A DNA stretch of 64,000 nucleotides from a virus, in IMG/VR virus record IMGVR_UViG_3300038393_000864, positions 1 to 64,000 of that record. One strand, 5' to 3'. Below, in pieces: positions 1-64,000 of the stretch. How positions within the stretch are numbered: the first letter of the stretch is position 1; each line of letters begins with the position of its first letter. The notes beneath the pieces were generated by a model that saw nothing but the letters and a program-made list of their open reading frames with translations, made no database searches and was not told the DNA's origin. The position numbers were made by a program, and so were the translations under genes.

Positions 1-159
1 TGGCCCTCGGGAACTTTCCTCATATGGCAGAGGTTATCGAACAGCAATCCCTAGTTAGTCTAGTCAGATTTGTTGGTGCATAGCGGAGCCAAACACGCTA
101 AGCAAGTTCCAACAACATACTAGCACGGTTAAATAGAGACATCAAGGAGAAAATAAAAG

Positions 160-447
160 ATGAGTAACTTATACGGTGTTAGCGTTGTTTTGCCTGTGAA
201 ATCTAAGAACAAATTTTCAACTGCTGCAACTACTAAATTTTATCTTGTAGATGAGTCTGGTTCTGAGGTTCCTATTGAGCTGAAGGGTGTGACATCTTTC
301 AACATCCCTGAAACCGGAGCAAATGATATTCTTAGTGTAAGTATTAATCTGCCTCTGTTTGAGATTAAATATGATGTAGCTACAACGCCGGAAGAAATCG
401 CCCGTAAATTAGCAGAGTTCCGTAAAGATTCTGGTTGCAGTGCTTAG
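160..447 (+). CDS. hypothetical protein (95 aa)
   Basis: ATG ORF with upstream AAGGAGAAAATAAAAG. No recognisable motif. First ORF upstream of the terminase region. Confidence 0.55.
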   Translation: MSNLYGVSVVLPVKSKNKFSTAATTKFYLVDESGSEVPIELKGVTSFNIPETGANDILSVSINLPLFEIKYDVATTPEEIARKLAEFRKDSGCSA

Positions 448-632
448 TCGGACGGTCAAGAAGCCAACGTGGGCTGACCTATAAATACACGTACTGAACA
501 TTCCCAAGGGACTATGCTCCGCAGGGAATTATACCGGGGCTATCCTCGGTCTACAGGTTGAGGGTGGCTCTAAGGTCACTAAAGCTCGCAGGCATGGTTG
601 AGTGGCGCTGCGACACCGAATATTGGGAGGCT

Positions 633-660
633 GCACGGCAGGGATGCTGTGTGGCTTTTT
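633..660 (+). terminator. hairpin plus T-run (putative rho-independent terminator)
   Basis: GCACGGCA-GGGA-TGCTGTGT forms an 8-bp stem (two G.U pairs) with a GNRA loop, followed by GGCTTTTTGTTGTTTG. Confidence 0.45.
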
Positions 661-687
661 GTTGTTTGTGTTTGGAAGTGTTGAATG

Positions 688-716
688 TTGACAAGATTCT
701 TATCATGCGCTATAAT
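688..716 (+). promoter_or_regulatory. sigma70-type promoter P1 (TTGACA-17-TATAAT) with AAGATTCTTA spacer element
   Basis: TTGACA at 688-693, 17-nt spacer, TATAAT at 711-716. The extended -35 region is shared with promoters at 3146, 19934 and 62213. Confidence 0.7.
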
Positions 717-738
717 ATAATTTTTGGCGGAGGTAAGA

Positions 739-1470
739 ATGGGTAAAAGACAGGATTTGACGGGTCAAAAGTTTGGGAAGCTTACGGCTGTAGAAGAGGC
801 TGGTAAGAATTCTAAAGGTACTTGGCAATGGTTGTGGGCATGCGATTGCGGAGGTACTAAGATTGCCGTCCCTGCTATTGTAAAAAATGGAAATACATCA
901 AGTTGCGGTTGTATTCGCAGGGAAGTTTTAGAGCAGCGAAACACAACTCACGGTATGAGTAAAAATTCAGCTTACTCAAACTGGAAAGATATGTTCAAGC
1001 GTTGCTACAACCCAAATAACAAACGGTACAAAGATTATAACGAGCGTGGGATCGGCGTTGACGACCACTTCCGTCATTTTCCAAATTTTCTTGAGGAGAT
1101 TGGAGAGAAGCCAAATGATGGACAAGTTTGGTCTGTTGGGCGAATTAATAACAATCTTGGCTACCAGCCGGGGAACATTCGATGGGAAACTCTTGCAGAG
1201 CAAGCTAGAAATCATTCCATGCAGAAAAACAACACGAGTGGTATCGTAGGAGTAAAACGCCAAGTTCAGACCAACAAGCATGGGACTTATATCAGTTGGG
1301 TCGCACACTATCGAGACGAGAACGGCAAACCAGTCACTAAAACGTTCAGCGTTAAGAAATACGGCGAAGAAGGCGCCAAGCAACTTGCAATTGAGGCCCG
1401 AGAAGCAGGCTTAAGAAAGTTGAAAGAGCACGGCATTGTGTACGCGGAAAGCCACGGCTCTGAAAAATAA
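739..1470 (+). CDS. free-standing homing-endonuclease-like protein, AP2 DNA-binding domain plus Cys cluster and degenerate HNH-like segment
   Basis: GGAGG lies 5 nt before the ATG at 739; the track start at 724 is TTG. AP2-like SGIVGVKRQ..YISWVAHYRDENGKPVTKTF..AIEAREAG. CDCG..SCGC cluster. VGRINNNLGYQPGNIRWETLAEQARNH resembles the HNH_3 tail but lacks the DH. Confidence 0.75.
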   Translation: MGKRQDLTGQKFGKLTAVEEAGKNSKGTWQWLWACDCGGTKIAVPAIVKNGNTSSCGCIRREVLEQRNTTHGMSKNSAYSNWKDMFKRCYNPNNKRYKDYNERGIGVDDHFRHFPNFLEEIGEKPNDGQVWSVGRINNNLGYQPGNIRWETLAEQARNHSMQKNNTSGIVGVKRQVQTNKHGTYISWVAHYRDENGKPVTKTFSVKKYGEEGAKQLAIEAREAGLRKLKEHGIVYAESHGSEK

Positions 1471-1475
1471 GGAGC

Positions 1476-3137
1476 ATGATGAATAAGAAACAAAAGATAG
1501 TGTTGGGGCCGGATAGCCCCACACATAAAAAGTTCTTAGATTGCACAAGTGATTATGTAATCTTCGGTGGTAAATGAAAGCTGCCTCCGTAAAATCTCTC
1601 TAATTCAGGGAAACTCTCTAGTAGACAATCCTGAGCGAAGCCTATTAAATAGGAACGTGCAACGACTAGCCGAAAGGCGTAGGGCTAAGCGGCCCGAAAC
1701 GGGAGACTCCGAAAGGATGAAGATATAGTCTGAACATTACAGCGATGTAGTGCTGCCTCTGGCGGGCTAAGTCTAGCGAGCTTAGTTGAACAAATGGGCG
1801 CAGGATGCGGAAAATCCCACCAAGCACTTTTGAAGGTGCTGAAATATAAAGACGATCCAAATTTCAAATGTGTTTTTATTCGCGAAACGTCAACACAGCT
1901 TTCACAAGCAGGCGGCTTGTATCAAGAGGCTGAAAAGATGTGGAAGCAATTTGGTGCAAAGTTCAAGACACACCCTCAAATGACTGCTACATTCCCTAGC
2001 GGAGCGCAAGTACAGTTCAAGGTTTGCGGAGCAGATCGGGATATTTCCAACTACGATGGTGGGCAGTTCTCCCTCGTCGTATTTGACGAGGCTCAGAATC
2101 ACACCGACGTTCAAATTAGGTATCTTGAGTCTCGTATTCGCTCTGAGGCAAAAGGACCGCATCAATTAGTGGCGACCTGCAATCCCCGCCGCGACAGTCA
2201 TCTAATGCCTTTTGTGTCGTGGTACTTGGACCAAGAAACAGGTATTCCTATTCCAGAGCGCTCTGGCGTTGAGAGGTATTATGCCTCTTATTGTGGGACT
2301 ATGGTATTCGGAGACACAAAAGAAGAACTGATGCAGAAGTATCCGGGGATATCGCCACAGAGCTATACGTTTATTAGCGCCACTATTCGGGACAACCCGA
2401 GGATGAAAGTACTCAATCCGGGGTATGTTGCTCGCCTTGAAAACCTGAAGCGTGTCGAACGAGAGCGTCTGCTGCTTGGCTCATGGTTCGCTAAAGAAGA
2501 ATCTTCTGGATATTTCAAACGAGAGTGGGTTGAAATTATTAAGAAATCCCCCGCCGAAGTTACAGCAAGATTCCGAGGAATGGACTTAGCAAGTACATTG
2601 GCATCCGAAAGTAACCCAAACCCGGACTGGACTGCATCAGTGCGAATCTCACGAGATAAATTCGGCTATTACATTGTAGAGCATGTTGAACGTTATCGCA
2701 AGCTGACTCATGGTGTTCTTGATGAAATTACGAAGAGATACTACGCTGACAAAGAGGAGCTTGGCAGGTCTGTTCCTGTAATTATCCCTAAAGACCCCGG
2801 CGCCAGTGGGGCACAGGCTAACGCATTCTTTATCAAAACGCTTGTAGAGCAAGGTGTTGATGCAAAATCTGAGATGGTTTCAGGTCATGCAGGTAAACTG
2901 GCAAGGATGCAACCGTTTCTATCTCTTGCTGAAGCTGGGTGGGTTAAGGTCGTAGAGGGCGATTGGAACGAATTATTCTTCAACGAGCTTGAAGATTATA
3001 TAGACGGAAACAGAAATCAGAAGGACGACATTTTCGATGCTACCGCGACCGCCGCAAAAGGGGTGATGAAAAATAACACCATCCCCTCCTTCTCCATTCC
3101 AACATTCTCAGCCCCATCCCCAATCCCCTCTACATAG
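1476..3137 (+). CDS. terL: terminase large subunit, split by a group I intron (exon 1 1476-1571, exon 2 1797-3137)
   Basis: Exon 1 encodes MMNKKQKIVLGPDSPTHKKFLDCTSDYVIFGG and hits TGA one codon later. Exon 2 starts GAGCGKSHQALL. The two are in the same frame, and the join restores GxxxxGKS. Walker B-like LVVFDEA lies downstream. The start could be 1479. Confidence 0.85.
1572..1796 (+). mobile_element. ORF-less group I self-splicing intron (td-like, IA2-type core)
   Basis: CTCTCTAGTAGACAATCC, ACGACTAGCC, and GAAGATATAGTCTGAAC (P7 GACTA/TAGTC). GNRA-capped hairpins. 3' end TTGAACAAATG with a terminal G; the 5' splice site follows U. Length 225 nt. Confidence 0.85.
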
Positions 3138-3145
3138 CACTAATG

Positions 3146-3174
3146 TTGACAAGAATCTTACCCCGTGGTACTAT
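3146..3174 (+). promoter_or_regulatory. sigma70-type promoter P2 (TTGACA-17-TACTAT) with AAGAATCTTA spacer element
   Basis: TTGACA at 3146-3151, 17-nt spacer beginning AGAATCTTA, TACTAT at 3169-3174. Sits between terL and the portal gene. Confidence 0.65.
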
Positions 3175-3201
3175 TCGTTTTAGTAAATAAAAGGAGCACT
3201 A

Positions 3202-4695
3202 ATGGCGAAAAAGAAGCCTGAAGACAAGTCGGCTCTTAACGCCGATCAAGGTGCAGTGATTCCCCGTATGAGTTTGGCAGAGGTAGGTTTTACGAACCTC
3301 CGAGTGTCTAACGGTCTTATTATAGAAGACTGTAACGCTGCCTTCCGCTTCCCTGCATTCTTTCGCACGGTTGACGAAATGCGCAAGTCTGCAATTATCG
3401 CGTCAGCCCTAAACGCATACAAGATGCTGCTTTCCCGTGTAAAGTGGCATGTAGAAGCCCCAGTAGGAGCCACTGAAGAACAAAAAGCCCGCGCCAAGTT
3501 TGTTGAGTCCATTAAGGACGACATGGAAACTGGCTGGGAAGATTTTATTGGTGATGTCATTGAGTATCTTCCTTACGGGTACAGTATTCAAGAAAAAGTA
3601 TATCGTCGCCGTCTGCGCAAGAATGGTTCTCGCTACAACGATGGCCTAGTGGGCTTGCGCAAGATTGCACCACGTCCTCAACAATCCATCGCCCGTTGGG
3701 AATTCTCGGAAGATGGTCGTGACCTTCTGGCAGTGCACCAGTCTGTGCAAGCCCTTGAGCACAGTTACTTGTATCTCAGTCAAGCTACTGAAGACGGATA
3801 CATTCGTATTCCCCGAGACAAGTTCATGTTGTTCTCTGCCGATGCTACTCGTGGCAACCCTCTCGGTCATTCGATCTTGAAGGGAGTGTACGCGAGTTGG
3901 AAGCAGATGTCAATGCTTAAGGACCAAGAAATTCTTGGTATTGCTAAGGAGGCCGCAAGCCTTCCCCTTATTCGCATTCCTGCTAAGTTTATGTCTCCGG
4001 ATGCGGACGACAGCGAGAAAGCTGTGTATGAAGCAGCCAAGCAGATTCTTGAGAATGTTGCGAACGGTACTAGTAAAGGCATTGTATTCCCCACGTTCAT
4101 TGACCAAGACTCTAAGAAAGATATGTTTGACATCTCTTTGCTTGAGAAGAAGGGTTTGAACGGTGCCAACATCGATACAGTGATTCGTCGCTATCAGGAT
4201 GAAATTCTTTCTACGCTTGCTGTTGACATTCTTAAAGCTGGCAGCAATCCGGGTTCGTTCAGTTTGTCCGATGGTGACACTAACGTTCTTGCCCTTGCAA
4301 TGAGCCACAGGTTGAATGAGATTGCTGCTGTGCTGAATAATGATCTTATTCCGTCACTCTATAGGATGAACGGATGGATTGATGAGGTGCTACCTAAGTT
4401 TGTGCCTTCGGATATTAGCTCGGTGTCCATCGAAGAATTTTCCAAGGGTATCCAAAGGGCTGCTAGTACAGGCGTTCTTGAACTGGATCGTGAGGTTCTT
4501 AATAAGGTGCGTGTTGTTCTTGGCATTAGCCCGAAGCCTGAAGACGAGCCTGTTGACCACGAAGCTTTGACTACAAACGTTTCTAAATCTGGTGCTGGCA
4601 TGGAGCCGGGTACGACAGGAGATGGGACAAGTCGCATAGGTGGCAATTCTAGCGGGCAGGACAGGTCTACGAACAATTCAGAAAATAAAGGCTAA
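3202..4695 (+). CDS. portal protein
   Basis: 497-aa ORF directly after terL and before the prohead protease. AAGGAG SD. Size and position are typical of portal proteins. Confidence 0.8.
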   Translation: MAKKKPEDKSALNADQGAVIPRMSLAEVGFTNLRVSNGLIIEDCNAAFRFPAFFRTVDEMRKSAIIASALNAYKMLLSRVKWHVEAPVGATEEQKARAKFVESIKDDMETGWEDFIGDVIEYLPYGYSIQEKVYRRRLRKNGSRYNDGLVGLRKIAPRPQQSIARWEFSEDGRDLLAVHQSVQALEHSYLYLSQATEDGYIRIPRDKFMLFSADATRGNPLGHSILKGVYASWKQMSMLKDQEILGIAKEAASLPLIRIPAKFMSPDADDSEKAVYEAAKQILENVANGTSKGIVFPTFIDQDSKKDMFDISLLEKKGLNGANIDTVIRRYQDEILSTLAVDILKAGSNPGSFSLSDGDTNVLALAMSHRLNEIAAVLNNDLIPSLYRMNGWIDEVLPKFVPSDISSVSIEEFSKGIQRAASTGVLELDREVLNKVRVVLGISPKPEDEPVDHEALTTNVSKSGAGMEPGTTGDGTSRIGGNSSGQDRSTNNSENKG

Positions 4696-4703
4696 GAGGT
4701 TTT

Positions 4704-5540
4704 ATGGCGTTTGTGTATTGGATTAGGGCACCACACCACGTTGACATCTTCACAGAGGGTTATGTCGGTTTTACTAGTACTACTGTCGAAGACCGCATGA
4801 CTACTCATAAGTCGGACTCTGTGCGAGACAAGTGCAAGGACTACCCTATATATTGCGCCTTTCGCAAATATGGTGAATCGCTCGTCATTGAGACTGTTTT
4901 AGAGGGTGATAACGAGTACTGCCTTAATATTGAGTACAAGCTACGGCCTGAACCTAAGATCGGCTGGAATTTGCTATGTGGAGGTCAGCGTGGTTCCCTT
5001 GGGACAAAAGCCTCCATAGAGACTAGGCGAAAGCAGTCTGAATCTCGTAAAGGTGTTAAGAATCATTTCTATGGAAAAAGTCATTCCCAAGAATCAAAAG
5101 ATAAGATTTCTAAAGCAAAGGTGGGTAAGGTTTCTTGGTCTGAAGATCAGAGATTAGCGATGTCTGCAAAGCGTAAAGGAGTTAAGAAAAATCTTAGCGC
5201 GGAGACTCGTGCAAGAATGAGTGCAGCGTCCAGTGCACGGCGGCACACAGATGAATCGAAAAGAAAACAGTCTGAAGCTAAGATAGGGTTGTACTTGTGC
5301 TGGAATGGCCCAAAAGCTAACAAAGAGCTTTGGGCGTGTGCTGACAAAGCTTATGAATTTTTGCAGCAGCACCCTGATGCAGGAGAGCGTAAGCTGTCCG
5401 TTTTTGCTTGTGGTAAAGACTTTCAATGCAAAAAGCTTCTTGCTAAATTGCGGAGTGGTTGGAACCCCTCTGAAGACGAAAGCTGGCTTGCATTCAAAGC
5501 CAATTATGAAAAGGAAAGATATGGCACACAGCCTATTTAG
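4704..5540 (+). CDS. GIY-YIG homing endonuclease with NUMOD3-like repeats
   Basis: N-terminal VYWI..GYVGFTS..R..H core. Repeated basic K-S-H-S/E..K.K.S motifs (HFYGKSHSQESKDKISKAK etc). Wedged between portal and protease. Confidence 0.75.
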   Translation: MAFVYWIRAPHHVDIFTEGYVGFTSTTVEDRMTTHKSDSVRDKCKDYPIYCAFRKYGESLVIETVLEGDNEYCLNIEYKLRPEPKIGWNLLCGGQRGSLGTKASIETRRKQSESRKGVKNHFYGKSHSQESKDKISKAKVGKVSWSEDQRLAMSAKRKGVKKNLSAETRARMSAASSARRHTDESKRKQSEAKIGLYLCWNGPKANKELWACADKAYEFLQQHPDAGERKLSVFACGKDFQCKKLLAKLRSGWNPSEDESWLAFKANYEKERYGTQPI

Positions 5541-6363
5541 ATTTGCAGAGTCGTTGTACAATGTACCTCATTTGATTCAAGCAGAGGCGGCTACAGCGAT
5601 TCTTGACTATATTAACTACCGCAACTCGCCTGATTTTTCTTCTACGCTTGTTGTAAAAGACAAAGAACCTGCTGCTGCACAGAAGCTCGATAAAATCGGT
5701 GAAATTCAAGTCGATGGTGCACTGACGTACAAACCTGTAGTTGGCGCGTGCGGCGGAGTGACCGGAGTATCTTATCAAGGTATTCTGGATCAAGCGCAAA
5801 TGCTTATCGATGACGGCATTACCACTCTAATTACTGTTCACTCCAGTCCGGGGGGCCAAGCTTCACATTGCTTCTCGACTGCAAATGACCTTCGTGCAAT
5901 GTGTGACGAGGCAGGTGTTAAATGGTATGCATATATTGACACATTGTCAGCTTCTGCATCGCTTGCCCTGAATGTCGCTGCTGACGAGGTGATTATCCAT
6001 CCAGACGCCTCTACAGGCTCTGTCGGTTGTGTTGTGGCGTTGCTCGACAAGTCCAAAGCATTTGAAATGAATGGCATCAAGCCAATCTACATTTCAAGCA
6101 CTCCCGGTAAAACTCCATTCGCAGAGGATGGAAGTTTCTCTAAAGAGTTTTTGTCCGAAATGCAAGACGAAGTGACTCGACTTGGTAATCAATTTGCCAC
6201 CCATGTTAGTAACTACACCGGTGTCCCGGTTGATGACATTCTGGCGATGGATGCAAAAATGTTTCATGCAGAGGCTGCTCTGGAGGCAGGTTTGGTTAAT
6301 AAGATCATGGATCATAAACAGTTCTCGGCTTATGTTGCCGAACAACACAAAGGAAAACAGTAA
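5521..6363 (+). CDS. prohead protease, S49/ClpP-like
   Basis: ATG at 5521 follows AAGGAAAG. TVHSSPGGQASHCF..IDTLSASASLAL..STGSVG is an SppA/ClpP-type serine protease pattern. The track's N-terminal extension from 5305 overlaps the GIY-YIG gene. Confidence 0.8.
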   Translation: MAHSLFRFAESLYNVPHLIQAEAATAILDYINYRNSPDFSSTLVVKDKEPAAAQKLDKIGEIQVDGALTYKPVVGACGGVTGVSYQGILDQAQMLIDDGITTLITVHSSPGGQASHCFSTANDLRAMCDEAGVKWYAYIDTLSASASLALNVAADEVIIHPDASTGSVGCVVALLDKSKAFEMNGIKPIYISSTPGKTPFAEDGSFSKEFLSEMQDEVTRLGNQFATHVSNYTGVPVDDILAMDAKMFHAEAALEAGLVNKIMDHKQFSAYVAEQHKGKQ

Positions 6364-6893
6364 TGCTGAAGAACCTACAGAAATTTTTTAAACAGGAAGG
6401 GGTGCAAGTCGAAATGACTACTAACCAAACAAATGAACAATCGGCTCAAATTGAGCTTGCTGTCCACGAAGCTGTTGTCGCTGAATTGTCTGCACTGAAG
6501 GCTTCCTTCGCAGAACAAGCTGCTGAAATGGTTTCGATTAAAGATGCGCTGGAAAAAGCTAACGCTGCTCTGGCTGTTGTTGCAGAGGAAAAGGCCGCTA
6601 TTGAAGCTGCTGCCCTGCAAGCAAAAACGGATGCTCGCCGGACGAAGTTGCAAGAAATCGTTGGCGACGTAAAAGCAGAAGAACTAGTGACTGCTTTTGA
6701 AGGTCTGGACGATAAAGTTTTTGAAGCAATGGCAAATACGCTGTCGGCAAACATGGATCAGGAATCGCAATCTGCAATGTTTAACGAAAAAGGTGTAGAT
6801 GCTGAAGTCAAGGAGCCTGCTGAGGTTGATATGGTCACTCGGCTCGCCGCAAAAATTGAAGCACAGATCGCCAACAAAACTGCCGCGCAGTAA
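6363..6893 (+). CDS. scaffolding protein (putative)
   Basis: Ala/Glu/Lys-rich protein predicted to be helical, located between protease and capsid genes. An alternative start is ATG 6414. Confidence 0.65.
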   Translation: MLKNLQKFFKQEGVQVEMTTNQTNEQSAQIELAVHEAVVAELSALKASFAEQAAEMVSIKDALEKANAALAVVAEEKAAIEAAALQAKTDARRTKLQEIVGDVKAEELVTAFEGLDDKVFEAMANTLSANMDQESQSAMFNEKGVDAEVKEPAEVDMVTRLAAKIEAQIANKTAAQ

Positions 6894-6928
6894 AACTACT
6901 ATTCAATATTGAAAGAAAAGGAAACAAA

Positions 6929-7345
6929 ATGCCTGTAATCGCAACTGATACCCAGCGCTACTCTAATGTTGTCAAGCGTGAGTTTGGCGCAGAGTATGGC
7001 TACTGCAAACAAATCGTCACCGTCAATGGCCCTGCTGCAACTCTGCCGATTGGCACGGTCCTTGGTAAAGTCACCGCAACTGGTAAATACAAAGTCTGCG
7101 AAGCTTCGGCTGCTGACGGCTCGCAAGTGGCTGTAGCTGTCATTGTTGGTGACGCAATGGGCCACCCGATGCCGACCGTGATGGCAGCTACCACTGATAC
7201 GAAATTCCTTGTTTTGTATCGCGGCCCAGTTGCTGTCTCGGACAAGTCGCTGACTTTTGGTGCAAGTGTTACTGCTGGTGCTCTGACTACCGCTGCTTAC
7301 GCTCAACTGGCTGCTGTCGGCATCGACGTGCTGACCACGATCTAA
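6929..7345 (+). CDS. head decoration protein (DUF2190-like)
   Basis: 138-aa Gly/Ala/Val-rich protein immediately upstream of the major capsid gene. Strong codon bias. Confidence 0.65.
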   Translation: MPVIATDTQRYSNVVKREFGAEYGYCKQIVTVNGPAATLPIGTVLGKVTATGKYKVCEASAADGSQVAVAVIVGDAMGHPMPTVMAATTDTKFLVLYRGPVAVSDKSLTFGASVTAGALTTAAYAQLAAVGIDVLTTI

Positions 7346-7375
7346 TAGTTTATAACAAGTTTAAAGGAAATAACA

Positions 7376-8407
7376 ATGCTGATTCGCAGCCCTCTGAATA
7401 ACTACGAAGTAGTTGACCTTACCGCAGCAATTCGCAACCTGCCGATTCAATTTGGCACGTTTAACCAAATGGGTATCTTCACCGAAGAAGGTGTTGCCGC
7501 TGATACGGTGATGTTTGAAGAATCGACCGTTGACGGCGCACTGGTTGTTGACCGTGTTCGTGGTGAGAAAAACACCGTGAGCAAAGATGGCACCCGCAAG
7601 CTGCACACCTTTGCTGTTCCGCACTTCCCGCTGGATGATCATATTTCGCCGAAAGACCTGCAAGCCAAATCGGCTTATGACAACTTCAACGAAGTGGAAC
7701 AACTGGATGCAGTGCGCACCCGCAAACTGCTGCGCATGCGTCAAAACCATGACTGGACGCTGAACGCTGCTCGCGCACAAGCTCTGTTCCAAGGTACGGC
7801 ATATGCTCCGAACGGCACCGTTGTGCAAGATTGGAACGCTGAGTTTGGCGTTACCCGTACGGCAGTTGATTTCGCTCTCGGTACGGCAGGCACTGAAGTT
7901 CTGGCTAAGATCGAACTGGTAATTCAAGCGGTTCAAGACGGTATGGGTGGCAACGGTATCTTTACCGGCATCGTCATCCCGTGCGATACGGGCTTCTTCA
8001 ATAAGCTGATTACCCACGCTTCGGTTAAAGCCGCTTACACCTATTATGTTGCTAACGTCGGTATGGACCCGATGCGTGGCCGTCTGTCGCAAGGTGGCTC
8101 GCCGATGCAAGTTGGTCGTGAGTTTACGTGGGGTGGTGTCACCTTCCGTGAAGTTCGTGACTCGTACAACGGTACGAAGCTTACCGTTGCAAACGAAGGT
8201 GTCGCAGTTCCACAAGGTTCGGACATGTTCCGTACGTATTTCGCCCCGGCAGAACGCTTCGGTCTGGTGAACACTCAAGGCGAGAAGATGTACGCATTTG
8301 AGCAAGCTGCTCCGAACGGTACGAAGATCGATATCGAAACCGAATCGAACCATATCTCGGCACTGCTGCGTCCGCAAGCTGTCGTGCGCTGCTACTCCAA
8401 CAACTAA
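7376..8407 (+). CDS. major capsid protein (lambda gpE-like family)
   Basis: 343 aa. The N-terminal pattern ..LTAAIRNLPIQFGTFNQMGIFTEEGV.. is typical of the phage capsid E family. Strong codon bias, followed by a terminator. Confidence 0.88.
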   Translation: MLIRSPLNNYEVVDLTAAIRNLPIQFGTFNQMGIFTEEGVAADTVMFEESTVDGALVVDRVRGEKNTVSKDGTRKLHTFAVPHFPLDDHISPKDLQAKSAYDNFNEVEQLDAVRTRKLLRMRQNHDWTLNAARAQALFQGTAYAPNGTVVQDWNAEFGVTRTAVDFALGTAGTEVLAKIELVIQAVQDGMGGNGIFTGIVIPCDTGFFNKLITHASVKAAYTYYVANVGMDPMRGRLSQGGSPMQVGREFTWGGVTFREVRDSYNGTKLTVANEGVAVPQGSDMFRTYFAPAERFGLVNTQGEKMYAFEQAAPNGTKIDIETESNHISALLRPQAVVRCYSNN

Positions 8408-8426
8408 TTTAGTTGTCTGATTGAAG

Positions 8427-8451
8427 CGCCTTCTAACGAGGGCGTTTTGTT
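8427..8451 (+). terminator. rho-independent terminator after the capsid gene
   Basis: CGCCTTC-TAAC-GAGGGCG stem-loop followed by TTTTGTT. Confidence 0.7.
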
Positions 8452-8473
8452 AAGATTACTAAAAGGAGCAGAC

Positions 8474-8884
8474 ATGCCGCTTATTGATATTAACTCTCCT
8501 GTGGGTCTGCTTCGCATGCGTTGCGGAGATACGCGGGACATCCCGATTCTTCCTGATGAGGTCTACGAGGCAGCATTGACGGAAAAGAATGGTAATTTGA
8601 AATCGGCTGCAATTTTGTGCGGCAATTACATCTTAGCCCAACTTGCTTTTGATGGACAACAGCAAATGGGCATCATCACTGTGTACGGAAATCACGTATT
8701 TCAACAGTATAAAGAGTACTTGATGCTTATGGTGAAAGACCCCGGACTGAGTGATATCAGCCCTATTCCATACAGCGGAGATGGTGGGGAAAGCCCTCTT
8801 GTAGAGTTTACCAAGAACTGGCACAAATGTCATCTGGAATATTGCGGCGATGGCGAATGGGTGATCTTAAATGAATCAACTTGA
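8474..8884 (+). CDS. head-tail connector/adaptor protein (putative)
   Basis: AAAGGAG SD before ATG 8474. The call rests on position after the capsid gene. Confidence 0.55.
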   Translation: MPLIDINSPVGLLRMRCGDTRDIPILPDEVYEAALTEKNGNLKSAAILCGNYILAQLAFDGQQQMGIITVYGNHVFQQYKEYLMLMVKDPGLSDISPIPYSGDGGESPLVEFTKNWHKCHLEYCGDGEWVILNEST

Positions 8885-9266
8885 TCGCACCGTAGCAACA
8901 ATGATGTCTCGCTTCGGCACAACTGGCGCAATTAAGGTTGTTATTAGTGAAGCGTACGATCCCAGCACATCTGAGAACTCCGTCACCTACCAAGAATATC
9001 CCGTCAACATAATGGTATTTGATTACGTCCGTAAGATGGAAGGTGAAGGAACACAAGGCAATACACTAATAAAGACAGGCGACAAGCAAGTGTATGTGCA
9101 ACCTCCACAAAAGACTGAAGTTGGGTTGGCACTACCTCATCTAAATGCTAACAGAGATTTGCTAGTTATCTCGGACAAAATCTACAAGATTGTAACGGTA
9201 AAGCAATTGAATCCGTCGTTGTCGCAAGAGAATTGCATTCTGTACGAACTGTACGTTCGTGAATAA
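8871..9266 (+). CDS. head closure / head-tail joining protein (putative)
   Basis: 131-aa ORF overlapping the previous gene by 14 nt. Size and position fit SPP1 gp16-like head closure proteins. Confidence 0.55.
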   Translation: MNQLDRTVATMMSRFGTTGAIKVVISEAYDPSTSENSVTYQEYPVNIMVFDYVRKMEGEGTQGNTLIKTGDKQVYVQPPQKTEVGLALPHLNANRDLLVISDKIYKIVTVKQLNPSLSQENCILYELYVRE

Positions 9267-9288
9267 ACACAAAATTTAAAGGACTAAA

Positions 9289-9732
9289 ATGGCTGCTTGG
9301 ACAGATTACGCTGAAAATAAAATCGTTGACGCGGTGTTCCGTGGTCAACCTCTTAACGCCCCTGCAACATTCTATGCTGGCCTGTTCACCACTGTAGATA
9401 ATGACGCTGGAACTGCCCGTGTTGAAGTAAGTGGTGGATCGTATGCCCGCGTGGCAATTACCTCTTCGCTCGCCAATTGGGCTGGCACACAAGGCGCTGG
9501 TACGACGGTGGCCTCGTCAGGCACAACAGGAACTACATCGAATAACGCTGTTATTCAGTTTGCTGCCCCTACAGCTAATTGGGGAGCCATTCAAGGTATT
9601 GGCCTTTTCGATGCCGCTACTGGTGGTAACGAGTGGGTCTATGGCGCACTCTCGACTCCTAAGACTGTCAATGGCGGAGATGCCGCGCCTTCGTTTGCAG
9701 CCGCCGCGCTGTCGTTTCAAATCGATAATTAA
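9289..9732 (+). CDS. conserved virion-associated protein (function unknown)
   Basis: 147-aa ORF with an AAAGGA SD. The MAAWTDYAENKIVDAVFRG.. pattern recurs in phage structural modules (from memory). Confidence 0.6.
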   Translation: MAAWTDYAENKIVDAVFRGQPLNAPATFYAGLFTTVDNDAGTARVEVSGGSYARVAITSSLANWAGTQGAGTTVASSGTTGTTSNNAVIQFAAPTANWGAIQGIGLFDAATGGNEWVYGALSTPKTVNGGDAAPSFAAAALSFQIDN

Positions 9733-9742
9733 GAGGTGATGC

Positions 9743-11686
9743 ATGAAATTTGCAGACCGTCTTAAATTTACTACAACTGGCACTGGTGCAGCATCTCTCT
9801 CTGATGGCACCGCTGCATCGGGTTGTAGAACCCTTGCTCAAGTCATCTCTGCTGGTGTTTTCGCTCTTACAGACGCAAGTATTCCGTTTTGTATTGATGA
9901 CGGGGCAGGTAATTGGGAAGAGAGCCTTTTTACTATTGGTGGCACTGCACAAGCACCAACCTTGACTCGTACCCAAGTGCTGTCTAGCTCTGCTGGGGGC
10001 ACTACCCCGGCTACGTTCACTGGCTCGACACTAACGGTATTTAACACAATCCCGGCAAGCTTCTTGAACGGTGTAACGTTGGGGCAACTCCCAACAGCAG
10101 GCGCTATTGCTGCAACGGATATTGTGGCAATTGGGCAAACTGCGGGTGAAGTGCAGACCACTGTAGACGCATTCTATACCTACATTCTCACCCGTATGAC
10201 TGCTGAAGGTAAGTTCAGTGCACAAACTGAAACCCTGAGCATCACTACACCATCTACGCAAGTTGCTGGTGTTGCTTTCTCGCTGGCTGGTACGTACACC
10301 AACGGCCCGCCCACTGCTCTGGATTACTCGATCAATGGCGGCAGTACTTGGAATCAGCCTACAGCCACTATCAGCGGTGGGACATTCACAATTACTGGTG
10401 TGACTATTCCGAGCGCAACGACCACTCAAACCATCATGGTCCGTGATCGCAACGCGCAGTCGATTCAAGCAACATCGGCATCGTTTGTAGTCAATCCGAA
10501 TACTGTCTTGACTGTCAACACACCTACAACACAGACAGTTGGAACTGCCTTCACCCTCAGCGGCACCTATACTGGCACCGCACCGGCTTCGCTGGACTAT
10601 CAGAAAGAAGATGGGACATGGGTTCAGGCTAGCTCCCCGACCATTAGCGGAGGCACATATTCGTTTAGCGTGACGCCCACCACTGCCACGGCTAGTCGGA
10701 CTATTAGTGTACGGGACCACACCTACACAAGTATCGTTGGTACATCCGGCACATACACAGTGAATGCAGCGGCTGGTTCCACAATCACAGGCGTGTCTGT
10801 TGCAGCAGCTTCTGCAACGGTTGCTGGTGGCGCAACAGACCAGATGACCGCAACGGTTACTGGAACTGGATCGTTCTCGTCTGGTGTGTCGTGGACTATC
10901 GACAGTGGCGCAGGCTCTATTAGCACTTCCGGACTGTACACGGCACCTGCCGCAACCGCAAGCGATCAAACCATCGTCATTCGTGCTACAAGCACACAGG
11001 ACAACACCAAGTACGGCACTGCCACAATCACGGTCCCGTCCTCGGCGGCATCCACAGTAACCGGCGTCACGGTAACGGCTGCTGCAACCACTATTCAGGG
11101 CAATCAGACCGACCAACTGACAGCAACAGTGGCAGGCACCAACTCGCCGTCACAAGCTGTTACGTGGGCAATGGTGTCCGGCCCTGGTTCGGTGAACTCC
11201 AGCGGTCTGTATCAAGCGCCGTTGGCTACAGGCAGTTCGCAAACAGCCGTGGTTAAGGCAACCAGTACACAGGATAGCAGCAAGTCGGGCCAGATCACGC
11301 TTACCATTGCGGCACAACCGACCGTCACTGTTTACAGTACAGCAATTAAATCTTCGCTTACGGCATCAGATGCATACGGTACGAGCGGTAGCAATAGGCT
11401 CTACACAGGCAGCAACACTGGTGGCAACATTTGGGTGTTCCACGGGTCCAAGCCGAATACTGCATCGACGGGCTGGAGTCAGAGTAACACCACGCCACCC
11501 GCTGCTACCGCAGACCGAACGACCAATGGCATGTATCCGATGAGTATCGCCGCCGCTGAATCGGGTTCAACCAACAACACGTATCTGTATGCACCAAGCG
11601 GACAGACAACAACGTGGTACTTCTGGATGGAAATTAACGGAATCTACACCGTCATGAACCCGTCTGGTACAGTGGTGACGCTGTAA
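9743..11686 (+). CDS. fiber/virion protein with four tandem Ig-like domains (two are Big_2-like)
   Basis: Two ~85-aa repeats (TPSTQVAGVAFSLAGTYT.. / TPTTQTVGTAFTLSGTYT..). Two Big_2-like repeats (ITGVSVAAASATVAGGATDQMTATV.. / VTGVTVTAAATTIQGNQTDQLTATV..). Confidence 0.75.
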   Translation: MKFADRLKFTTTGTGAASLSDGTAASGCRTLAQVISAGVFALTDASIPFCIDDGAGNWEESLFTIGGTAQAPTLTRTQVLSSSAGGTTPATFTGSTLTVFNTIPASFLNGVTLGQLPTAGAIAATDIVAIGQTAGEVQTTVDAFYTYILTRMTAEGKFSAQTETLSITTPSTQVAGVAFSLAGTYTNGPPTALDYSINGGSTWNQPTATISGGTFTITGVTIPSATTTQTIMVRDRNAQSIQATSASFVVNPNTVLTVNTPTTQTVGTAFTLSGTYTGTAPASLDYQKEDGTWVQASSPTISGGTYSFSVTPTTATASRTISVRDHTYTSIVGTSGTYTVNAAAGSTITGVSVAAASATVAGGATDQMTATVTGTGSFSSGVSWTIDSGAGSISTSGLYTAPAATASDQTIVIRATSTQDNTKYGTATITVPSSAASTVTGVTVTAAATTIQGNQTDQLTATVAGTNSPSQAVTWAMVSGPGSVNSSGLYQAPLATGSSQTAVVKATSTQDSSKSGQITLTIAAQPTVTVYSTAIKSSLTASDAYGTSGSNRLYTGSNTGGNIWVFHGSKPNTASTGWSQSNTTPPAATADRTTNGMYPMSIAAAESGSTNNTYLYAPSGQTTTWYFWMEINGIYTVMNPSGTVVTL

Positions 11687-13188
11687 TGGCTACTCGACTC
11701 TCATCCAACACGAACAAGCTGCGTCTGCGTAATGGTGCTTTATCTCTTACAGTGGGCAACCTTGCTCCGGGTGTGTTGTACGGGTACACCGATTTCCTCA
11801 ACCAGCGCGTATTTCAGCGAGTGGGTACAAGTAGGACTCTCACGGTCAACATGACCTGCACAGGTAACGCCCCTTCGGGGGTTGAGGCACAGGTGGTCGA
11901 CTACACAAATGGTTCCACAATTATCAAGAACTGGACGCTCCTTACAAATCTGCAAGCGTCCAATGGTGTATTGACAGGGGAGTTGAATGTCCCACAAGGC
12001 GGTTGGTATCGCCTGAAAATCCGTTCTACGAATGATCCTGCCACTGTTATCACAGGAACTCTGAAGTTTGGGGTAGGCATTGTCATTGGTTTTATCGGAC
12101 AGTCGAATATGTATTTCTTCACAACCGACTATCTAAAGCTGCCAAACTGCGGACCACGTTCTATTGAATATATCGGGTCAGCTTACCGCCGTATTGGGCA
12201 ATACAATGATGCCTACGCTGCAAGCTTGTTGTATAACGTGGCTGGGGGCTATTCCACATACAGCCGGGATAATAACAATCTTCAGGGTGACGCTCTAGTT
12301 ATATTCGCCAACGAGATTGTGGCAGGCTTGAACATCCCTGTATTGGCAATTGCTGCTCCAGTTTCGGGTTCGCGTATTGGCTCATGGATTCCAGCTTCCT
12401 CTGCTAACTGGTCCGCTTTTGCCAATATGGTGACAGCAACAGGTGGTGACATGGAGATGGTGCTGTGGTATCAGGGCGAGTCCGATGCTGTTGACCAATC
12501 TAATAGTTCTATGACTGCCGGGTGGGACACTCTTCGTCAGCAGTTTTATACATTGACAGGTCGCACTGCTGCCAATTCCCACTTCGGTCTAGTGTCTCTG
12601 GCTGCTGGGCAATATAACAATTCTACACCGGGCCAGTTTGGAGCTATGCGGCAGTGGCAAGTCAGTTATGGCACCGCTGGAACACAGGGTGTGTTTTATC
12701 TTGGTGCTGCCCACGACTCGGACTTGCGCGATTCGGTACACCTTTCAAACGCTGGCCTAAATCGAATGGGCAAACGCTGGGCCGCTGCTGCACTGTATCG
12801 CTACGGCATCGGGTCGCCTTCAAATGGGCCGTATGTCACAGGTGCCACGTACAACGGATCGATTGTTACTGTTACGCTTGCTCATTCTGGTGGTACTGCG
12901 CTGGTTGATGGTGGAGGTGGAAATGGTAGCGCTCTAACAGGCTTTGAGTTTAAAGATGCAAACGGAAACGTTTTGACTGTCAACAGTACGACAATCGCAA
13001 GCCCAACAACCCTGCAATTCACCGTGAGCGGCGTTCCAACAACAGTGTCGTACGCGATGATGAACTACCCGCATCTGTCGAACTATTCTGGTAGCGGCAC
13101 GTTCAGCATTGCGTCTATTGTGTATGACAACAATGGTGCAGGATATCCCCTACGGCCTTTCGCTGCTATCAACATAACGGGAGGTTAA
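11686..13188 (+). CDS. tailspike-like carbohydrate O-acetylesterase (SASA/SGNH family)
   Basis: GFIGQSNM, VLWYQGESD and DSVHLS motifs are typical of sialate O-acetylesterase-like enzymes. Confidence 0.75.
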   Translation: MATRLSSNTNKLRLRNGALSLTVGNLAPGVLYGYTDFLNQRVFQRVGTSRTLTVNMTCTGNAPSGVEAQVVDYTNGSTIIKNWTLLTNLQASNGVLTGELNVPQGGWYRLKIRSTNDPATVITGTLKFGVGIVIGFIGQSNMYFFTTDYLKLPNCGPRSIEYIGSAYRRIGQYNDAYAASLLYNVAGGYSTYSRDNNNLQGDALVIFANEIVAGLNIPVLAIAAPVSGSRIGSWIPASSANWSAFANMVTATGGDMEMVLWYQGESDAVDQSNSSMTAGWDTLRQQFYTLTGRTAANSHFGLVSLAAGQYNNSTPGQFGAMRQWQVSYGTAGTQGVFYLGAAHDSDLRDSVHLSNAGLNRMGKRWAAAALYRYGIGSPSNGPYVTGATYNGSIVTVTLAHSGGTALVDGGGGNGSALTGFEFKDANGNVLTVNSTTIASPTTLQFTVSGVPTTVSYAMMNYPHLSNYSGSGTFSIASIVYDNNGAGYPLRPFAAINITGG

Positions 13189-13189
13189 T

Positions 13190-13879
13190 ATGTCATTGGG
13201 TTCTAACGCTCTTGGTACAAATGCCTTGGGTACAACAGACTCGTCAGTAGCTGCCAATTTGTCTTGCAGCTTGACGTCGGTGTCTACTGTAACAGCAAGC
13301 CTCACAACGGCAGTTAAACTTGCTGCCGCTGTTGTAGCAACATCCACACTGACAGCAGCGCTTACAACAGGGCAAGGTAACCTTTCCGCAAATCTTTCGG
13401 CAAGTGCCTCCGCTACTGCGAGCTTGACAACACACATAAATTTTGTAGCAAATTTGTCGTGTTTGAGCAGCGTCGCTGCCACTCTTGCATCCGCACAAGT
13501 TGCTCCATCGTTTACACCAAGTGTGGCACGGACCATCTACGTACAAGCCGCTGCTCCAGTATTTACAGGTGGGAAGTGGTGGAATCTTACGGACCCCAAG
13601 AAGCCACATGGTCTTAAAGACCCTGACGCTACAATCGACATTACGTTTGATTGGTCTAACTGGCTTGATGACATTGGTTCGGCGGATATCTCTGACATGT
13701 CATTTACGCTATTTGGTTTGAACAATGGTGGCACATTCTATGATGACACTAAAGCTACAGTGTTTGTTTCTGGAGGTGTGGTGGGTAGTGTAACAACAAT
13801 TGCTTGCAAAATTAAAACCAACACGAACCCTTCCCGTACGGACGAACGCACTGTGTACATTGACATATTGGATGAATAA
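13190..13879 (+). CDS. small fiber-associated protein: four ~20-aa A/S/L/T repeats plus a conserved C-terminal module
   Basis: GGAGG SD lies inside the end of the esterase gene. The C-terminal 120 aa is paralogous to the C-terminus of the 16714-19533 product. Confidence 0.7.
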   Translation: MSLGSNALGTNALGTTDSSVAANLSCSLTSVSTVTASLTTAVKLAAAVVATSTLTAALTTGQGNLSANLSASASATASLTTHINFVANLSCLSSVAATLASAQVAPSFTPSVARTIYVQAAAPVFTGGKWWNLTDPKKPHGLKDPDATIDITFDWSNWLDDIGSADISDMSFTLFGLNNGGTFYDDTKATVFVSGGVVGSVTTIACKIKTNTNPSRTDERTVYIDILDE

Positions 13880-16695
13880 TGCTTACATTTAGCCCCAATC
13901 TTAAGGCAATCCTCGACACTGCAAAAACCAAGCTCGATTGGGCTAACAAATTGCAGACCGCTTTGGGTGCGTCACGTACTCTGAGGTGTTTTCGGGACTC
14001 CAACAGTTCGGCAACTGATCCTTCTGTAACTGGGGTGGAGTTTCTGAATATGAAGTCTACAGGGCCTCTGACTATCTCTTCGGGGAATATCACAGGTCTT
14101 GGCACCCTCTCTACAATTACTACTCATAGCGCAGTCGATCTTTCAACTGGAGCATCCGTATTGCGTTTAGAGGGCAATGGATACTGGGTACAATGTACAC
14201 TAGGGCTCACGGGCTCGGGTTGTGATTTTGTCTTGTCTGGCAATCCTACGGGGTTGCCTAACACGGGCTATGCATTCGGCTCTGGAGCGGGTACGAAGTC
14301 TCCAAGACTGTTGGCTTCTGGTACAGGCCCATCTGCCCCACCGATTCGCTCTGTCACACCCACCATCATTGAGTTGGTAGATTGGACTAATCAAGCCAAC
14401 CCTGTAGTGGTGGGCATCGCAACGTTCAGTGAAGCTACCCGCCAGGACGACTGGATTTTTCAGAATGCTGAGATGGCTGCTGAGATTGGTGATGTCGCAG
14501 TCTATCAGCTTGACGACACAATCAAGTGGACTAGCCCGATTGCACCACGTCGCTTTGAGTTGGGTGGTTTGCTGCTGATCGCGTCGAACTACAACACTGA
14601 AAACGGTGCATCGCCTCTAGAGCAGATTCTGTGTTCTTTCAAACCTTATCAGCGGTGGTCTACTTATCCGTACATGGACACTTTTGTTCGCGCAGCCTAT
14701 ACGGTGCTTGACTCTACGACTTGGCCTTTCACTTTCAGTGACTGCACCAATCCGACTACAGCAGACCGGACCGTACTTCCACCTTTTAAGATCAACTTCT
14801 ACACCGAAGCCGGATACAAGAATGGTGCAGCAGATCGTACACCAATGTACACGCATGAATGGAAGGCGTTCAACGACAAGCCAACCTTGCCGATTAATTC
14901 GCCGCTGCTGTCAGAAGTGCAGACAGCCACCGAACCATCTATTCCTCGCTTTAACTGCGGCATGATGCTGCCGTGGCAGAACATGCGTACACGTCTGTCG
15001 TCCAAAGCTGGCAAATACTTTCCTGGTGTGGAGTCTTATGCTTACTCACACAATGTGTTCGGCACTAAAGCTGGCGGAAGTTCAAATGCATATCACCCGA
15101 TGGCTGCTTACGAGTACGGACAGGCAGACGGTATGGCACACTGGAGCGTGTTGCCACCATACCCGCTGAAGAACGACCCGGCGCTAGACAGCGCTTATCT
15201 TACAGCATATGAGTCGCGTCCACGTGATCCTAGCGTGTTCACTAATCGTGATCGCTATCCGTGGTATCGCGCAATGGGCTACAAGTATCAGGCTGGCTCT
15301 ATTAGCGGTCACGACTGGATTACGGGTAAAGGTGGTGTGCGATTTGACCGTTCAGTGGTGCCATCTGTGCTGGCAATCTGCGCTGCGAACCAAAACTGGA
15401 CACGTCCTGAAGGCAACGTACCTATTCGTGACATGGCGCATGAATGGGGCATGGCTTACTTCAACCACTCCAACCATTGGATTCGCAACGTCAAGACTTT
15501 TGAGTCTTTGCCTAAGTCAGACATCTTGCCAGGGAAATCCTTGTTCGTCGGCTCCTACTACGGCATGGAATCGGCCTATGCACCATTAGGTCAGCCAAGC
15601 GGGCCACAAGTATCTATTGATATCTGCGGCATCGCCAATGGTAAAGGCCGCTGGAAGAGTCACAACGACCCGGAAGGTTTTATGTACTACTCGGGGTGGC
15701 AGCGCGACTCGTTGCACAGCTACTGTAATGCTGGCCTTTGGGCTGTTATGCTCAACAGTCCGATGCATGCTATTGCAGCCAAACATGACTTTGATACACA
15801 GTGGATGTCGTCGCTGGGCGATGCAAGACCTACTACCAATCCACTCGGCTATTACAATCAGCGTATCCACGCGTGGCGCATGCTGTCATATACTATGGCA
15901 TGGAAAGTGGCTACTGAACATCCGCTAGGGTATTCAAAAGAGGAAATTGAAGCTCGTTTGCAAATCGAGTTAGAGGTTATCTACGACAAGATATACAAGC
16001 CTGCTTTCATTGACAACGAACAGAGCATCAATTCGGCAGCTATTCGTAACCTTGGCACACTTGTTACGGCTTCAGGGAACAATTACCAGACCGCAGGCGG
16101 GTCTCTTGGTTTGTATATGGTGCAGACGTTGGTGTTTATGCGTCAGTTTGGCATGTGGGCAGCTATGCGCGCGCGCAGCTATAAATGCAGGGATGTGCTA
16201 GACATGATGATCCGAAATCTGGATCGTTTCGTTATTGATTATGTCATGGACACTGACATGCGCGATTGCTACTACCCCGTAGCGCTTACCGGCAAAAGCT
16301 CATCCGACCTATATACGGTGGCGGATGTGCCCGTCGATTGGGTTGCGCAAAAGCAGATGCTAGATACATACATGCCGCCACTGCCTGCAACCATGTCACG
16401 AGGCGATGCGGCCAACTATGGCACGGCATCTCGATTCAAAAGCTTCTTTATCGCTTATGACGGTCGTGCTGAGGAACATTTTGGTTGTCCACACTTGTAC
16501 ATGCAGTATTTGAAAGCGCGCAGGGATTACTTTCCAGATTATCCGAATGATCGCCTCACTGCGGCAATCGACAAGATGCAGGGTTACTACGACGAATATC
16601 TGGTTAAGCGCAATGCTGGACTGGCCTACCAGATGGCTTACTTGTATCCATCACATGGCCCGCTGCTACCGCCTACCGAAGTCGGCCCTAAATAA
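13879..16695 (+). CDS. large virion protein (938 aa), function unknown, possibly polysaccharide-degrading
   Basis: Uninterrupted 938-aa ORF with ATGA overlap to the previous gene. I recognise no catalytic motif. Confidence 0.7.
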   Translation: MLTFSPNLKAILDTAKTKLDWANKLQTALGASRTLRCFRDSNSSATDPSVTGVEFLNMKSTGPLTISSGNITGLGTLSTITTHSAVDLSTGASVLRLEGNGYWVQCTLGLTGSGCDFVLSGNPTGLPNTGYAFGSGAGTKSPRLLASGTGPSAPPIRSVTPTIIELVDWTNQANPVVVGIATFSEATRQDDWIFQNAEMAAEIGDVAVYQLDDTIKWTSPIAPRRFELGGLLLIASNYNTENGASPLEQILCSFKPYQRWSTYPYMDTFVRAAYTVLDSTTWPFTFSDCTNPTTADRTVLPPFKINFYTEAGYKNGAADRTPMYTHEWKAFNDKPTLPINSPLLSEVQTATEPSIPRFNCGMMLPWQNMRTRLSSKAGKYFPGVESYAYSHNVFGTKAGGSSNAYHPMAAYEYGQADGMAHWSVLPPYPLKNDPALDSAYLTAYESRPRDPSVFTNRDRYPWYRAMGYKYQAGSISGHDWITGKGGVRFDRSVVPSVLAICAANQNWTRPEGNVPIRDMAHEWGMAYFNHSNHWIRNVKTFESLPKSDILPGKSLFVGSYYGMESAYAPLGQPSGPQVSIDICGIANGKGRWKSHNDPEGFMYYSGWQRDSLHSYCNAGLWAVMLNSPMHAIAAKHDFDTQWMSSLGDARPTTNPLGYYNQRIHAWRMLSYTMAWKVATEHPLGYSKEEIEARLQIELEVIYDKIYKPAFIDNEQSINSAAIRNLGTLVTASGNNYQTAGGSLGLYMVQTLVFMRQFGMWAAMRARSYKCRDVLDMMIRNLDRFVIDYVMDTDMRDCYYPVALTGKSSSDLYTVADVPVDWVAQKQMLDTYMPPLPATMSRGDAANYGTASRFKSFFIAYDGRAEEHFGCPHLYMQYLKARRDYFPDYPNDRLTAAIDKMQGYYDEYLVKRNAGLAYQMAYLYPSHGPLLPPTEVGPK

Positions 16696-16713
16696 TCAAC
16701 GAGAAGGATTCGT

Positions 16714-19533
16714 ATGCAAATTGTAACTCTCAAAGTCGGCACCGCCGCTACAGGCAGGGACTACTCGTCTTTTGCGGCTGCGTGGGCTGCGACCCCTTCC
16801 GATCTGGTTGCTGCCGATATCCAAGTTGTGATTGAGATTTACCCTGATTCGGAATTCGTGGTTGCTGCTAGCACGACTCTTAAGGGTAAAAACACTGACG
16901 CCAATCACACGATCACGATTCGCCCTGCTGTTGGGCAGGGCTTCGCTGACAATCCAAACGTCACTACTAATGCACTGCGATACAACCCTGCAAACGGTGT
17001 AGCATTTCGCTGTAATAACACATCTCTGTTTAGCTTGGAACAGCCTTGGGTAACGGTCAAGGGCCTGCAAGTTAAACAGGTTATTACAGACCAGTACAAT
17101 AGTACTCCAGGGTTTTCGATCAATACTCTTAACAGCGTCATTGAAAACTGTATTGTCGAAAGTAATAACGAGAATCCTTACGCAAATCACGTTGGTTGTA
17201 TTGCAGGAGTCGTACGAAATGTGCTTGTTGTTAGTAGCTCTACAGGCGCAGGAGGTTTTTATGTCAATTCCTCCAACGCTTTAGTTGAAAACTGTACAGC
17301 AGTGCGACCTGCCGGACCGGGCACAGCAACTAAGCCTGCATTCGGCAATAGCACAAGCGGAGGTACTATCCGCAACTGCGTCTCTGTAGGTTTCGCACAG
17401 TTTAGCAGCGGCAGCTTTAACGGGAGTAACAACGCCACTGACAGGGGTACTATCAGTTTTGGTACGAACAATATTACCAGCTTGTCAGCGACCAACTCCT
17501 TTGTCAGTGTTGCTACGGATGGGACACATGACCTGAGACTTAAGGCAGGCTCGCCCCTAATTGATACTGGCACCACCCCTTCGTCGGGGAACCTGATGAC
17601 TGTCAGCGGCAATCGTCAGATGGGCACCTCTGCTGATATCGGCGTATGGGAATACCCGTCTAGTGTGCAAGCTCCGATTGCGACTGTCACAAGTATATCG
17701 ATCACGAACCAAACTGTAGTTATTTCAGGCACTACAATCGGCACACCGACAAGTGGTACAGCATCATTGGTCCCAAACGCGATTGCTTATAACTCTGCTG
17801 TTGCACAAGGTCCAGTGGCCGTTTCTTTGTCGTCCGGTTCATTCACTGTAACTTTCAATACGGTTAAAGCTGGTAAGTATGATGTCAGCCTCTCTTTTGC
17901 GAATTCTGCATATACAGTGGCTGGGATTAATCCGCTTGGCGCTGTTGATATTGTTGGACCAAAAGCACTGAGCTTGGTCCAAGATGCTGTAACTGACGCA
18001 CAAGTTTTGACCATTCACGGCACGGTTGAAAAAGCAACATCGGGTACTTTAGTAGTTCCCGCATCGGTAAGCAATCCTAATGTTGCCAATCAAACTCAGT
18101 CCGTTACAGTTAATACAAGTGTAACACCTAATACATTTACAGTATCGGCAGCACTCCCGGCAGGTAGTTACGATGCCCCTATCCTAACTTTCACTGGCCC
18201 CATCGGAACCAGCTTACCGCAAGCAGGAACAAGCTCTGTCGTGGTTATTGGCCCAAGGGCTTTGAGCGTGGTTCAAGACCCGCTTGATGGTCAGGTGCTG
18301 ACGATCCATGGAACAGTAGAGAAGGCAACGTCGGGTCAACTTAATGTACCAGCGGCTGCTACTAACCCGAACGGTGCTATTGAGCAGATTGCTTCGGTTA
18401 CAGTTAATACAAGTGTAACACCTAATACATTTACAGTGAGTGTACCACTGCCTGCTGGTAATTATGATGCGCCGATCTTGACGTTCTCAAATTATCTTGG
18501 GCCTAGTCAGCCGCAATCTGGCACGTCTCCAGTTTCGATTATGTCGTTCAATGGTAGCCCACAAGCACCTATGCCGACAGGTACGATTACTCCAGACACA
18601 ACTTCACCTGCAATGACTGGTGATCTAGTTGTCACCGATATATCTGCAACAGGTTTTACCGTATCTTGGCAGGCAGCTACTGACGATTTTGGTGTGGCGT
18701 ACTACGAAGTGTCAACGGACGATACAACTTATACGTCTGTTGGAAACGTCCTTACGTATACTAATTCTTCGGCAACTCCTGCAACCACCTACAATGTCAG
18801 CGTTCGGGCGGTTGATACAGCTTCAAACAGAGCAGCATCTCTCATTACTACAGTTGTGACTCTGGCAGGCCCCGATGTGTCCGCCCCTGTTATGGTTGGA
18901 ACAATTGCTGTAAGTGACGTAACTTCCACGGGATGTGTTATCTCATGGGTTGCTGCAATAGATAATGTTGGTGCAGTTGGATATGAATATAGTGTCAATA
19001 GCGATTCGTATGTCGATGCTGGTAAAAATCTCACAGCAACACTATCAGGGCTTTCTCCTAACACTTCTAATTCCGTTCTGCTTCGTACATATGATGCGGC
19101 TGGGAACAGATCACTTCCTATCTCTGCCACGTTCAAAACAGCTTCCTACGCGAGTTTCACAGGCTTCACACCAAGCGTATCACGAACTATCGCTGTGAAA
19201 GCTACTTCCCCGGTGTTTACAGGTGGGAAGTGGTGGACTCTAACGGATGCTAAGAAGCCTCGTGGATTAAAAGACCCAGATGCAATTATTGATATTACAT
19301 TTGATTGGTTTGATTGGTTACAAGATATCGGTTCACCCACTGTGTCTGATGTTACGTTCACGTTGAATGGTTTGAGCAGCGCAGGGACATTCTCTGACGG
19401 CACCAAAACCACAGTGTTTGTTTCGGGAGGTACAGCAGGTACAGCGGCAGCTATCTCTTGTAAGATCAAAACTTTCACTAACCCATCACGGATAGACGAA
19501 CGTACCGTGTACATTGATATTGCGGAGGAATGA
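16714..19533 (+). CDS. tailspike: right-handed beta-helix domain, two 98-aa Ig-like repeats, two FN3 domains, conserved C-terminal module
   Basis: Beta-helix-like repeats (NCIVESNN.., VRNVLVVSSS.., VENCTAV.., IRNCVSVG.., HDLRLKAGSPLIDTG). FN3-like TGFTVSWQAATDDFGVAYYEV.. and TGCVISWVAAIDNVGAVGYEY.. Confidence 0.8.
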   Translation: MQIVTLKVGTAATGRDYSSFAAAWAATPSDLVAADIQVVIEIYPDSEFVVAASTTLKGKNTDANHTITIRPAVGQGFADNPNVTTNALRYNPANGVAFRCNNTSLFSLEQPWVTVKGLQVKQVITDQYNSTPGFSINTLNSVIENCIVESNNENPYANHVGCIAGVVRNVLVVSSSTGAGGFYVNSSNALVENCTAVRPAGPGTATKPAFGNSTSGGTIRNCVSVGFAQFSSGSFNGSNNATDRGTISFGTNNITSLSATNSFVSVATDGTHDLRLKAGSPLIDTGTTPSSGNLMTVSGNRQMGTSADIGVWEYPSSVQAPIATVTSISITNQTVVISGTTIGTPTSGTASLVPNAIAYNSAVAQGPVAVSLSSGSFTVTFNTVKAGKYDVSLSFANSAYTVAGINPLGAVDIVGPKALSLVQDAVTDAQVLTIHGTVEKATSGTLVVPASVSNPNVANQTQSVTVNTSVTPNTFTVSAALPAGSYDAPILTFTGPIGTSLPQAGTSSVVVIGPRALSVVQDPLDGQVLTIHGTVEKATSGQLNVPAAATNPNGAIEQIASVTVNTSVTPNTFTVSVPLPAGNYDAPILTFSNYLGPSQPQSGTSPVSIMSFNGSPQAPMPTGTITPDTTSPAMTGDLVVTDISATGFTVSWQAATDDFGVAYYEVSTDDTTYTSVGNVLTYTNSSATPATTYNVSVRAVDTASNRAASLITTVVTLAGPDVSAPVMVGTIAVSDVTSTGCVISWVAAIDNVGAVGYEYSVNSDSYVDAGKNLTATLSGLSPNTSNSVLLRTYDAAGNRSLPISATFKTASYASFTGFTPSVSRTIAVKATSPVFTGGKWWTLTDAKKPRGLKDPDAIIDITFDWFDWLQDIGSPTVSDVTFTLNGLSSAGTFSDGTKTTVFVSGGTAGTAAAISCKIKTFTNPSRIDERTVYIDIAEE
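17956..18543 (+). repeat. tandem 294-bp (98-aa) repeat inside the tailspike gene
   Basis: GPKALSLVQD..VVVI versus GPRALSVVQD..VSIM. An identical 41-nt core lies at 18103-18143 and 18397-18437. Confidence 0.85.
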
Positions 19534-19931
19534 TGCACCCTACTACAGTAGTTGTTATCAATGAGTATCTTGAGAAGGGTGATGTGACATTTGCAGCAAA
19601 GCCTAGAGTGCCACTTAAAGCTGTACCTTACGGGTCTTTTAAGAGGCAGCTAGTACGACAGCAAGAGTCGGTTGAGCCAGATGCGTTTGCTATATATGAA
19701 GCAACCACAAACATCCCTGCTGAAATTACGGGGATGGCTTTGTTCTTGACAATCTCAAATGCCGCAGGTGTGGTGTCTGAGGTCAAGGGCAAGGTCAATT
19801 CCGATATTAAAGGGCTTGTCTCTTTCAGGGTGTTGCAACTAGATACTGGATTCTACTCGTATGAAGTATCTGTAAGAGCCAACAATTATTATCAGGTGAT
19901 TCTTGATGGCTCTTATGTTGTTCAAGCATAA
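19530..19931 (+). CDS. hypothetical protein (133 aa)
   Basis: ATGATG start overlaps the tailspike stop. GGAGGA SD. Confidence 0.6.
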   Translation: MMHPTTVVVINEYLEKGDVTFAAKPRVPLKAVPYGSFKRQLVRQQESVEPDAFAIYEATTNIPAEITGMALFLTISNAAGVVSEVKGKVNSDIKGLVSFRVLQLDTGFYSYEVSVRANNYYQVILDGSYVVQA

Positions 19932-19933
19932 AA

Positions 19934-19962
19934 TTGACAAGATAGTGTACCAATGCTATAAT
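19934..19962 (+). promoter_or_regulatory. sigma70-type promoter P3 (TTGACA-17-TATAAT)
   Basis: TTGACA at 19934-19939 followed by AGAT.., TATAAT at 19957-19962. Precedes the tail module. Confidence 0.7.
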
Positions 19963-19983
19963 TCTTTTCTGTAAGGGAGGTAT

Positions 19984-20427
19984 ATGGGAAGTTTTGCAGA
20001 CTCTCTCAGGCAAAATATAACAAGAGTGCAGACAGAAGTTAACTTCAAGATTAACGCTGTCGCCTACAACCTCTTCACTCGCATTGTCAACAATTCCCCT
20101 CATGTTGGTGATGGCCCCTATGTAGCGGGCCATTTTGTTGCCAATTGGTTCCCTTCCGTGAACAGCTTCGACACATCTATCACAGGTGCTGCAAGTAATG
20201 GTAGTGACAGCTTGGCGAGAATTGAGAGCATTATCAAGCCTAGCACAGCATTCTTTCAGAAGGATGGCTTCGTGAGCCTGTCTAACAATCTTAGTTGGGC
20301 TATGCGTGTTGAGGCATTAGCTTGGCCTGCGGGCAAAGACCCCATTAGTGGTTGGACTTGGACTGGTATGCGGAGATTCTATGCTCCTGTGGCTACTACG
20401 TTTGCTTTCATCAAAGGAGAGCTATGA
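19984..20427 (+). CDS. tail completion / HK97 gp10-like protein (putative)
   Basis: GGGAGG SD. 147 aa. First gene of the tail module. Confidence 0.55.
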   Translation: MGSFADSLRQNITRVQTEVNFKINAVAYNLFTRIVNNSPHVGDGPYVAGHFVANWFPSVNSFDTSITGAASNGSDSLARIESIIKPSTAFFQKDGFVSLSNNLSWAMRVEALAWPAGKDPISGWTWTGMRRFYAPVATTFAFIKGEL

Positions 20428-20831
20428 ATATTAGACAAGAAGTGGAGTCCGCTGTCGCGGCCTTTGCCTCTGCACAAGGTCCTGCGATTCCTGTCGCGTA
20501 TGAAGGTGTGGCGTTCAACAAGCCTACAAATTCACCGTATTTGCAAGTGGTGTTTCTTAGTAACGCTATTACAAATGCCACTGTAGACGCTCAACGGCAG
20601 CGTGTTTATGGCTCTTTCCAGATCGCTGTATGCGTACCGGACGGAAAGGGCATGAAACAGCTTGACGGTCTTACTAGTGCAATTGCTGCATTATTCCCTG
20701 TGTATGACAAGACAAAGTATAGCACATTCAGTGTAGAACAGCCAGCTAATGTTAGTCCCCCTATGACGGATGCCGCGTTCAGAGTTGCTGTTGTGCGAGT
20801 GCAGTACAGACAAGAGCTTGAGGGCTCATAA
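20424..20831 (+). CDS. tail terminator-like protein (DUF4128-like, putative)
   Basis: AAAGGAG SD with ATGA overlap. 135 aa, immediately upstream of the major tail protein gene. Confidence 0.55.
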   Translation: MNIRQEVESAVAAFASAQGPAIPVAYEGVAFNKPTNSPYLQVVFLSNAITNATVDAQRQRVYGSFQIAVCVPDGKGMKQLDGLTSAIAALFPVYDKTKYSTFSVEQPANVSPPMTDAAFRVAVVRVQYRQELEGS

Positions 20832-20894
20832 GAATACGGTGTGAGCCGTATAACAAGCATCTTTGCAAAGATAATTTAATTTAAAGGAAATATT

Positions 20895-21356
20895 ATGAGC
20901 GGTTCTCTCGCTACTACTTCGGCAACAACAAAGCTGTACATCTCCCCAACCCTGCCCGCCACTTTCGACAGCGCCGGATACACCGCTGTAACAGGCTGGA
21001 TTCTGATTGGCGAAATCTCGTCGCTCGGTACGTATGGTGGCAAAACTTCGGTGCAAAAGCACATCCCCATCGATACCGCCACGGTCGTGAAGCGCGCGGG
21101 CTCGGTGGACTACGGCACGATGTCGATCACTGCTGCACGCCACGTCGGGACTGATATCACCGCACTGAAAACAGCATTCACGTCGCGCGCTTCTAGCTCG
21201 TTTAAAGTCGTTCTGCCTACGGCGTTGGGTGATACTGACTACTTCACAGGTATTGTCACGAGTATGCAAACAAATGCTGGTAATGCAGACCAAATCCTGC
21301 AAAGCAATATTGAGGTGGAACTGGATAGCCCGGTTATCACTGTGGCTGCATCGTAA
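20895..21356 (+). CDS. major tail (tube) protein
   Basis: 153 aa with strong codon bias. Positioned before the G/GT chaperones and tape measure, and followed by a hairpin. Confidence 0.75.
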   Translation: MSGSLATTSATTKLYISPTLPATFDSAGYTAVTGWILIGEISSLGTYGGKTSVQKHIPIDTATVVKRAGSVDYGTMSITAARHVGTDITALKTAFTSRASSSFKVVLPTALGDTDYFTGIVTSMQTNAGNADQILQSNIEVELDSPVITVAAS

Positions 21357-21361
21357 TGTTG

Positions 21362-21377
21362 GAGGGCTTCGGCCCTC
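21362..21377 (+). terminator. GC hairpin with UUCG loop (weak terminator or RNA-stability element)
   Basis: GAGGGC-TTCG-GCCCTC; the downstream T-run is poor (TGTTGT). Confidence 0.4.
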
Positions 21378-21497
21378 TGTTGTAGGGACATGTTGTGAAA
21401 CACTCTCTACAAATGTTTCAAGAGGTACGGGAAATGTAAATCCCTCTCTTAAGCATTCTTAAGACTAGATTTTTGAGAATATTTAAGAAAGGGAATT

Positions 21498-22319
21498 ATG
21501 GCATTAACACAATCGGAATTCATTGAAAGGTGCACGGGCGTACATCAGAATTTTTACGATTACTCCACCACTGTCTACAACAAGGCTTACGAGGACGTAG
21601 ATATCATCTGCCCCCTACACGGAAAATTTACACAAATTGCCAGAAATCATATGATTGGCAAAGGTTGTCCTGAGTGTGGAACTGCGAGGATGGCTCAAAA
21701 GAGTCGGCAAAAGGCTGCACAGAAATTTGTAGAAGAAGCACGCTCTGTGTCTCAGCATGTTGGCAAGGGATATTCTTACAAGAAGACTGTGTATAAAACC
21801 TCGAAAGAAAAAGTTGTTATTACATGTCTGGTACACGGCGATTTTAGTATAACACCTCATAATCACCTTAACGGGCAGGGATGCCGAAAGTGCGCGTCGG
21901 AACGACGGACAAAGAGGACGTTTAAGTCGACATCTGAGGCAGTTCTTTCTGAACTTGAAAATGGGTTTACTCCGTATAAGGCAGGGATACTTTATATCTT
22001 AAAATGCCAGAACATGATTAAGATTGGTATTTCAAACAACGACGCTAGATATAGGTGTGACAGCGTTTCAAAAACATCCGGATTTGATTTCAAAGTCAGG
22101 ACAGTCTACATGTTTGACAGCGGGCGTATCGCACAAATTGTAGAGACAGAGATTCTTAGATTGCTGAGAAAAACATACAAACAGCCTTCTTACAAATTCG
22201 ACGGTTACACAGAAACATTTCTAGATGTAGACATGCCGTACCTGTTACACAATATTGAACTTCTTCTTTCTGTAATCGAAGGGCAAAATAGCCCTCAATC
22301 CGCTTCACAAGAAGCATAA
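21498..22319 (+). CDS. homing-endonuclease-like protein, T5orf172/GIY-YIG-superfamily C-terminal domain with duplicated N-terminal zinc-ribbon repeat
   Basis: Repeats YDYSTTVYNKAYEDVDIICPLHGKF..GKGCPEC and YSYKKTVYKTSKEKVVITCLVHGDF..GQGCRKC. C-terminal GILYILKC..IKIGIS..DGYTETF. Inserted between the major tail protein gene and the chaperone genes. Confidence 0.7.
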   Translation: MALTQSEFIERCTGVHQNFYDYSTTVYNKAYEDVDIICPLHGKFTQIARNHMIGKGCPECGTARMAQKSRQKAAQKFVEEARSVSQHVGKGYSYKKTVYKTSKEKVVITCLVHGDFSITPHNHLNGQGCRKCASERRTKRTFKSTSEAVLSELENGFTPYKAGILYILKCQNMIKIGISNNDARYRCDSVSKTSGFDFKVRTVYMFDSGRIAQIVETEILRLLRKTYKQPSYKFDGYTETFLDVDMPYLLHNIELLLSVIEGQNSPQSASQEA

Positions 22320-22340
22320 CATAACTAAAGGAACTCTACC

Positions 22341-22757
22341 ATGACTTTTGAACTCAACTCGTTGGCCCTTGCAGATGAAACCACTTTTCAACTGAACCAC
22401 CCTGTTACCGAAATGCCGCTGTTTGCACCAGTTAAGAAGGGCGAAGACCCTGAGTCGAAACCTGTGCAAGTTACTGTCAAAGGTGAGGCAAGCGCAGCTT
22501 ACCGGAAGGCGGTTGATGCGATGATGAAGAAGGCCGCTAAGCGTGGCAAGCGTGAAGCGACTCCTGATGAGATGCGTGAGCAAAGCGTTGAGTTTCTGAC
22601 TGCCTTGTCTGTGAAAATTGACAATCTTGTTCTCGATGGTGAACCTGTTGACAATCCAGACGCATTTCGTAAGCTGTATTCCAACCCTCAGTACGATTGG
22701 CTGAAAAAGCAAGTTAACGAGGCCATCGGGGATACCTCGGCTTTTTTGAAAGTCTAA
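22341..22757 (+). CDS. tail assembly chaperone (gpG-like)
   Basis: 138-aa acidic protein directly upstream of the tape measure module. Ends 9 nt after a slippery heptamer. Confidence 0.75.
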   Translation: MTFELNSLALADETTFQLNHPVTEMPLFAPVKKGEDPESKPVQVTVKGEASAAYRKAVDAMMKKAAKRGKREATPDEMREQSVEFLTALSVKIDNLVLDGEPVDNPDAFRKLYSNPQYDWLKKQVNEAIGDTSAFLKV

Positions 22758-23236
22758 GTTCCCAATTTATTTTGTACGCAAGACAGCTTGCGTTCTTAGG
22801 CGCCACGCCCGAAAAATCAAAATACAGCCGATTTGAAATGGCCCAAGGTAACCATCTTGGGCAACGTGACGAAGACGGCAACCTGATAGAGATCGCGACA
22901 GAGATTCAACTACCGGAGATTCCCGGCCCGTGGAGTCATCTGCTCGCGATCTTTTCACTTTCGGGGCAAGCGTTGCAGTCCGGTATGGGGCTGACGCCTT
23001 TATCTTGGTTAGAAATTAAGGCATTTATTGATGTAAACGAGTTAGACATTACGCTTTGGGAAAGGGAACTCTTGAAGCGCATGTCAGAGGCTTATTGCGC
23101 AGAATACCACAAGGCTTCGGACCCCAAACGCCCAGCACCGTACACTCCAGAAGTGGAAGAAAATGAAGTTGACCAGATTGCTCTAGGTTTGCAATTCATT
23201 GAACAGTTGAAACTCTTAAGACAGAAAAAGGATTGA
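22341..23236 (+). CDS. tail assembly chaperone frameshift product (gpGT-like), -1 shift at 22742-22748
   Basis: The -1 frame is open from the slippery site through 23236. The downstream ORF has no ATG start with an SD (the track start is TTG at 22772). Confidence 0.65.
22742..22748 (+). promoter_or_regulatory. programmed -1 ribosomal frameshift slippery heptamer T_TTT_TTG
   Basis: X_XXY_YYZ in the gpG frame (GCT TTT TTG AAA GTC TAA). A CGCAAG-ACAG-CTTGCG hairpin lies at 22777-22792. Confidence 0.6.
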
Positions 23237-23237
23237 A

Positions 23238-26200
23238 ATGGCTCTAGAAGCATCTGTACTTACAGTACGTGTGCAATCTGACGGGATTGAAAACACAACA
23301 AAAGCCCTCAACGACCTTGCCGCTGCTGGCGAGAAAGCTGAGAAGAAGACATCTAACATCGGCAGTGGTGCACAAGCCTCTGCCAAAGCACAGGTGGATG
23401 CTGCTCAACAAGCTGCGTCTGCCTATAATGCCATCATCGACATGATGACGGAGAAGTCTAACACGTTCTATCAAGACAAGGCGATGAAGGCTGCTATGGC
23501 GGCTCAGCAAGAGCTTTTCGATGGTATGTCGATGATGGACAAGCTGTGGGCACATGCTGAAGAAACACGACAAAAAGAAGCTGCTGCTCGTGCAAAAGAA
23601 GCTGAAGACATCCGTAATAGGCAGGCACAACAATTAGCAGATGCAACCGCTGCGAGTGAAAAAGCACTTGCTATCCAATTCGACGCTTATCAAAAACAGA
23701 AGCAGATGGAAGCCAATGCACAAGCCAAAGGCGATGCGCTTAATCAAGCAGGGCAACGTGCTGCTGACTACGCAAAGCTACAAGCTGACATTAAAGCACT
23801 CAAAGAAGAAACTGACAAGTTGCGGGCTGCTGAGAAAGCAGAGCAAGAGCAACGCGAAAAGATTGATTATGCTGATTGGATTGCCCGTGGTAAAGCTGCT
23901 GCACAGGCTACACGAGAGCAAGAGGCTGCTTTGTCTGCACAACAAAAAGCGGAATCACAGGCCAAAGCCGAGGGCGAAGCTTTTGTAAAAATGCTTGAAC
24001 GACGGGCTGCTACTGTTGGTATGACCACAAAGCAGATTCGCGAATACAACCTTGAATTGCTGAGAAATGAGGCAGCAGAAAAGGGCGTATCGGCAGCAGC
24101 GGCAGAGCATATCAACCAACTTGGAAAAGCCCGTGGTGCCCATGAAAGTCTCAACTTCCTGACCGCAGGCTCTGCACGAGAATTAATGGTGCTGGGGCAT
24201 GAACTCAGCCAAGGTCAATTTCAGCGTTTTGGAGGTTCTCTTATCGTCCTTGGTGAACGTATTAACTTCATTCCGGGAGCACTTGAGAGAGCCGGACAAG
24301 CCGCTGCTGCCCTTGGTGTAAGCACCGGCATGGTTGTTACAGGATTTCTTGCCGCCCTTGCTGCGGTAGGTGCATTTGTGTATGCAATCTACAAGGGCTC
24401 TGCCGAGCAACGAGAGTTTAATGCTGCACTTATCTTGTCGGGCAACTACGCGGGAATGACAGCAGATAACATGGAATCCATGGCCCAATCTGTTGGCAAG
24501 GCAAACGGAAGTATCGGTGCCGCGAAGAAGACTATTGTTGAACTTGCTGGGTCTGGTAAATTTACAGCCGATCAAATTCTACTTATCAGTGATGCAGTTG
24601 TGGCTGTAGAGCATGCGACAGGTAAGTCTGGTGAAACCATGATTGGCGAGTTTGAAAAGCTTGCAACAATGGCGATCACTTCCAGCAAGCGCTCGTACGA
24701 TGAAATCTCTCGTCACGTGATGGAGTTGAACGACAAATACCATTTCCTGACGGCTGCACAATACGACCATATTTCCGCTCTTGATAAGCAGGGCAAGAGT
24801 CAAGAGGCTGCGAACGAAGCAGAAGAAGCTTACGCGAACGCTATGAAACGTCGTGCTGATGAGATTCAAGAGAATCTTGGAAGCATCCAAAGAGCTTGGA
24901 TTCATGTGAAAGAAGTGGCATCTGAAGGTTGGGACGCCATGCTGGGTATCGGTAAGAAAGTCACTCCTCAAGACGAGATTGATCGCTTGAAGGGTGTTCT
25001 TGAGACGATGGACTCCCGTCCAGCTTGGTTCTCTGGAAGAGGCCAAGGGGGAGGTGCACAAAAGCAGTTTGACGAGTCTCGCTTGAGAATTGTTATGGCA
25101 CTCACTGCTGCTGTGGAAGAGAAGAACAAAGCGGATGCGGCGGCCATCAAGCAAGGGCAAGACTTGAGGGACCAACAAGCAGGTATTCATGCAATGTCTC
25201 GCAACGATGCCATTATGCAGCAAGTGTCGAAGCAAAGTGCGGGTGAGCGGGCGTTAGCTGAAGAGAAGGTCAATAATGAACTTGCTAAAAGAGCTATTGC
25301 ACTTGATAAGTTATCTCAAGACCCGGAGATTGTGAAGAAAGCGCTTGAGTCGGAGAAGAAGTATACCGACGAGGCGATTGCGGATCGTGAGAAAAAGATC
25401 ACCGAGTTCTACGCTAAAAAAGGTCCAAAACCTCACACAGAAGGTATGTCTGGTTTGGACAAAGAAATCAACGAGCTTAATGAGCAATACGAAGTCCAGA
25501 AGCGTGCAATGGACAACAAAATCAAGCTTATTGATTTTCAGAATAAGTATGGTTTGATGGAAGATGAAAAGGCTCAATCCGAGAAAGAAGACCTCCTCGA
25601 CCAAGAGCTTAAGCTTGAAAAAGATCACCTTCAAAAAGCATTGGATGCAATCAAAGCTTTCCATACTGAAGATGTCCGCTTGAAGAACGATGCTGCGAGC
25701 AAAAAAACAAACATTCAGAAACAGCTTGATAAGGTGATGAGCGATATCGCTCTTAAACAAAAAGAGAATGATCTTGTCCCTGACGTGAACTTGGCAGCAG
25801 AGCAAGTGAAACAACAAAAAGAGCAAGACAACATCCTCAAGCAGATTGAAAAACAGACGGCATCAGTCCAAGCACAAGTGGATGCCTACAATAATCTGCC
25901 AGACGCCGTTAAAGCTGTTGGTGTGCGGCAGAAGGAAATGGCAAGTGAAGTTGAACAAGCAAGAATTGATTCGCTGGAAGTTGAAAAAGAAAAGCTCCTC
26001 AACATGGATGCAATGTACACTATTGTCAATCAACGGCGAATCGACCAGATCGACAAAGAGATTGCTGCACGGCAGAAGCTGAAAGGCGTAGATGTTGCTA
26101 AAGAAGCTAACGACAAGCAGAACAATGCTGCATTGAACCGTTCCACAGAACTGACAAAGATCGCCACACAACAAGTTCGTATGTGGAAGGATATCGGAAG

Positions 26201-29180
26201 TGAGATTGAAAAATCCCTCAAGAACGCATTTGGAGCAGGTGGTGAAGCTGCTGGTAAGATGTTCAGGGCATTCGCAGAAGGACAGGCAGATCAAATTGAT
26301 TTGATTGATAAGATTCGTCTTGTAAAGACTAAAGACGGCTTGTCTGACGAGGAACGAACAAAACAAATCAACGAGCTTCAATTGCAAGGTGCTCAGAACC
26401 AACTTGGAATGTATGGCGATATGGCAGGCGCTGCATCGATGTTCTTTGAGAAGGGCTCTACAGGCTATCAGGCAATGGCTAAAGCCGCTATGGTCTTGCA
26501 CACTGCCGAAGTTGCTCTGTCCTTGATTAAAGGTGTCAATGCGATCCTGACGCAAGGTGAAGGTGATCCGTACACAGCATTTGCCCGTATGGCTGCAATG
26601 ACTGCATTGGTTGCTGGTCTTGGTGTTGCTGTTTCTGGCGGTGGTAGTGGCCCGATGACATCAGCAAATCAACAAAAGGTACAGGGTACAGGCACAGTGC
26701 TTGGCTCCCCCACTATCGTTAACGGTGTTGATGTCAGGCTAGTTGGTCAGAAATCTGAATCGATTGCCAATTCGCTGAAAATCGCTGAGAAGAATTCTGG
26801 CCTTGGCCTTGTTGTGCAAAACGATATGCTTGATGCTTTGAGGAAACTCAGCAACAGCATCTCAAGCTTCGCAATTTTGGCTGTGCAGAATAGTGGCCTG
26901 ACTGGATATACGGCTAGCAATTCGCAATCGTTTGGTGGAAAAGGCATTGCATTGGCAGGCGCAGCAGCAGGTGGTGTTGGTGGAGCAATGCTCGGCACGT
27001 ATCTTGGTATGGGTATGGCATCAATTGGCGGACCTCTTGGCCTAGCCATCGGAGCAGTGCTCGGCTCTCTCCTTGGTCACGGCATCGTTGGAAAAGCCAT
27101 GAGCAGCATCTTTGGCGGCTCTAAGAGTGTCGATGATACTGGCCTAACAATTGGCAAAACATCACTGGGTCAAGTAGCGTCTGGTGGTCTGACAGGTCAG
27201 CAGTACACAAACATTACAACAAGCGGAGGTTGGTTCCGCAGCGATAAACACAACACAGAAACACAGTCGCTGGGCTCTGAGTTCAACGACCAAATCACCA
27301 AAGTTGTTTTGAGCATGGAAGATACACTCAAAACAGCAGCAGTTGGGTTAGGTGTGGGTGGCGATGCATTCGACGAGAAACTGAAAAGTTTTGTTGTTGA
27401 CATTGGCAATATCAGCTTGAAGGGTATGACAGGTGATGAGATTCAAAGCACATTGATGAATGTGTTCTCCAAGCTTGGTGACCAAATGGCCCAATTTGCA
27501 TTCTCTGATCTTCAGAAGTATCAGAAGATTGGCGAAGGGTTGATGGAAACTGTGGTGCGTGTTGCGAATGATCTTCAACAAGTGAAAGATGTGTTTGACT
27601 CTTTGAGCAAAACCATCCCGGCTGCTGTAGATGCAATTGCAACATCTGAGGCTTTGATTGAACAATTCGGCTCTGTCGACAATCTGACGAAGGGTGTTAA
27701 GAGCTACATTAACGCAATCTACACTGAAGAGGACAAACTCGCTCCAGTGACTAAATCTGTCACCGAAGCAATGGGCAAGCTCAACCTTTCTGGAGTACAA
27801 ACAAAACAGCAGTTCAAGCAAGTTGTCGATAGTATCGATCTTACAACTAGTTCTGGACGAGATTTGTTTGAAGCTTTGATGAACATTGCCCCTGCGTTTG
27901 GACAGGCTGTAGATGCAGCCAAAAAAGCAGCAAACGACTTAGCCAGCAACATTCTTTCTGACGTAGATACCGCATTCAACATGCTGTCGAAAATGGTATC
28001 GAAGCAAAAAGATGAAATCAGTAATGCGGCTGATGCTGCTAAAGAGGCCGCTCAAAAACAACTGGACGCTGCAAAAGATGTGCAAACGGCTGTTCAAACG
28101 GTCTTTGATGCTATCTCAAATGCTTTGAAGGGGACCATTGACGATTCCGCCGCTGTCACAAAAGCAAGAAGGCAAGAGGCACAAGCGTATATTGCTGTCG
28201 CAACTGCCTCCGCTGCTGCGGGCAATGATGTGTCGAAGATGGGTGGTTTGCAAGATGCTCTTGACTCGTTGTCTGCGCCGTCAAAAGACATGTACGGCTC
28301 ATACCAAGAATATGCGTTGGATCAAGCAAAAACTGGGTATGCGCTTACAAAATTGCAATCGGCAACAAAGGGCCAGTTGGATTATGCAAAATTGACAGTT
28401 AGTAAGCTGGATGATACAATCAAGGCAATTGAAGATCAAAAAACCTCACAAACAAAGGCTTTAGATAACATCCTCATAAAAGCACAAGATCAGATTGATG
28501 TGCTTAAAGGTCAATCTTCCTCTCTGCTGACAATTGCACAAGGTATTGCTGCACTCAATAATGCAATCCAAAAAGGGTACAGCAACACAACTGTGGCAGG
28601 AAACTCTGCAATCAACACTGTTTATCAAAACGCACTAGGTCGCCCAGCAGATGCGGCAGGGGCTGCATATTGGAATAGCCAAATTGCTAATGGCGTGCCC
28701 ATTAAAGATGTTACGAAGGCAATTTCCACTTCAGACGAAGCTCGCGCTGCTGTAGAGCAATTGTACAAGAACATTCTTCATAGAAGTTCTGATATGGCAG
28801 GGATGGACTTCTTCCTCGATGCACTTTCAAGAGGTAGTAATCTCAACGACATTGCAGCGGCGATGAAGGATAGTCCTGAGTACAAAAACCTTCCATCCTT
28901 TGCTGTAGGCACTAATAACCTGCCGGAAGACATGATAGCTCAGCTTCACAAGGGAGAGCGTATTATTCCTGCGGCTGACAACGCTGCACTTCAGCGTAAG
29001 TTAGACTCATCGGATGATAACTCTGCCAGTGTTGCAGAAGTGTCTGCTAAATTAGATCAACTAATTACTGTGGTAGTTAGTGGCGATGTTAGTAACGCGA
29101 ACATGACACGAGAGCTTGTTAAAATCATTAAGCGTTGGGACACTGAAGGTCAACCGGAAACACGCGACGTAGTGGCGTAA
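23238..29180 (+). CDS. tape measure protein (1980 aa) with C-terminal DUF4214-like repeats
   Basis: Long coiled-coil-rich ORF with Gly-rich hydrophobic segments. VYQNALGRPADAAGAAYWNSQI and LYKNILHRSSDMAGMDFFLDAL repeats. Confidence 0.9.
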   Translation: MALEASVLTVRVQSDGIENTTKALNDLAAAGEKAEKKTSNIGSGAQASAKAQVDAAQQAASAYNAIIDMMTEKSNTFYQDKAMKAAMAAQQELFDGMSMMDKLWAHAEETRQKEAAARAKEAEDIRNRQAQQLADATAASEKALAIQFDAYQKQKQMEANAQAKGDALNQAGQRAADYAKLQADIKALKEETDKLRAAEKAEQEQREKIDYADWIARGKAAAQATREQEAALSAQQKAESQAKAEGEAFVKMLERRAATVGMTTKQIREYNLELLRNEAAEKGVSAAAAEHINQLGKARGAHESLNFLTAGSARELMVLGHELSQGQFQRFGGSLIVLGERINFIPGALERAGQAAAALGVSTGMVVTGFLAALAAVGAFVYAIYKGSAEQREFNAALILSGNYAGMTADNMESMAQSVGKANGSIGAAKKTIVELAGSGKFTADQILLISDAVVAVEHATGKSGETMIGEFEKLATMAITSSKRSYDEISRHVMELNDKYHFLTAAQYDHISALDKQGKSQEAANEAEEAYANAMKRRADEIQENLGSIQRAWIHVKEVASEGWDAMLGIGKKVTPQDEIDRLKGVLETMDSRPAWFSGRGQGGGAQKQFDESRLRIVMALTAAVEEKNKADAAAIKQGQDLRDQQAGIHAMSRNDAIMQQVSKQSAGERALAEEKVNNELAKRAIALDKLSQDPEIVKKALESEKKYTDEAIADREKKITEFYAKKGPKPHTEGMSGLDKEINELNEQYEVQKRAMDNKIKLIDFQNKYGLMEDEKAQSEKEDLLDQELKLEKDHLQKALDAIKAFHTEDVRLKNDAASKKTNIQKQLDKVMSDIALKQKENDLVPDVNLAAEQVKQQKEQDNILKQIEKQTASVQAQVDAYNNLPDAVKAVGVRQKEMASEVEQARIDSLEVEKEKLLNMDAMYTIVNQRRIDQIDKEIAARQKLKGVDVAKEANDKQNNAALNRSTELTKIATQQVRMWKDIGSEIEKSLKNAFGAGGEAAGKMFRAFAEGQADQIDLIDKIRLVKTKDGLSDEERTKQINELQLQGAQNQLGMYGDMAGAASMFFEKGSTGYQAMAKAAMVLHTAEVALSLIKGVNAILTQGEGDPYTAFARMAAMTALVAGLGVAVSGGGSGPMTSANQQKVQGTGTVLGSPTIVNGVDVRLVGQKSESIANSLKIAEKNSGLGLVVQNDMLDALRKLSNSISSFAILAVQNSGLTGYTASNSQSFGGKGIALAGAAAGGVGGAMLGTYLGMGMASIGGPLGLAIGAVLGSLLGHGIVGKAMSSIFGGSKSVDDTGLTIGKTSLGQVASGGLTGQQYTNITTSGGWFRSDKHNTETQSLGSEFNDQITKVVLSMEDTLKTAAVGLGVGGDAFDEKLKSFVVDIGNISLKGMTGDEIQSTLMNVFSKLGDQMAQFAFSDLQKYQKIGEGLMETVVRVANDLQQVKDVFDSLSKTIPAAVDAIATSEALIEQFGSVDNLTKGVKSYINAIYTEEDKLAPVTKSVTEAMGKLNLSGVQTKQQFKQVVDSIDLTTSSGRDLFEALMNIAPAFGQAVDAAKKAANDLASNILSDVDTAFNMLSKMVSKQKDEISNAADAAKEAAQKQLDAAKDVQTAVQTVFDAISNALKGTIDDSAAVTKARRQEAQAYIAVATASAAAGNDVSKMGGLQDALDSLSAPSKDMYGSYQEYALDQAKTGYALTKLQSATKGQLDYAKLTVSKLDDTIKAIEDQKTSQTKALDNILIKAQDQIDVLKGQSSSLLTIAQGIAALNNAIQKGYSNTTVAGNSAINTVYQNALGRPADAAGAAYWNSQIANGVPIKDVTKAISTSDEARAAVEQLYKNILHRSSDMAGMDFFLDALSRGSNLNDIAAAMKDSPEYKNLPSFAVGTNNLPEDMIAQLHKGERIIPAADNAALQRKLDSSDDNSASVAEVSAKLDQLITVVVSGDVSNANMTRELVKIIKRWDTEGQPETRDVVA

Positions 29181-29182
29181 TG

Positions 29183-29209
29183 GAAGGGGCTTTAAGCCCC
29201 TTCTTTTTT
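29183..29209 (+). terminator. rho-independent terminator after the tape measure gene
   Basis: GAAGGGGCT-TTA-AGCCCCTTC followed by TTTTTT. Confidence 0.8.
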
Positions 29210-29222
29210 AACTAAGGATATT

Positions 29223-30389
29223 ATGAAAATTGTTAAGCCATTTGTTGTGGGAAGTTCCAACCTACTCTCTACAACTGTTGCGGAGAACGACGCACCCGCG
29301 TATAACGCGACTACTGCATACACACTTGGTCAAAAGGTAATGGTGCAGAGTGCTCATAGAGTTTATCAATCCCTCCGAGGCGGCTCAAGTGCCGTTCAGA
29401 TTACATATGCCAGCCCTGCTGTTGTAGTTTGGTCAAAACATGGCTTGGCTAACGGCACTGCTGTAACCTTTAGCACAACTGGCACAATGCCTGGGGGGAT
29501 AACAGCAGGCACTACGTACTATGTGGTTAATGCAGATACTAACACATTTAATATCGCTGCCACGCTGGGTGGAACTGCAATAAACACTACCAGTGCTGGC
29601 AGTGGAACGTTTACAGGTTATGACACTCCAAATATCGGCAAAGACCCAGCCACTAACCCCACTTGGTGGCTGGATTGTGGGAGCACAAATGCATGGCGCC
29701 CATTTGACTCCTTAGTACAAACACAAATGATCGCTGATGATTCTGCATCATTTGTGGTGAGTATTCCTTCACAAATTGATACGGTTGCGCTACTCAATTT
29801 GACTCCCGGCACAACACAAGTGACAGTGGAGGTTGAATACCTTGCAGACTCGTCTACGGTGTACTCTAACACTATGAATCTGTATAGGGATGAGAAACCC
29901 ATTACAAATTGGTACGAATATTACATCACGGATTTTCGACAACAACAAGATGTCGTATTGAATGATATTCCGCCATACGTCAATGTTAATACTACTGTAT
30001 CCTTATCTGGAGGTACAGGGGCTAAAGTTGGCGTAGGTGCTGTCATATATGGAAAGTCCAAAGACATTTCTAGCGCTAAGAGCGGTGTTGAACTTGGCGC
30101 CAAGATGAGTATCACCGACTACTCTGTGAAGACCACAGACGAATTTGGTAATTACACGATTACACCAAGGGCTTTCGCTAAGCGTGCGAATTGGGACGTG
30201 TGGGTAGACAATAATGACTTAGATTTCGTTTATAACCTTCTTTCATCTATTAGGACGACACCCATCTTATACATTGGCAGCGGGAAGTACAGCACTCTGT
30301 CTATTTACGGGTTTTACAAATCGTGGGAAGTTTCTGTCTCCTACCCAGACGTCAGTGTATGCTCTTTAGAAATTGACGGACTCACTTAA
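29223..30389 (+). CDS. distal tail / minor tail protein (putative)
   Basis: 388-aa ORF with an AAGGA SD, first gene after the tape measure. Confidence 0.6.
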   Translation: MKIVKPFVVGSSNLLSTTVAENDAPAYNATTAYTLGQKVMVQSAHRVYQSLRGGSSAVQITYASPAVVVWSKHGLANGTAVTFSTTGTMPGGITAGTTYYVVNADTNTFNIAATLGGTAINTTSAGSGTFTGYDTPNIGKDPATNPTWWLDCGSTNAWRPFDSLVQTQMIADDSASFVVSIPSQIDTVALLNLTPGTTQVTVEVEYLADSSTVYSNTMNLYRDEKPITNWYEYYITDFRQQQDVVLNDIPPYVNVNTTVSLSGGTGAKVGVGAVIYGKSKDISSAKSGVELGAKMSITDYSVKTTDEFGNYTITPRAFAKRANWDVWVDNNDLDFVYNLLSSIRTTPILYIGSGKYSTLSIYGFYKSWEVSVSYPDVSVCSLEIDGLT

Positions 30390-30407
30390 GTAATAACAAG
30401 GATTATA

Positions 30408-32201
30408 ATGGCAATTACACCTCTACCAACACCGCCTTCTAGGCAAGACCCCACAAATTTTCCTAACAGGGCTGACGCTTTTTTCTCTGCGCTCCCTAAT
30501 TTTGTAAACGAGATTAACAGCACTGTAGCTGACAAGTATGTTTCCAACTATACAGACTTGCGGGCAGTTGCGTCTAACGTCTCATCGGTTTACGTTTCGG
30601 GTTATAGTGCCACAACTGCACCGTCTGGTATTGCAGGGTTGTTTGTGCGGGATGATAGCGATACGACAAGCGCAGATAACAACGGCACGATTATTGTTGC
30701 TTCCAACGGCAAGCGTTGGAAGCGCGTATTTGACTCTCTGGTTAGTGTCCGTTGGTTCGGCGCCAAAGGCGACGGTGTTGCCGACGACACATCTGCCATC
30801 CAGGCAGCTATTACCTTTGCCCGGACTTCGCCCCGCTTCAGGGCGAGCGGAATCACTGACACGGGGTCGCCCTATTTCACTCAAACATCTTGTCTGTTAT
30901 TTCCTCCAGGTGCGTACATTATCACGGCGCCCCTTTGGTTTGGTGTGGATAGCGGAGTAACTGGTTGGGACGCGTCTAAGATTGTAGAAACTGTCTCGGG
31001 GTACGGCGCGGTGTTGGTAGGTAAAACTGGTGGCAAACCTGTGCTCGACTTAACAGGTGCGTTCGGGATGCGTATTTGTGGACTGTCGATTTTCGGCCAT
31101 GTCGCATCTGCACCTAATATCGGCATCCTTACCGCACGTTCCGGCAATGCATCAGAGGACAATCCCTCTGCTGGACTGCACCGTTTTACCGATGTCAACA
31201 TTCATGGCGACTTTACGTTAGCTTGTGCCTACAATTACGCATCCGAGATTAACGAATGGATCGGCTGCTATATGTACCAGAACAGCGGCAAATACGTCTA
31301 CTATGGCACTAATAACAACGCCCGCCACGCGGTAACTAGTGATCATTGCACGATTGCGACATCCGTGCAATCTGCTTATGGGGACACATTTATTGGAGGT
31401 TCTTACAAGTCAAGCACTGCTAATACTACTGCTAACGGTGCTGTCTTCTGCATTGAGTCAATGGACTTCGGCCCAAAGATTGAAGGCGTGTACATAGACA
31501 CTTCAGGCTCTGTCACAATGCCTAGCTTGTGGTTGAGGAATGCACAAGGTCTTACTAGTGCTAACACGACATCATTCAATCAAGGGGTTGAAGTAAGTGG
31601 TTGTGTTTTCGAATACCGTGCCAATCAAGACATCGTTTTAGTAGATAGCGATCATACTGTCATTGACCTTACTATGGAAGGTAATTCTATGCCAGTAAAC
31701 TCCGCTGGCGGACGTGTTCACCTTAATGTTTCTGCATCAGGTAAAGTCAAAAATCTGCGCGCACAGCATACAGATGGCGGTACACTGGGCGATCCATTTA
31801 TAAGTGGCGGCACAGGGGAGATTTACGGGCCTGAGGTTGGTGTATTCCCTGTACGTTCTGCTCTGGCAGGAACAGGTTGGCAATACGTGGAAGGCGATCT
31901 TACTAGGGATGGAGCGTTCCACACACTAAACCTCAATGCAGACTTTGGAATTCCTACAACTGCACGGTTTGTTGCTGTCAAGATTGCTGCAAAAACCACT
32001 GCTGCTGCGGATGCCAATACACTTCAATTGAGGGGTAATGGTGTTGCTAACCCTGCGCAGTACATGGAAGTCACTCCTCCAGTTTCAAACATTGCAGTCC
32101 AGTTTGAAGGGTTGGTCCCAGTTGTTGCAGGAAAAATTGATTATCTTATTCCTGCCAACTTCAACGTGGCTAGGATTCTTATTAGGGAATACCACCTGTA
32201 A
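30408..32201 (+). CDS. tail fiber/tailspike with pectate-lyase-3-type beta-helix domain
   Basis: VSVRWFGAKGDGVADDTSAIQAAI is the typical N-cap of Pectate_lyase_3/GH28-like tailspikes. The N-terminus PLPTPPSRQDPTNFPNRADAFF is fiber-like. Confidence 0.75.
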   Translation: MAITPLPTPPSRQDPTNFPNRADAFFSALPNFVNEINSTVADKYVSNYTDLRAVASNVSSVYVSGYSATTAPSGIAGLFVRDDSDTTSADNNGTIIVASNGKRWKRVFDSLVSVRWFGAKGDGVADDTSAIQAAITFARTSPRFRASGITDTGSPYFTQTSCLLFPPGAYIITAPLWFGVDSGVTGWDASKIVETVSGYGAVLVGKTGGKPVLDLTGAFGMRICGLSIFGHVASAPNIGILTARSGNASEDNPSAGLHRFTDVNIHGDFTLACAYNYASEINEWIGCYMYQNSGKYVYYGTNNNARHAVTSDHCTIATSVQSAYGDTFIGGSYKSSTANTTANGAVFCIESMDFGPKIEGVYIDTSGSVTMPSLWLRNAQGLTSANTTSFNQGVEVSGCVFEYRANQDIVLVDSDHTVIDLTMEGNSMPVNSAGGRVHLNVSASGKVKNLRAQHTDGGTLGDPFISGGTGEIYGPEVGVFPVRSALAGTGWQYVEGDLTRDGAFHTLNLNADFGIPTTARFVAVKIAAKTTAAADANTLQLRGNGVANPAQYMEVTPPVSNIAVQFEGLVPVVAGKIDYLIPANFNVARILIREYHL

Positions 32202-32215
32202 CCAAGGGACTTTAA

Positions 32216-32500
32216 ATGGATTATTCTGTACTCATTGGGCCTGTACAGGCCCTTTTAGGGGCGTTGTGTATTGTATTGTGGTTCCTGTTGACAGAGACAA
32301 AAAAGAAGGCTGAAAAGGTTGAGGCAGAGCTTGCGCAGTTCAAAGTAGAAGCAGCCACTAACTTCACGACAAAGCACGAGATGCGTGCAGCTATCGAGTC
32401 TCTTAGCAAGGTAATTGAAATGCAAGGGAACCGCATTGAAAATCGATTCGACAAGATCGAGGAACGTCTTAGTAAGATTCTTGACAACAGGGAGCACTAA
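32216..32500 (+). CDS. membrane-anchored coiled-coil protein (holin or i-spanin-like, lysis cassette)
   Basis: One N-terminal TM segment (LIGPVQALLGALCIVLWFLL), then a charged helical region. Sits immediately upstream of the endolysin, overlapping it at the TAATG stop/start junction. Confidence 0.6.
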   Translation: MDYSVLIGPVQALLGALCIVLWFLLTETKKKAEKVEAELAQFKVEAATNFTTKHEMRAAIESLSKVIEMQGNRIENRFDKIEERLSKILDNREH

Positions 32501-33042
32501 TGGACATCACATTTGCACAACTTACCGCCATTATGCCATTTGCCAAGGGACGTGCAAGTGTTTTCTTGGCTCCGTTGAATGCTGCTATGGCAGAATTTGA
32601 GATTAATACGCCGTTGAGGGTAGCAGCGTTCCTAGCCCAAGTGGCTCACGAATCAGCAGAGCTTCGTTACACAGAGGAGATTGCTTCTGGAGAGGCGTAT
32701 GAAGGTCGGAAGGACTTAGGCAATGTGCATCCCGGATGGGGCAAGCTGTACAAAGGAAGGGGGTTGATCCAGACAACTGGGTATTTCAATTTTCTTAAAA
32801 CGATGATGGCACTGGGGATTGATTGTGTAGAGCATCCGGAACTGCTATCCCTTCCTGAGAATGCTTGCAGGTCAGCAGCGTGGTTCTTCAAGGATCGTGG
32901 ATTGGCTATGTTAGCAGACTCTGAGGATTTTTTGACATTGAGCATCCGTGTGAACGGAAAGAACAAAGTGACAGGTTTGCCGAACGGATGGGTAGCAAGG
33001 CAAGCTTACTTTAAGAAAGCAAGAGAGGTATTGAAATGTTAG
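32500..33042 (+). CDS. endolysin, glycoside hydrolase family 19 (chitinase-like)
   Basis: AAFLAQVAHESAELRYTEE..YKGRGLIQTTGYFNF is the GH19 catalytic signature. Confidence 0.88.
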   Translation: MDITFAQLTAIMPFAKGRASVFLAPLNAAMAEFEINTPLRVAAFLAQVAHESAELRYTEEIASGEAYEGRKDLGNVHPGWGKLYKGRGLIQTTGYFNFLKTMMALGIDCVEHPELLSLPENACRSAAWFFKDRGLAMLADSEDFLTLSIRVNGKNKVTGLPNGWVARQAYFKKAREVLKC

Positions 33043-33527
33043 AGAAGATGAAAACCCTCTGGGCCGTATTTCAAGCCGGAAAGTCTGTTGCAGACCCGGC
33101 AAAGTGGAAACTTCATCAAGTATCAGCTAATGCCATTGCAGCATTGCTGTTCGCTGTTGTGCAACTGGGAAGGGCCTTCGGCTATGATTTCGGAATTGAT
33201 ATGCAAACTTGTGCTGATATTGCAATTGGTATTCTGGCCATTGCAAACGTTGGCCTCACCGTCGCAACAACCAAGCACATCGGACTGCCATCGGGAGCCG
33301 TACGAGAAACCGAACAGACTGTGCAAAGCGTACAATCAGCAAATATCTCAGTTGACACACTTGACGAGTCAGCACCCGTGCAAGATGTCAATGAAACCAA
33401 TGCTGGACAGCCAACTACTGGCACAATTGATGAAGCAACAAGACGGCGAGCAATCGAGTGGGTTAGATTCCACACAGCCGTCAAACCTTCTATCGACAAC
33501 AGCAACGGACTTGCATCTGACGCTTGA
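33036..33527 (+). CDS. two-TM membrane protein (putative holin/lysis accessory)
   Basis: Hydrophobic segments AIAALLFAVVQLGRAF and IAIGILAIANVGLTVA. Overlaps the endolysin stop. Confidence 0.55.
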   Translation: MLEKMKTLWAVFQAGKSVADPAKWKLHQVSANAIAALLFAVVQLGRAFGYDFGIDMQTCADIAIGILAIANVGLTVATTKHIGLPSGAVRETEQTVQSVQSANISVDTLDESAPVQDVNETNAGQPTTGTIDEATRRRAIEWVRFHTAVKPSIDNSNGLASDA

Positions 33528-33576
33528 AAGCCTCAAAGGCATTGACATTGTTTTGAAATGTCGACTATACTAAAAA

Positions 33577-33607
33577 GCGTGAGACAACCTTAGCTCGGTC
33601 CTCACGC
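33577..33607 (-). terminator. terminator for leftward transcription
   Basis: GCGTGAG..CTCACGC 7-bp stem, followed by TTTTTA on the minus strand. Confidence 0.55.
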
Positions 33608-33644
33608 TTTCCTTGAAGCAGACTTGGTAGAGTCGCTTACCTTC

Positions 33645-33676
33645 GCCCCTCCACCTCTTGGTGTTGGGGCATTTTT
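33645..33676 (+). terminator. terminator for the rightward late operon
   Basis: GCCCCTCCACC-TCTT-GGTGTTGGGGC interrupted stem, followed by ATTTTTATTT. Confidence 0.6.
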
Positions 33677-33678
33677 AT

Positions 33679-33975
33679 TTACGCTGCTTTTTGGACCGGT
33701 GCTGACTTGACAAAGGCACCAATGAGATTGTAGTGATCGACCGTGTTACCTACGATCAGTTTTACCAACACTACCAGATCATCAAACGGGATTGGTGCGC
33801 TCGTGCTCTCGTAGAGAGACTTTACAAAGCTGACAGCAAGTTGCATTTTCTGTTCACCAGTCACATGGATACCTTTTTCCTTGTTTTCAATTGCGATTGC
33901 TTCAGCTTGTTGGACTGCACCTGCGATGATTGGTACGAGGGTCAGGATGACTTTGCCGATGGTGATAAAGTTCAT
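33679..33975 (-). CDS. small N-terminal-TM protein, LL-H-type holin-like (putative)
   Basis: TM segment IGKVILTLVPIIAGAV, then GEQKMQLAVSFVKSLY, which resembles the Holin_LLH family. Has its own promoter. Confidence 0.55.
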   Translation of the reverse strand: MNFITIGKVILTLVPIIAGAVQQAEAIAIENKEKGIHVTGEQKMQLAVSFVKSLYESTSAPIPFDDLVVLVKLIVGNTVDHYNLIGAFVKSAPVQKAA

Positions 33976-34101
33976 GATGTTTAGCTTTCCTTAAATTAGC
34001 TTGGTAGATTTACTGTTTGTATAAACGCACTTCACGGCCTTACGGCTCTTGTTGTTGGCAGATTCGGAGGGAACAACATGTTCCGAATCAGCACGAATGT
34101 A

Positions 34102-34131
34102 AGTGTATGCCTACGTGTTAGTTTGCGTCAA
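34102..34131 (-). promoter_or_regulatory. sigma70-type promoter (TTGACG-18-TACACT) with structured 5' leader
   Basis: Minus strand: TTGACG at 34131-34126 and TACACT at 34107-34102. The leader contains the ATTCGGA..GAACA-ACA-TGTTC..TCCGAAT hairpin (34061-34087). Confidence 0.5.
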
Positions 34132-34212
34132 GCAATATCTGTGAGAAATCACGTGTCATAAAAACGACATATACATAATCTTGTGACATTGTTTCGCAGA
34201 CAACATACATTG

Positions 34213-34479
34213 TCACTCGTCAACGGCTTTGCTCAGAGCGTCAAGCGCTTCAGCTTGAGCTACGATGTCTTTGGTGTTGGCCTTGTAGCGGGCCTTGATA
34301 AATGCAGTCAGCAGCTTCTTGTCCACTTTCAGTGCTTCGGTAGCTTCTTCCATCAGCGCTTTAAAGTCCTCTTTATAAGAGTCCTGTTCTGCCAGCACGG
34401 AAATGCCACGCTGAAGGAAGCCAGTGAGTTTCTGTACATCGATGGTTGCCATATCGAGGCTGATAGTTTTCTTGGTCAT
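34213..34479 (-). CDS. hypothetical protein, weak GapR/DUF2312-like pattern
   Basis: 88 aa with an AAGGAGAAAC SD. The helical pattern L.GFLQR..AE.D..KEDFKALMEEA..KKLL.AFIKARYK.. is a weak match. Confidence 0.6.
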   Translation of the reverse strand: MTKKTISLDMATIDVQKLTGFLQRGISVLAEQDSYKEDFKALMEEATEALKVDKKLLTAFIKARYKANTKDIVAQAEALDALSKAVDE

Positions 34480-34497
34480 TGTTGTTTCTCCTTAAGG

Positions 34498-34734
34498 TTA
34501 CTTATTAATGGGTTTCGGCACGATAACAACCTTGCCGTATTTAGTTTGTGTGAGAAGCTCGGCGGCAGTGTTTCTAAGCTGATCTTCCCAAGGGGCCATC
34601 ACAACAACCATCCCCTCCTCCTCGTCAGCAGTAACAACTTCCGAAATCTTCACACCGTCAAGGTACGTCTCGTAAGCTGTATTTGGTGCAAGGGTTGCAA
34701 AACCGGGATCATTCTCGAAAATCGATACTCTCAT
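34498..34734 (-). CDS. hypothetical protein (78 aa)
   Basis: AAGGAGAAATATAT SD before the ATG. Confidence 0.6.
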   Translation of the reverse strand: MRVSIFENDPGFATLAPNTAYETYLDGVKISEVVTADEEEGMVVVMAPWEDQLRNTAAELLTQTKYGKVVIVPKPINK

Positions 34735-34752
34735 ATATATTTCTCCTTAAGG

Positions 34753-34911
34753 TTATTGTGCTACGATTTCAAAAATATAATCAACAGCGCGAATAGCGTC
34801 GTCAGCAGGATTATCTGCGTATTCAGGCGTAAAGTCTTCAGGTGTCTCTTGGTTCCGCTTGTAATACTCAGTCATTGCTTTGATCAACTGTTCTTTGGTA
34901 AGAGTGTTCAT
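34753..34911 (-). CDS. hypothetical protein (52 aa, below track cutoff)
   Basis: Hand-translated as MNTLTKEQLIKAMTEYYKRNQETPEDFTPEYADNPADDAIRAVDYIFEIVAQ. ATGA overlap with the upstream gene. Confidence 0.5.
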   Translation of the reverse strand: MNTLTKEQLIKAMTEYYKRNQETPEDFTPEYADNPADDAIRAVDYIFEIVAQ

Positions 34912-35102
34912 TGTTTAGCCTTCCGTTGAGCCTTACGAGCAGCGCGTTGTGCTTTCAGTGCACGCTTTTCAGGATTGATGTACGTGCCTTCGTAGCGACT
35001 GTCATGGAACACGACACCACGCTTAAGTGCTTTAACAGCTTTGTTAGCTGCTGCACGGCGAATTTTGTATTCTTCATACGATTCATTTTCTTTGCGTTGC
35101 AT
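34908..35102 (-). CDS. hypothetical basic protein (64 aa)
   Basis: AAGGAGATAACA SD before ATG 35102. The longer track ORF is an upstream extension. Confidence 0.55.
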   Translation of the reverse strand: MQRKENESYEEYKIRRAAANKAVKALKRGVVFHDSRYEGTYINPEKRALKAQRAARKAQRKAKQ

Positions 35103-35112
35103 TGTTATCTCC

Positions 35113-35397
35113 TTAATATCCCTGCATAGAAACCAAGATTGCTCTTGGATTATCATCAATCCAGACATCGATATTGATGCCTTGATCAAACATAAATTGT
35201 TCCTTGGCTTTACGTCCTGTTGGATAGAAGCCGTGAACCTTCCCGTCCAATGCTTCGTAAACCTGTTGCATCTCTGCTTCAAAACGCCAAGTCACTACAT
35301 ACACTTTGTGTCCGCCTTTGCGGAAAGCTTCAATCACTTTATCCCATACATAAGGATGTCGAGTGTACGTGTCATCGAAGTCCAGCCCAATATTAAT
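35113..35397 (-). CDS. miniature HAD-superfamily phosphatase (94 aa) with apparent non-canonical ATT start
   Basis: All four HAD motifs are present: LDFDDT, VVT, GRKAK and WIDDNP. Motif I lies upstream of the first GTG. Only ATT/CTG codons occur between the in-frame TAA and motif I. AAGGAGG lies 5 nt before the ATT at 35397. Confidence 0.6.
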   Translation of the reverse strand: MNIGLDFDDTYTRHPYVWDKVIEAFRKGGHKVYVVTWRFEAEMQQVYEALDGKVHGFYPTGRKAKEQFMFDQGINIDVWIDDNPRAILVSMQGY

Positions 35398-35423
35398 TTT
35401 ATCCTCCTTGGTTGGTTTCTTGC

Positions 35424-35462
35424 GACAGGTAGAATCTTACGCTCATCAGTTCTACCTGTCAA
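35424..35462 (-). promoter_or_regulatory. sigma70-type promoter (TTGACA-17-TAAGAT) embedded in a perfect 11-bp inverted repeat
   Basis: GACAGGTAGAA at 35424-35434 and TTCTACCTGTC at 35450-35460. Minus-strand -35 at 35462-35457 and -10 at 35439-35434. Confidence 0.55.
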
Positions 35463-35475
35463 CAACTTTCTTACA

Positions 35476-35724
35476 TTATTTTAGTGATTCCCACTGTTCG
35501 TCGGTAAGCTTGGTAAGACCTTTATACCCATCTGCTACGAATAAGTTTTCCCCCAAGAAAATCTGTGGCATGGAACGCAGGCCTAGAAACTGGATATAAG
35601 AGAATGCAAAAGCGTCTTCATCCACCTTCTTAACTTCAAACGGTACGCCTTTCTTTTCCAGCAGAGCGATTGCTTGCGCACATTGAGCACAACCCTTCAT
35701 AGAATATACAGTAAGTCTCTTCAT
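35476..35724 (-). CDS. nrdH: glutaredoxin-like protein (NrdH-type)
   Basis: MKRLTVYSMKGCAQCAQA CxxC motif. 82 aa, immediately downstream of nrdB. Confidence 0.8.
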   Translation of the reverse strand: MKRLTVYSMKGCAQCAQAIALLEKKGVPFEVKKVDEDAFAFSYIQFLGLRSMPQIFLGENLFVADGYKGLTKLTDEQWESLK

Positions 35725-36680
35725 CAATACTCCCATCCACCCGTAAGACTATCCTTGCTGTACGCAGTGATAGTACGTTCAAAAAAGTTACCAAATACAC
35801 CGTCACCAGTGATTTCCTCAACAAACGTGAGTGGATTCTTCTCCACGCCAAACTGAGGCTTGAATCCCATCTGCTGCATGCGGTAATCGCACACAAATCG
35901 ATTGTTAAGCTTCACCTCATCAGCCGTCATGTTAGGTGGTTGCCAGATGCCATAACACAGGTCAACAAAACGATCTTCCAGATCAACCACTGTACGAGCC
36001 GTGGTGTAGATAGTGCGCTTGAACTCTTCCGTGACAACAGATGGATTCTCTTCAACGAAGATGCGGAAAAGTTCGGACAACCCTTCTACGTGCATCGATT
36101 CGTCAATAATGCTCCACTGATTCACACTCACCATACCCGGCAGCAAGCCAAGCCTGTTGAAGTTGAGGAGCATTGTGAACGAGGCAAACAGATTCACACC
36201 CTCCATAAGAATCTGTTTTGCAAGGTACTCTGCGATACCTTTGTTAGATCGTATGTTCGCTTGCTCAATCATGAACGAGTGCTTATCTGCCATCTCAGAG
36301 TACGACAAGAATTCATTCATAAACTCGTTAGTGTCATACCCAAGAGTCTCGTTCAGCAGCTTATAGCCAAGCATGTGAGTCACTTCACGATTCGCAAAGG
36401 ACAACAACATCGTACGTGCATCAGCATTCTTAAACACGGGTAGCAGCTTTTCTACATAGCCTGCACAAACGTTCGTATCGGCTTGAGTGAACAGGCGGAG
36501 AATCATTTTGATGAACTCTTTCTGCTCTGGCTTAATCTTGCCACCCTTCCATTGCTCGACATCTTGAGACATATCTGCCTCACTCTTCACCCAGTGGGCA
36601 CGTTCGTGTTTGTCCAACACTTGTTGCAGCTTCAGGTATTTGGGTACAAAAATCTCTGTTGCTTCTGTGATCTTACTCAT
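35724..36680 (-). CDS. nrdB: ribonucleotide reductase class Ia beta subunit
   Basis: Di-iron ligand motifs: FANREVTHMLGY and IIDESMHVEG. Confidence 0.9.
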   Translation of the reverse strand: MSKITEATEIFVPKYLKLQQVLDKHERAHWVKSEADMSQDVEQWKGGKIKPEQKEFIKMILRLFTQADTNVCAGYVEKLLPVFKNADARTMLLSFANREVTHMLGYKLLNETLGYDTNEFMNEFLSYSEMADKHSFMIEQANIRSNKGIAEYLAKQILMEGVNLFASFTMLLNFNRLGLLPGMVSVNQWSIIDESMHVEGLSELFRIFVEENPSVVTEEFKRTIYTTARTVVDLEDRFVDLCYGIWQPPNMTADEVKLNNRFVCDYRMQQMGFKPQFGVEKNPLTFVEEITGDGVFGNFFERTITAYSKDSLTGGWEY

Positions 36681-37258
36681 GTTCCATGCCTTTCACTGTA
36701 GTCTGCACCTTGTTCATTTAGCTCCTTTATCATTTTTAATCTATATTCTACCGCCATTTTAAATGCTGGCATTAGTCCATACTCTCTTATAGAAAAACAT
36801 TTCTGCGCTTGCTTCATGTCTAATGTCCTCCAACTGGCACACCAGTAATAAACCCCCTTACCGTTGGAGATGCAGCTAACACCACTTACTCCCGTAGAAT
36901 TGTTAATCTGCTTTTTCTTATTTCTACTGTTAGTCTTGAGGGTCGCTAATCTAAGATTTTCAATTTTGTTGTTCGTGCTGTCGCCGTCAATGTGGTCAAT
37001 GTACATTCCATCTAAGCTGCCTTTCAGGATTTTCCAAATTATGCGGTGTACTGCGTAGTCTTTCCAATTGAACATCACATGCCAATATCTTTTTCCTCCG
37101 ACACTACCAGCCACATCACCCGCTTGGCGTCGGGTGTGCTTCAATCCCCTGCCGTTCTTAACGTCCACCTTCCACCTCAAGCAGCTTGGGCTAGTTTCAT
37201 CGTAGTAGAAATAATCAGACCAGTTAATGTCATACTTGTCAGCGTTACTTTGTGCCAT
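36677..37258 (-). CDS. HNH homing endonuclease with AP2 domain
   Basis: IDHIDGDSTNNKIENLRLATLKTNSRN (HNH_3). STGVSGVSC..YYWCASW..FKMAVEYR (AP2). Inserted between nrdA and nrdB. Confidence 0.85.
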   Translation of the reverse strand: MAQSNADKYDINWSDYFYYDETSPSCLRWKVDVKNGRGLKHTRRQAGDVAGSVGGKRYWHVMFNWKDYAVHRIIWKILKGSLDGMYIDHIDGDSTNNKIENLRLATLKTNSRNKKKQINNSTGVSGVSCISNGKGVYYWCASWRTLDMKQAQKCFSIREYGLMPAFKMAVEYRLKMIKELNEQGADYSERHGT

Positions 37259-37285
37259 TCGTACCCCTCATTAGTTCAAAAATAC

Positions 37286-37314
37286 ATTATGCCACAAAGT
37301 AACATTTCTGTCAA
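37286..37314 (-). promoter_or_regulatory. sigma70-type promoter (TTGACA-17-CATAAT) in front of the HNH gene
   Basis: Minus strand: TTGACA at 37314-37309, 17-nt spacer, CATAAT at 37291-37286. Confidence 0.6.
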
Positions 37315-37329
37315 GGTTAAGAGTATTAA

Positions 37330-39165
37330 TCAGCCGCCGCAGGCTACACATTCCTCGGTTGTCCAGTCTACAAGTGCCTTTCGCTCAATTTTCTTGGCAT
37401 GGTCCGCGCTACCTTCTCGCTCCGTGCGCAGATAGTACATAGTCAGAACGTTCTTAGCACGCAAAAACTTTAGGTGCACGGAGTTGACATACTTACGGCT
37501 AGAACCAAAGGGGAAGAACGTATTCAGGGACTGCGCCTGCATACCTGCATATTGTCCGCGCTGGTCTGCCAACTCAACAACCCAGTGTTGGTCAAGTTCC
37601 ATAGCCACCTTGAACACATCTTTGTCATGATCCGACAAGAAATCAAGGTGATCGACTTTACCTTCATTCTTGTTGATGCTTTCCCAAACATCGTCAGTGT
37701 TCTTGCCAAGCGACTCCAGCAGTTTTTCCAGATGACGATTCTTCACCTTAAACGTACCTGCACGAGTGTCCTTCAAAAACACATTGCGGAAGTACGGCTC
37801 AATACTAGGCGATGTGTCAAGCAAGTCTGCACTATTAGCATTTGGGGCAATCGCCATCGTTCGGCTGTTGCGCAGACCGGTTCCAATCATATCATCAGGC
37901 TCACCTCGTTCTACTGCAAGGCGACGGCTCTCTTCCTGTGCACGTTTGCTAATCTCGCTGTACAACATGTTAGTGTGCATGACCGCACTGTTGAACCCGC
38001 CGCTCTCAAACGCAATACCTTTACTCTGAAGATACCCATGCCATCCAAGGGTGCCAAGCCCGATAGCACGCTCTTTCTCTGCACTGAACTTCGCCTTACG
38101 CATGCCGTCAGGGGCATTATCAATAAAGCTTTGCAGTACATTATCAAGGAAGCGAACCAAGTCCTGCACAATGTTGGTGTCTTTCCACTCTTCCCATTTT
38201 TCCAGATTGAGGCTGGATAGGCAGCACACGAATGTGCGTTCTTCGTCGGTCGGCAGGACAATCTCACTACACAGATTAGAGCCACGAATCTTAAGACCTT
38301 TAGCCTTCTGCGTTTCTGGCATCCGGCGATTGGCCTCGTCAATCTTCAGCAGATAGGGTTCGCCGGTGAACGCACGAGTCTCCATAATCAGTTCCCACAC
38401 TTCACGAGCACGCAGTGTATCCCGAACTTCACCTGTGTGCGGGCATACTAAACTGTACATTGTGTCATTGAAAACGGCATCAATGAAATCATCAGTAAGA
38501 TTCACAGCATTGTGGAACTGCTGCCTATTATCGCTACGCCGCTTAGTGTCCCCACCCGGCTTACGGAAGTTAATATGCTCAAGAATATCAGGGTGATTAA
38601 CATCCATATAAACTGCAATAGCACCCTTGCGAGTCTTACCTTGGCGATAGTATCCAATGGTACTATCCAACACTTTCATGTAAGGGATCGGACCGGGAGA
38701 TTTCTCGCTCACAGCACGGATGCTGATGTGCCCACCTGTACCACCCCCAGCCGTTGACAAATCTGCCAATTCTACCATTGCCTCTTTCTGGCCTTTCAAT
38801 GTATCCGGCACATCGAAAGCAAAACAGGAAATAGGTTGACCAACACTTTTCTCTTCTGGAATGAACGTGCTCTTGTACCAGTAGTGTGCACCCTTCTTTT
38901 CAGGATCATTCACCCAACTACCTTTACGAGCATTCGACAGGACGGGGCTGGCATACATAAACCAACCGTTGTACACATAGTCGTAGATGCGCTGTGCAAG
39001 CTCCAGATCACCGTAACAGAAAGCGATTGCAGGACGAGCCAAGGCTTCCGAAATAGATTCATCATTGCGCTTGTAAAACCCATCCAGCAACGTACGCGAG
39101 AACTCAGTGATGTACACTGGGTCTTCCTCGTTAATCAAAATACCTTTGTACGCTTTTTTACTCAT
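37330..39165 (-). CDS. nrdA: ribonucleotide reductase class I alpha subunit (no ATP-cone evident)
   Basis: NLCSEIVLPTDEERTFVCCLSSLNL active-site region and a C-terminal CVACGG tail. ATG at 39165. Confidence 0.9.
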   Translation of the reverse strand: MSKKAYKGILINEEDPVYITEFSRTLLDGFYKRNDESISEALARPAIAFCYGDLELAQRIYDYVYNGWFMYASPVLSNARKGSWVNDPEKKGAHYWYKSTFIPEEKSVGQPISCFAFDVPDTLKGQKEAMVELADLSTAGGGTGGHISIRAVSEKSPGPIPYMKVLDSTIGYYRQGKTRKGAIAVYMDVNHPDILEHINFRKPGGDTKRRSDNRQQFHNAVNLTDDFIDAVFNDTMYSLVCPHTGEVRDTLRAREVWELIMETRAFTGEPYLLKIDEANRRMPETQKAKGLKIRGSNLCSEIVLPTDEERTFVCCLSSLNLEKWEEWKDTNIVQDLVRFLDNVLQSFIDNAPDGMRKAKFSAEKERAIGLGTLGWHGYLQSKGIAFESGGFNSAVMHTNMLYSEISKRAQEESRRLAVERGEPDDMIGTGLRNSRTMAIAPNANSADLLDTSPSIEPYFRNVFLKDTRAGTFKVKNRHLEKLLESLGKNTDDVWESINKNEGKVDHLDFLSDHDKDVFKVAMELDQHWVVELADQRGQYAGMQAQSLNTFFPFGSSRKYVNSVHLKFLRAKNVLTMYYLRTEREGSADHAKKIERKALVDWTTEECVACGG

Positions 39166-39745
39166 CAACAATCCCTTCTACATTCTTACGTTTATGTTTC
39201 TTCCGCTTCTTTTCAGCAGGCTTCGGATTACGATAGTCTTCCAAACTTTTGTATGATCCATCAGGATTACGCTGCTCGCCCCGAATGTGGAACAGAATCT
39301 CTTCTAGTTGGTTAATCTGTTCGACAATCTTAAGTTCTTCTGCCTTATACTCTTCAGCTTCCTTGGTAGGAATGTTATCGTCAAGAGCATGCGAGCCACC
39401 ATATTGAGGGCACGTATGGCCCATTGCATACAATTCTTCGTAGAGGCTCTTATCCTGTGCCTGAGCAGCCAGCATCACATCCTCTAAAGTCGAATACGGA
39501 CCTTTGATGTGCTTGCGTGCGAAATTATATTCACCTGCGAACAAAAATCCAACTTTTACTTCACCTTTCAACGTTCGGTGTTGTGCAGCATAAACATGCA
39601 CCGCTTTGTTTGTGTCGAATCCAAGTTCAGCAAGAACTCCATATACTTTGTCTGCGTTATCAAGATGAACAAGATCAAACTGATTCATACCTTGCAACGG
39701 CTCTGCCAACAAGAGGTCGTACGCACTAATTACTTTTGACATCAT
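39158..39745 (-). CDS. hypothetical protein (195 aa) with basic C-terminal tail
   Basis: GGAGGTG SD. C-terminal KKRKKHKRK. Confidence 0.6.
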   Translation of the reverse strand: MMSKVISAYDLLLAEPLQGMNQFDLVHLDNADKVYGVLAELGFDTNKAVHVYAAQHRTLKGEVKVGFLFAGEYNFARKHIKGPYSTLEDVMLAAQAQDKSLYEELYAMGHTCPQYGGSHALDDNIPTKEAEEYKAEELKIVEQINQLEEILFHIRGEQRNPDGSYKSLEDYRNPKPAEKKRKKHKRKNVEGIVDE

Positions 39746-39951
39746 TCACCTCCAAATCGCGGAACATCCCAAGCCAAATCTTTAGGTTTGTAATAATCGT
39801 TACCAACCCAAATCACTTCCCAACCTTGTTGCTTTGCGAAGTTAAAAGCGTTCTTGCACTTCTCCCAAGTGTCATTTGCGCCTGTAGGCTCAAGCATACG
39901 ATACCACCCCTCCTCAAGCCCGTGTTCAAAGCTAATCATTGCTTGTTTCAT
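39742..39951 (-). CDS. hypothetical protein (69 aa)
   Basis: ORF with start/stop overlaps on both sides. Confidence 0.55.
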   Translation of the reverse strand: MKQAMISFEHGLEEGWYRMLEPTGANDTWEKCKNAFNFAKQQGWEVIWVGNDYYKPKDLAWDVPRFGGE

Positions 39952-40367
39952 CAGTAAGCCTTTCCGCCTTCAGCTTCACGATTCTCTTTCTTATGATCTG
40001 GACGTACTGCATTGAAAGCAAGCTTCTCCTCAATAGCCCCACCAAGATCAAGATTCATAGCGCCGCAAAGATCGGCAATACGAATAACCGCATCAGCAAG
40101 TTCAACTTCCAGCATAGAGCGATGTGGCAGCTTATCGTCCATAAGGTTCTTACGGTGACCTTCCATACCTTCGCTAACCTCGCTATGAGTCAAGCAAAGC
40201 TTCTGTGCAACGAGCGCTCCTGCCAGCAGCGCTTGAAAGTCATCAAGCGGGTTGTTAATCATCTGCTTGAGGTCCATGCCAGTTTTACTGTGATGCCACC
40301 AACCTGCATTGTAGGATGCTCCGTGGCACACATCTACCAAATTGTTTACGTTATTTTTGATACTCAT
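39951..40367 (-). CDS. MazG-like nucleotide pyrophosphohydrolase (putative)
   Basis: HSEVSEGMEGHRK..LEVELADAVIRIADLCGAMNLDLGGAIEEKLAFN matches the all-alpha NTP-PPase pattern. GGGAGAG SD before ATG 40367. Confidence 0.65.
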   Translation of the reverse strand: MSIKNNVNNLVDVCHGASYNAGWWHHSKTGMDLKQMINNPLDDFQALLAGALVAQKLCLTHSEVSEGMEGHRKNLMDDKLPHRSMLEVELADAVIRIADLCGAMNLDLGGAIEEKLAFNAVRPDHKKENREAEGGKAY

Positions 40368-40561
40368 TATTTGCTCTCCCATACTACTTCTTCATATTTG
40401 GCCCAATTGCCATCTTTCACATACTTGATGGCTTCTTCAGCAGTATCAAAATGTACTGCGCACTCTTCAAACGACATTGCTTCGTACATGAAATGCCAAA
40501 GAAACCAACCTTTGTATTGAGGATAATAGTACTTGCCGTGTTTGTAGACCCGAGTTTTCAT
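40367..40561 (-). CDS. hypothetical protein (64 aa)
   Basis: Coupled ORF (overlapping stops/starts). Confidence 0.5.
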   Translation of the reverse strand: MKTRVYKHGKYYYPQYKGWFLWHFMYEAMSFEECAVHFDTAEEAIKYVKDGNWAKYEEVVWESK

Positions 40562-41430
40562 AGTGGCATGGCTTCAAGAATAGGTACGCCGTCAATCAAC
40601 AAGCAAGTCCCGATGATAGGGCGCTTAAGATTTGTGTTGTTGTAAGCGTAAGCAAGACCCTTATCATCAATCAAACAACCACCATTCATTGCCCAAAACA
40701 GCCCATTCGGATTTGCCCAATACTTTACCCCAAAGCTTTCATGGAAGTGCCCGCACACATGGCTCATCGACATAGCTTGGCTCGTCTTGATGGCATCGCT
40801 GCTCTTGCCGTGATGAATATAAACCTGCTGACCATCTGGCAGAGTAATCGTAAGATCGTTATGCCACACCCAACCTTCGTCCACACCAAGCACTTCATTA
40901 TAGCTGCGAATGTATCTCCGTGGCAAGCCGTGATGCTTTGCTTTACGATAAATCATTGAGCCATGATTGCTATCAATGATATCCATCTTAGGAAACATCT
41001 CCTTCAACTCTGCAATGATCGGCAGAGATGCAGTAAGTTCATCACCAGCGCTCATCAAATCCGGGTCGCTGTCGTGGAACGAAAGTGCGTGTTTATCAAG
41101 CTCATCGCCCAAACAAATCACTCGGGTAGGGTTGTATCGATCCTTCAACGATTGCAGAAATGACAATGTGTTCGGATGATGGTACGGGATGTGCATATCG
41201 CTGATAAACAGAATACGACTGTTATCATGCTTATCTTTTAGCACAGGCTCATCGTACATCTCAACCACACGTTCTTCCACTTCGGACATAGCTTTGTAGT
41301 AAGCACGCAGATAATCCAAACAAGTACTACGAGGGACACCCAAGAACTCGGCAATCTCTCTGCGACTCATCACGCCAGTGTTAGCCAGCTTTACCGCCTG
41401 TTCGCGCCAATCTTTATCAGCAATATTCAT
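40558..41430 (-). CDS. metallophosphoesterase with N-terminal HTH segment
   Basis: FISDMH, GDELD and SNHG are calcineurin-like motifs. N-terminal MSRREIAEFLGVPRSTCLDYL is HTH-like. Confidence 0.7.
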   Translation of the reverse strand: MNIADKDWREQAVKLANTGVMSRREIAEFLGVPRSTCLDYLRAYYKAMSEVEERVVEMYDEPVLKDKHDNSRILFISDMHIPYHHPNTLSFLQSLKDRYNPTRVICLGDELDKHALSFHDSDPDLMSAGDELTASLPIIAELKEMFPKMDIIDSNHGSMIYRKAKHHGLPRRYIRSYNEVLGVDEGWVWHNDLTITLPDGQQVYIHHGKSSDAIKTSQAMSMSHVCGHFHESFGVKYWANPNGLFWAMNGGCLIDDKGLAYAYNNTNLKRPIIGTCLLIDGVPILEAMPL

Positions 41431-41648
41431 TCGTACTCCCTCACCCAATCATCTTCAAGTTTAACAGGCTCTTTATCAAATGCCTTGAGCATCAATTCAA
41501 GAGTACCTTTGATATCTTCTTTATTCTCCCAACCGGCGACTGATGCAGCACACCAACTCACAATATCGCCATTTGTGTTGTAATAACATTCAATCAGATC
41601 GTAGCAATCGTCATCTACATTTACAGCGATACGGTAGTTCCAGTTCAT
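41427..41648 (-). CDS. hypothetical protein (73 aa)
   Basis: Coupled ORF. Confidence 0.5.
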   Translation of the reverse strand: MNWNYRIAVNVDDDCYDLIECYYNTNGDIVSWCAASVAGWENKEDIKGTLELMLKAFDKEPVKLEDDWVREYE

Positions 41649-42241
41649 TTGCCCTCCAGTTCTTCAATCTTCTTATGCAAGTCATCTTGCCGAGCAATAT
41701 AGTTGCTAATGAGTCTCTGCTTGTGAGAAATGTCTTGCTCATTCAGCTTGATAGATTGGTCAAGCTGTGCAACTTGCTCTTTGAATTCTTTCAGAGTGCG
41801 TTGTTGTTCGGCTGTGAGAGGTTTCTTGTCTAGGATTTTAAATCGACCATCTTTAACAGCAAGAAGAAATCGACTTTTATGGTACGTAGCCTCTGCCGGT
41901 AATGTGGGGTGACTCAGACGGTATTCCTTGCCATCAAAGTATCCTTTGTAAACTTTATCAGTCCCAACATATGTGCAGTAAAACTCGTCCGGCAATTCTT
42001 CAGTTTTCTCTTGTTTCGGCTTGTCCTCTACAATATACCACACACAGCCTGCTACGTTTTTCCGCACTTCTTCTTTCGTAAACACGACGTTCGGCAGTGC
42101 TTGCCCCATCGAATAACTCTTACGATCAAACCCTCGTGCCCACGTCACTTCGTAGTCACCATGCGCGTTGAGTTTTACAGTGTGTGTGAATCCGGGAAAG
42201 CCGTTAGTCCGCATTTGAAACTTGTCTGGAAGCTGTTTCAT
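41645..42241 (-). CDS. hypothetical protein (198 aa) with C-terminal coiled coil
   Basis: AAGGAGAAGAA SD. Preceded by a promoter-like TTGCGC-17-TAAAAT (42300-42272). Confidence 0.6.
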   Translation of the reverse strand: MKQLPDKFQMRTNGFPGFTHTVKLNAHGDYEVTWARGFDRKSYSMGQALPNVVFTKEEVRKNVAGCVWYIVEDKPKQEKTEELPDEFYCTYVGTDKVYKGYFDGKEYRLSHPTLPAEATYHKSRFLLAVKDGRFKILDKKPLTAEQQRTLKEFKEQVAQLDQSIKLNEQDISHKQRLISNYIARQDDLHKKIEELEGK

Positions 42242-42303
42242 TTCTTCTCCTTAAGAATATACAACAAACGTATTTTACTCTTGTTCTTGCATATGCGCAA
42301 GGG

Positions 42304-42864
42304 TTATTTTACTCGACGTAAGATTTCTTCTACAGCAGCCCTTCGCTTCTCGGGATTGCTAAGCTGTACATCTGTATAGCCATAATCATAGCAAAACTGC
42401 TTGATGTCCTTCACAGGCTTCTTGCAGATGGCAATAACCTCTTTCTGTATTGCTGCCTCTTCAAAACTTACACCTGCCCGCTGACTCTGATTAACGATTT
42501 TATGACAAGGCTTACAAAGAGGTCTTAGAGAGGTAAAATCTACCAAGAACAAGTGTGCAACATAGGAAGCAACATCGTGCAGTCCTGTAAAACTGTGGCT
42601 ATCGCCTATGTGGTCAATCTCAATCATAGATTGAACTGTATCTTTCTGGCAGATACTGCAAGTCATGCCCCAGCATTCAGGGAACCTCTTAGCATTCTTA
42701 GCAACAGGGTTCGGGATACGCTTGCGAAACTTTTTGATGTACTCAAGCTTGATGGGGTGCTTCGACCAACCCTTTCGCAATACTCCCCTCACCCATGCCC
42801 AAAAAGCTGCCTCAGTCTTCCACGGGCTTCCTTCGCACAGCCACGGTTTACGGCTTGTAGACAT
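42304..42864 (-). CDS. HNH-like zinc-binding nuclease-family protein (putative)
   Basis: CSICQ..IEIDHI..CKPCH pattern. The start is uncertain (ATG 42864 or 42894). Confidence 0.5.
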   Translation of the reverse strand: MSTSRKPWLCEGSPWKTEAAFWAWVRGVLRKGWSKHPIKLEYIKKFRKRIPNPVAKNAKRFPECWGMTCSICQKDTVQSMIEIDHIGDSHSFTGLHDVASYVAHLFLVDFTSLRPLCKPCHKIVNQSQRAGVSFEEAAIQKEVIAICKKPVKDIKQFCYDYGYTDVQLSNPEKRRAAVEEILRRVK

Positions 42865-43045
42865 ATCCCTCCGCTTCGTTCTTGTTGCGGACATAGTTGT
42901 AAACGTCAAGAACAACAAAATCGTTAAACCAGCCAATGAACCTTTTCTTAACACGCAAGCTTGAAGACTTTGTGTCCAGCACGGCCCACCCATACCAAGT
43001 TTTTACAGGCATGTATCGCACAGGGAAGGAAGTTTGTTCAGTCAT
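42848..43045 (-). CDS. hypothetical protein (65 aa)
   Basis: ATG 43045 within the track ORF 42848-43108. Confidence 0.45.
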   Translation of the reverse strand: MTEQTSFPVRYMPVKTWYGWAVLDTKSSSLRVKKRFIGWFNDFVVLDVYNYVRNKNEAEGYVYKP

Positions 43046-43250
43046 TTTGCACCACCACGTCTGCAAGATTTTGAGGTAGGGTTGTGAGGTCGTCCAACCA
43101 ATCATCATCTACTTCAAGGTAATCATAAAACAAGCCAATTGCGCGCAAAACTTCCCGAGCACCCAAAGAGTTGTTTTGTGCTTCCAATCTGCCGTCAATA
43201 TACAGACCTTCCCAATCATCTCCTACAACAAAAGTGATTTGCTTTTTCAT
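43038..43250 (-). CDS. hypothetical acidic protein (70 aa)
   Basis: GGAG SD 8 nt before ATG 43250. Confidence 0.5.
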   Translation of the reverse strand: MKKQITFVVGDDWEGLYIDGRLEAQNNSLGAREVLRAIGLFYDYLEVDDDWLDDLTTLPQNLADVVVQND

Positions 43251-43417
43251 TTGCACAACTCCAAAGCTTGTTGTTCAGTGAAACCTTCCTTGACAAGAGC
43301 TTCGTACTTCGCTCGCTGAATTTTGGCGTTAAGCTGCACATACTCGACATGTGCAAGTAGATTATCTGCCAATTGCTTTACAAGCATCGGAAAGGTTGCT
43401 TCGTTTTGGTTGCTCAT
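43247..43417 (-). CDS. hypothetical protein (56 aa, below track cutoff)
   Basis: Hand-translated as MSNQNEATFPMLVKQLADNLLAHVEYVQLNAKIQRAKYEALVKEGFTEQQALELCK. ATGA overlaps at both ends. Confidence 0.5.
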   Translation of the reverse strand: MSNQNEATFPMLVKQLADNLLAHVEYVQLNAKIQRAKYEALVKEGFTEQQALELCK

Positions 43418-44370
43418 ACTAAACCCCAGTCCTCACTAAATTTATACTCTTGCCCAACATAGTCAAGCATCTTAAGAAGCATAACATTCTCGTCCATCAC
43501 TTCCACCCAAGATAAGATTGTACCATCGGCCAGTTCATACCCTTCCTTGAAGGTTTCCTGATAAACCCAAGCAACTCGTTTAGCCAGTTTTTCTTTCGTC
43601 TCGCACCCCACAAGGCACTTGGTAGCCGCAACCTCACCAAACCCCTTGCCCTTGCGAATGCCAAACTTCTCCCTAACGGAATCCACAGCGTATGGGATGC
43701 CCATAATATTATCGATGCTATCTCCTCGCAAACTTTGATAGGCAAGTTGATAGAACCCCTCCAAATCCTCTACGTAGGTTGCCGCATCATCCCATCTTGT
43801 TGCATCGGTATGCCAACCAACACACATCTTCAAGTCCTTGTCGGGGCTGCTGATTGCCCTGTCAGAGTCTTCACCGTGCTCACGATGTTCAGCAAGCCAG
43901 ATGCTACAGATGTCGTCGCTTTCAATATTGGTTTGGGGCTGCACAATGTACTCAGGAATACGTTTTAGCAGTTTGGCCTTAATATCGTTGAACAGCAATG
44001 GCTTTGCAGCACGTTGCCCCTTGTACGGCTGAATCCTGGCAATCTTATCTCGGAAGTTTCCGTGCGGCCCGCCTACAATAAACTTAATACTCTTAACAGG
44101 ATTACTCTCGTTGATGTCGTTCATCCGACCTAACAAGCCTTCTACAGCATTGTTGACACTTCCTACGATTGTTACGTTATCTTCAATCTCAAACTGCTCA
44201 GGCTTCCACTTAGGATTCTCTTTGAGCCAGTTTTTAAATGCTGTACGGTTATCGTACTCTTTCTTCCTGCCGGAAGCAATGTGTCTAGCAAAGATTGTGT
44301 TCTTTTGTTGAGCAGCGGCGGCAGAGACAAGGGCTGTGTCGAAATCGCAATATAGGTCGTACTTTCTCAT
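43414..44370 (-). CDS. 5'-3' exonuclease / flap endonuclease (FEN, RNase H-like)
   Basis: PYKGQRAAKP and IESDDICS motifs are typical of the PIN-like 5' nuclease family. Confidence 0.75.
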   Translation of the reverse strand: MRKYDLYCDFDTALVSAAAAQQKNTIFARHIASGRKKEYDNRTAFKNWLKENPKWKPEQFEIEDNVTIVGSVNNAVEGLLGRMNDINESNPVKSIKFIVGGPHGNFRDKIARIQPYKGQRAAKPLLFNDIKAKLLKRIPEYIVQPQTNIESDDICSIWLAEHREHGEDSDRAISSPDKDLKMCVGWHTDATRWDDAATYVEDLEGFYQLAYQSLRGDSIDNIMGIPYAVDSVREKFGIRKGKGFGEVAATKCLVGCETKEKLAKRVAWVYQETFKEGYELADGTILSWVEVMDENVMLLKMLDYVGQEYKFSEDWGLV

Positions 44371-44446
44371 AAACCTCCTAACAATGAAGCCCCAACACCC
44401 TTTCGAGTGCAGGGGTAGATGTTACTCTACAACGTTGTCAAAATGC

Positions 44447-45097
44447 TCAGAATGGAATATCATCATCCATGTCGCTAAAGTTTGGGGCGGGCTTCGGCTC
44501 AGGTTTCTGAACATCCTTAGCTTTGTTAGCACGGGCTTTGGTCGCTTCTTCACGAGGCGCTTCAACTTTAACAGCCTTAGCATCGCCAAACTCACTGCCC
44601 GCCGCACCGCCACCGGTGGACTTGTACTCGATAAAACCTTCTTCATCCATAAGAATGTTGTTCAGTTGACCGAAAGTGCCAAACGAGTTTTCAGTGATGC
44701 GATACGACACTTTAGCTTTACTTCCGTTACTGATCAGGCGAGATTGCGTAATATCTACACGCTCGCCATCTGCCATATCAAGCAGAACTTTCGGACGGTA
44801 CTTCTCGTCGTACATCTCGCCGTCTTTCGATGCAGGCTTGCGCATTTTGATGACAAACACTTCTTCGCCACCAAACGGAGGTTCCATCTTGAACTTCTCG
44901 GTGAACTCTTCTGCATCAAACTCCTTAGCTTTCTGTTTGGAGAATTGCTTGTTCCAAGCTTTAGCAGTTGCTTTATCAACGATGCAATCAACTTCGTACA
45001 CGAGGTCTTCAGATTGATACTTCTTAACAGGCTCAGCGATCTTAGCGTATGCCAGCACAACATTGTTCAGAACACCGTATTGATTTTTATCAGCCAT
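44447..45097 (-). CDS. ssb: single-stranded DNA-binding protein (T7 gp2.5-like)
   Basis: Acidic C-terminal tail SDMDDDIPF, the hallmark of SSB partner-binding tips. Size and position are appropriate for the replication module. Confidence 0.8.
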   Translation of the reverse strand: MADKNQYGVLNNVVLAYAKIAEPVKKYQSEDLVYEVDCIVDKATAKAWNKQFSKQKAKEFDAEEFTEKFKMEPPFGGEEVFVIKMRKPASKDGEMYDEKYRPKVLLDMADGERVDITQSRLISNGSKAKVSYRITENSFGTFGQLNNILMDEEGFIEYKSTGGGAAGSEFGDAKAVKVEAPREEATKARANKAKDVQKPEPKPAPNFSDMDDDIPF

Positions 45098-45204
45098 TTT
45101 GTTTCCTTTTCACTTGATTTTCAAACTACGTTTAAATAATTTACAGCACTTGCGGAATGCCCCTTGGCGATTCCTCCTTGTCCTGAGAATGCAGGACGCA
45201 TTTA

Positions 45205-45405
45205 CTACTTATTAGTCTCCTCTTCAACCACCTTATAAGCCATGAAAACTGCCATAAGAATGCAAAGAGTGTTAACAAACGGGATGATTCCCAGCACAAC
45301 AGAAATGCAAGTCTGCTTCCCTGTCAACTTATTTTCAGCAAAGTGCAAGTTGCACAGAACGAGGGCCAGCCAAAGTAAGCAACAAACAAGATAGAAAATC
45401 AGCAT
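45205..45405 (-). CDS. small two-TM membrane protein (66 aa)
   Basis: Two hydrophobic segments (FYLVCCLLWLALVLC and VVLGIIPFVNTLCILMAVFMA). Confidence 0.55.
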   Translation of the reverse strand: MLIFYLVCCLLWLALVLCNLHFAENKLTGKQTCISVVLGIIPFVNTLCILMAVFMAYKVVEEETNK

Positions 45406-45653
45406 TCGTTTTCCTTACTATCATAAAGTTTCAACACTTCAGCTTCAATCTCAGCCCAAGCTTTTGTGCCAAGAAGATTGCTGATTTCAATATCATCAAC
45501 ATACACTGCTTCGATAATCACTTCCTCTGACGACTCAGGTTCATCTGCTGTTGCAGGAATAGCTTGGTAGAACCTGAATTCCACTTCTAGTTCGACATTG
45601 CGAAGCAAAATCTTACGGGTGAAGAATTGTTTATTTTGCTCGGAATAGCTCAA
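45399..45653 (-). CDS. hypothetical protein (84 aa), TTG start
   Basis: GGGAGG SD 6 nt before the TTG at 45653. Confidence 0.5.
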   Translation of the reverse strand: MSYSEQNKQFFTRKILLRNVELEVEFRFYQAIPATADEPESSEEVIIEAVYVDDIEISNLLGTKAWAEIEAEVLKLYDSKENEC

Positions 45654-45712
45654 GAATGTCCTCCCATATTAAAATTAAGCCAATCTTGACGAGCATCCAC
45701 CTGTAGGCTAGA

Positions 45713-45952
45713 TCACTCATGTTTGGCATCGCGACAAGAAACTTCGTACTCGATTCCAGCATATGCCAACCCTTGATAGAATCCGTCCAGCTTTTCTGTG
45801 CCTTTATCGTGATAGTAATCTCCACCACGGAAAACTACATCACCAGTTGTCTTGTCGTACAAAACAACACTCCAGTAGTCTCCGATGCCGTAAAGTTGTC
45901 CATTTTCTTCTTCGACATCTTCGTAATAAGTAACCTCTTCAAAGCTTTTCAT
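45713..45952 (-). CDS. hypothetical protein (79 aa)
   Basis: Coupled ORF, preferred over the overlapping 45631-45828 ORF. Confidence 0.5.
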   Translation of the reverse strand: MKSFEEVTYYEDVEEENGQLYGIGDYWSVVLYDKTTGDVVFRGGDYYHDKGTEKLDGFYQGLAYAGIEYEVSCRDAKHE

Positions 45953-46155
45953 TCTGCCTCCAACTCGTCCATCTTATCCCGCAGACCATACAGCATCTCC
46001 AGACGTTGATGACGCTCCTCTACATACTCTTCATCACGAGAGATGAGCCATTGCAGATAAGCGATGTCATTCTCCACTTGCTCTCGTGTCAGGACGACAG
46101 CATGAGCTTCTTCTACAACTGGTGCATCGTCAATAACAATTTTATTGTCGTTCAT
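45949..46155 (-). CDS. hypothetical protein (68 aa)
   Basis: Coupled ORF. Confidence 0.5.
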   Translation of the reverse strand: MNDNKIVIDDAPVVEEAHAVVLTREQVENDIAYLQWLISRDEEYVEERHQRLEMLYGLRDKMDELEAE

Positions 46156-46280
46156 TTCATACTCCGAAGTTCATTTTCCAATTCGATGATTTCGTCTTCG
46201 ATGTTGTAAATCTCATCCTTAAGACTCTGGCGCTCGTCGTGCAGGAAATCAATGCGCTTCTCGATTTCTTCTTTAGTCAT
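46152..46280 (-). CDS. hypothetical coiled-coil peptide (42 aa, below track cutoff)
   Basis: AAGGAGGATGT SD. Hand-translated as MTKEEIEKRIDFLHDERQSLKDEIYNIEDEIIELENELRSMK. Confidence 0.5.
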   Translation of the reverse strand: MTKEEIEKRIDFLHDERQSLKDEIYNIEDEIIELENELRSMK

Positions 46281-46669
46281 ACATCCTCCTTAATAACTGA
46301 AACGTCATTGTACACTATTTTCTCTGGCGACACAAGCATTCTATCAATCTCACCAATAAAATTGTTAACACAGCGTAGGCTTTTTACAACACCTTTTGCA
46401 TCTTGTGCTGCGTGTCCGTGGTTGTAGAGCCAGTCCATCAGTTTGAAGCTCTTACAGCGGAAATAGTTGTAAAGCTCATCCTTCTTGTACAAGATGCCCT
46501 TTGGGAAGTCCTCTGGCAAGCTCACGAAGTAAGGGAAGCGAATGTGCACATCCTTCCTCTTCAATGTGATTGCCTCTACAACAGCAGCAGCAAGAATCTT
46601 ATAGTCCTCATCAGAAGCTTCCCTTGTGGTGGCTCTAAGCTGGTTAGAGGGCTTGCGTCTGACTGTCAT
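46277..46669 (-). CDS. hypothetical protein (130 aa)
   Basis: Coupled ORF. Confidence 0.6.
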   Translation of the reverse strand: MTVRRKPSNQLRATTREASDEDYKILAAAVVEAITLKRKDVHIRFPYFVSLPEDFPKGILYKKDELYNYFRCKSFKLMDWLYNHGHAAQDAKGVVKSLRCVNNFIGEIDRMLVSPEKIVYNDVSVIKEDV

Positions 46670-46881
46670 TACAGCAACACCGCCAACACAGAATATCCAG
46701 CGTCCTCAGCGTCCTCTGGGTCGCTTGCCCATTCATCGTAAAGGTTGTGACTCTTGCTATCCGTGTAGATATAGCTCGGCGCACTAACCATCTCAGGCGA
46801 TTGTCCATGATCGCAATATCCGTACACTTCAAGGTTGCCGTCGAATTTCTTCAGGTGTTCGATAAGTTCTTTGACTTTCAT
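46669..46881 (-). CDS. hypothetical protein (70 aa)
   Basis: GGAGGG SD before ATG 46881. Confidence 0.55.
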   Translation of the reverse strand: MKVKELIEHLKKFDGNLEVYGYCDHGQSPEMVSAPSYIYTDSKSHNLYDEWASDPEDAEDAGYSVLAVLL

Positions 46882-47090
46882 TGATCTTCCCTCCAAATTT
46901 TTCCGCATACAGGACAGTCAAACGTGTACCAATAGCTGTCGTCATCTTTGCACCAATTGCCAGTGTTAGCGCCGGGAGTTTTCTTAACACCCTCGTGCTG
47001 ACAAACCTCTTGAGCATCTTTAATCTTCTGCTGAAGCTGTTCAATCTTTCGGTTGTGATTGTTAATCTCCTTGTTCAACACTTGTTTCAT
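46878..47090 (-). CDS. hypothetical protein (70 aa) with C-terminal CxxC
   Basis: ATG 47090. Contains ..FDCPVCGKIW.. Confidence 0.5.
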   Translation of the reverse strand: MKQVLNKEINNHNRKIEQLQQKIKDAQEVCQHEGVKKTPGANTGNWCKDDDSYWYTFDCPVCGKIWREDQ

Positions 47091-47242
47091 TTCATCTCCA
47101 CATCGTAAAGGTTGCCACCAAGTCCATCTGCAATTTCTTGCAGTTTCTGCTTCACCCAACCAATTGTATAATCGTATTGGTCGTCTGAGAAATATTCGTC
47201 AGTGATGTTGTGAATTTGTACTCGGAAGGTTAGGTTCATCAT
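47087..47242 (-). CDS. hypothetical protein (51 aa, below track cutoff)
   Basis: Hand-translated as MMNLTFRVQIHNITDEYFSDDQYDYTIGWVKQKLQEIADGLGGNLYDVEMK. Overlapping stops/starts. Confidence 0.45.
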   Translation of the reverse strand: MMNLTFRVQIHNITDEYFSDDQYDYTIGWVKQKLQEIADGLGGNLYDVEMK

Positions 47243-47436
47243 CAACCCTTTGTATGCTTAGGCTCTTTCGGCACTTCTGTGCCATACGCCTCGACATATG
47301 CGTCATTCACCATTGTTGCCAAAACAGGGCTTGTGTCCGCTACTAGCCGCTGAAAGAACATCAGGTATTCAAACCTGTCAGTGTACTCCTTCATGTCTTT
47401 TAGAAGCTCTGTCATTTCAATTTTGATTTCCATCAT
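47242..47436 (-). CDS. hypothetical protein (64 aa)
   Basis: GGAGGA SD before ATGATG at 47436. Confidence 0.5.
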   Translation of the reverse strand: MMEIKIEMTELLKDMKEYTDRFEYLMFFQRLVADTSPVLATMVNDAYVEAYGTEVPKEPKHTKG

Positions 47437-47496
47437 TCCTCCGTATAAAATCTGTTTGGCACAACTTGCCACCCGTGCCCATTCCAAGCAACATCT

Positions 47497-47688
47497 CTAG
47501 TACTCATACCCTTGTTGCGCATTCCTGCTCCGTACGTTCGTGACGTACTCTTTGTCGAGTGCTTCTTGTTGGGCGTGGTCAAAGCCGTCTTGCCAGTACT
47601 CATGCTCATCTGTGCCATCCTCGTATGGGTTGATGGTTTTACCTTTTGCATATGCCGCTTGCCCTTCGTAGTACGATTTAAAACGCAT
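47497..47688 (-). CDS. hypothetical protein (63 aa)
   Basis: ORF immediately downstream of the polymerase gene. Confidence 0.5.
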   Translation of the reverse strand: MRFKSYYEGQAAYAKGKTINPYEDGTDEHEYWQDGFDHAQQEALDKEYVTNVRSRNAQQGYEY

Positions 47689-47700
47689 TTCTGTGTTGTC

Positions 47701-49773
47701 CTATGGTTTAATAACGAGTTTCTCTGCTTCAGCTACGTAGTAATCATAATCGATATCTCCGTCAAAGTCATCCATGTTGTTGCAAGGGCGCACTTTCCAT
47801 TCCGAATCAATTGACAATCTACGTTCTTCACCGCCAGCTTCAAGAGGAGGCATGATTTTTACAAGCTTACCACCCGATTTACTAGGGTAATACCTACAAA
47901 TATTTTGTTGCCGGACTTCGCTGCCATCATCCATAACAAGAACAAGACGACTGTTACGAGGAACCTTAGTACGAAGCATAAAATCAAATCGCTCCTTGTG
48001 GTTCATGACGAATTCACGAATATCTGTTCCGTGAAGCATCGCAGCCTCAGCAGCCATCGGAATCACCAGAGACGAGTGGTTCTTATGCCATCCCAAGTCC
48101 TTGTACTCATAAGCGCCCTTATTCTTTGTCTTGCCATTCGTGTAGAGGGCGATGTAGTTGTTCACGTCACGGATGAACATTTTTTCGTACTCAGCAAACT
48201 CTAGTTGCAAACCAACTTGCTTCTGCCACGATTCGCAAATCGCATCATACTGAGCACGAGTGTCTTTGCGAAGTGCCACAGTAACACCATCAGTGTTCAC
48301 CTGAATCAGCTTCAACCCTTCAATTTCAAGCAGCTTTTCAGCCAACAGACACAACGAAAGCTGTCCATTAATCGTAATCTTCATGGTGTAAGCTGGATCG
48401 TAGAATGGACTGAATTGGTTGTTACTATCGCCATACACACCGTTCAGTGCCAACTTCATCATACCGTTTTCAGCACTGCCTTTGGAATAAGATTTTCGCT
48501 GTTCGTACACGTCCTCATAAATGTCGCAGAACTTTACCCCTAAGTGTTGAGGATACACCTTGTTCGCAATGGCAATGTTAGGATACATGGAACTTACGTC
48601 AGCGTCAACAATATCATACACAGAAGTTCTCTTAGCAATTTTACTGCTGAGACTACCGTGGATGCCTCCAGTACCAAAGTCAAATCTAAAGCCGTCGATA
48701 ACAACGTTGAGAGTTTCAGCTACCTTCCAGCAAGCCCAATAAGAATATTGAGTCTCACCTTTTTTCTTCGCTTTCAACTCAACTTTGTCAACCCAACCAC
48801 AAGGATGCTCTCTGCGAAATGCATCATATTCTGACTTAGATGGCTCACCTTTAAGCTTCTTGCGCTTCACAACCATCTCAGCAAACTTAGCTACGTCACC
48901 AAGCTTGTGTTCTTCGATGTCTGTGAACACACCTTTCGTTTCACGAATTACTTGTTTAGAGAGCCAGTCCATGACTGCAATGAACTCTGGACGTTTAAAG
49001 TCGTAGTAATTGAACAAGCATTCCTTGATACGAATAACATCCCGCTTCGTTTGATTAATCTGCCTTTTACCATTAACAATCTTATAAACAGGAATCTTGG
49101 ACTCTTCAAGACGCATGATGAAGTAGTCCTTGCCGATTTTTGTATCATTATGGTTCATGAAATCACGACCATATTTTGCAGTAAGAGTCTCGCGAAGTTC
49201 GATGTTTGGAACGCTATGCTTGTAGAAATCCAGAGTCATGCGAACATCGTGAGCATTGTATCGCTTAAGCTCGTCAATCTGTTCATTGCTAAGTTCCATT
49301 CCAACGGGAAATGGGAGGTCTTCAATGTTATGAGAACGCATGTTGAATTCCAGCATTTTAAGACTGGTCATACGCGCTTTGTTATCGAAGTGATGAACCT
49401 TGAACAAGTCGATTTGTTTGCAATGGCGTTCTTCAGCCTTCACGGTATTGGCGAACTCACCTCTCATACTCTCAATCTGTTCTTGTGCATACCCATACAC
49501 CCTGCGAGCAATAGTCTCACCCTTAACAGGCATCTTACCATCTCGCAGCTTCAACAACTTGTGGACAACAGGATAATCGAAATTAAGATTGTTGAATCCT
49601 ACAAGAAAGTCCTGTTGCTCAGCTACATAGTCGAGGCATTTGAGAATACGGTCAACTTCGTTTTTCCTACCACTTACCTCAAACGTGTTTGCAAACTTAC
49701 CGTCTTCGCGGATCACGCTAAAGGTGAACACATTTGGGTATGTCTCAATATCGTAAATCCACTTCTTGTTCAA
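47701..49773 (-). CDS. DNA polymerase, family B, with 3'-5' exonuclease domain
   Basis: Exo motifs YDIETYPN, GFNNLNFDYPV and YNAHDV. Pol motifs DADVSSMYPN, KLALNGVYG and QVNTDGV. Confidence 0.88.
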   Translation of the reverse strand: MNKKWIYDIETYPNVFTFSVIREDGKFANTFEVSGRKNEVDRILKCLDYVAEQQDFLVGFNNLNFDYPVVHKLLKLRDGKMPVKGETIARRVYGYAQEQIESMRGEFANTVKAEERHCKQIDLFKVHHFDNKARMTSLKMLEFNMRSHNIEDLPFPVGMELSNEQIDELKRYNAHDVRMTLDFYKHSVPNIELRETLTAKYGRDFMNHNDTKIGKDYFIMRLEESKIPVYKIVNGKRQINQTKRDVIRIKECLFNYYDFKRPEFIAVMDWLSKQVIRETKGVFTDIEEHKLGDVAKFAEMVVKRKKLKGEPSKSEYDAFRREHPCGWVDKVELKAKKKGETQYSYWACWKVAETLNVVIDGFRFDFGTGGIHGSLSSKIAKRTSVYDIVDADVSSMYPNIAIANKVYPQHLGVKFCDIYEDVYEQRKSYSKGSAENGMMKLALNGVYGDSNNQFSPFYDPAYTMKITINGQLSLCLLAEKLLEIEGLKLIQVNTDGVTVALRKDTRAQYDAICESWQKQVGLQLEFAEYEKMFIRDVNNYIALYTNGKTKNKGAYEYKDLGWHKNHSSLVIPMAAEAAMLHGTDIREFVMNHKERFDFMLRTKVPRNSRLVLVMDDGSEVRQQNICRYYPSKSGGKLVKIMPPLEAGGEERRLSIDSEWKVRPCNNMDDFDGDIDYDYYVAEAEKLVIKP

Positions 49774-49786
49774 AGTTATCTCCTAA

Positions 49787-50125
49787 TCAATATTCCCAAA
49801 GTTCCGTGTATTCCACTTTACGCATGTTATGCGCCTTAATGAACAAATCTTGCGAACAATTTTCATCGCAGTATTTGCAGCATTCTTCGTACTCGTCGCT
49901 ACCATACCAGTCAACAGGCACGCCGTGATAATCGTCTCCTTCGCCTGTACGTGCCTTATACTTGGTAACACTCTCGTTACGAGCTTTCTGTCGCTGTGCA
50001 AGCTTGTCCGCTGCAAACTGCTCCCACTCACTTGTAGTAACAACATGGTCGCAAACATACATGCCTCCGACACCGTAGTCGCTATACTCACCAGACGAGA
50101 ACATGAAGAAATGTAGATTGTCCAT
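49787..50125 (-). CDS. hypothetical protein (112 aa)
   Basis: Coupled ORF. Confidence 0.55.
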   Translation of the reverse strand: MDNLHFFMFSSGEYSDYGVGGMYVCDHVVTTSEWEQFAADKLAQRQKARNESVTKYKARTGEGDDYHGVPVDWYGSDEYEECCKYCDENCSQDLFIKAHNMRKVEYTELWEY

Positions 50126-50559
50126 TAGTCTTCCCCAAACATCTCAGCCAATTGATCGTAGCTATACGTCACCTGATAATCATCCTGTTGTGCAAGCTTG
50201 ACCAAATTCTGCCAATCTACATCCACGCCAGAGCACCATGCTTCTATGGCCTGTTCCGCTTTTAGTTCATCCTTAAGCGCCCGTTGAATCTCTTCCAGCC
50301 CAGCAATCTTCTTCTTGAACTTGCGAATGTAGGGTGTGAAGATTGCTGCTTGTTCTCGATAAAGACATTCTTGCTTGCGGAACTCGATAGCTTTATTAAC
50401 CTCATCATCACCTTCTGCTTTGAACGAATGAATATCAAAATCATCAGCCATCTTGTTGTACTCTGCACGCTGATTTCGCAAAGCATTATACTCCTCGTGC
50501 AAGCCCGTCAACACCTGCTCATTCAATTTAATTTGTCGTTGAATAAGTGCTGCTTTCAT
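50125..50559 (-). CDS. hypothetical protein (144 aa)
   Basis: Coupled ORF, predicted helical. Confidence 0.55.
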   Translation of the reverse strand: MKAALIQRQIKLNEQVLTGLHEEYNALRNQRAEYNKMADDFDIHSFKAEGDDEVNKAIEFRKQECLYREQAAIFTPYIRKFKKKIAGLEEIQRALKDELKAEQAIEAWCSGVDVDWQNLVKLAQQDDYQVTYSYDQLAEMFGED

Positions 50560-50933
50560 TATCGATTACCTTTCACAAATTCCAGAGTTGCTTGATAGTC
50601 TTCGTAATACCAATGATCTTCCTCTACAACGTTGTTCAGCAATTCTTCCTGCTTTTCTTGCGGGAGAATAGTGTCAAGATAGGTTCGTCCAAAGTCAGCC
50701 AGCCGTCGTTGATACTCGGCCTTTTCATCTTCGCTAAGATCGTCATACCAAGTGTAACCAAACTCACCTTCAAAAGCATCGCAGCCTGAGCAGGAGCCAT
50801 AACTTCCTTGCACCCAACCCACCTCACCATTATACTCGACTTTTGCATACCACTCACCTTGGTAGCTTCCAAACTCTTGAAACGCCAACACCTTAGCACC
50901 TGCTGCTTCCATTGCTTCACAGTAGCCCATCAT
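50559..50933 (-). CDS. hypothetical protein (124 aa)
   Basis: Coupled ORF. Confidence 0.55.
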   Translation of the reverse strand: MMGYCEAMEAAGAKVLAFQEFGSYQGEWYAKVEYNGEVGWVQGSYGSCSGCDAFEGEFGYTWYDDLSEDEKAEYQRRLADFGRTYLDTILPQEKQEELLNNVVEEDHWYYEDYQATLEFVKGNR

Positions 50934-51037
50934 TTACTCCCAAAAATTTTATCCAAAATCTTATGTGCCAGATATCCTATGCCAACTCCTGTACACACGC
51001 ACCCTACGAAGAACATAGCCGATACGAAAATAAACAT
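50930..51037 (-). CDS. hydrophobic micropeptide (35 aa, below track cutoff)
   Basis: AAGGAG SD. Hand-translated as MFIFVSAMFFVGCVCTGVGIGYLAHKILDKIFGSK. Confidence 0.45.
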   Translation of the reverse strand: MFIFVSAMFFVGCVCTGVGIGYLAHKILDKIFGSK

Positions 51038-51039
51038 TA

Positions 51040-51216
51040 TTACCCCAACTCCTTAGTCATATAGTCAATAACAGATTCAATCTTGTTCACTTCAAACTCA
51101 TCAAGCCAGCGTACAATTTGACCGTTTCGCGTAAGGCACCACCATTCTGTATCGGAATACCCATACTGAAGCTTCTCGTAGAATGCTTCGCTGTCACTCT
51201 TTACAGGGATTCGCAT
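51040..51216 (-). CDS. hypothetical protein (58 aa, below track cutoff)
   Basis: GAGGAGGAAGG SD. Hand-translated as MRIPVKSDSEAFYEKLQYGYSDTEWWCLTRNGQIVRWLDEFEVNKIESVIDYMTKELG. Confidence 0.5.
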   Translation of the reverse strand: MRIPVKSDSEAFYEKLQYGYSDTEWWCLTRNGQIVRWLDEFEVNKIESVIDYMTKELG

Positions 51217-51377
51217 CACTTGCCTTCCTCCTCACATTCGATTTGCATGTACAAGTCTGCCACTTGATCCCAAGTAAACTTACCGTCAAACTGGATATTC
51301 AGCACAGCTAAAGAGTCATTCACACTAAACCCCATTGCCCAATATTCTCGTACAAGCTCTTTCGTATGGAACGCCAT
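51216..51377 (-). CDS. hypothetical protein (53 aa, below track cutoff)
   Basis: Hand-translated as MAFHTKELVREYWAMGFSVNDSLAVLNIQFDGKFTWDQVADLYMQIECEEEGK. TGATG overlap. Confidence 0.45.
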   Translation of the reverse strand: MAFHTKELVREYWAMGFSVNDSLAVLNIQFDGKFTWDQVADLYMQIECEEEGK

Positions 51378-52276
51378 CACACACTCCCCTTTTCAAACAC
51401 ATATTTGTAAGCGTCTTCCCACGTACCAAAGAACTTATACTCCGGAAACTTTGCTTTGATCTTCTGCACGTATTTGTGTTCGTCACTGTACAACTTGTTA
51501 GTTTGCACAACAATCTTATGTTTCTCACAGTTCTTGAAGTCACGATCAAGGGAGATATTACCACCTTTGTACCAAGCTTTGCAAATGCTAAATGGAAACT
51601 CTGGTACAACGCTACGATAAGTATCTTGACGCATCAACATGAGTTGTACGTTGATGCCATCTACAGTGGTTTCGTACACACAATTCAGGTGTGGGTTAAG
51701 CTGATACCACTCCGGTAGACTCTCAGATGTACGAACAGTGTTAATCTTGATACCAACGTGCTCAAGCATCTTTTCAATCAATCCGGTAAGAGGCACTGCC
51801 GAGTAAAAGAAAATGTCAAGATCGGTGGCAGGCTTACCAAAGTGCCAATCACGGGGTGCACCACCAGCACAAATTGCAAATGGATCAATCGAGAACAGCT
51901 TGTCAAGCACTTTGTCTGCTACAGCTTTTTGCTTTGCGATGATTTGTTCATCTGTTACAAAAAGATAAGGGATTGGTGGGGTACAGGGCTGCACAAACAA
52001 CGGCGTAGTAGGTTGTTTAAACCACTCACTCGCCTTCTTCAACTCATCCCCCACAAGTATATACTCTTCATTCGGATGCGATTGGAAATACTCCATGTCA
52101 TCCGTCTTCATAATGATGCCTGAGTTGTAGGTGAAGAACGCTTTGGCACTGTTATATACTTCAGCATCTCCTAAGAATTGATAGCCGAGCTTGTGCAGCA
52201 CGTTAGCAACATGTGTGCGATTAGCGAACGGATCGGACAAAGCAATCTTCATGTTTTCAAATTTACAGTAAGGCAT
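51377..52276 (-). CDS. nucleotidyltransferase, CCA-adding/poly(A) polymerase head-domain-like
   Basis: CAGGAPRDWHFGKPATDLDIFF matches the GGxxRD..DxD motif A. A downstream LDRDFKN resembles the RRDF motif B. Confidence 0.65.
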   Translation of the reverse strand: MPYCKFENMKIALSDPFANRTHVANVLHKLGYQFLGDAEVYNSAKAFFTYNSGIIMKTDDMEYFQSHPNEEYILVGDELKKASEWFKQPTTPLFVQPCTPPIPYLFVTDEQIIAKQKAVADKVLDKLFSIDPFAICAGGAPRDWHFGKPATDLDIFFYSAVPLTGLIEKMLEHVGIKINTVRTSESLPEWYQLNPHLNCVYETTVDGINVQLMLMRQDTYRSVVPEFPFSICKAWYKGGNISLDRDFKNCEKHKIVVQTNKLYSDEHKYVQKIKAKFPEYKFFGTWEDAYKYVFEKGSV

Positions 52277-52308
52277 ATTCCCCCCTTTTTTTAAAAATGT
52301 TAGAGTGT

Positions 52309-52337
52309 ATTGTAGGGCATTTCTGCCCTTGTGTCAA
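52309..52337 (-). promoter_or_regulatory. strong sigma70-type promoter (TTGACA-17-TACAAT)
   Basis: Minus strand: TTGACA at 52337-52332 and TACAAT at 52314-52309. The spacer contains a GGGCAGAAATGCCC hairpin. Confidence 0.65.
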
Positions 52338-54056
52338 TTAGAAACTGTGCCCCGTATTACTGATTGCAGCATAGTCTGCAAGACGCTCGACGCTGCTCTC
52401 CAAGAACCCCTCTGGCGGCTCAAGATAGTTGCCTGTCTCTTGGTCATAGTACACCTTGAAATACCCGCTACGGCCATACTTGCGATCTTCAAGCAGAACT
52501 ATTGTAGAAGTGTTACGCTCCTTGGGGCTGATGTCAGGATCTTTGTTACGCTCGATACCCCACATGTAGTACGTGCTTCGCATCATAGCACGCGAGCCTG
52601 TGAATTGGTGGCTCAACACCTTGCCTCCACGTTCGTGTGCTGGGCCGCTCTCAGGAGCCTTCAAGTGGCAGAAGCAGTAGTAGATGAATCCAAGGTCTTT
52701 CGCCATCTTACTAAGTTCATCTGCGAAACGCTCAAGTTCTGTGTTTGCTTCCGCTGCTGTCAAACCTTGCACCATCCTAGAAATCGGATCAAGAACGATA
52801 TCAGTCACACCTTCCACAAGAACAGCATGGCGGATAGCACCCTTAACAACGCTCCACGAACATGCACCATAGTTGTTGTAGTAGATGACAGAATCGCCAA
52901 CCTCGTTAACAGCTTTGGTAAGAGTCTCTTGGTCAAAATAACCACGGGACGTATCGTAGATGTCGTTGCCGTAAATGTCTCGCAGAACTCCGTCATCACC
53001 AACAAAGATAACCTTCTCAGGATTCGTAAAATCCTTACCGTACATCTTACCGGCAATCTTCTTACAAGTGATTTCTGGCTCCTCTTCAAACTTAAAGAGG
53101 GCAATCTTGCTTTTCTCTACCTTGATGACGTATTCGGAAAGCTGATTGACGAACTCGCTCTTACCAATCTTAACACCAGCCCCAATGTAGTGCCCTTCAC
53201 CGAGACGACGGCCAAGACTAAGCTTGGTCATTGAGGGCCACGGCCACGGCTTACCAAGCTGAGGCAGTTCTGAGGCTTTAGATGCGAAGCTTTCAAACTT
53301 GACGAAGCCATCCGGAGTATAATTTTTAGGCTTCATGACACACCAATACAACTGGTCAGCCATACCATCTCGGATCATGTCAACAGGGTCGTAGTCATCC
53401 GGCAAGTCTGCAACAAGAATATCCGGCATAAGGCTGTACACTGCTGCTGTAGCATCCTTTCCCTTCATAATCTTTTGCTTCTCTCGTTCCTCTTGTGTGG
53501 CTTTGTCTGCGTCAAACGCGGTAATACGTTCGGAGAACTTGGACAACCAAGATTGGTTCTGCTTTTGTCCAAGATTTTGCACGGCATTAGCTGTTCCTGC
53601 GGCGATGCTCACCACATTAGGATTTGCTTGGGGATACTTCTCCTTCATCACAGTCCACGTTGCAGCAGCGTCGTACTCACCCTCAGTGATGACAACCTTC
53701 TTTCCACCCGTTTTGTTAGCGCAGTGCATGCCGAACAAGTCGCACTTAGGGGATTGGAATCCAACTACCGAGAAGTGCCCCGTTGCCATCTTGGGTACAG
53801 TCAGATCACGCTTCTTGTACCCAACTAGTTCCCCATCGTAATGATAAGGAAAGTAGTGCGCTATAGGGGTCTTGCCATCTTTTGGGCTAAGTGCTGTTTT
53901 GATACCAAAATGCTCTGCTGCTGTTTTGGAAATAAACCTCTCAGGAATTGCGAGAACAGGATAATTCGCCACGTCCTCCATCGTCTCTTGAGGCTCGTAT
54001 CGACTGCCTGTACTCTTAGTTGCTGCCATATTCTTCTCTCCTTTCCAATAACCCAT
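52338..54056 (-). CDS. bifunctional primase-helicase (Toprim plus DnaB/RecA-like domain, T7 gp4-like)
   Basis: Toprim VVITEGEYDAAA, Walker A GAGVKIGKSEF and Walker B-like DIVLDPIS. GAGGAGG SD before ATG 54056. No zinc-finger Cys cluster is seen at the N-terminus. Confidence 0.85.
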   Translation of the reverse strand: MGYWKGEKNMAATKSTGSRYEPQETMEDVANYPVLAIPERFISKTAAEHFGIKTALSPKDGKTPIAHYFPYHYDGELVGYKKRDLTVPKMATGHFSVVGFQSPKCDLFGMHCANKTGGKKVVITEGEYDAAATWTVMKEKYPQANPNVVSIAAGTANAVQNLGQKQNQSWLSKFSERITAFDADKATQEEREKQKIMKGKDATAAVYSLMPDILVADLPDDYDPVDMIRDGMADQLYWCVMKPKNYTPDGFVKFESFASKASELPQLGKPWPWPSMTKLSLGRRLGEGHYIGAGVKIGKSEFVNQLSEYVIKVEKSKIALFKFEEEPEITCKKIAGKMYGKDFTNPEKVIFVGDDGVLRDIYGNDIYDTSRGYFDQETLTKAVNEVGDSVIYYNNYGACSWSVVKGAIRHAVLVEGVTDIVLDPISRMVQGLTAAEANTELERFADELSKMAKDLGFIYYCFCHLKAPESGPAHERGGKVLSHQFTGSRAMMRSTYYMWGIERNKDPDISPKERNTSTIVLLEDRKYGRSGYFKVYYDQETGNYLEPPEGFLESSVERLADYAAISNTGHSF

Positions 54057-54238
54057 CAATCCTCCTCAAACTTCACCTCATGCCCGCTCATTGCCAACAA
54101 GTTATAAATTTCTTGTGCAATTTCTTGAGGGGTCATGACTGTCATAATGTCAGCACCCAGCCCAAAGACACCTTTCCAATTTGTTACCCATACATGCACG
54201 CCTTCAGCATGCACTTCAATTTCAAATTTATCTTGCAT
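54056..54238 (-). CDS. hypothetical protein (60 aa), paralog of 54419-54592
   Basis: GGAGGG SD before ATG 54238. C-terminal IAQEIYNLL..KFEED resembles VAQEMYDLL..EIEED. Confidence 0.5.
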   Translation of the reverse strand: MQDKFEIEVHAEGVHVWVTNWKGVFGLGADIMTVMTPQEIAQEIYNLLAMSGHEVKFEED

Positions 54239-54248
54239 CAGCCCTCCA

Positions 54249-54419
54249 CTATCCATACCAAGCTACAGCACCACAAGTTTTACAAACATCGCTGTACGTA
54301 CTATCAGCCACCCATTCACAACGACTTACTAAAGGATTTCCGTCCTCATCTTCAGTGTGCCCTTGCTGTACCCAATATGAGTCTTGACACAACTCCTCTT
54401 TATTAGTTTGATAACCCAT
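54249..54419 (-). CDS. hypothetical protein (56 aa, below track cutoff)
   Basis: GAGGAGG SD. Hand-translated as MGYQTNKEELCQDSYWVQQGHTEDEDGNPLVSRCEWVADSTYSDVCKTCGAVAWYG. Confidence 0.5.
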   Translation of the reverse strand: MGYQTNKEELCQDSYWVQQGHTEDEDGNPLVSRCEWVADSTYSDVCKTCGAVAWYG

Positions 54420-54592
54420 CAATCCTCCTCAATCTCAACATCCACACCAGTACTTAGAAGCAAATCATACATCTCTTGTGCAACACCTCCCTCATCACCG
54501 CCTGCATCGAAATAGAATGCCCAAACAGCGTCATCTTTAATCAAGCAAACAGTGATAACACCGTCTTCGATATGAATCTTATATTTGTTCAT
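54419..54592 (-). CDS. hypothetical protein (57 aa, below track cutoff)
   Basis: AGGAGG SD. Hand-translated as MNKYKIHIEDGVITVCLIKDDAVWAFYFDAGGDEGGVAQEMYDLLLSTGVDVEIEED. Confidence 0.5.
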   Translation of the reverse strand: MNKYKIHIEDGVITVCLIKDDAVWAFYFDAGGDEGGVAQEMYDLLLSTGVDVEIEED

Positions 54593-54607
54593 AAAGCCTC
54601 CTAAATG

Positions 54608-54763
54608 TTAATTAATTTGTTTCTGAAATTCCTCAGCAAAACCTCTAATCTCCGAGTAGAGCGCAGTAGGATCGAACACATCTGAGCCATCCTCAGCTTC
54701 GTAGAAATAGTGATCGCTGTGAAGCTTGAGTAGCAAAATCAAATCTTCAAAGACTTCTTTCAT
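54608..54763 (-). CDS. hypothetical protein (51 aa, below track cutoff)
   Basis: GGAGGAAGA SD. Hand-translated as MKEVFEDLILLLKLHSDHYFYEAEDGSDVFDPTALYSEIRGFAEEFQKQIN. Confidence 0.5.
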   Translation of the reverse strand: MKEVFEDLILLLKLHSDHYFYEAEDGSDVFDPTALYSEIRGFAEEFQKQIN

Positions 54764-54924
54764 TCTTCCTCCACAATTTCACTAGAATGCAAAATCTGCC
54801 AAGTACCCTCGTCATCGACATACCAGCAGTACTCGTCAGAGCCGTAAGAATAGGCCACTTTAACAATTGTACCAATCTTGTACAAGTGGTCATCGTGCTC
54901 TACCACTACTTTGTAGGATTTCAC
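54760..54924 (-). CDS. hypothetical protein (54 aa, GTG start, below track cutoff)
   Basis: GTGA overlap with the upstream stop. Weak SD. KSYKVVVEHDDHLYKIGTIVKVAYSYGSDEYCWYVDDEGTWQILHSSEIVEEE. Confidence 0.35.
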   Translation of the reverse strand: MKSYKVVVEHDDHLYKIGTIVKVAYSYGSDEYCWYVDDEGTWQILHSSEIVEEE

Positions 54925-55145
54925 TTTTTACCTACAGGGCACTGGAATTCGTCAGCAACCACCACAATAGGAACAACGATAGTTTCGCTGAACACGACAG
55001 CAAGGAACGTATTCCAACCCGACAGTTTGTATTCCAGATCAGGCTTCTTGTCTTGCAGAACGCCGATACATTCGCCGTGTTCAGTGCGAGTTGTGCAACC
55101 TGCTGCTAGAACCGCCACAAGAGCGCACAAAATAATTTTGTTCAT
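54921..55145 (-). CDS. lipoprotein (putative)
   Basis: MNKIILCALVAVLAAGC signal peptide with a lipobox. GAGGAG SD. Confidence 0.7.
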   Translation of the reverse strand: MNKIILCALVAVLAAGCTTRTEHGECIGVLQDKKPDLEYKLSGWNTFLAVVFSETIVVPIVVVADEFQCPVGKK

Positions 55146-55155
55146 AAGTTTCTCC

Positions 55156-55395
55156 TCAGTTACCGGCAACAAACAAAGGCTGTTTCTTACTAATTCGCGT
55201 ATCCAACTGATTCATCGTCTCGTAGTACCAGATGGCACCTTTGGAGTCGCGAGCCACGAAACGGAACGGATGAATTTCCACAACGTCTTGTGTGCCAACT
55301 TCTTTGACAACACTGTTGCGGCATTCGTTGTGGTCGTAGCTAGAGCAGCCCGTCATGGCAAGTGCTACAGCAGCAAAAGCAATAATCTTTTTCAT
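55156..55395 (-). CDS. lipoprotein (putative)
   Basis: MKKIIAFAAVALAMTGC signal peptide with a lipobox. Confidence 0.7.
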   Translation of the reverse strand: MKKIIAFAAVALAMTGCSSYDHNECRNSVVKEVGTQDVVEIHPFRFVARDSKGAIWYYETMNQLDTRISKKQPLFVAGN

Positions 55396-55398
55396 GGT

Positions 55399-55695
55399 TT
55401 ATCCTTGTTTGCAATCCTTCTTAATCTTTTCATCGCACTTCTTCTGAGTCGACGGAGTAACGTGCGGAACAACGACCACAGGAGTAGGCTTTGCCACGAC
55501 AGGTTGTGCAATAACAGGGCGAGGGGTAGGAACCGCAGGACGCTGCGCTACAACGGGGTGTGCTGCCGTGACAGTAGTGTGAGCCGATACAGTGGCCGCA
55601 TGTGCTGCAATTGCTGCTGGATGGGCCGACACGACCACGACAGCATTAACCTGAGTTGCGTAAATAAATGTAATAAAACCGATAAGCTTTTTCAT
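55399..55695 (-). CDS. secreted low-complexity His/Ala/Pro/Val-rich protein
   Basis: Signal peptide MKKLIGFITFIYATQVNA, followed by AH/PV-rich repeats and a Lys/Cys-rich tail. Confidence 0.6.
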   Translation of the reverse strand: MKKLIGFITFIYATQVNAVVVVSAHPAAIAAHAATVSAHTTVTAAHPVVAQRPAVPTPRPVIAQPVVAKPTPVVVVPHVTPSTQKKCDEKIKKDCKQG

Positions 55696-55709
55696 AGTAT
55701 CCCCTCAAA

Positions 55710-56051
55710 TTAAAGTTTCTTGTACTCTTTGCGAATGACTTTGGCAATTTCTGCAAACGACTTATCTTCCCTGTCGTTCATGGCAATGAGTGAACTGTCG
55801 TACGTGATATACCCGTCATTACTGGTCATACCTGCCCACACTTGCACCTCCAGAGGCAATACAGCTTTCTCTCCAAGATAAACCGACTTGTACTTCTGTA
55901 CAGCAGCGATCTCAGAATGCTCTTGTGCGTGCAGGTTGCAAAGCACGGCCAAACAACAAAACTTGTCGCCATCGCGAAGACGACCCTTACCCTGCTTGTA
56001 CTCACCGCTTTCCAGAGCCTTAGCCCACTTACGTGCAATACTACGTTTCAT
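55710..56051 (-). CDS. hypothetical protein (113 aa)
   Basis: AAGGAGGGAG SD. Confidence 0.6.
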   Translation of the reverse strand: MKRSIARKWAKALESGEYKQGKGRLRDGDKFCCLAVLCNLHAQEHSEIAAVQKYKSVYLGEKAVLPLEVQVWAGMTSNDGYITYDSSLIAMNDREDKSFAEIAKVIRKEYKKL

Positions 56052-56071
56052 ACTCCCTCCTTAGATTGAAT

Positions 56072-56092
56072 GAAAGGGCCTTTCGGCCCCTC
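56072..56092 (-). terminator. rho-independent terminator (leftward)
   Basis: Minus strand: GGGCC-GAAA-GGCCC followed by TTTCATT. Confidence 0.6.
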
Positions 56093-56101
56093 CCTTACAA
56101 A

Positions 56102-56440
56102 TTACACCTGCTTAATATGCTTCTTCCGACGAGCCAGCTTCGTGACACCCATCAGGCCAAACAGACCGAAGCCCAGGCCAGCCATTGCCAGCGAATCCGA
56201 GTCGTCCTCTTCCTTATTAGCATATTGCGGAGCCGAGACAGGGACGCCACAGCAATCGCTCAGCGACGGGGCAGGACGACGGCCATCTTTTGCATCAGAT
56301 GCCAGTGCGGGGGCCGAAACGTCGTCTGCTACAGCGGAAGCAGAAACAGGAGCTTCATAAGAAGCGGAAACAGGGATGCCTTGCGCGAATGCCGAAGCAG
56401 CGGCGAACGACATGAACAGAGCGGTGATGGTATTTTTCAT
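56102..56440 (-). CDS. secreted protein with C-terminal PEP-CTERM-like hydrophobic/basic tail
   Basis: Signal peptide MKNTITALFMSFAAASAFA. C-terminus DSDSLAMAGLGFGLFGLMGVTKLARRKKH. Has its own promoter and terminator. Confidence 0.65.
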   Translation of the reverse strand: MKNTITALFMSFAAASAFAQGIPVSASYEAPVSASAVADDVSAPALASDAKDGRRPAPSLSDCCGVPVSAPQYANKEEDDSDSLAMAGLGFGLFGLMGVTKLARRKKHIKQV

Positions 56441-56495
56441 AGTATTACCTTTCTTAGTTGTTGTAGAAATGTGTGCTTTGTAGAGCACAGGAAGC

Positions 56496-56525
56496 AGTAT
56501 GGCAGAGTGTTTGGGGTGTTGTCAA
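56496..56525 (-). promoter_or_regulatory. sigma70-type promoter (TTGACA-18-CATACT)
   Basis: Minus strand: TTGACA at 56525-56520 and CATACT at 56501-56496. Followed by a TGTGCT..AGCACA hairpin. Confidence 0.55.
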
Positions 56526-56528
56526 CAA

Positions 56529-57500
56529 CTATTTTACTACGTAATTTTCACCATCAATCGTCTTACGGAACTGAATCCATCCGCAGAAGTTACCACTCCA
56601 CAGGTTGCCGTTACGATCCTCGTGCGAGATGCCTTCCTCCCACGTGCCGGGAGTGCCACTAACGTTGATGCCGTTGTAAAAATGTGTATTCATCATCGGC
56701 TTAGCAACGTGCTCAAACGCGGAAGCATGCTTCTTATCGCTGCCAAGCAGACGTTCATATACTTCAAGACTCTTCTCCAGACCATATCCTTCGTTACGGT
56801 AAGATACGGCTGCACAGCGGGCGCAGCTTACTTTGATAGCTTGTTCCGTCGTAAGAGTCTTAGGTTCGCCATCGATATCAATACTGTAACCTCGCAGACT
56901 AACGGCGTGATCATTCCAAATATCAATATATGGCAAGTGATACTCGCCAGCCTTCAGTAGTTCTGGCACACTTTGCTCATAAGATGATTTCATCACTCGT
57001 GCAAGCTCTGCAATAGTAGGATCAGCAGCCTTATCATCACGCAGCCAGAAGAAATTTGCAGTTTCCGTTGCAGAGATGATTGTTTTCATCATCTGAAAGG
57101 GTTCGGTCAAACGTCCTGTAATTTGTTTGTGGTAGCCCGCTTCTGCAAATCTTTGCGCGAATACAACCGCAACATCCTTGGCAGTCTCCCAAGCAGATTC
57201 GGGGCTTCGCTCATTCTCCCCAAATACCACTGGAGCGCTAAAATCCTCGCCCTCGTCCTGCATCCCAGCCTGATTCTTACCAAACCGCACAGGACGGCCT
57301 TTAAGCTGCTCAACCATCTTAGCAAACGGAATAGCACGGCTGCTTGCAGCATTGCGAGAGAACATACGATGCGTCATCAGTTCACTGTGAATCAGGCGCG
57401 GATATTCCACTTCCCAAGTTGTCAGTCGATTACCTTGCTCGTTGATACTGTCAGCAAGAATACGTGCAACAATGTTGGCTTTGCCTTTTACTTCAATCAT
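56529..57500 (-). CDS. thyX: flavin-dependent thymidylate synthase
   Basis: ThyX signature ELMTHRMFSRNAASSRA (RHR..S....S.R). Confidence 0.88.
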   Translation of the reverse strand: MIEVKGKANIVARILADSINEQGNRLTTWEVEYPRLIHSELMTHRMFSRNAASSRAIPFAKMVEQLKGRPVRFGKNQAGMQDEGEDFSAPVVFGENERSPESAWETAKDVAVVFAQRFAEAGYHKQITGRLTEPFQMMKTIISATETANFFWLRDDKAADPTIAELARVMKSSYEQSVPELLKAGEYHLPYIDIWNDHAVSLRGYSIDIDGEPKTLTTEQAIKVSCARCAAVSYRNEGYGLEKSLEVYERLLGSDKKHASAFEHVAKPMMNTHFYNGINVSGTPGTWEEGISHEDRNGNLWSGNFCGWIQFRKTIDGENYVVK

Positions 57501-57640
57501 TCTTCATCCTTAAACAATTTCATATCGCCATCGTCCTTGTACGCACTTTTAGGATGCCCGTCTGGAACATCCTCCAGCCAATGCGAAAACATGCTGGTAT
57601 CCTCGTCAGGGCCGTCTTCCCAATCGCTGAAAAGGTTCAT
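57497..57640 (-). CDS. hypothetical acidic peptide (47 aa, below track cutoff)
   Basis: GGAGGTGGCAGG SD. Hand-translated as MNLFSDWEDGPDEDTSMFSHWLEDVPDGHPKSAYKDDGDMKLFKDEE. Confidence 0.5.
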   Translation of the reverse strand: MNLFSDWEDGPDEDTSMFSHWLEDVPDGHPKSAYKDDGDMKLFKDEE

Positions 57641-57951
57641 CCTGCCACCTCCGTCTCCACACCCTCACACGTATCATTCCACACAACATCGATCTTATCG
57701 CCTCGATCTTGCTTGAACTTTACAGTGTGAACACTAGCAATCTTACCAATCCCTTCGATGAAATATTCTTCACCTTGAGCAAGCATACGTGCCGCATACG
57801 CAAACAAGTCGTTATGCTTTTGCTCCAAAGTGAAACCCCCAAGTTCCCACATGTATTTCTCAAACCCGTCGATAAACTCTTGCGTAAGAACGCTATCAGC
57901 AATATCGATTTCGTAATGTTTTTCAGTGTGTACAATTACGGACTTTTTCAC
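57637..57951 (-). CDS. hypothetical protein (104 aa)
   Basis: Coupled ORF. Confidence 0.55.
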   Translation of the reverse strand: MKKSVIVHTEKHYEIDIADSVLTQEFIDGFEKYMWELGGFTLEQKHNDLFAYAARMLAQGEEYFIEGIGKIASVHTVKFKQDRGDKIDVVWNDTCEGVETEVAG

Positions 57952-58151
57952 TTCAACACTCCCTTAGCACTAGAAATATCCTCAAAACTCTCAAGATGCT
58001 TGCTAATAATATCGACCGTTTGTTGTGCAGTTTCTTCGTCTACAGCTTTGATGCCAATTTTAAACTCAGCCGTGAAGTCATGCAGCTTCGGCTTGTTAGC
58101 TTTCTTATCAGCCATACGTGCTTCAAAGTTTTTCATCATGTCGTTGTTCAT
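57948..58151 (-). CDS. hypothetical protein (67 aa)
   Basis: GGGAGGAAGG SD before ATG 58151. Confidence 0.5.
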   Translation of the reverse strand: MNNDMMKNFEARMADKKANKPKLHDFTAEFKIGIKAVDEETAQQTVDIISKHLESFEDISSAKGVLK

Positions 58152-58366
58152 CCTTCCTCCCAATCAACATACCGCTCATTATAAGCAGCATCAAACTCTT
58201 CCGACATACCAAGACACTCGTGCAGAGTGTCACAATCGAAATCTTCAAATGCTTCAATCATTTCAAAGAAAGCTTCTTCTAAACCATTAGCATAAAATCC
58301 GTCATGCAGAGCCTCCATAATGACAATCATGCGCTCTGCGAATTCGCTACCTCGTGACCAAGACAT
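58148..58366 (-). CDS. hypothetical protein (72 aa)
   Basis: Coupled ORF. Confidence 0.5.
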   Translation of the reverse strand: MSWSRGSEFAERMIVIMEALHDGFYANGLEEAFFEMIEAFEDFDCDTLHECLGMSEEFDAAYNERYVDWEEG

Positions 58367-58542
58367 TACTCGCCCTCCTCGTATTCCTCATCAGAGCACT
58401 CGACATCAATAATTCCTGTGTCGTCCACACTTACTTCACCATTGTAGAGTAATGCAGTGTCAATCTGGTCAGCTTTTAGATAAGCATCTTCCCAACTATC
58501 GGCTTCAAAAGTAGCCCATAGAGATACGCTAAATTTTGGCAT
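58366..58542 (-). CDS. hypothetical acidic protein (58 aa, below track cutoff)
   Basis: AAGGAGAAATA SD. Hand-translated as MPKFSVSLWATFEADSWEDAYLKADQIDTALLYNGEVSVDDTGIIDVECSDEEYEEGE. Confidence 0.5.
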   Translation of the reverse strand: MPKFSVSLWATFEADSWEDAYLKADQIDTALLYNGEVSVDDTGIIDVECSDEEYEEGE

Positions 58543-58715
58543 TATTTCTCCTTAATCACCACTTCATGAGTTTTCGCACAATCTTGACAAATCACTTTCC
58601 AATCGCCAAGTCGAAGCCCATGTTCAGGGTACTCTACAAAACAATAATCAAGATTACTGTCGTAGAATGTCTTGCTCATGCAAATGTCGCAGAGCTTGTA
58701 ATCGGCTGCTGCCAT
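58542..58715 (-). CDS. zinc-ribbon-like protein (57 aa, below track cutoff)
   Basis: GGGAGG SD. Hand-translated as MAAADYKLCDICMSKTFYDSNLDYCFVEYPEHGLRLGDWKVICQDCAKTHEVVIKEK (CxxC..CxxC). Confidence 0.5.
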   Translation of the reverse strand: MAAADYKLCDICMSKTFYDSNLDYCFVEYPEHGLRLGDWKVICQDCAKTHEVVIKEK

Positions 58716-59035
58716 TACACAGCCTCCCAGCTAACAACAGTTTTAGTCACAACCTTCTCAACACGCTTAACTTGGCTAACACTTGGCTCGCAATAATACC
58801 AGTCCGTATGGTAGCTTCCAGTACGAGTGTTGTGGATACAGAAGTAATTGCCTTCGTTGTCTTGCACAATCTCTTCGTGATATTGATATTTACCGTCCTG
58901 CACCCATTCACCAGCTTGAACAACTTTCAAGCCATGCACATCATCAATGTCAATGTTATCAATGTCGTAGCAGCCTTCGCCGTAGCTGTTAAGACACTCT
59001 TCGTCAAGCATTGCTTTCAGGTCTTCAAGTTTCAT
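58715..59035 (-). CDS. hypothetical protein (106 aa)
   Basis: Coupled ORF. Confidence 0.55.
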   Translation of the reverse strand: MKLEDLKAMLDEECLNSYGEGCYDIDNIDIDDVHGLKVVQAGEWVQDGKYQYHEEIVQDNEGNYFCIHNTRTGSYHTDWYYCEPSVSQVKRVEKVVTKTVVSWEAV

Positions 59036-59259
59036 TTCATCAATCCTTCCAGTCGAAAATAGGCTTCTGTCAAATCTACGATGACATAACGTGTTTGTTC
59101 ATCGAATTTGGGTCGAGGTGGATTGTACCAAGAATGTGTTGCCCCCGTGTGCAGGTTAAAAGCGTTCTTTGCATTGCCAACTTTACTCCAAGCACACTTG
59201 CTGTTATAAGACACAAACTCGTTAGTTTCCGTGTCAAGAATTCCGTAGATTGATGTCAT
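59032..59259 (-). CDS. hypothetical protein (75 aa)
   Basis: ATG 59259 within the track ORF. Confidence 0.5.
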   Translation of the reverse strand: MTSIYGILDTETNEFVSYNSKCAWSKVGNAKNAFNLHTGATHSWYNPPRPKFDEQTRYVIVDLTEAYFRLEGLMK

Positions 59260-59573
59260 CACCACACCTTCACAGCATGCACTACACGCGCAGGACAATC
59301 TTGTACCATCTCATCCCAACGTTCATGAGCATCCACAACGTTATTAATCAACGTGTCAGGGGCATCTCCTCCAACTTCAAAGCCAACAAACCAATCTTGC
59401 CCACTGTAGCAATCGAGGCACGTTGCAGACATACCTTTATGTTCACCACCGTCAAGCATATAATCAATCCTGTCGTCACTCAGTTGAGTGTGGTTGACAA
59501 GAAAATCTTTTGCAGCACTTTCGCTAGTAAAGCGTTTACCAATCCCCAAGAATGCATCGAAATCTACTCCCAT
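59259..59573 (-). CDS. hypothetical protein (104 aa)
   Basis: AGGAGG SD before ATG 59573. Confidence 0.55.
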   Translation of the reverse strand: MGVDFDAFLGIGKRFTSESAAKDFLVNHTQLSDDRIDYMLDGGEHKGMSATCLDCYSGQDWFVGFEVGGDAPDTLINNVVDAHERWDEMVQDCPARVVHAVKVW

Positions 59574-59581
59574 AATACCTC

Positions 59582-60124
59582 CTAAATTCCGTGAGTTTCT
59601 GTATAACTGCACCCTACTGCGTTCATATCGTCTAGCATCTGTTTGCGGCATTCTACCGCTGCTTGAAATGCACCGTCGTAGCCCATCTTTTCAATTGAGA
59701 AGTGCTTTTGAATATTTTCACCATTCACGCAACATCGTGCAGTCCAGTACAGATTATGTCCGCTATCTGTTATTCCCACACCAGTTACGCCACTCGTGTT
59801 GTCCGACCTAATTGTGTGGTTTTGTGAATTTTCTTTCCTAGTTACTACTCTTAGATTTGATCCTATATTGCATAGCCTGTCACGGTTTATGTGGTCCACT
59901 TCTAGTCCGTAAGGTATTTCAGAATTGTTTAGAATTTCCCAGATAATTCTGTGCACATAATATAGCTTATTGCAGATACGGACCTCATAGTAACCACCAG
60001 AACCAATACTTCCAGCAACATCTCCTTTAGAACAAAGCAACCTATTTCGTAGATGCACGTCTTTTGCCCGCCTCAGGCAGGACGGGCTTGTTTCGTCGTA
60101 ATATACGTGCTCTGACCAATCCAT
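59582..60124 (-). CDS. HNH homing endonuclease with AP2 domain
   Basis: YYDETSPSCLRR, VDHINRDRLCNIGSNLRVVTRKENSQN (HNH_3), and TSGVTGVG..LYWTARC..FQAAVECR (AP2). AGGAGGGG SD. Confidence 0.85.
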   Translation of the reverse strand: MDWSEHVYYDETSPSCLRRAKDVHLRNRLLCSKGDVAGSIGSGGYYEVRICNKLYYVHRIIWEILNNSEIPYGLEVDHINRDRLCNIGSNLRVVTRKENSQNHTIRSDNTSGVTGVGITDSGHNLYWTARCCVNGENIQKHFSIEKMGYDGAFQAAVECRKQMLDDMNAVGCSYTETHGI

Positions 60125-60132
60125 AACCCCTC

Positions 60133-60549
60133 CTACACTCCAACACAATAAAATGAATGATCTGCAATCCGCCTGTCAAACTTGCCCTTGCTTGCCCAAC
60201 TAGGCGGTGCCCCTGAGTGAAAACTGTCAACACATTTGCTTACAACGGCGTTCATTGTAGCAGCTTTTTTGAACTTGTCTACAAATTTCTTAGGAATTTT
60301 TACAGCTTTAAGATTCATGTCACGCTTCACAGACGAAAACTGATGTGACTCACGTACAACACTGCATACACTTTTCTTACGCTTCTTAGCCCTGTGTCTG
60401 ATGGTTTGCACAACTGCTGCTACTCCACGCACAGGTTGGTTGCCAGCTTCCTTGTACGCCACAGCCCTCAAGCAGATATCGTCGGCAGCTTTAACGTTTG
60501 CACCTGTTGCAAGTATAAGAGCCAGCAACAGGGCATTGCTTGTGCTCAA
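60133..60549 (-). CDS. secreted cell-wall hydrolase, SleB/Hydrolase_2-like, TTG start
   Basis: Signal peptide MSTSNALLLALILATGANVKA. YKEAGNQPVRGVAAVVQTIRHR..SVCSVV..HQFS pattern. GAGG lies 6 nt before the TTG. Confidence 0.65.
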   Translation of the reverse strand: MSTSNALLLALILATGANVKAADDICLRAVAYKEAGNQPVRGVAAVVQTIRHRAKKRKKSVCSVVRESHQFSSVKRDMNLKAVKIPKKFVDKFKKAATMNAVVSKCVDSFHSGAPPSWASKGKFDRRIADHSFYCVGV

Positions 60550-60710
60550 GAGTCAACCTCGACAATGACATGCTCATGCAAGGTTCGTGCGTGATCTTCT
60601 GCCTCATTGCGCGTGTCAAACTTACGAGCCTCTGATAGCGAGCAGGGCCAGCCTGAACCGAAAGTAGATTCGTAAGCACCATCTTCTACATATTGAATTA
60701 CGTATTTCAT
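60546..60710 (-). CDS. hypothetical protein (54 aa, below track cutoff)
   Basis: GGGAG SD. Hand-translated as MKYVIQYVEDGAYESTFGSGWPCSLSEARKFDTRNEAEDHARTLHEHVIVEVDS. Confidence 0.5.
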   Translation of the reverse strand: MKYVIQYVEDGAYESTFGSGWPCSLSEARKFDTRNEAEDHARTLHEHVIVEVDS

Positions 60711-60979
60711 CATCGCTCCCTGTCCGCTGGCTGGCCCATTTCCTCACGAGCTTTCTGTGCTGGGGTTCTTGTATCTTCTACACGAGACATCTCTACCAGA
60801 TTCTGTACTTCCACATCAAACCCTTGTGCACGATCAACAGCAATCGCTTCGTCACAGTACGAAAAGTAATATGTGCGATTATCGAACGGTACAGCTACAA
60901 CTTTACACTCTCCTACATGCGTTTCGCAGGTGCCATCGCAGATATTGTTCCATGTGTTCTTGAAGGCAGTATGAATCAT
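60710..60979 (-). CDS. hypothetical protein (89 aa)
   Basis: Coupled ORF. Confidence 0.55.
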   Translation of the reverse strand: MIHTAFKNTWNNICDGTCETHVGECKVVAVPFDNRTYYFSYCDEAIAVDRAQGFDVEVQNLVEMSRVEDTRTPAQKAREEMGQPADRER

Positions 60980-61269
60980 GCCAAGTCCTCCTTAAGAATG
61001 TTATCCGGCACATTGTTCAACAAATCGTTCACCTTCTCTCGCAGCCAAGCGTCTGTGTTTGGCGGGAAGCGTTTCAGTTCCAGGGCATCGTGTTGGGCGT
61101 ACACCCTAGCACCTGTCTGAAGTTCCACTAGATATAGTTCGTCAAAACTTTCTTCAGATAATCGCTTCTCAAGACCATCTAAAATCGTGCACTCAAGTCC
61201 AATTCTGGTGCCTTTCGCAATTCTGTCTTTCTTAACAACACAAACACTTCCTACAGGATACTCTCGCAT
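60976..61269 (-). CDS. hypothetical protein (97 aa), first gene of the leftward early operon
   Basis: AAGGAGGG SD before ATG 61269, about 22 nt downstream of the predicted start of leftward transcription. Confidence 0.6.
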   Translation of the reverse strand: MREYPVGSVCVVKKDRIAKGTRIGLECTILDGLEKRLSEESFDELYLVELQTGARVYAQHDALELKRFPPNTDAWLREKVNDLLNNVPDNILKEDLA

Positions 61270-61298
61270 AGACCCTCCTTGTGTCAAAATGTTCGCTC

Positions 61299-61327
61299 AT
61301 AGTACACGAGCTTGTGCGAGTCGTCAA
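61299..61327 (-). promoter_or_regulatory. leftward early promoter (TTGACG-17-TACTAT)
   Basis: Minus strand: TTGACG at 61327-61322 and TACTAT at 61304-61299. Confidence 0.65.
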
Positions 61328-61328
61328 C

Positions 61329-61346
61329 AGAAATCTTAAGATTTCT
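61329..61346. promoter_or_regulatory. perfect 18-bp palindrome AGAAATCTTAAGATTTCT (candidate operator)
   Basis: Lies 1 nt from the leftward -35 and 15 nt from the rightward -35. Related to the AAGAWTCTT element of the rightward promoters. Confidence 0.6.
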
Positions 61347-61361
61347 TACGCAAGAAGGCTA

Positions 61362-61390
61362 TTGACACGTCTGTTGTTCTGTGCCATCAT
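61362..61390 (+). promoter_or_regulatory. rightward promoter (TTGACA-17-CATCAT)
   Basis: TTGACA at 61362-61367 and a weak -10 CATCAT at 61385-61390. Confidence 0.45.
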
Positions 61391-61421
61391 GCTCCCGTTC
61401 ACAACAATTTTAGGAGGGAAC

Positions 61422-61553
61422 ATGTGTTTTCTAGGGCTGCATAAATGGAGTGTTTGGGGTGTTGTAGACAGGGCAGAGATTGATGGTCGCATCACTGCTG
61501 TACAGTTTCGTCACTGCCTGAAGTGTCGCAAAGCCGATTGGCGTCGAGTTTAA
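61422..61553 (+). CDS. small Cys-containing protein (43 aa), DUF1660-like
   Basis: AGGAGGG SD. MCFLGLHKWSVWG..HCLKCRK pattern. Confidence 0.5.
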   Translation: MCFLGLHKWSVWGVVDRAEIDGRITAVQFRHCLKCRKADWRRV

Positions 61554-61565
61554 TAAGGAGAACTT

Positions 61566-62216
61566 ATGAAAGTTAAAGTGATTCAAGGCGAATCTAATCT
61601 GTGGTATAGCGATCAAATTGGTAAGGTGTTCAGTGTGGAAGAAGAACTGGCATATGAGGGTTGGTATCGACTAATAGGGGAGTATGGACACGGTTCTAGA
61701 CTTCTGAAGGTTTGTGATGTGGAAGTTGTGTCTGTTATACAACGAAAATTCCCATTCAAAGTACGGTGTGTTGATAACGATACGTGGGAGAATACGTTGG
61801 AAGAAGGGGAAATTTACACGGCAGTAGGGGACAATAGTGGAGTGGATTATTTTATTGCAGGTCACGTAAACTCGTACAAGAAAAGTCGCTTTGAAATCGT
61901 CGAGGATGAAACTAAAAACATTCTTGGCCCTCAAACCTACCTCCCCGATCCTGAAGAGGAGAAATTTTATGAGGAATTCTATGATAAATATGCTCACAAC
62001 AAATACATGCGCGAAGTGAAGCCGGGTGTATGGGTTGATGTGTACGATGTCCTTCGTGCTTGGAATGTTGTTGACCCTTGCTTGCAGCATCTTCTCAAGA
62101 AGGCTCTCGCCAGCGGGCAACGAGGTCACAAAGATTTGAAGGAAGATTTGGAAGACATTCTTGCGTCCGCAAAGCGTGCTGTAGAAATGCATAAAGAGTG
62201 GAATAGTAATTCTTGA
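61566..62216 (+). CDS. hypothetical protein (216 aa), C-terminal DUF3310-like segment
   Basis: AAGGAGAAC SD. C-terminal VYDVLRAWNV..LQHLLKKALASGQRGHKDLKEDLEDI resembles DUF3310. Confidence 0.6.
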   Translation: MKVKVIQGESNLWYSDQIGKVFSVEEELAYEGWYRLIGEYGHGSRLLKVCDVEVVSVIQRKFPFKVRCVDNDTWENTLEEGEIYTAVGDNSGVDYFIAGHVNSYKKSRFEIVEDETKNILGPQTYLPDPEEEKFYEEFYDKYAHNKYMREVKPGVWVDVYDVLRAWNVVDPCLQHLLKKALASGQRGHKDLKEDLEDILASAKRAVEMHKEWNSNS

Positions 62217-62241
62217 CAAGAATCTTATCTCATGTTACTAT
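62213..62241 (+). promoter_or_regulatory. sigma70-type promoter P4 (TTGACA-17-TACTAT); -35 centred in the 15-bp palindrome ATTCTTGACAAGAAT
   Basis: TTGACA at 62213-62218, spacer beginning AGAATCTTA, TACTAT at 62236-62241. The palindrome spans 62209-62223. Confidence 0.65.
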
Positions 62242-62281
62242 TTGTGTATGGCGCAATGCCCATTAAACAAGAAAGGAAATT

Positions 62282-62527
62282 ATGGTTACGATGCACCCCG
62301 GACAGTTTATTCAACAAAATCTATTGCAACCTACAGGTATGTCCCAAGTAGCACTTGCAAGAAAGCTTGAAGTAGACAGTTCGACAGTATCTAGGATGTT
62401 ACGAGGAGAGGCAGATGTTACAGCAAGTATGGCCTTAAAACTTGAGAAAGTTTTCGACTGTTCAGCAGAATATTGGCTAACAATGCAAATGCAGTATAAC
62501 TTGCAGAAAGCTAAGGACGGAAAGTAA
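62282..62527 (+). CDS. XRE-family HTH protein, HigA/VapI antitoxin-like
   Basis: HPGQFIQQNLLQPTGMSQVALARKLEVDSSTVSRMLRGEADVTASMALKLEKVFDCSAEYWLTMQMQYNL matches the HigA pattern. Confidence 0.8.
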   Translation: MVTMHPGQFIQQNLLQPTGMSQVALARKLEVDSSTVSRMLRGEADVTASMALKLEKVFDCSAEYWLTMQMQYNLQKAKDGK

Positions 62528-62536
62528 TAAATTGTG

Positions 62537-62557
62537 GGGCGCTTCGGCGCCCTTTTT
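62537..62557 (+). terminator. rho-independent terminator
   Basis: GGGCGC-TTCG-GCGCCC followed by TTTTT. Confidence 0.8.
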
Positions 62558-62594
62558 GTTTTCATTAACCGATAGGAGGGTTTATGAGGAATTT

Positions 62595-63644
62595 ATGGGA
62601 AAGCACAAAACTAGCAGGCTTGCCAAAGTCGGAGATAAATTTACAATTAATTCTGGTGTAGAGCTTGAAGTGGTCTACGTTTTAAAGGGTGCCATTGTTG
62701 GTGTGGTTGACAAGCTTGGAACTTTGAAAGAGGTTCGTGCAGGACAGCTAGCCGCTAAAACGGTGAACTGGGAAAGTGCTACGCTTCCGTATGCTCGAAT
62801 TAAGGATAAAAGAGTTGGTCAAGTTTTTAAACTCAACTGTGGCATAACCGTAAAGATTGTTAGATACGAGAATTGCTACAAAGTGTTGGTGGAGGATGAA
62901 GAAGGAAATTCCAAAACCACAGGGTACTCGCAACTTAAGGAAGGTAGCGTATCTTGGAGAGAATTTATAAAGAAAGATGAGGCTAAAAAGGAGTACGTTC
63001 CGACCCCACCCTCAGTTAAAGTTGGAGATGAATTTGTACTTACATGCGGAGTGGTTGTCAAAATTGAAGAGTACATAAATACTGCCAATGTTACCGTAGT
63101 AGATACTTATGGAAATAGAAGAAGAGTTGGTGTTGCAAACCTTAAGAGGGGCAATGTAAGCTGGGCAGAGTTTGGATTTTCGTACCACAAAACTCTTAGA
63201 ACACGACTCCCTATAGGCTCAGTTCTTAAATCGAAGTTCGATGGGGAGTTTTCTATTCTCAGAATATACGATGCAAATCGCATAACTATTCAATGGGTTA
63301 ATACCGGACATATACAAGAAAACTGCAAGAGCAAGTATTTGTATAGCGGTAGTATTCGGGACACATCCCTCCCGAAGGTACGTAAATGCGACAAATATTA
63401 TGTTTATTTCGTATATGTTGTGGAAGAACTCGTGTACATAGGTAAGGGGAAAGGGAACAGGTTTCTCCATCCTACTAGTGGAAAGTCGTCTTGTGCCGAA
63501 TTAAATAGACATTTCTTTTTAGGAGATAGAATTGAAACCGTTATACAAAAAGAAGGACTTACAGATAAAGAAGCAAGTGCTCTAGAACGTGAAAGTATTA
63601 AAAACCTAAAACCCAAGTACAACAAGGTATTCTACAAGGGATAA
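62595..63644 (+). CDS. GIY-YIG endonuclease with C-terminal catalytic domain and four N-terminal ~50-aa repeats
   Basis: C-terminal YYVYFVY..LVYIGKGKGNRFLH..ERESI..PKYN. N-terminal repeats VGDKFTINSG..VNW, VGQVFKLNCG..VSW, VGDEFVLTCG..VSW and IGSVLKSKFDG... ATG at 62595. Confidence 0.7.
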   Translation: MGKHKTSRLAKVGDKFTINSGVELEVVYVLKGAIVGVVDKLGTLKEVRAGQLAAKTVNWESATLPYARIKDKRVGQVFKLNCGITVKIVRYENCYKVLVEDEEGNSKTTGYSQLKEGSVSWREFIKKDEAKKEYVPTPPSVKVGDEFVLTCGVVVKIEEYINTANVTVVDTYGNRRRVGVANLKRGNVSWAEFGFSYHKTLRTRLPIGSVLKSKFDGEFSILRIYDANRITIQWVNTGHIQENCKSKYLYSGSIRDTSLPKVRKCDKYYVYFVYVVEELVYIGKGKGNRFLHPTSGKSSCAELNRHFFLGDRIETVIQKEGLTDKEASALERESIKNLKPKYNKVFYKG

Positions 63645-64000
63645 CCATCTCATTTGCGAGTTGTGAAAAAGTTCAAAAGTAAAAATTGGATTCTGAGCTG
63701 CTGTCCAATTACCCTTGGGATCAATGAGGGGCATGGGCTCTACCGGGAAATTGTGTAGAGCTTGCCCTTCTTGCCTATTTTCTTATCCTCAAAAACACGT
63801 CTCATAAACGTACCCTTCCTCTACACAGCACCGTTCGGTGCAATCCCATCCCGTTAGGCAAGCCCCTCCCCTTCCGCTTCTAGAGCAGCTTTCAAAAGTT
63901 TTGAGCATGGCTTCGCCCATTACAGCGTTGTTGCTGTTTCCTCTGGACAATAAGGCTCCCTTCCCCTCATCTGAGAGGGACAATAAGCTGGGAGACAATT
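63645..64000. other. ORF-poor, highly self-complementary non-coding region with GACAAT direct repeats (function unknown)
   Basis: No credible ORF. Hairpins GGGCATGGGCTCTAC..GTAGAGCTTGCCC, GCACC-GTTC-GGTGC and CCCTC..GAGGG. Repeats GGACAATAAGGCT, GGACAATAAGCT and GAGACAAT. Confidence 0.5.

Follow-up and report, generated by a model that had tools for sequence, protein, structure and literature searches.

Does a free-standing endonuclease-like gene that ends just short of an intron-bearing terL gene form, together with that intron, a collaborative-homing pair? The question is raised by the left part of the window, by which we mean the whole 64,000-nt stretch of viral DNA analyzed (positions 1 to 64,000 of IMG/VR record IMGVR_UViG_3300038393_000864), and such a pairing had been proposed in an earlier note made from the letters alone. 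The observation behind that proposal, the layout of gene and intron at terL, is confirmed: the ORF is intact, its stop codon is separated from the terL ATG (1476) by a 5-nt spacer (1471-1475), and the intron, as had been stated, has no homing endonuclease of its own. The features of the locus are collected in Table 1.

Table 1. Positions in the window of the features at the terL locus.
Feature	Position	Strand	Basis or remark
Terminator-like hairpin and T-tract	624-661	+	17-pair stem; conserved left flank of cassette
Inserted cassette of ~0.8 kb (promoter, RBS, endonuclease-like ORF)	668-1475	+	Alignment and upstream comparison with relatives
Sigma-70-type promoter, TTGACA-17 nt-TATAAT	688-716	+	12/12 match
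Free-standing endonuclease-like gene, 243 aa	739-1470	+	ATG 739, TAA 1468-1470; phrog_374; AlphaFold2 model
Zn-ribbon module, aa 4-63 (C35, C37, C56, C58)	748-927	+	Four Cys invariant
Predicted beta-beta-alpha (HNH-like) element, aa 131-157	1129-1209	+	Predicted secondary structure, hhalign, alignments
AP2 DNA-binding domain, aa 168-223	1240-1407	+	PF00847, 45.5 bits (cut-off 33.3)
terL exon 1, 32 codons, ends ...FGG	1476-1571	+	Intron-less relatives
ORF-less group I intron, 225 nt, splits Walker-A (P-loop) codons	1572-1796	+	RF00028; empty-site alleles
terL exon 2, begins GAGCGKS...	1797-3137	+	ORF list; colinearity of spliced TerL

The gene does have the promoter of its own that had been claimed for it, with both hexamers perfectly matched, and this strong promoter is kept in three further gene-carrying lineages (L011, L014, and L022); GGAGG at 728-732 is the ribosome-binding site. 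The product matches phrog_374 at E 4.6e-52, and its AlphaFold2 model has a pLDDT of 90.5. The hairpin upstream is kept in gene-bearing and gene-less relatives alike, and the cassette sits between this terminator and the terL ribosome-binding site. Empty-site alleles have ~13 nt (CTATTAAGGGCAC) in its place; in gene-less relatives, the conserved GTTGTTT that follows the hairpin (661-667 in the window) is 13-14 nt from the terL ATG. Because close relatives are cleanly without the ORF, it is a cassette gene with its own promoter and not a core gene. A tRNA in the upstream spacer was considered and rejected. A megablast search of window positions 1-5600 against 50,697 phage genomes gave short segments of the intron core as its sole matches and thus no close phage relative.

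The boundaries of the intron are fixed by intron-less relatives, in which FGG|GAGCGKS is uninterrupted; the 5' splice site follows U1571, and the intron ends with its terminal G at 1796. Rfam model RF00028 scores 78.2 bits here against a gathering score of 50, and 60-99 bits on the introns of relatives. No ORF lies wholly inside the intron, and the sole plus-strand ORF of at least 40 aa that overlaps it (1567-1728) is a read-through from exon 1. Compensatory changes in 35 of the 51 predicted pairs indicate that the intron is a constrained ribozyme, and splicing is predicted; the TerL so assembled is colinear, in one piece, with PAK_P3/KPP10-like TerL over residues 7-475. A profile of the intron family matched 16 lineages. 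Rfam overlooked the introns of L029 and L051, but both were recovered with this profile in nhmmer. The intron-less, gene-less junction reads ...ATCTTCGGGGGC|GGTGCAGGGTGT... in alleles of the L001/L004 type and ...ATTTTTGGCGGA|GGCGCTGGTTGT... in those of the L002 type.

Comparison with relatives was based on 13 protein clusters (the window protein included), which share ~40-79% identity with the window protein, include basal branches, and were traced to contigs. In all 13, the gene immediately precedes terL exon 1 and is accompanied by the same intron in the same P-loop codons; L037, found through TerL, has the same arrangement. Relative to close relatives (TerL ~84% identical), the cassette and the intron are clean indels, and the gene is absent in L001-L006, L010, L036, and L039. 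A metagenome scan returned eight loci. These observations support a tight linkage of the gene to the terL intron, and the comparative data support a linked mobile unit of the two. The pairing foreseen in the earlier note is nevertheless separable: across related phages, the two elements nearly always come and go together, but three lineages break the rule. Lineage L034 kept the intron and deleted the gene, leaving ~18 nt from the start of the cassette and ~20 nt from the end of the ORF; the gene is therefore dispensable and subject to a cycle of gain and decay. In a second lineage, represented by two contigs (L008 and L009), the partner of the same intron is a gene for a T5orf172/GIY-YIG-type endonuclease. 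The third, L007, has a 43%-identical homolog, falling outside the main clade, upstream of a terL that has no intron and resembles gene-less alleles in its P-loop DNA; the intron is thus not always required for self-protection. The L007 and L008 genes share their upstream context, which points to a turnover of endonuclease genes at the terL site. Probable inteins were also seen at the same terL codons. In the unbiased subset sampled through TerL, the gene-intron association taken alone was weak (one-sided Fisher p=0.067), and since two indels ~100 nt apart co-segregate by linkage alone, their co-occurrence is no proof of functional collaboration.

The location immediately upstream of terL would also suit a packaging accessory HNH protein working with the terminase, as HK97 gp74 does, and according to Barth et al. 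(PMC10448857) such proteins share this location. We rejected such a role because the gene is dispensable: an intact P-loop, FGG|GAGCGKS, is retained in at least seven close relatives without a copy of it (six with full-length terL, the L004 contig stopping 6 nt before the stop codon). In addition, L034 has deleted the gene, a T5orf172 gene takes its place in L008, and the 243-amino acid protein has no canonical HNH motif; a packaging factor is thus very improbable.

The distribution of the gene is patchy, and lineages with both elements and lineages with neither are interleaved on the TerL tree, where L014 falls inside the L002/L004/L006 cluster, L011 lies beside the intron-less L035, and L037 beside L036. 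The protein is under strong constraint, with the ORF intact in every sampled lineage and 24 columns invariant; in pairwise comparisons, the ORF was more conserved than TerL in 25/36 and more conserved than the portal in 31/36. Synonymous changes have reached saturation in all comparisons of sampled lineages, so that no dN/dS ratio is computable. No recent transfer or fresh conversion tract was mapped among the closest pairs of differing state, whose nucleotide identity of only 80-88% makes conversion boundaries unmappable. Saturation, and the lack of recent transfer among the pairs compared, would both be expected if a single ancient acquisition had brought in gene and intron, now an immobile pair, inherited vertically and occasionally lost together by recombination. 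An immobile selfish gene should, however, have accumulated frameshifts, and all sampled copies are intact; conservation beyond that of TerL and portal likewise argues against such a relic, as do the interleaved states on the tree, and we consider it improbable.

Whether the protein is a nuclease is a separate matter. Its AP2 domain, as proposed earlier, is clear (Table 1), and solved AP2 domains were matched in searches of the PDB; Foldseek with the AlphaFold2 model and HMM searches with the protein and with the family profile found AP2 only there, with no HNH match. The additional cysteine cluster that had been remarked on corresponds to the Zn-ribbon, whose four residues are invariant among 81 homologs. 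The unit occurs in up to 11 repeats in longer homologs and is absent from 189-amino acid variants; it is probably an accessory DNA-binding unit. The HNH-like stretch at aa 133-149 reads VGRINNNLGYQPGNIRW, within a predicted secondary structure of E131-135, E147-151, and H152-157. The canonical D-H position is occupied by G134-R135, which is invariant among the 81 close homologs, and Arg stands at the position of the catalytic His in 131/131 aligned distant representatives. The metal-ligand Asp/Glu that precedes this position is Gly in the subfamily of the window protein. The catalytic His is thus indeed missing, as the earlier note had read it, but because Arg replaces it invariantly across the family, the window copy is not a decaying endonuclease, and that option was ruled out.

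No Pfam HNH model, HNH_3 included, matched the 243-amino acid protein even at E<=1. The two HNH-AP2 genes of the window (36677-37258 and 59582-60124, both on the minus strand) score 50.6 and 54.8 bits with HNH_3. The last 96 residues of the 243-amino acid protein are 36-37% identical to their products; hhalign with a window HNH_3-AP2 protein gave 99.4%, but the alignment begins only at aa 143. The family comprises ~125,000 cluster representatives, and its core, which has no solved structure, Pfam model, or NCBIfam match, is annotated solely through a PHROG family labelled 'HNH endonuclease'. A search of the literature on this family found no demonstration of nuclease activity for any member.

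A pseudo-nuclease or a domesticated regulator, binding DNA without catalysis, could also be envisaged, its pairing with the intron being due to linkage and ordinary phage recombination. The whole family is without the catalytic His, and the window subfamily has lost the Asp as well; the His-less His-Me fingers of Smad MH1 and Enpp are inactive (PMC5714182), the Zn-ribbon unit forms tandem DNA-binding-like repeats, and AP2 domains have elsewhere been co-opted as transcription factors. However, a patchy distribution, an own promoter, and insertion beside conserved genes typify selfish endonuclease genes, as do deletion in L034 and replacement at the same site by a bona fide endonuclease family. 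Conservation within the protein is a further argument against this reading: besides R135, the HNH-like element has an invariant Y142 in its loop together with N146, and N158 follows directly after it, near the helix end; these four residues are invariant or nearly so, as is H71 in most homologs, which suggests an active-site-like constellation. We therefore regard a purely DNA-binding protein as unlikely.

A precedent for chemistry of this type is PacI, in which a beta-beta-alpha-metal core has no His and a Tyr in the inter-strand loop takes over (PMC5714182). Y142 of the window family lies in the same loop, where canonical HNH_3 proteins have no Tyr. Comparison of PacI with the window protein detected no sequence or fold match, and the parallel is an inference on chemistry and carries no claim of homology. 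It would nonetheless permit a more far-reaching version of the selfish-gene reading, which we find doubtful as a whole: the family would be an active His-less His-Me finger in which an invariant Arg and the loop Tyr replace the His in PacI-like fashion; one of its clades would long since have become an almost obligate partner of an ORF-less terminase P-loop intron, which would give the gene its immunity, and otherwise divergent phages would exchange terL modules with the conserved gene-intron unit as the anchor.

In its simpler form, we give about an even chance to the reading that this is an intact, selfish, free-standing gene of the homing-endonuclease type, encoding a putative nuclease, and that cassette, exon 1, and intron constitute one mobile unit. 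During co-infection, the AP2 and Zn-ribbon modules would bind an intron-less, gene-less terL allele, and the protein would break or nick it at or near the G-rich sequence coding for the P-loop. Repair off the donor genome would then copy gene, exon 1, and intron together; the intron would preserve terL function and, in the donor, interrupt the target site. Strict collaborative homing of this kind is plausible, and we infer its putative nuclease activity, the cut position, and the immunity conferred by the intron.

In phage T4, the MobE cut site lies away from the intron insertion site. An active endonuclease of the window could similarly cut elsewhere, e.g., between the genes or within the first terL codons, with the intron ~100 nt off hitch-hiking by co-conversion and protection being provided by polymorphism. 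The occurrence of the L007 homolog beside an intron-less terL is consistent with this, and exon 1 consistently differs between gene-bearing (CTSDYV) and gene-less (CKSNYI or CQSDYI) alleles. The T4 mobE/I-TevIII system is a documented precedent: a free-standing HNH-family gene mobilizes a neighboring intron that is unable to move alone (PMC2790892), the intron being carried along with flanking DNA mobilized by MobE; the I-TevIII intron contains a defunct endonuclease ORF, whereas that of the window is ORF-less. Against trans-homing, the L007 gene is so divergent, and so placed outside the main clade, that its specificity may differ, and every gene lineage in the protein-sampled set of 13 clusters has kept the intron. 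Cleavage at a distance is thus, in our estimate, rather unlikely, and collaborative homing remains the reading that we prefer.

The nearest known counterpart of the locus is that of Vibrio phage ICP1, where splicing was validated by RNA-seq and RT-PCR and the authors' reading was collaborative homing (Barth et al. 2023, PMC10448857). There too, a free-standing endonuclease gene is followed by a terL exon 1 of ~33 aa, an ORF-less intron of ~250 nt, and exon 2, and the Walker-A codons interrupted by the intron are the same (YGG|AGGGKS). The layout at this P-loop site is thus already published; what distinguishes the window locus is an HNH-like-AP2 protein without a catalytic His. The ICP1 gene is of the T5orf172/GIY-YIG type, like that of L008 (28% identity), its intron was not detected by the HMM of the window intron family, and ICP1 belongs to a separate phage lineage. 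In T3/T7-like phages and cyanophage S-PM2 (F-CphI), collaborative homing is also known (reviewed in PMC3984707 and PMC6083498). The host genes there are those for DNA polymerase and psbA, not terL, the endonucleases are canonical HNH or Endo VII-like, unlike the window family, and experiments have established that they cut where the intron inserts, a step that is predicted for the window locus. The terL site presents a series of states: neither element, gene and intron, intron with a gene remnant, intron with another endonuclease family, gene without intron, and probable inteins. This remarkably complete natural series makes models of collaborative homing and of endonuclease turnover directly testable.

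A DNA target, the intron-less terL P-loop region, can now be predicted for one protein of a very large His-less HNH-like family. Cleavage by this protein would establish a new active-site variant, whereas an inactive protein would mean that much 'HNH endonuclease' annotation is wrong. Location beside essential genes is shared with the IPA-HNH genes of ICP1 (gp59 and gp209; Barth et al. 2023) and with canonical phage HNH_3-AP2 genes (e.g., those of Xanthomonas phages, PMC2248197), but the latter retain D-H, unlike the window protein. The IPA-HNH proteins are like it in combining a C-terminal AP2 domain with an HNH-like N-terminal part that escapes Pfam HNH_3; gp59, however, has D-K at the His position, where the window family has G/D-R, and no Zn-ribbon. 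BLASTP comparison with gp59 was nearly empty, whereas profile comparison of the window family with gp59 gave 83% probability, over aa 34-120 only.

The terL locus of the window is laid out as the earlier note had it: the endonuclease-like gene has a promoter of its own (688-716, a 12/12 match), and its stop codon lies 5 nt before the terL ATG at 1476. The 225 nt between the terL exons score 78.2 bits against Rfam RF00028 (gathering score 50), bearing out the intron, and the spliced TerL is colinear in a single piece with PAK_P3/KPP10-like TerL over residues 7-475 at ~40% identity. No close sequenced relative of the window phage was present in the phage collection searched.

Features of the window and predicted parts of the ORF 739 protein
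Feature	Position	Strand	Remarks
Terminator-like hairpin	624-661	+	17-pair stem; promoter directly after
Promoter	688-716	+	TTGACA-17-TATAAT
RBS	728-732	+	GGAGG; precedes the ORF
Endonuclease-like ORF, 243 aa	739-1470	+	ATG start, TAA stop
Zn-ribbon, beta-rich	aa 15-58		four invariant Cys; AlphaFold2 model, 81 homologs
Helical segment	between Zn-ribbon and beta-beta-alpha element		AlphaFold2 model
Beta-beta-alpha element	aa 131-157		AlphaFold2 model
AP2 fold	C-terminal		AlphaFold2 model
terL exon 1	1476-1571	+	ends FGG
terL exon 2	1797-3137	+	starts GAGCGKS
Second near-consensus promoter	3146-3174	+	TTGACA-17-TACTAT, upstream TG; just 5' of portal gene
Second free-standing endonuclease-type gene	4704-5540	+	directly after portal
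Ribonucleotide reductase small-subunit-like ORF	35724-36680		translation read by eye alone
Canonical HNH_3+AP2 gene	36677-37258	-	between ribonucleotide reductase-like ORFs
Ribonucleotide reductase large-subunit-like ORF	37330-39171		translation read by eye alone
Canonical HNH_3+AP2 gene	59582-60124	-

Searching with the ORF 739 protein yielded 371 homologs (E<=1e-10), and 12 protein clusters beyond the window's own P0001 were traced to contigs (P0002, P0008, P0009, P0011, P0013, P0019, P0032, P0044, P0057, P0052, P0084, and P0115; 40-79% identity, basal branches of the family tree included). In 12/12 the gene either stands directly 5' of a short terL exon 1 or runs into its start, and in 12/12 a gap of ~220-250 nt follows that exon. 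Rfam detected a group I intron in the gap (60-99 bits) in all traced clusters except at loci L029 and L051, where a profile built from the family recovered full-length introns (E 3e-30 and 1e-47); the same profile had no matches at intron-less loci. The pairing of endonuclease gene and terL intron suggested earlier thus holds in 13/13 clusters, the window's included. GGTGGT in the Walker-A codons directly precedes the intron in 16/16 cases, and compensatory changes occur at 35 of the 51 predicted intron base pairs.

TerL-based scans of viral and metagenome contigs (loci L001-L010 and L034-L041) are unbiased for gene and intron. Neither element is present at L001, L004, L002/L003/L010, L005, L006, L036, or L039, and both are present in the window and L037; L034 has only the intron, and L007 has only the gene (43% identity) before an intron-less terL. 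At L008/L009, the intron is preceded directly by a different free-standing gene, encoding 376 aa with treble-clef repeats and MUG113/T5orf172. The synteny comparison that had been proposed shows the two elements as linked, but each also occurs alone. Judged by its sequence, the L034 upstream spacer, in which the cassette's first ~18 nt are fused to the ORF's last ~20 nt (encoding THGSEK), is a deletion remnant of the cassette. The sequence upstream of the differing genes is common to L007 and L008, which indicates that one endonuclease gene was replaced by another at a single site. L035 has an intron-less terL on a contig that has only 14 nt before the ATG, with the upstream gene region outside the contig; its exon 1 (L035:1-130) is 97% identical to that of the window and already carries GGTGGT/GGCGCAGG. 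Either the intron was lost precisely from this terL or the site is naive, and population polymorphism may have caused the assembly break.

On the TerL tree, loci with both elements and loci with neither are interleaved: L014 nests within the cluster of L002, L004, and L006; the sister of L011 is intron-less L035, and that of L037 is L036; and a single cluster made up of L007, L008, and L034 contains three different states. We consider it very unlikely that gene and intron are an immobile relic pair. Of 36 lineage pairs, 25 have the gene better conserved than TerL and 31 have it better conserved than portal (window versus L032: gene 60%, TerL 38%, portal 44%); this implies, as far as sequence goes, that the gene is exchanged horizontally or else is under unusually strong constraint. 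Between lineages, synonymous sites are saturated. Even the closest pairs of unlike state share only 80-88% identity, so no conversion tract could be delimited. Taken by itself, the TerL-sampled subset gives no significant gene-intron association (one-sided Fisher p=0.067), and the lineages are not independent. The comparisons establish cassette and intron as a linked unit that was gained or lost repeatedly. Linkage alone makes two indels 100 nt apart co-segregate, so co-occurrence falls short of establishing biochemical collaboration; a protein that cuts at another place, with the intron hitch-hiking, is an unlikely but serious alternative.

The AP2 domain claimed for the ORF 739 product was recovered at aa 168-223 (45.5 bits) as its sole Pfam match. 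The HMM search that had been called for fared less well on the nuclease side: HNH models and other nuclease folds were not matched, the Pfam search gave no HNH match, the NCBIfam search had no matches, and among solved structures Foldseek and HMM searches matched AP2 domains only, HNH not being recovered. Residues 1-177 match phrog_374 (PHROGs, E 4.6e-52), whose label "HNH endonuclease" is an annotation, not a test. The AlphaFold2 model is confident (pLDDT 90.5, 81 homologs in the alignment). Compared by profile, the ORF 739 product and the window's canonical HNH_3-AP2 protein match with 99.4% probability over residues 143 to the C-terminus, a region that takes in the HNH motif's second half plus the linker and AP2 domain.

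The catalytic His is indeed absent: in the multiple alignment, the canonical D-H aligns with G-R in the ORF 739 protein, with D/E-R in wider relatives (phage D3 orf30.5; Klebsiella, Ralstonia, Vibrio, and Staphylococcus phages), and with D-K in ICP1 gp59-type proteins. A full-library search with aa 1-165 found 125,287 cluster representatives (E<=1e-3), some with up to 11 repeats of the Zn-ribbon unit. From the best 150 of these, 134 could be aligned over the core, and residues are present at the positions counted in 131; the His position is Arg in 131/131, position 142 is Tyr or Phe in 131/131, and position 146 is Asn in 129. Because Arg is universal in this set and 81 close homologs all keep G134 and R135, the missing histidine is, on alignment evidence, a constrained family trait, and the decaying endonuclease entertained in the earlier note was rejected. 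Across His-Me fingers, the His is nearly invariant, and the exceptions either lack activity (Smad, Enpp) or rely on a loop Tyr (PacI) (PMC5714182). A non-catalytic DNA-binding protein, tied to the intron by linkage, would correspond to the former and is rather improbable; Y142, which has no counterpart in canonical HNH_3 proteins, sits in the loop equivalent to the PacI catalytic Tyr loop, and a PacI-like Tyr-for-His substitution may reasonably be supposed.

The locus is of a kind already known, because its layout has been published for Vibrio phage ICP1 and the concept of collaborative homing originated in T3/T7-like phages and cyanophage S-PM2 (PMC3984707, PMC6083498). In ICP1, a T5orf172 gene is followed by a short terL exon 1, an ORF-less intron, and exon 2; splicing was validated, collaborative homing and endonuclease-gene turnover were both discussed, and atypical HNH-AP2 genes ("IPA-HNH") were defined (Barth et al. 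2023, PMC10448857). In the ICP1 record, ...YGG closes exon 1 and AGGGKS opens exon 2, the same P-loop position as in the window. The ICP1 T5orf172 gene resembles that of L008, whereas the window has an HNH-like-AP2 family; this endonuclease family and the richer set of natural states are what is new. The best-supported reading, to which we give about an even chance, is that endonuclease action carries cassette, exon 1, and intron together into naive terL alleles. The target would be at or near the P-loop codons of naive terL. These are G/C-rich (GGC GGA GGC GC...); AP2 domains reportedly favour GC-rich DNA (Barth et al. 2023, PMC10448857), and the two might conceivably match. A packaging HNH is barely credible, since the gene is dispensable.

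The product of 4704-5540 has a GIY-YIG-like N-terminus and three NUMOD3 repeats; homologs (30-38% identity) occupy the equivalent position in L002, L006, L010, L014, L024, L029, and L039 and are absent from L001, L005, and L011. Together with 739-1470, this gene brackets the terL-portal block. Between the window and L001 (3100-4700), the portal proteins share 97% identity, with nucleotide identity up to 99-100% near 4100-4600, whereas TerL is only 84% identical, placing a mosaic boundary near the 3' end of terL or the 5' end of portal. L038:278-979 is an in-frame insertion of ~234 aa at the same Walker-A codons, ending ...VVTHN/T; it matches Hint_2 weakly and, by its sequence, is probably an intein, and the P-loop site would thus draw both introns and inteins. 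L040/L041, upstream of 3001/2299, look similar. Halves of a related group I intron lie ~640 nt apart at L040:4239-4325 and 4967-5048, possibly an intron with an inserted ORF, just 3' of the query-aligned terL (residues 5-401 end at 4194), and hence within the 3' end of terL or shortly beyond it. L007:7465-8082 (-) and L008:246-968 (-) are additional HNH-like genes; they resemble ICP1 gp59, having a D-K motif and an AP2-like tail, and L007 has one such gene between terL and portal. The two canonical HNH_3+AP2 genes of the window are 36-37% identical to the C-terminal 96 aa of ORF 739. Paralogs of the ORF 739 family (35-48% identity) at L011:1-289 (-) and L005:1299-2003 (-) map elsewhere, ~4 kb 5' of terL and on the opposite strand, so these phages have the family at more than one site; the L011 paralog directly adjoins a PhoH-like gene.

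Follow-up and report, generated by a model that had tools for sequence, protein, structure and literature searches.

Group I introns in terL, the gene for the large terminase, are already known as such; Lactobacillus phage LL-H, for one, has a group I intron in terL. A review lists terminases among the typical targets of phage introns (PMC3984707), and in Shewanella phage KASIA a terL group I intron has been confirmed by RT-PCR, splicing restoring the frame, with terL group I introns also reported for Shewanella phages 1/4 and 1/40 (PMC8541194). Among inteins, TerL1-a of mycobacteriophages lies between the Walker A Lys and Thr, a "classic" P-loop site (PMC5050341). In collaborative (trans) homing, an ORF-less intron is paired with an adjacent free-standing endonuclease, as in the psbA/F-CphI system of cyanophage S-PM2 and in T3/T7-like phages (PMC3984707).

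The locus considered here belongs to an uncultured phage and lies in a window of 64,000 nt (IMG/VR record IMGVR_UViG_3300038393_000864, positions 1 to 64,000), where the Walker A (ATP-binding) motif of terL is split by a 225-nt element (Table 1). We consider it very probable (about 0.92) that this element is a functional, ORF-less, td-like group I intron of subgroup IA2, inserted in phase 0 between the Gly32 and Gly33 codons of the motif; what is established computationally below is the fold family, the exact junction, the complementarity of P1 and P10, and covariation that has kept the fold. Unlike this intron, the KASIA one carries an HNH endonuclease ORF and interrupts an unrelated TerL. 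The TerL P-loop inteins are likewise self-splicing parasites that target this motif in large terminases; they differ in being spliced at the protein level, in being read in frame, and in lying six codons downstream of the intron site. A literature search found no published report of an intron at this P-loop position, which does not amount to proof of absence.

Table 1. Features of the terL locus and of the predicted intron (positions in the window).
Feature	Positions	Strand	Remarks
Free-standing HNH/AP2 endonuclease-like ORF, 248 aa	724-1470	+	ends 5 nt before terL exon 1
Shine-Dalgarno-like AGGAG of terL exon 1	1470-1474	+	read directly; ATG codons at 1476 and 1479
terL exon 1	1476-1571	+	32 codons, ends ...SDYVIFGG; aligns to residues 1-32 of intron-less homologues
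P1 exon strand CGGUGGU	1565-1571	+	pairs with 1583-1589; predicted 5' splice site after U1571
Predicted group I intron, ORF-less, subgroup IA2 (td-like), 225 nt	1572-1796	+	RF00028, covariation, td similarity
P10 guide GCU	1580-1582	+	pairs with first three bases of exon 2, GGC, 1797-1799
Internal guide, P1 strand GCCUCCG	1583-1589	+	CUGCCUCC invariant in 7/7 loci; last base co-varies with exon Phe codon
P3 5' strand UCUCUC	1595-1600	+	pairs with GGGAGA, 1701-1706; invariant in 7
P4 enclosing P5	1605-1634	+	P4 1605-1610/1629-1634; P5 1615-1617/1623-1625
P6/P6a mini-hairpin	1635-1658	+	P6 1635-36/1657-58; P6a 1641-45/1649-53
P7 5' strand GACUA	1664-1668	+	pairs with UAGUC, 1726-1730; invariant in 7/7; fits Rfam consensus GACUA...AUAGUC
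P7.1 (GCC-GAAA-GGC) and P7.2	1669-1678; 1682-1695	+	extra helices of subgroup IA
P8 UCC-GAAA-GGA; J8/7 UGAAGAUA	1708-1717; 1718-1725	+	invariant stem; J8/7 fits Rfam consensus
Peripheral 3' domain	1735-1786	+	P9 1735-1752 (GNRA loop GCGA), P9.1 1753-1765, P9.2 1766-1786
3' tail UGAACAAAUG	1787-1796	+	terminal guanosine (omega-G) G1796; predicted 3' splice site after it
terL exon 2	1797-3137	+	GAGCGKSHQ... through stop codon

An initial sequence-only reading had described a short upstream ORF of 32 codons separated from the rest of terL by 225 nt, and both lie where it had placed them: the final codons GGT GGT are followed by AAA and then, one codon past GGT, by TGA at 1575-1577. It had also credited this ORF with a good Shine-Dalgarno sequence. 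The AGGAG is there, and its quality with respect to ATG 1476 is doubtful: the spacing is only 1 nt and favours ATG 1479, which may thus be the true start (homologues begin with MTKKQK, MNNKKQK or MKKQK).

Joining position 1571 to 1797 gives ...DYVIFGG|GAGCGKSHQALL, exactly what uninterrupted metagenomic homologues (identity up to 93%) have. The predicted ligated nucleotide junction is ATCTTCGGTGGT|GGCGCAGGATGCGG, from which intron-less alleles of the L018 kind are distinguishable by GGA/GGT a little farther on. The resulting TerL of 478 aa spans 99-100% of its intron-less homologues and matches Pfam Terminase_6N (E 1e-22) and Terminase_6C (E 7e-11). The junction first proposed, FGG|GAGCGKS, agrees residue for residue with the IFGGGAGCGKS of the intron-less proteins, uninterrupted in P0001-P0004 and dozens more homologues; the spliced product reproduces the P-loop of 48 distinct intron-less alleles, and PAK_P3-type TerL aligns unbroken across the junction. 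The placement of the intron inside the Walker A motif GxxxxGKS was likewise borne out, its first Gly (G32) being encoded by the last codon of exon 1.

Were there no splicing, the locus would yield a 33-aa peptide and a 447-aa protein starting with MGAGCGKS at the in-frame ATG 1794, or else ribosomes would have to bypass the 225 nt, a distance divisible by three. We find either hardly credible. The sequence contains no Shine-Dalgarno before ATG 1794, the 447-aa product would lack the P-loop beta-strand and the first Gly, and the gap has a textbook ribozyme fold. The ATG is missing from four of the seven loci with an intron at this site (L009, L015, L019, L097), and the gap lengths in these loci are not all multiples of three. 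The ATG at the intron 3' end is a coincidence. Gene callers do predict proteins beginning with MGAGCGKS (P0005, P0007, P0009), and homologues that really start there, next to a separately encoded peptide, had been named in advance as possible evidence against an intron; the two calls traced to their DNA (P0005 to L014, P0007 to L012) have the same intron upstream. More generally, of the 120 best homologues in the protein collection, only 47 are complete at the N-terminus, and the truncated calls traced to DNA all had a P-loop intron. The sequence-only reading had also attached meaning to the 225 nt being a multiple of three. This we regard as a coincidence, since the intron lengths at this site range from 216 to 232 nt and 1572-1796 contains seven in-frame stop codons. 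An intein was considered and excluded for the same stops and because the relatives' lengths are not all multiples of three.

The family assignment comes from the covariance-model scan that the sequence-only reading had recommended, which gave a strong match to Rfam RF00028 (Intron_gpI) over the full model (1-253), with 78.2 bits (gathering score 50) and E 3.6e-18; the core signal is far beyond chance. It is the sole Rfam match in the 64 kb in a permissive scan (E <= 0.05), so that no further introns were found there; the window contains no tRNA genes. The match spans 1535-1752, beginning 37 nt inside exon 1 and ending before P9.1 and P9.2. We rejected the placement of P1/P2 within exon 1, where the model is forced onto a sequence lacking P2, for which reason the ends of the match are not those of the intron. 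Only 5 nt (1590-1594) separate P1 from P3, and we take the missing P2, a helix that td and Twort have, as marking a reduced IA2 variant, not as grounds for exclusion; the IA2 hallmark helices P7.1 and P7.2 are present between P7 and the P3 3' strand. Introns L017 and L098, at the neighbouring site 3, have a td-like P2.

Comparison with phage T4 td points the same way. A gapped global alignment to the ORF-deleted T4-type td shows long identical blocks and identity at 168 of 225 positions (~75%), a percentage that is approximate due to the gap-tolerant scoring; the label "td-like IA2", already given in the sequence-only reading, is thus correct. Near-identical blocks are P4-P5 (CUCUCUAGUAGACAAUCC) and P7 (ACGACUA/AUAUAGUCUGA), and the likeness extends to the stretch from P7.2 through the P3 3' strand (GUAGGG..AAG...CGAAACG..AGAC) and to P9.2 with the 3' tail (GGGNUAAG..UA.CGA.CUUA..UGAACA.AAUG); both introns begin after a U and have G as their last nucleotide. 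The differences lie in the host gene, terL instead of td, in the guide sequence, in size (225 nt versus about 1 kb for td, or about 270 nt without its ORF), in the absence of P2, and in P8, reduced to 3 bp and GAAA. At the position of P6, where td has the I-TevI ORF, the terL intron has only the 5-bp P6a mini-hairpin and no ORF; no endonuclease-sized frame is listed anywhere in the 225 nt.

In the deposited phage collection, the best DNA matches show 68-79% identity over 55-83% of the intron. They comprise introns of SPbeta (bnrdE), Twort and K-like Staphylococcus phages, all small, ORF-less, of subgroup IA2 and from Gram-positive phages, together with a DNA polymerase intron of Vibrio phage S4-7 that is unannotated. 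They are similar in size and core and also interrupt conserved enzymes, but reside in ribonucleotide reductase, structural and DNA polymerase genes, and none is in a relative of the window genome. A near-identity search with the terL region in 50,697 phage records found no genome relative, and the intron core alone matched other introns. A scan of genome assemblies for a host returned just short contigs from MAGs, one of them in a Pedobacter bin (55% identity), and these give no usable host call.

Among the relatives compared (80 of 300+ related contigs), six more distinct introns occupy the identical site, each matching Rfam at 66-91 bits; the seven lengths are 216, 222, 225, 225, 226, 230 and 232 nt. 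We drew the structure by hand (P1 and P3-P9.2, with no P2) and tested it on the alignment of these seven introns, in which 95.4% of cells are paired, compared with 31-44% in slid controls. Changes on both sides occur in 15 of 57 pairs, and the observed values were reached by none of 500 shuffles, although counts of compensatory cells overstate independent events, as the seven sequences are related. Two pairs of P4 are doubly compensated (AU to GC, GC to UA), two pairs of P6a show compensatory changes, and double changes are seen in one pair of P7.1, two of P7.2, five of seven in P9 and three of six in P9.2; P9.1 is just 76% paired, and L014 naturally has no P7.1. P3, P5, P7 and P8 do not vary among the seven and hence give no covariation evidence; they are supported by the Rfam model and by td, relative to which P3 is compensated (UCUAUC/GAUAGA in td) and the P5 region is identical. 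P7, the helix that binds guanosine, makes a pseudoknot with P3.

The core strings noticed from the sequence alone are CTCTCTAGTAGACAATCC (1614-1631), ACGACTAGCC (1662-1671) and GATATAGTCTGAAC (1722-1735), and the proposed P7 pairing GACTA/TAGTC was recovered. As for the GNRA-capped helices, CCGAAAGG (1670-1677 and 1709-1716) does supply the GAAA-capped stems P7.1 and P8; CCCGAAACGGG (1693-1703) is not a hairpin, since in the conserved fold the CCC forms the P7.2 3' strand and the GGG is part of the P3 3' strand.

One could also see here a decayed relic that has lost the ability to splice; terL would then be a pseudogene or would need a helper or a second terL copy. Some helices are indeed very short (P5 and P8 have only 3 bp each), P2 is missing, and no maturase or endonuclease is encoded. 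However, compensatory changes have preserved the pairing over seven diverged copies, the guide sequences follow synonymous changes in the exons, and both exons are open, the protein being 81-87% identical to relatives over its full length. Moreover, a tailed phage cannot do without terL, and a non-systematic look at the window ORF list revealed no second gene of terminase size. We thus regard decay as very unlikely and a functional intron as the better reading.

Both splice sites are fixed by covariation between exon and guide at synonymous positions, in P1 and in P10. P1 comprises seven positions, that is, six base pairs and a U-U mismatch (1568/1586), the pair at the cleavage site being a wobble, U1571-G1583, and its seventh pair is C-G in five loci and U-A in two. 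The third pair of P10 is C-G, G-C or A-U across the seven loci, in step with the base at the synonymous third position of codon Gly33. As suggested initially for this intron, the 5' splice site follows U, in a U-G pair of P1, and the last nucleotide is G; all six same-site relatives share these ends. The 3' end, TTGAACAAATG (1786-1796), conforms to a pattern found in all seven loci: GAACA, 3-7 variable nucleotides and the terminal G. Exon 1 ends in GGT GGT in all seven site-1 alleles versus six of 48 intron-less ones (Fisher p 8e-6, kinship ignored).

Due to this GGU GGU repeat, U1568 can wobble-pair with G1583 too, so that the 5' splice site might lie one codon upstream, after U1568, with P1 in the register GGUGGU/GCUGCC and the product IFG|GAGCGKS, one Gly shorter; its GGAGCGKS would still fit GxxxxGKS. 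The ViennaRNA MFE fold chooses this register, disfavoured by covariation; the z-score of MFE folding against shuffles is -0.23, and thus thermodynamics alone does not pick out the region. With the U1568 register, four of the seven loci cannot form the sixth pair, U1571 with N1580; N1580 instead shows perfect co-variation with exon 2, in P10. The covariation C/U1565-G/A1589 is compatible only with the 1571 register. In all 48 intron-less alleles and all full-length homologues, F/Y30 and A34 are separated by three or more residues. Cleavage after U1568 is thus highly improbable, and we retain the site after U1571.

We infer that the intron splices itself, and the pairings suggest how this would proceed. 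In the pre-mRNA, exon-1 CGGUGGU (1565-1571) would pair with the internal guide GCCUCCG (1583-1589) to form P1, and an external guanosine bound in P7 would attack after U1571. The guide GCU (1580-1582) would then hold exon-2 GGC (1797-1799) in P10, and the freed 3' OH of U1571 would attack after the terminal G1796, ligating the exons into an mRNA for the full 478-aa TerL (...IFGGGAGCGKS...). Since the intron has no endonuclease gene of its own, its spread would rely on co-infecting phages recombining with each other, perhaps with the aid of a free-standing endonuclease.

The ORF directly upstream of terL is a possible trans-acting homing partner. It matches Pfam AP2 (E 9e-12) and phrog_374, "HNH endonuclease" (E 6e-53), and its homologues adjoin terL in intron-bearing L097, L012, L021 and L034 and in intron-less L008. 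As in the S-PM2-type pair, an ORF-less intron occupies a conserved site and an HNH-type ORF lies directly upstream, about 100 nt from the insertion; here, cutting of the intron-less P-loop site by the ORF product is conjectural, and L008 has the ORF without the intron. An abutting endonuclease ORF accompanies P-loop introns in nine of 12 cases against two of seven without (p 0.07, kinship ignored), an association that is only suggestive. In a co-conversion test, the identity of L014 and L097 to the window is 84-89% up to ~75 nt from the junction and 70-78% farther away, a modest signal; the other intron-bearing alleles show no clear gradient.

In the relatives examined, P-loop introns of this TerL family occupy at least four positions within five codons; in L033, the possible splice boundaries either put a G before the 5' splice site or remove the invariant Ala34. 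The relatives P0034, P0054 and P0106 have inteins at GK|S or GK|T, in agreement with the "classic" P-loop site. Tentatively, and at odds well short of even, co-infecting phages may be in conflict over the Walker A codons of this family: the free-standing HNH or other endonucleases just upstream would cut the intron-less P-loop of competitors, and the ORF-less introns and GK|S inteins would act both as immunity, by disrupting the target, and as hitch-hikers copied in during repair. If so, collaborative homing would have acted repeatedly and independently at one motif.

The current understanding is not overturned by terL introns such as this one. In practical terms, gene callers truncate this TerL, and therefore terminase phylogenies and analyses of the ATPase motif in this lineage inherit broken proteins unless introns are modelled. 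The seven variants at the same site, 216-232 nt long and one of them without P7.1, make up a compact natural series that shows how small a td-type ribozyme can get and how synonymous codon positions and guide sequences evolve together. Together, the adjacent introns and inteins in one motif of one family provide a clean example in favour of the view that selfish elements converge on the most conserved DNA.

Nucleotides 1572-1796 of the window very probably (about 0.92, on comparative sequence grounds) constitute a functional group I intron with predicted splicing of 1571 to 1797, and both the observation and the interpretation offered by the sequence-only reading are supported by the fold, the homologues and covariation. 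The described layout, a 32-codon ORF, a 225-nt gap and a 447-aa ORF, is confirmed in the sequence, with all quoted strings in place. Joining 1571 to 1797 yields a protein of 478 aa, ...TSDYVIFGG/GAGCGKSHQALLKVLKYKDDPNF... (the slash marks the junction), and removal of the gap does restore the gene, as uninterrupted homologues have exactly ...TSDYVIFGGGAGCGKSHQALLKVLKYKDDPNF... across the junction. According to a search of 5.8 billion proteins, this sequence is carried by TerL homologues P0001-P0004 and dozens more, all uninterrupted and up to 93% identical; TerL proteins of the PAK_P3/KPP10 group of Pseudomonas phages, the closest cultured relatives (~40% identity), align over the junction in a single piece. 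Gly31, Gly32, Ala34, Gly37, and Lys38 are invariant, and Gly33 almost invariant, in 40 full-length homologues (numbering of spliced TerL), and all 48 distinct intron-less alleles from the fetched loci have three residues between Phe/Tyr30 and Ala34. Since the Walker A motif GxxxxGKS corresponds to G32-G33-A34-G35-C36-G37-K38-S39, its first glycine is indeed supplied by exon 1.

Features of the window and P-loop intron positions in related terL genes (slashes within motifs mark insertion points)
Feature	Position	Strand	Description
AP2-domain ORF, 248 aa	724-1470	+	free-standing, HNH/AP2 endonuclease-like; strong PHROG "HNH endonuclease" matches
terL exon 1 ORF, 32 codons	1476-1571	+	MMNKKQKIVLGPDSPTHKKFLDCTSDYVIFGG; last codons GGT GGT, TGA two codons on
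Gap between terL ORFs, 225 nt	1572-1796	+	read from sequence
Downstream terL ORF, 447 aa	from ATG 1794	+	begins MGAGCGKS; Terminase_6N and Terminase_6C domains
Second endonuclease-like ORF, 278 aa	4704-5540	+	NUMOD3 motifs; PHROG "homing endonuclease" matches
Site 1	FGG/GAGCGKS		window and six other distinct introns
Site 2	FGGG/AGxGKS		L021, L026, L034, L029, and one lineage in L027, L028, L101, L102
Site 3	within the Cys36 codon, T/GC		L017, L098
Site 4	Gly35/Ser36		L031/L032, L040

The Shine-Dalgarno sequence claimed for exon 1 is present (AGGAG, 1470-1474), but its spacing to ATG 1476 is just 1 nt, and thus ATG 1479 may be the true terL start. ATG 1794 at the 3' end of the intron is incidental; it has no Shine-Dalgarno sequence ahead of it, and the matching bases in related loci are GCG (L009), TTG (L015 and L019), and ACG (L097). 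The intron length being a multiple of three, to which the earlier reading had drawn attention, is a coincidence, as lengths of 216, 222, 225, 226, 230, and 232 nt occur among relatives; the window intron contains seven in-frame stops.

The proposed check with the Rfam Intron_gpI covariance model gave a strong match at 1535-1752 on the plus strand (78.2 bits, E 3.6e-18, gathering score 50), and no further match to any RNA family was seen anywhere in the 64-kb window even at E <= 0.05. The ends of the match differ from those of the intron: the model stops short of the peripheral helices P9.1 and P9.2, and its P1/P2 is forced onto exon sequence because the window intron has no P2. The window's genome is absent from the deposited phage collection, and the comparison material comprised metagenomic contigs of 83-91 kb from its lineage. 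Six other distinct introns occupy the same position (loci L009/L010, L012/L013, L014, L015/L016, L019, and L097); their lengths range from 216 to 232 nt and their individual Rfam scores from 66 to 91 bits. The shortest, L014 1370-1585 (216 nt), wholly lacks the P7.1 hairpin and still scores 72 bits.

The structure was derived by hand from the window (P1, P3, P4, P5, P6/P6a, P7, P7.1, P7.2, P8, P9, P9.1, and P9.2). In the seven-sequence alignment, standard pairs fill 95.4% of cells, versus 31-44% with the 3' partners slid by 1-3 columns; both sides change in 15 out of 57 pairs, and none of 500 column shuffles matched the observed values. The compensatory changes are located in P4, P6a, P7.1, P7.2, P9, and P9.2; P3, P5, P7, and P8 do not vary among the seven introns and hence are supported by the Rfam model and the comparison with the T4 thymidylate synthase (td) intron. 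With an MFE z-score of -0.23, thermodynamic stability by itself provides no evidence. One previously suggested hairpin, CCCGAAACGGG, does not form in the conserved fold; its bases instead run across the 3' side of P7.2 into the beginning of that of P3, an assignment supported by the replacement of the window's UCUCUC/GGGAGA by UCUAUC/GAUAGA in td. Two copies of the 8-mer GCTGCCTC are present within the intron, at 1580-1587 (P10/P1 guide region) and 1752-1759 (5' strand of P9.1); this repeat is only partly conserved among relatives and may reflect chance or an alternative pairing.

The GGU GGU repeat at the end of exon 1 allows P1 to pair in either of two registers, and exon-intron covariation discriminates between them. 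In the register CGGUGGU (1565-1571)/GCCUCCG (1583-1589), with the U1571-G1583 wobble, the seventh pair changes with the Phe codon: five loci combine TTC with the guide ...CCG (C-G), and two combine TTT with ...CCA (U-A). P10 is formed immediately 5' of the P1 guide, where nucleotides 1580-1582 (GCU) pair with GGC, the opening triplet of exon 2. Its third pair tracks the Gly33 codon at the synonymous third position: C-G with GGC (window, L014, and L097), G-C with GGG (L012), and A-U with GGA (L015, L009, and L019). In the alternative register, splicing would follow U1568 and the protein would be one glycine short; the pair involving nucleotide 1580 is then broken in four of the seven loci, and no homologue matches the product. 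Thus, the P1 and P10 covariation places the splice sites at 1571/1572 and 1796/1797. All seven introns follow a U and have G as their final base. Exon 1 closes with the codons GGT GGT in seven out of seven site-1 alleles versus six out of 48 intron-less ones (kinship ignored), which is what a constraint of P1 on synonymous sites would predict.

The assignment to the td-like IA2 type is borne out: 168 of the 225 positions are shared with a T4-type td intron from the phage collection, in a gapped global alignment with the I-TevI ORF removed. Long identical blocks lie in P4-P5, P7, P7.2 through P3', J8/7 through P7', and P9.2 through the 3' tail. P7.1 and P7.2, hallmark helices of subgroup IA, are both present and co-varying. 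Unlike td, the window intron is small overall, lacks P2 and an ORF, and has a P6a of a 5-bp hairpin and a P8 of 3 bp plus GAAA. Among deposited phages, the window intron is matched best by further small introns of the IA type, namely those of SPbeta bnrdE, Twort and K-like staphylococcal phages, T4-like polymerase genes, and the Vibrio phage S4-7 DNA polymerase. The latter (KX507046.1 122948-123159), the best full-length DNA match, lies between DNA polymerase fragments annotated as three separate CDS, and, as a "hypothetical protein" is annotated across it on the opposite strand, the intron is apparently unannotated.

Mapping of about 100 related loci by tblastn and Rfam scans shows terL of this family to be interrupted at many conserved places, including four P-loop intron positions (see the table). 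The guide sequences at sites 2-4 fit each position. The site-2 introns of L027-L029, L101, and L102 are sub-threshold in Rfam and have a guide sequence in common, and the site-3 introns retain a td-like P2 hairpin. In the P-loop intron of L033 (2659-2935), canonical U...G boundaries would remove the invariant Ala34, which is kept only with a 5' splice site after G; no consistent boundaries were found for this locus. Three homologues, P0034, P0054, and P0106 (L024), carry inteins at GK/S or GK/T, which is where P-loop inteins classically insert in mycobacteriophage TerL (PMC5050341); these are 228-335 aa long, with Ala as the first residue (ALKHGEKVLTP...) and ...VTHN at the C-terminal end. Introns also occur near query residues 71/72, 126-129 (in the region of Walker B), and 213-231. 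More distant relatives (L036, L040, L053, L055/L056, L086, L087, L089, L091, and L093) are interrupted at about residues 71/72, 126-129, 213-231, and 285-290, with three interruptions in L040 and three Rfam group I introns within the single terL of L089.

No endonuclease gene lies inside the window intron; the AP2-domain ORF is directly 5' of exon 1. Its homologues occupy the same slot in the intron-bearing L097 (79% aa identity), L012, L021, and L034, and in one intron-less genome, L008; in other genomes, this slot is filled by different ORFs that are likewise endonuclease-like (PHROG families 681 and 953). Such an ORF adjoins terL in nine out of 12 loci with P-loop introns versus two out of seven intron-less ones (p 0.07), a suggestive, not significant association. 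Exon identity to the window is higher within ~75 nt of the junction in L014 and L097, the two closest intron-bearing alleles, which would be compatible with co-conversion tracts. In the intron-less L018 (18-1436), the 3'-terminal 75 nt of exon 1 are 96% identical to the window, including GGT GGT GGC GCA; this locus could represent either precise intron loss or a naive, unoccupied target of the same lineage. An ORF-less intron with an adjoining endonuclease-like ORF resembles collaborative homing (PMC3984707), cleavage being putative here, and we regard spread by this route as possible but rather unlikely. The second endonuclease-like ORF separates the portal gene (3202-4695) from the morphogenesis gene that comes next, and looks like another free-standing insertion, as the portal gene of L012 is directly followed by an S49 protease gene.

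Group I introns in phage terL are already documented: one in Shewanella phage KASIA has been confirmed by RT-PCR (PMC8541194), and terminases are listed among typical phage intron targets (PMC3984707). No paper in the literature library that we searched reports a terL group I intron at the Walker A position, such absence being weak evidence. The window intron is a clear-cut and well-supported case, made more useful by its comparative setting, and unsurprising to specialists. Among the 120 best TerL homologues (P0001-P0120), 47 have a complete N-terminus, three contain inteins, and 70 gene calls begin at or past the P-loop; all six truncated calls traced to DNA (P0005, P0006, P0007, P0010, P0011, and P0020) have a P-loop intron. 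Unmodelled introns lead to systematic mis-annotation of TerL N-termini.

Follow-up and report, generated by a model that had tools for sequence, protein, structure and literature searches.

A conserved ATT codon as the probable start of a small HAD-like phosphatase gene behind a promoter embedded in a hairpin in a phage clade

The locus, its reading frame and its product

The window, as we call the whole stretch of 64,000 nt of viral DNA that was analyzed, contains a row of nrd genes on the minus strand, the last of which encodes an nrdH-like glutaredoxin and is followed by a small gene for a HAD-like protein (Table 1). The stop codon of the nrdH-like gene is located 10 nt upstream of a hairpin that encloses a promoter, and the same gene order is found in relatives. 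On the downstream side the HAD-like gene is followed by a further small gene, and a gene of 59 to 65 aa occupies the same place in the lineages L004, L092, L095, and L101. In sister phages, a weak Acb2/Tad1-like match was also observed two genes downstream of the HAD gene. The window phage, from a clade with genomes of about 90 kb, is remote from sequenced isolates: the best match of its NrdB is only 54% identical and belongs to a Vibrio phage, and megablast and blastn searches of the region against GenBank phages returned no DNA match.

Table 1. Coordinates of the features of the locus, in window numbering
Feature	Position	Strand	Remarks
nrdH-like glutaredoxin gene, last of the nrd row	35476..35736	minus	Pfam Glutaredoxin, E = 2e-12
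Hairpin enclosing the promoter	35420..35465	minus	arms 35460-35450 / 35434-35424, perfect 11 bp; 4-bp outer stem, 35465-35462 with 35423-35420
Sigma-70-type promoter	35434..35462	minus	-35 TTGACA 35462-35457, 17-nt spacer, -10 TAAGAT 35439-35434 (pattern scan)
In-frame TAA closing the frame	35437..35439	minus	14 codons upstream of ATT
Shine-Dalgarno AAGGAGG	35403..35409	minus	5 nt upstream of ATT; read directly
ATT, proposed AUU initiation codon	35395..35397	minus	aligned with the start codons of relatives, M1 of homologues
94-codon mini HAD-like phosphatase CDS	35113..35397	minus	ATT start to TAA stop (35115-35113); read from the translation
GTG called as the 74-aa start	35335..35337	minus	here an internal Val21 codon
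Next small downstream gene	34908..35102	minus	SD AAGGAG overlaps the HAD stop codon (TAAGGAGATAACAATG)

The HAD-like gene had been called as a 74-aa ORF from a GTG codon. The sequence-only reading of this DNA had pointed out that such an ORF is devoid of the nucleophile motif, that the same frame stays open for 20 further codons and encodes motif I there, that an ATT lies 5 nt after a perfect AAGGAGG Shine-Dalgarno (SD) sequence, and that canonical starts are absent before motif I. All of these observations are borne out: the GTG at 35337 is codon 21 of a 94-codon frame, the motif DFDDT is located upstream of it, the spacing between AAGGAGG and ATT is indeed 5 nt, and not one ATG, GTG, or TTG occurs in the window between the in-frame TAA and motif I. 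Starting after this TAA, the frame reads GAT TCT ACC TGT CGC AAG AAA CCA ACC AAG GAG GAT AAA before reaching the ATT, and continues with AAT ATT GGG CTG GAC TTC GAT GAC ACG, remaining open up to the terminal TAA. The leader around the SD is unstructured (z = -0.43 by RNA fold).

The extent of the gene is established by comparison with its homologues. The alignments of about 500 phage records and of 79 metagenomic proteins begin at residue 1-4 of the 94-codon frame, and approximately 80 homologues begin with MNIGLD[YF]DDT, their ATG aligning exactly with the ATT of the window; the homologues starting at the aligned position are 94-101 aa long. In 53 IMG/VR loci the codon aligned with ATT is ATG in 44 cases, TTG in five, and GTG in four, and in phage Motura, too, the annotated ATG aligns with the ATT. 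The common N-terminal sequence and the aligned ATG, TTG, and GTG codons show that the ATT of the window is homologous to start codons, and support the 94-codon frame, not the 74-aa GTG call, as the real gene.

The product carries all four motifs of the HAD superfamily in 94 aa, namely DFDDT, VVT, GRKAK, and WIDDNP, as had been read from the sequence. Over 66 homologues, each of the key residues D6, D8, T10, T36, K65, D81, and D82 is either invariant or conserved to at least 90%. Motif I (D6-F-D8-D-T10) is preceded by strand E2-5; its D6 and D8 never vary, and its T10 is conserved to at least 90%. In motifs II to IV, the same degree of conservation holds for T36, while K65, D81, and D82 do not vary, and these residues come after strands E31-36, E56-59, and E78-80 in the AlphaFold2 model of the 94-aa protein. 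This model has a pLDDT of 97 and contains four beta-strands instead of the usual five. In Foldseek searches, the best PDB matches are the C0 HADs KDN-9-P and KDO-8-P phosphatases, AphA, and Pnkp1 (E ~0.03, TM ~0.6), and the BFVD matches are phage proteins labeled “HAD-like domain” (TM 0.8-0.93). Sequence matches to AphA and HAD are weak: the window protein has no match in Pfam, PF12710 or PF08282 match only four to five of the 66 family members, below or near threshold, and the NCBIfam HAD-IIB model gives 13 bits, short of its cut-off of 41.8 bits. The family corresponds to PHROG 4256 and 4919, both labeled “unknown function”. It is by the four motifs and a predicted fold that the protein is placed in the HAD superfamily, as a putative phosphatase. 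A specific HAD subfamily (NT5C-type deoxyribonucleotidase, AphA, or PNK phosphatase) was considered and set aside, as sequence and fold searches do not discriminate among them. Likewise set aside was the deduction of a nucleotidase function from gene linkage: the linkage with nrd is found only in closer relatives (nrd genes within 3 kb in 17/80 loci), and thymidylate synthase is found within 3 kb of the HAD gene in 0/80 loci.

The ATT codon is not peculiar to the window. Among the members of the 90% cluster of P0001, further ATT lineages were found, bringing these to five: the window, L004-009, L092-097, L098/099, and L100, which comprise at least 14 independent assemblies besides the window. 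Two sister lineages have canonical starts, ATG in L010 and GTG in L101. A search of IMG/VR with the pattern ATHAAYATHGSNYTNGAYTWYGAYGAYAC, designed for further family members with an ATH start, gave no matches, and two matches in JGI metagenomes were discarded as chance occurrences, the downstream translation having no VVTWR or WIDD motif; a sequence pattern with which more ATT lineages may be found is AAGGAGGRTRAAATTAAYAT. A second candidate for a non-canonical start in the window (GGAGG-7 nt-ATA, 17262, minus strand) was rejected as a chance ORF, antisense inside a 939-aa tail-fiber-like gene.

The promoter within the hairpin

The sequence-only reading had also described a promoter embedded in a perfect 11-bp inverted repeat, and both are present: the TTGACA-17-TAAGAT boxes, matching 10/12 consensus positions, lie within the region of the repeat, whose arms are separated by 15 nt. 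The 64-kb window contains eight strict promoter matches, and no other one is placed in a hairpin. Since approximately 0.6 11-bp inverted repeats are expected by chance in 64 kb by our estimate, a single repeat is not improbable, and its reality rests on conservation and covariation in the relatives. In fact, a TTGAC[AG]-17-TAnnnT promoter is found at the homologous place inside the hairpin in 7/7 lineages, and the RNA folds at -19.9 kcal/mol (z = -4.5). The covariation of the hairpin, which rests on only six distinct arm sequences, is established: 88.9% of the cells pair vs. 34-59% in slid registers, five pairs are changed on both sides, and 0/500 shuffles reach the score. Furthermore, G·U pairs are tolerated on the sense strand, and this, together with arms that differ but co-vary, points to an RNA hairpin rather than to an operator.

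Both possibilities, a hairpin in RNA reading through from nrdH and an operator acting at the DNA level, had been considered when the repeat was first noticed, and the hairpin is the one favored here. That the repeat is bound by a dimeric phage or host regulator shutting off the promoter is improbable in our view. In favor of an operator, the repeat is a perfect 11-bp palindromic arrangement over the -35 and -10 boxes and holds 9/10 bases of AAGAWTCTTA, a 10-mer over-represented in the window (five matches vs. 0.25 expected). However, the six lineages have six different arm sequences in which complementarity alone is kept, the G·U pairs correspond to A·C mismatches on the other strand, which would be meaningless to a protein binding duplex DNA, and the AAGAWTCTTA-like segment is absent from most sister lineages. 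This element is likewise not supported as a conserved part of the HAD promoter. At 35431-35439 of the plus strand the 9-mer AGAATCTTA does occur, but its proposed connection with the rightward promoters is weak, as position and orientation differ and the element is mostly unconserved.

The RNA hairpin was also considered as a canonical terminator and rejected as such, because all seven lineages lack a U-tract behind the stem (which is followed by GCAAGAAACC, GCAATGAAGC, and GATTTAGACG), and a terminator scan does not report the site; terminator activity is thus not implied by the sequence. In more distant relatives (L013, L028, and L030), nrdH is followed by a canonical terminator, and that of L013 incorporates a TTGACA box.

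Conservation of the ATT codon and alternative readings of translation

The arrangement AAGGAGG-5 nt-ATT is invariant in 5/5 ATT lineages, despite a diverged leader with indels, and three of these lineages (window, L098, and L100) have no alternative in-frame start at all: in them, an in-frame stop occurs 9-14 codons upstream, with no ATG, GTG, or TTG in between. Purifying selection on the gene is equally established. Pairwise pS among the ATT lineages ranges from 0.07 to 0.75, synonymous sites being nearly saturated in the diverged pairs, and pN does not exceed 0.022. For the gene as a whole, with the 20 codons before the GTG counted in, every diverged pair gives a pN/pS of 0.006-0.05; the near-identical pair L098-L100, with no more than six substitutions, gives 0.12. 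Within those 20 codons, the window and L004 differ by 11 synonymous changes and one conservative change. Judged by this pattern of substitution, the 20 N-terminal codons are coding. The identity of the ATT codon taken alone is not significant, as 31/81 degenerate codons are also identical across the five ATT lineages.

The two sister lineages with canonical starts differ from the five ATT lineages also in what precedes the gene. Directly after the hairpin element, L010 contains an inserted ORF of 56 aa whose stop overlaps the HAD start as TGATG, and L101 an inserted ORF of 71 aa whose stop overlaps it as GTGA; both ORFs are absent from the ATT lineages. Such overlaps imply translational coupling. 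The start codon therefore appears, from these genome comparisons, to track its context, being ATT when the gene stands directly behind promoter and SD, and ATG or GTG when it stands behind an inserted ORF.

On this evidence, translation of the gene most probably starts from the ATT that follows the perfect SD. It is very improbable that ribosomes enter the frame by another route, be it an upstream canonical start, termination-reinitiation after a short ORF, or a frameshift from an overlapping TTG ORF. In L004 and L092, in-frame ATGs do occur 7-16 codons upstream, so that N-terminally extended proteins are possible in principle, but these ATGs have no SD, differ between lineages, and in one case are located inside the -10 box, and no in-frame start exists upstream in the window, L098, or L100. 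A stop triplet, T[AG]A, is present 1 nt before the ATT in 5/5 ATT lineages, and in L098 an ORF of eight codons starting with ATG ends at it; however, a short ORF ending there is absent from L004, L092, and L100, and the window would have one in read-through RNA only. Termination-reinitiation, for which the upstream ORF is present only in L098, was rejected, and reinitiation, too, would use AUU. The TTG ORF (35465-35334) is not conserved, as a 10-nt indel shifts its frame.

Still less probable is that an ATG-to-ATT mutation killed the gene and that the open frame is a recent relic. Nearly all homologues carry ATG, GTG, or TTG at exactly the position of the ATT, and the sequence-only reading had held that a canonical start at the same place in homologues would make this copy a start-codon pseudogene. 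Such homologues exist, as described above, but the inference drawn from them is contradicted, because five diverged lineages have retained ATT in a gene that is strongly constrained by purifying selection. In fact, ATT is common to lineages whose synonymous sites are up to 75% different and whose pN and pN/pS values are those given above, and every lineage has preserved all catalytic motifs along with the SD and an intact frame. In the gene tree, in which the window and L010 group together with 95% bootstrap, ATT is found on both sides of the basal split of the clade. On the topology of this tree, ATT is either ancestral or recurrent in the clade, and by the same comparisons the ATT of the window is neither the mark of a pseudogene nor a sequencing error.

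Finally, it is hardly conceivable that the annotated 74-aa product from GTG 35337 is the real protein, although it is the longest ORF with a canonical start and the identical call is found in a public metagenome annotation (P0083, which has Val first; an exact look-up of the product gave no match with Met first), because it would lack the nucleophile motif and beta-strand 1 of the fold predicted with such high confidence, there is no SD before the GTG (the preceding sequence is TTATGTATGGGATAAA), the 20 upstream codons evolve as coding, and gene callers give 74, 78, 85, 110, and 121 aa across the lineages, the pattern that results when a non-canonical start is missed.

Taken together, it is likely that the locus encodes a 94-residue, cap-less phosphatase-like protein of the HAD superfamily, with an AUU start at 35397 and a promoter embedded in a hairpin of read-through RNA.

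Proposed mechanism, significance and comparison with known systems

The initiator tRNA reads AUU poorly and IF3 discriminates against this codon, as is known from infC, pcnB, and reporters in Escherichia coli. In the mechanism that we propose, the ribosome would be positioned by the perfect and conserved AAGGAGG 5 nt upstream of the AUU, and from the poor reading of AUU and its discrimination by IF3 we infer that the combination of a strong SD with a weak start gives a low expression of an enzyme that is kept but is not to be abundant. The alternation between ATT behind promoter and SD and coupled ATG or GTG in the sister lineages fits this low-expression view. Transcription of the gene would start from the sigma-70-type promoter inside the hairpin of about 15 bp. 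In RNA reading through from nrdH, the hairpin would form and may delimit the nrd transcript on its 3' side, whether as an attenuator, a stabilizer of the 3' end, or a processing site, and from the embedded promoter transcription would begin anew for the HAD gene and for the small genes that follow it. Such an element would be a composite promoter/stem-loop cassette of the PeSL (promoter-early stem-loop) type.

A more far-reaching reading, to which we give a small but real chance, sees the AUU as a regulatory device and the product as a minimal, oligomeric, four-stranded HAD acting on (d)NMPs or on nucleotide-derived immune signals. Since IF3 discriminates against AUU, translation of the phosphatase would rise when the IF3-to-ribosome ratio or the fidelity of initiation falls during infection, and the AUU could thus time or condition a potentially harmful activity directed to nucleotides. 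According to this regulatory reading, the two arrangements, an ATT after a perfect SD and an ORF-coupled ATG or GTG, would be interchangeable evolutionary solutions for the same expression set-point.

Whichever role the AUU may have, standard gene callers cannot see an ATT start, and the shortened calls remove the catalytic nucleophile. To express an active protein, one must first know its true N-terminus. The locus offers a clean case on which to test the detection of non-canonical starts from comparative data. Relatives of this 94-aa HAD-like protein occur in about 500 phage records of GenBank and in hundreds of contigs from metagenomes. Furthermore, nature provides near-identical proteins behind ATT with a perfect SD, a coupled ATG, or a coupled GTG, and these variants are a ready-made experiment on how phages set low expression and on whether the discrimination by IF3 is exploited. 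The promoter in the hairpin, in turn, extends PeSL-like composite cassettes, with an RNA stem supported by covariation, outside T4-type phages.

Among known proteins, the product resembles the C0 HADs, such as KdsC/KDN-9-P phosphatase, the class B phosphatase AphA, and the phosphatase domain of polynucleotide kinase, which are its top structural matches, with weak sequence matches to AphA; it shares with them the pattern DxDxT; T; K; DD, and its core is predicted to be Rossmann-like. It is smaller (94 aa vs. 160-210 aa), and, unlike these enzymes, has four predicted beta-strands and no oligomerization or cap elements, and reaches no curated family model.

The hairpin has a counterpart in the intrinsic (Rho-independent) terminators, being likewise stable and directly after the last stop codon of an operon, but it differs from them in the missing U-tract (seven lineages) and in a loop of 10-15 nt that holds the -10 box. 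Closer to it are the PeSLs, composite promoter/terminator cassettes of T4-type phages (Arbiol et al., 2010, PMC2839356; Comeau et al., 2014, PMC4122927). By the definition given in PMC2839356, the element is PeSL-like: it lies between genes, its stable stem-loop covers the -35/-10 region of a promoter of the sigma-70-like type, the stretch upstream is AT-rich, and an SD with a start codon closes it at the 3' end. As with PeSLs, sister genomes differ by gain or loss of a small ORFan precisely at this site (L010 and L101). It departs from PeSLs in several respects: the window phage is not T4-like; a single element is present in the 64-kb window, whereas PeSLs occur in many copies flanking ORFans in hyperplastic regions; and the stem of the window has neither poly-G/poly-C tracts nor a U-tract.

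For the start codon, the relevant comparison is with infC, encoding IF3, and pcnB, encoding poly(A) polymerase I, the only confirmed AUU starts in E. coli, in which AUU gives about 1-2% of the expression of AUG in vivo and is sensitive to IF3 (10.1101/063800; PMC5499595). This E. coli value may not fit the host of this phage. These genes likewise have AUU where relatives have AUG, and keep it across diverged lineages; there, AUU is expected to lower expression and to make it sensitive to IF3, and by analogy the same would be expected for the HAD gene. Unlike infC and pcnB, the HAD gene is an accessory gene of a phage, not a host gene of translation or RNA metabolism, and, since its product is not IF3, the autoregulatory logic of infC does not apply to it. 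Moreover, its AUU is paired with a perfect 7-nt SD, and in close sisters, where an inserted ORF is coupled to the gene, the start is ATG or GTG instead. The features that speak for an AUU start are found together here, namely the alignment with the starts of orthologues, the SD spacing, the lack of a canonical alternative, and the retention under purifying selection, and they make the AUU-started phage HAD gene a well-supported further example of a known rarity.

The probable AUU start codon and the retention of ATT among lineages

The frame of the 74-aa ORF called in the window is open further upstream, as far as an in-frame TAA, and no ATG, GTG or TTG is present in this frame between the TAA and the DFDDT motif (motif I). 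An ATT follows a perfect AAGGAGG Shine-Dalgarno sequence (SD) with a spacer of 5 bases (ATAAA), and the frame initiated at this codon encodes 94 residues (INIGLDFDDTYTRHPYVWDKVIEAFRKGGHKVYVVTWRFEAEMQQVYEALDGKVHGFYPTGRKAKEQFMFDQGINIDVWIDDNPRAILVSMQGY). These observations had been made in the sequence-only reading, whose factual statements on the sequence all proved correct, including that of a TTGACA-17-TAAGAT promoter lying within a perfect 11-bp inverted repeat. In a transcript initiated at this embedded promoter, the leader up to the ATT is predicted to be unstructured (z = –0.4 vs shuffles), which would leave the SD free.

Features of the HAD gene start region and copies of the AAGAWTCTTA element (window coordinates)
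Feature	Position	Strand	Basis or remark
Promoter TTGACA-17-TAAGAT	35462-35434	-	10/12 consensus positions
Perfect 11-bp inverted repeat enclosing the promoter	arms 35424-35434 and 35450-35460, 15 nt between	-	repeat search
In-frame TAA, upstream limit of the open frame	35439-35437	-	sequence reading
AAGGAGG (SD)	35409-35403	-	sequence reading
ATT, proposed start codon	35397-35395	-	sequence reading
GTG start of the called 74-aa ORF	35337	-	gene call
AAGAWTCTTA	688-716, 3146-3174, 62213-62241	+	right after the -35 TTGACA of strong promoter matches
AAGAWTCTTA	32473-32482	-	further copy
AAGAWTCTTA	46592-46601		further copy

Homologues were found by tblastn in about 500 GenBank phage records, with alignments all beginning at query residue 1–4, and 79 relatives are present in the metagenomic protein collection, most of them of 94–101 aa and with the N-terminus MNIGLD[YF]DDTYTR; M1 is at least 90% conserved in an alignment of 66 sequences. 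The aligned start codon is ATG in 44, TTG in five and GTG in four of the 53 IMG/VR loci in which this position was automatically readable, and the annotated ATG of Achromobacter phage Motura is aligned with the ATT of the window. In the 20 codons before the called GTG, the window and the sister contig L004 differ by 11 synonymous substitutions and a single Phe-to-Tyr replacement; judged from the sequences, these codons belong to the protein. The short motif INIGLDFDDT alone is not diagnostic, since it is encoded by chance in two JGI metagenome contigs (L090, 258–286; L091, 1018–1046), in unrelated contexts and with no HAD motifs downstream.

The 90% cluster of P0001, the closest relative, represents one gene called at 74, 78, 85, 94, 110 and 121 aa, and the DNA behind its members, on contigs of up to ~90 kb, belongs to seven lineages of one phage clade with the gene order nrdA/nrdB–nrdH–HAD gene. 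The start region reads AAGGAGGATAAA-ATT in the window, AAGGAGGATGAA-ATT in both L004–009 and L100, AAGGAGGGTGAA-ATT in L092–097 and AAGGAGGGTAAA-ATT in L098/099; the start codon is ATG in L010–012 and GTG in L101. The scatter of the public calls, obtained from different assemblies (P0083, 74 aa; P0085, 78 aa; P0084, 85 aa; P0082, 110 aa; P0081, 121 aa), is a systematic annotation artefact of the ATT start, as callers choose either a GTG/ATG within the gene or an ATG that lies upstream of it, in the promoter.

In the window, L098 and L100 an in-frame stop lies 9–14 codons upstream of the ATT, with no canonical start in between. Upstream ATGs in the same frame occur in L004 and L092; they lack an SD, and one of them is within the –10 box. 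An ATG of one of these lineages is ACG in the other. Canonical starts at the same place in homologues had been proposed as the sign of a start-codon pseudogene; such starts were found, but a start-less gene would lose its constraint over the divergence observed. In fact, among the ATT lineages pS reaches 0.75 (near saturation) and pN is at most 0.022, with pN/pS of 0.006–0.05 in all of the diverged pairs (0.12 in the near-identical L098–L100 pair, based on just six substitutions), and the pseudogene is therefore rejected. Reinitiation after a short ORF ending at a stop triplet that is separated from the ATT by 1 nt was set aside, such an ORF being found in L098 only, as was entry via an overlapping TTG ORF (35465–35334), which is not conserved. 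Sequencing error is excluded, because the ATT is present in the window and in at least 14 further assemblies made independently. The identity of the ATT in five lineages is not significant alone, 31 of 81 degenerate codons being equally invariant; the weight of the case comes from the missing alternative starts, purifying selection and the invariant SD. On these comparative grounds, AUU initiation of the 94-aa HAD-like protein is well supported and considered probable. The only other candidate in the window for an SD plus near-cognate codon, at 17262, lies opposite a 939-aa gene, in antisense orientation, and was discarded.

Neighbour-joining places the window (ATT) together with L010 (ATG) at 95% bootstrap, and the remaining ATT lineages together with L101 (GTG). 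The clade may thus have started from ATT and reverted twice, or ATT may have arisen repeatedly; recombination between phages is a third possible route. Each of these implies a viable ATT that is maintained.

A promoter within a conserved hairpin

In all seven lineages a promoter of the form TTGTTGAC[AG], 17-nt spacer, TAnnnT occurs at the same place after nrdH, and its region folds to a hairpin of –20 to –27 kcal/mol (z = –4.5 to –5.7 vs shuffles) whose 5′ arm begins in the –35 box and whose 3′ arm extends beyond the –10 box. Arm sequences vary between lineages (GACAGGTAGAA/TTCTACCTGTC in the window, GACGGCGAGAAG/CTTCTTGTCGTC in L004, GACAAGAGCC/GGCTCTTGTC in L010). Covariation was tested on a gap-free alignment of six distinct hairpin sequences, with the partner slid by 1–3 columns and 500 shuffles as controls: standard pairs occupy 88.9% of cells vs 34–59% in slid registers, two-sided changes occur at five pairs (11 cells), the covariation score is 0.45 vs 0.09–0.15, and none of the 500 shuffles reaches the observed values. 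Several G·U pairs are present on the sense strand.

Two roles had been suggested for the repeat, an operator bound by a protein or a hairpin in read-through RNA. Complementarity kept without sequence, together with the wobble pairs, argues against the former and points to a conserved RNA hairpin around the promoter, formed in nrdH-derived transcripts; a transcript from the embedded promoter would carry the 3′ arm only. The hairpin is not a canonical intrinsic terminator, because a U-tract after the stem is absent in all seven lineages. Behind nrdH, more distant relatives possess a canonical terminator. In contig L013 (~2781–2840; 220–160 nt ahead of the HAD gene of this contig) it consists of a 13-bp hairpin, with TTGACA in the 5′ arm and UUCG as the loop, and the T-run TTTTATTTT after it; its arms incorporate promoter-like –35 and –10 (TATGCT) boxes. 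This terminator supports the site after nrdH as a transcript boundary. Elsewhere in the window, a perfect 10-bp inverted repeat (AAAGCGTGAG - 17 nt - CTCACGCTTT, 33574–33610) in the gap of convergent genes ending at 33527 (+) and 33679 (–) may be a bidirectional terminator.

The sequence-only reading had also noted AGAATCTTA as shared with the rightward promoters. The near-palindrome AAGAWTCTTA (AAGA-W-TCTT), with five occurrences in the window vs 0.25 expected, is a real element of these promoters and a candidate operator or promoter-class element. The HAD promoter carries nine of its ten bases, in opposite orientation over the –10 box, and most sister lineages lack it; this copy is regarded as arising incidentally from the –10 sequence and the stem.

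The HAD-like protein and its neighbours

The four HAD motifs proposed within the 94 aa were borne out in the 66-sequence alignment, in which D6, D8, K65, D81 and D82 are invariant and T10 and T36 at least 90% conserved. An AlphaFold2 model based on this alignment (mean pLDDT 97, pTM 0.88) has alternating beta-alpha units with four strands. Its best PDB matches, with modest scores (E ~0.03, TM ~0.6), are all cap-less HAD phosphatases (KDN-9-P and KDO-8-P phosphatases, AphA, the Pnkp1 phosphatase domain), and those in the viral structure library BFVD (TM 0.8–0.93) are phage proteins annotated as 'HAD-like domain protein' or uncharacterised. Sequence profiles are weak (AphA, E = 0.02; PF12710 and PF08282 in few members; HAD-IIB under the cut-off), the window protein matches no Pfam family, and it falls in PHROG 4256 and 4919, both of 'unknown function'. 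On the four motifs and the predicted fold, the product is taken as a HAD-like protein, probably a phosphatase. The nucleotidase idea, resting on the neighbouring nrd genes, is a lead rather than evidence; of 80 loci, 17 have such genes near the HAD gene, and most of these 17 belong to close relatives. In some BFVD matches (e.g., A0A6J7WLI9, A0A6J5NAI8) the mini HAD-like fold is a domain of 300- to 760-aa uncultured Caudovirales proteins annotated as XkdF or prohead protease, and in some phages it may be linked to the virion or to head maturation.

Two genes downstream of the HAD gene, L004 (6526–6813) and L005–L009 have a 95-aa gene with a weak match to Pfam Acb2_Tad1_hairpin, a family of anti-CBASS/anti-Thoeris sponges; none of the small genes at 34213–35102 of the window has this match, and the region thus looks like a variable accessory island. 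The 820-aa large ribonucleotide-reductase subunit of L010 (31–2493, ATG lineage) contains an intein-like insertion of ~300 residues that starts with CVAPETQIL and ends with ...GILTGN/C; between nrdA and nrdB the window has instead a free-standing HNH endonuclease gene (36677–37258).

Upstream context and comparison with known systems

The five ATT lineages have the HAD gene directly after the promoter, and a spacer of exactly 5 nt between AAGGAGG and the ATT; SD and spacing are unchanged in a leader that has otherwise diverged and contains a 10-nt indel. Both canonical-start lineages have an extra small ORF between promoter and HAD gene, whose stop overlaps the HAD start (56 aa, TGATG, in L010; 71 aa, GTGA, in L101). 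Both arrangements would give modest protein output, the former by a strong SD with a weak codon and the latter by coupling to the short upstream ORF. The locus has practical value for annotation, and comparison of its ATT, ATG and GTG lineages amounts to a natural experiment in the setting of expression levels by phages.

The closest described class for the promoter-in-hairpin is that of the promoter-early stem-loops (PeSL) of T4-type phages, in which sigma-70-like promoters have stem-loops between or over the –35/–10 boxes and an SD with start at the 3′ end; PeSLs act as terminators and are involved in inserting and deleting ORFans (PMC2839356, PMC4122927). The likeness extends to the ORFan indel exactly at the promoter/hairpin in L010 and L101; unlike PeSL, the cassette upstream of the HAD gene is present in a single copy in the 64-kb window, in a non-T4 genome, and its stem lacks a U-tract.

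As for the start codon, an older phage-lysin construct reportedly gave ~5% of AUG activity with AUU. In E. coli reporters AUU gives ~1–2% of AUG (bioRxiv 10.1101/063800); IF3 discriminates against this codon more strongly than against any other, and AUU starts in this organism are confirmed for infC and pcnB only (PMC5499595). The AUU-start HAD gene is no new kind of system, but a new and unusually well-documented example of a known rarity.
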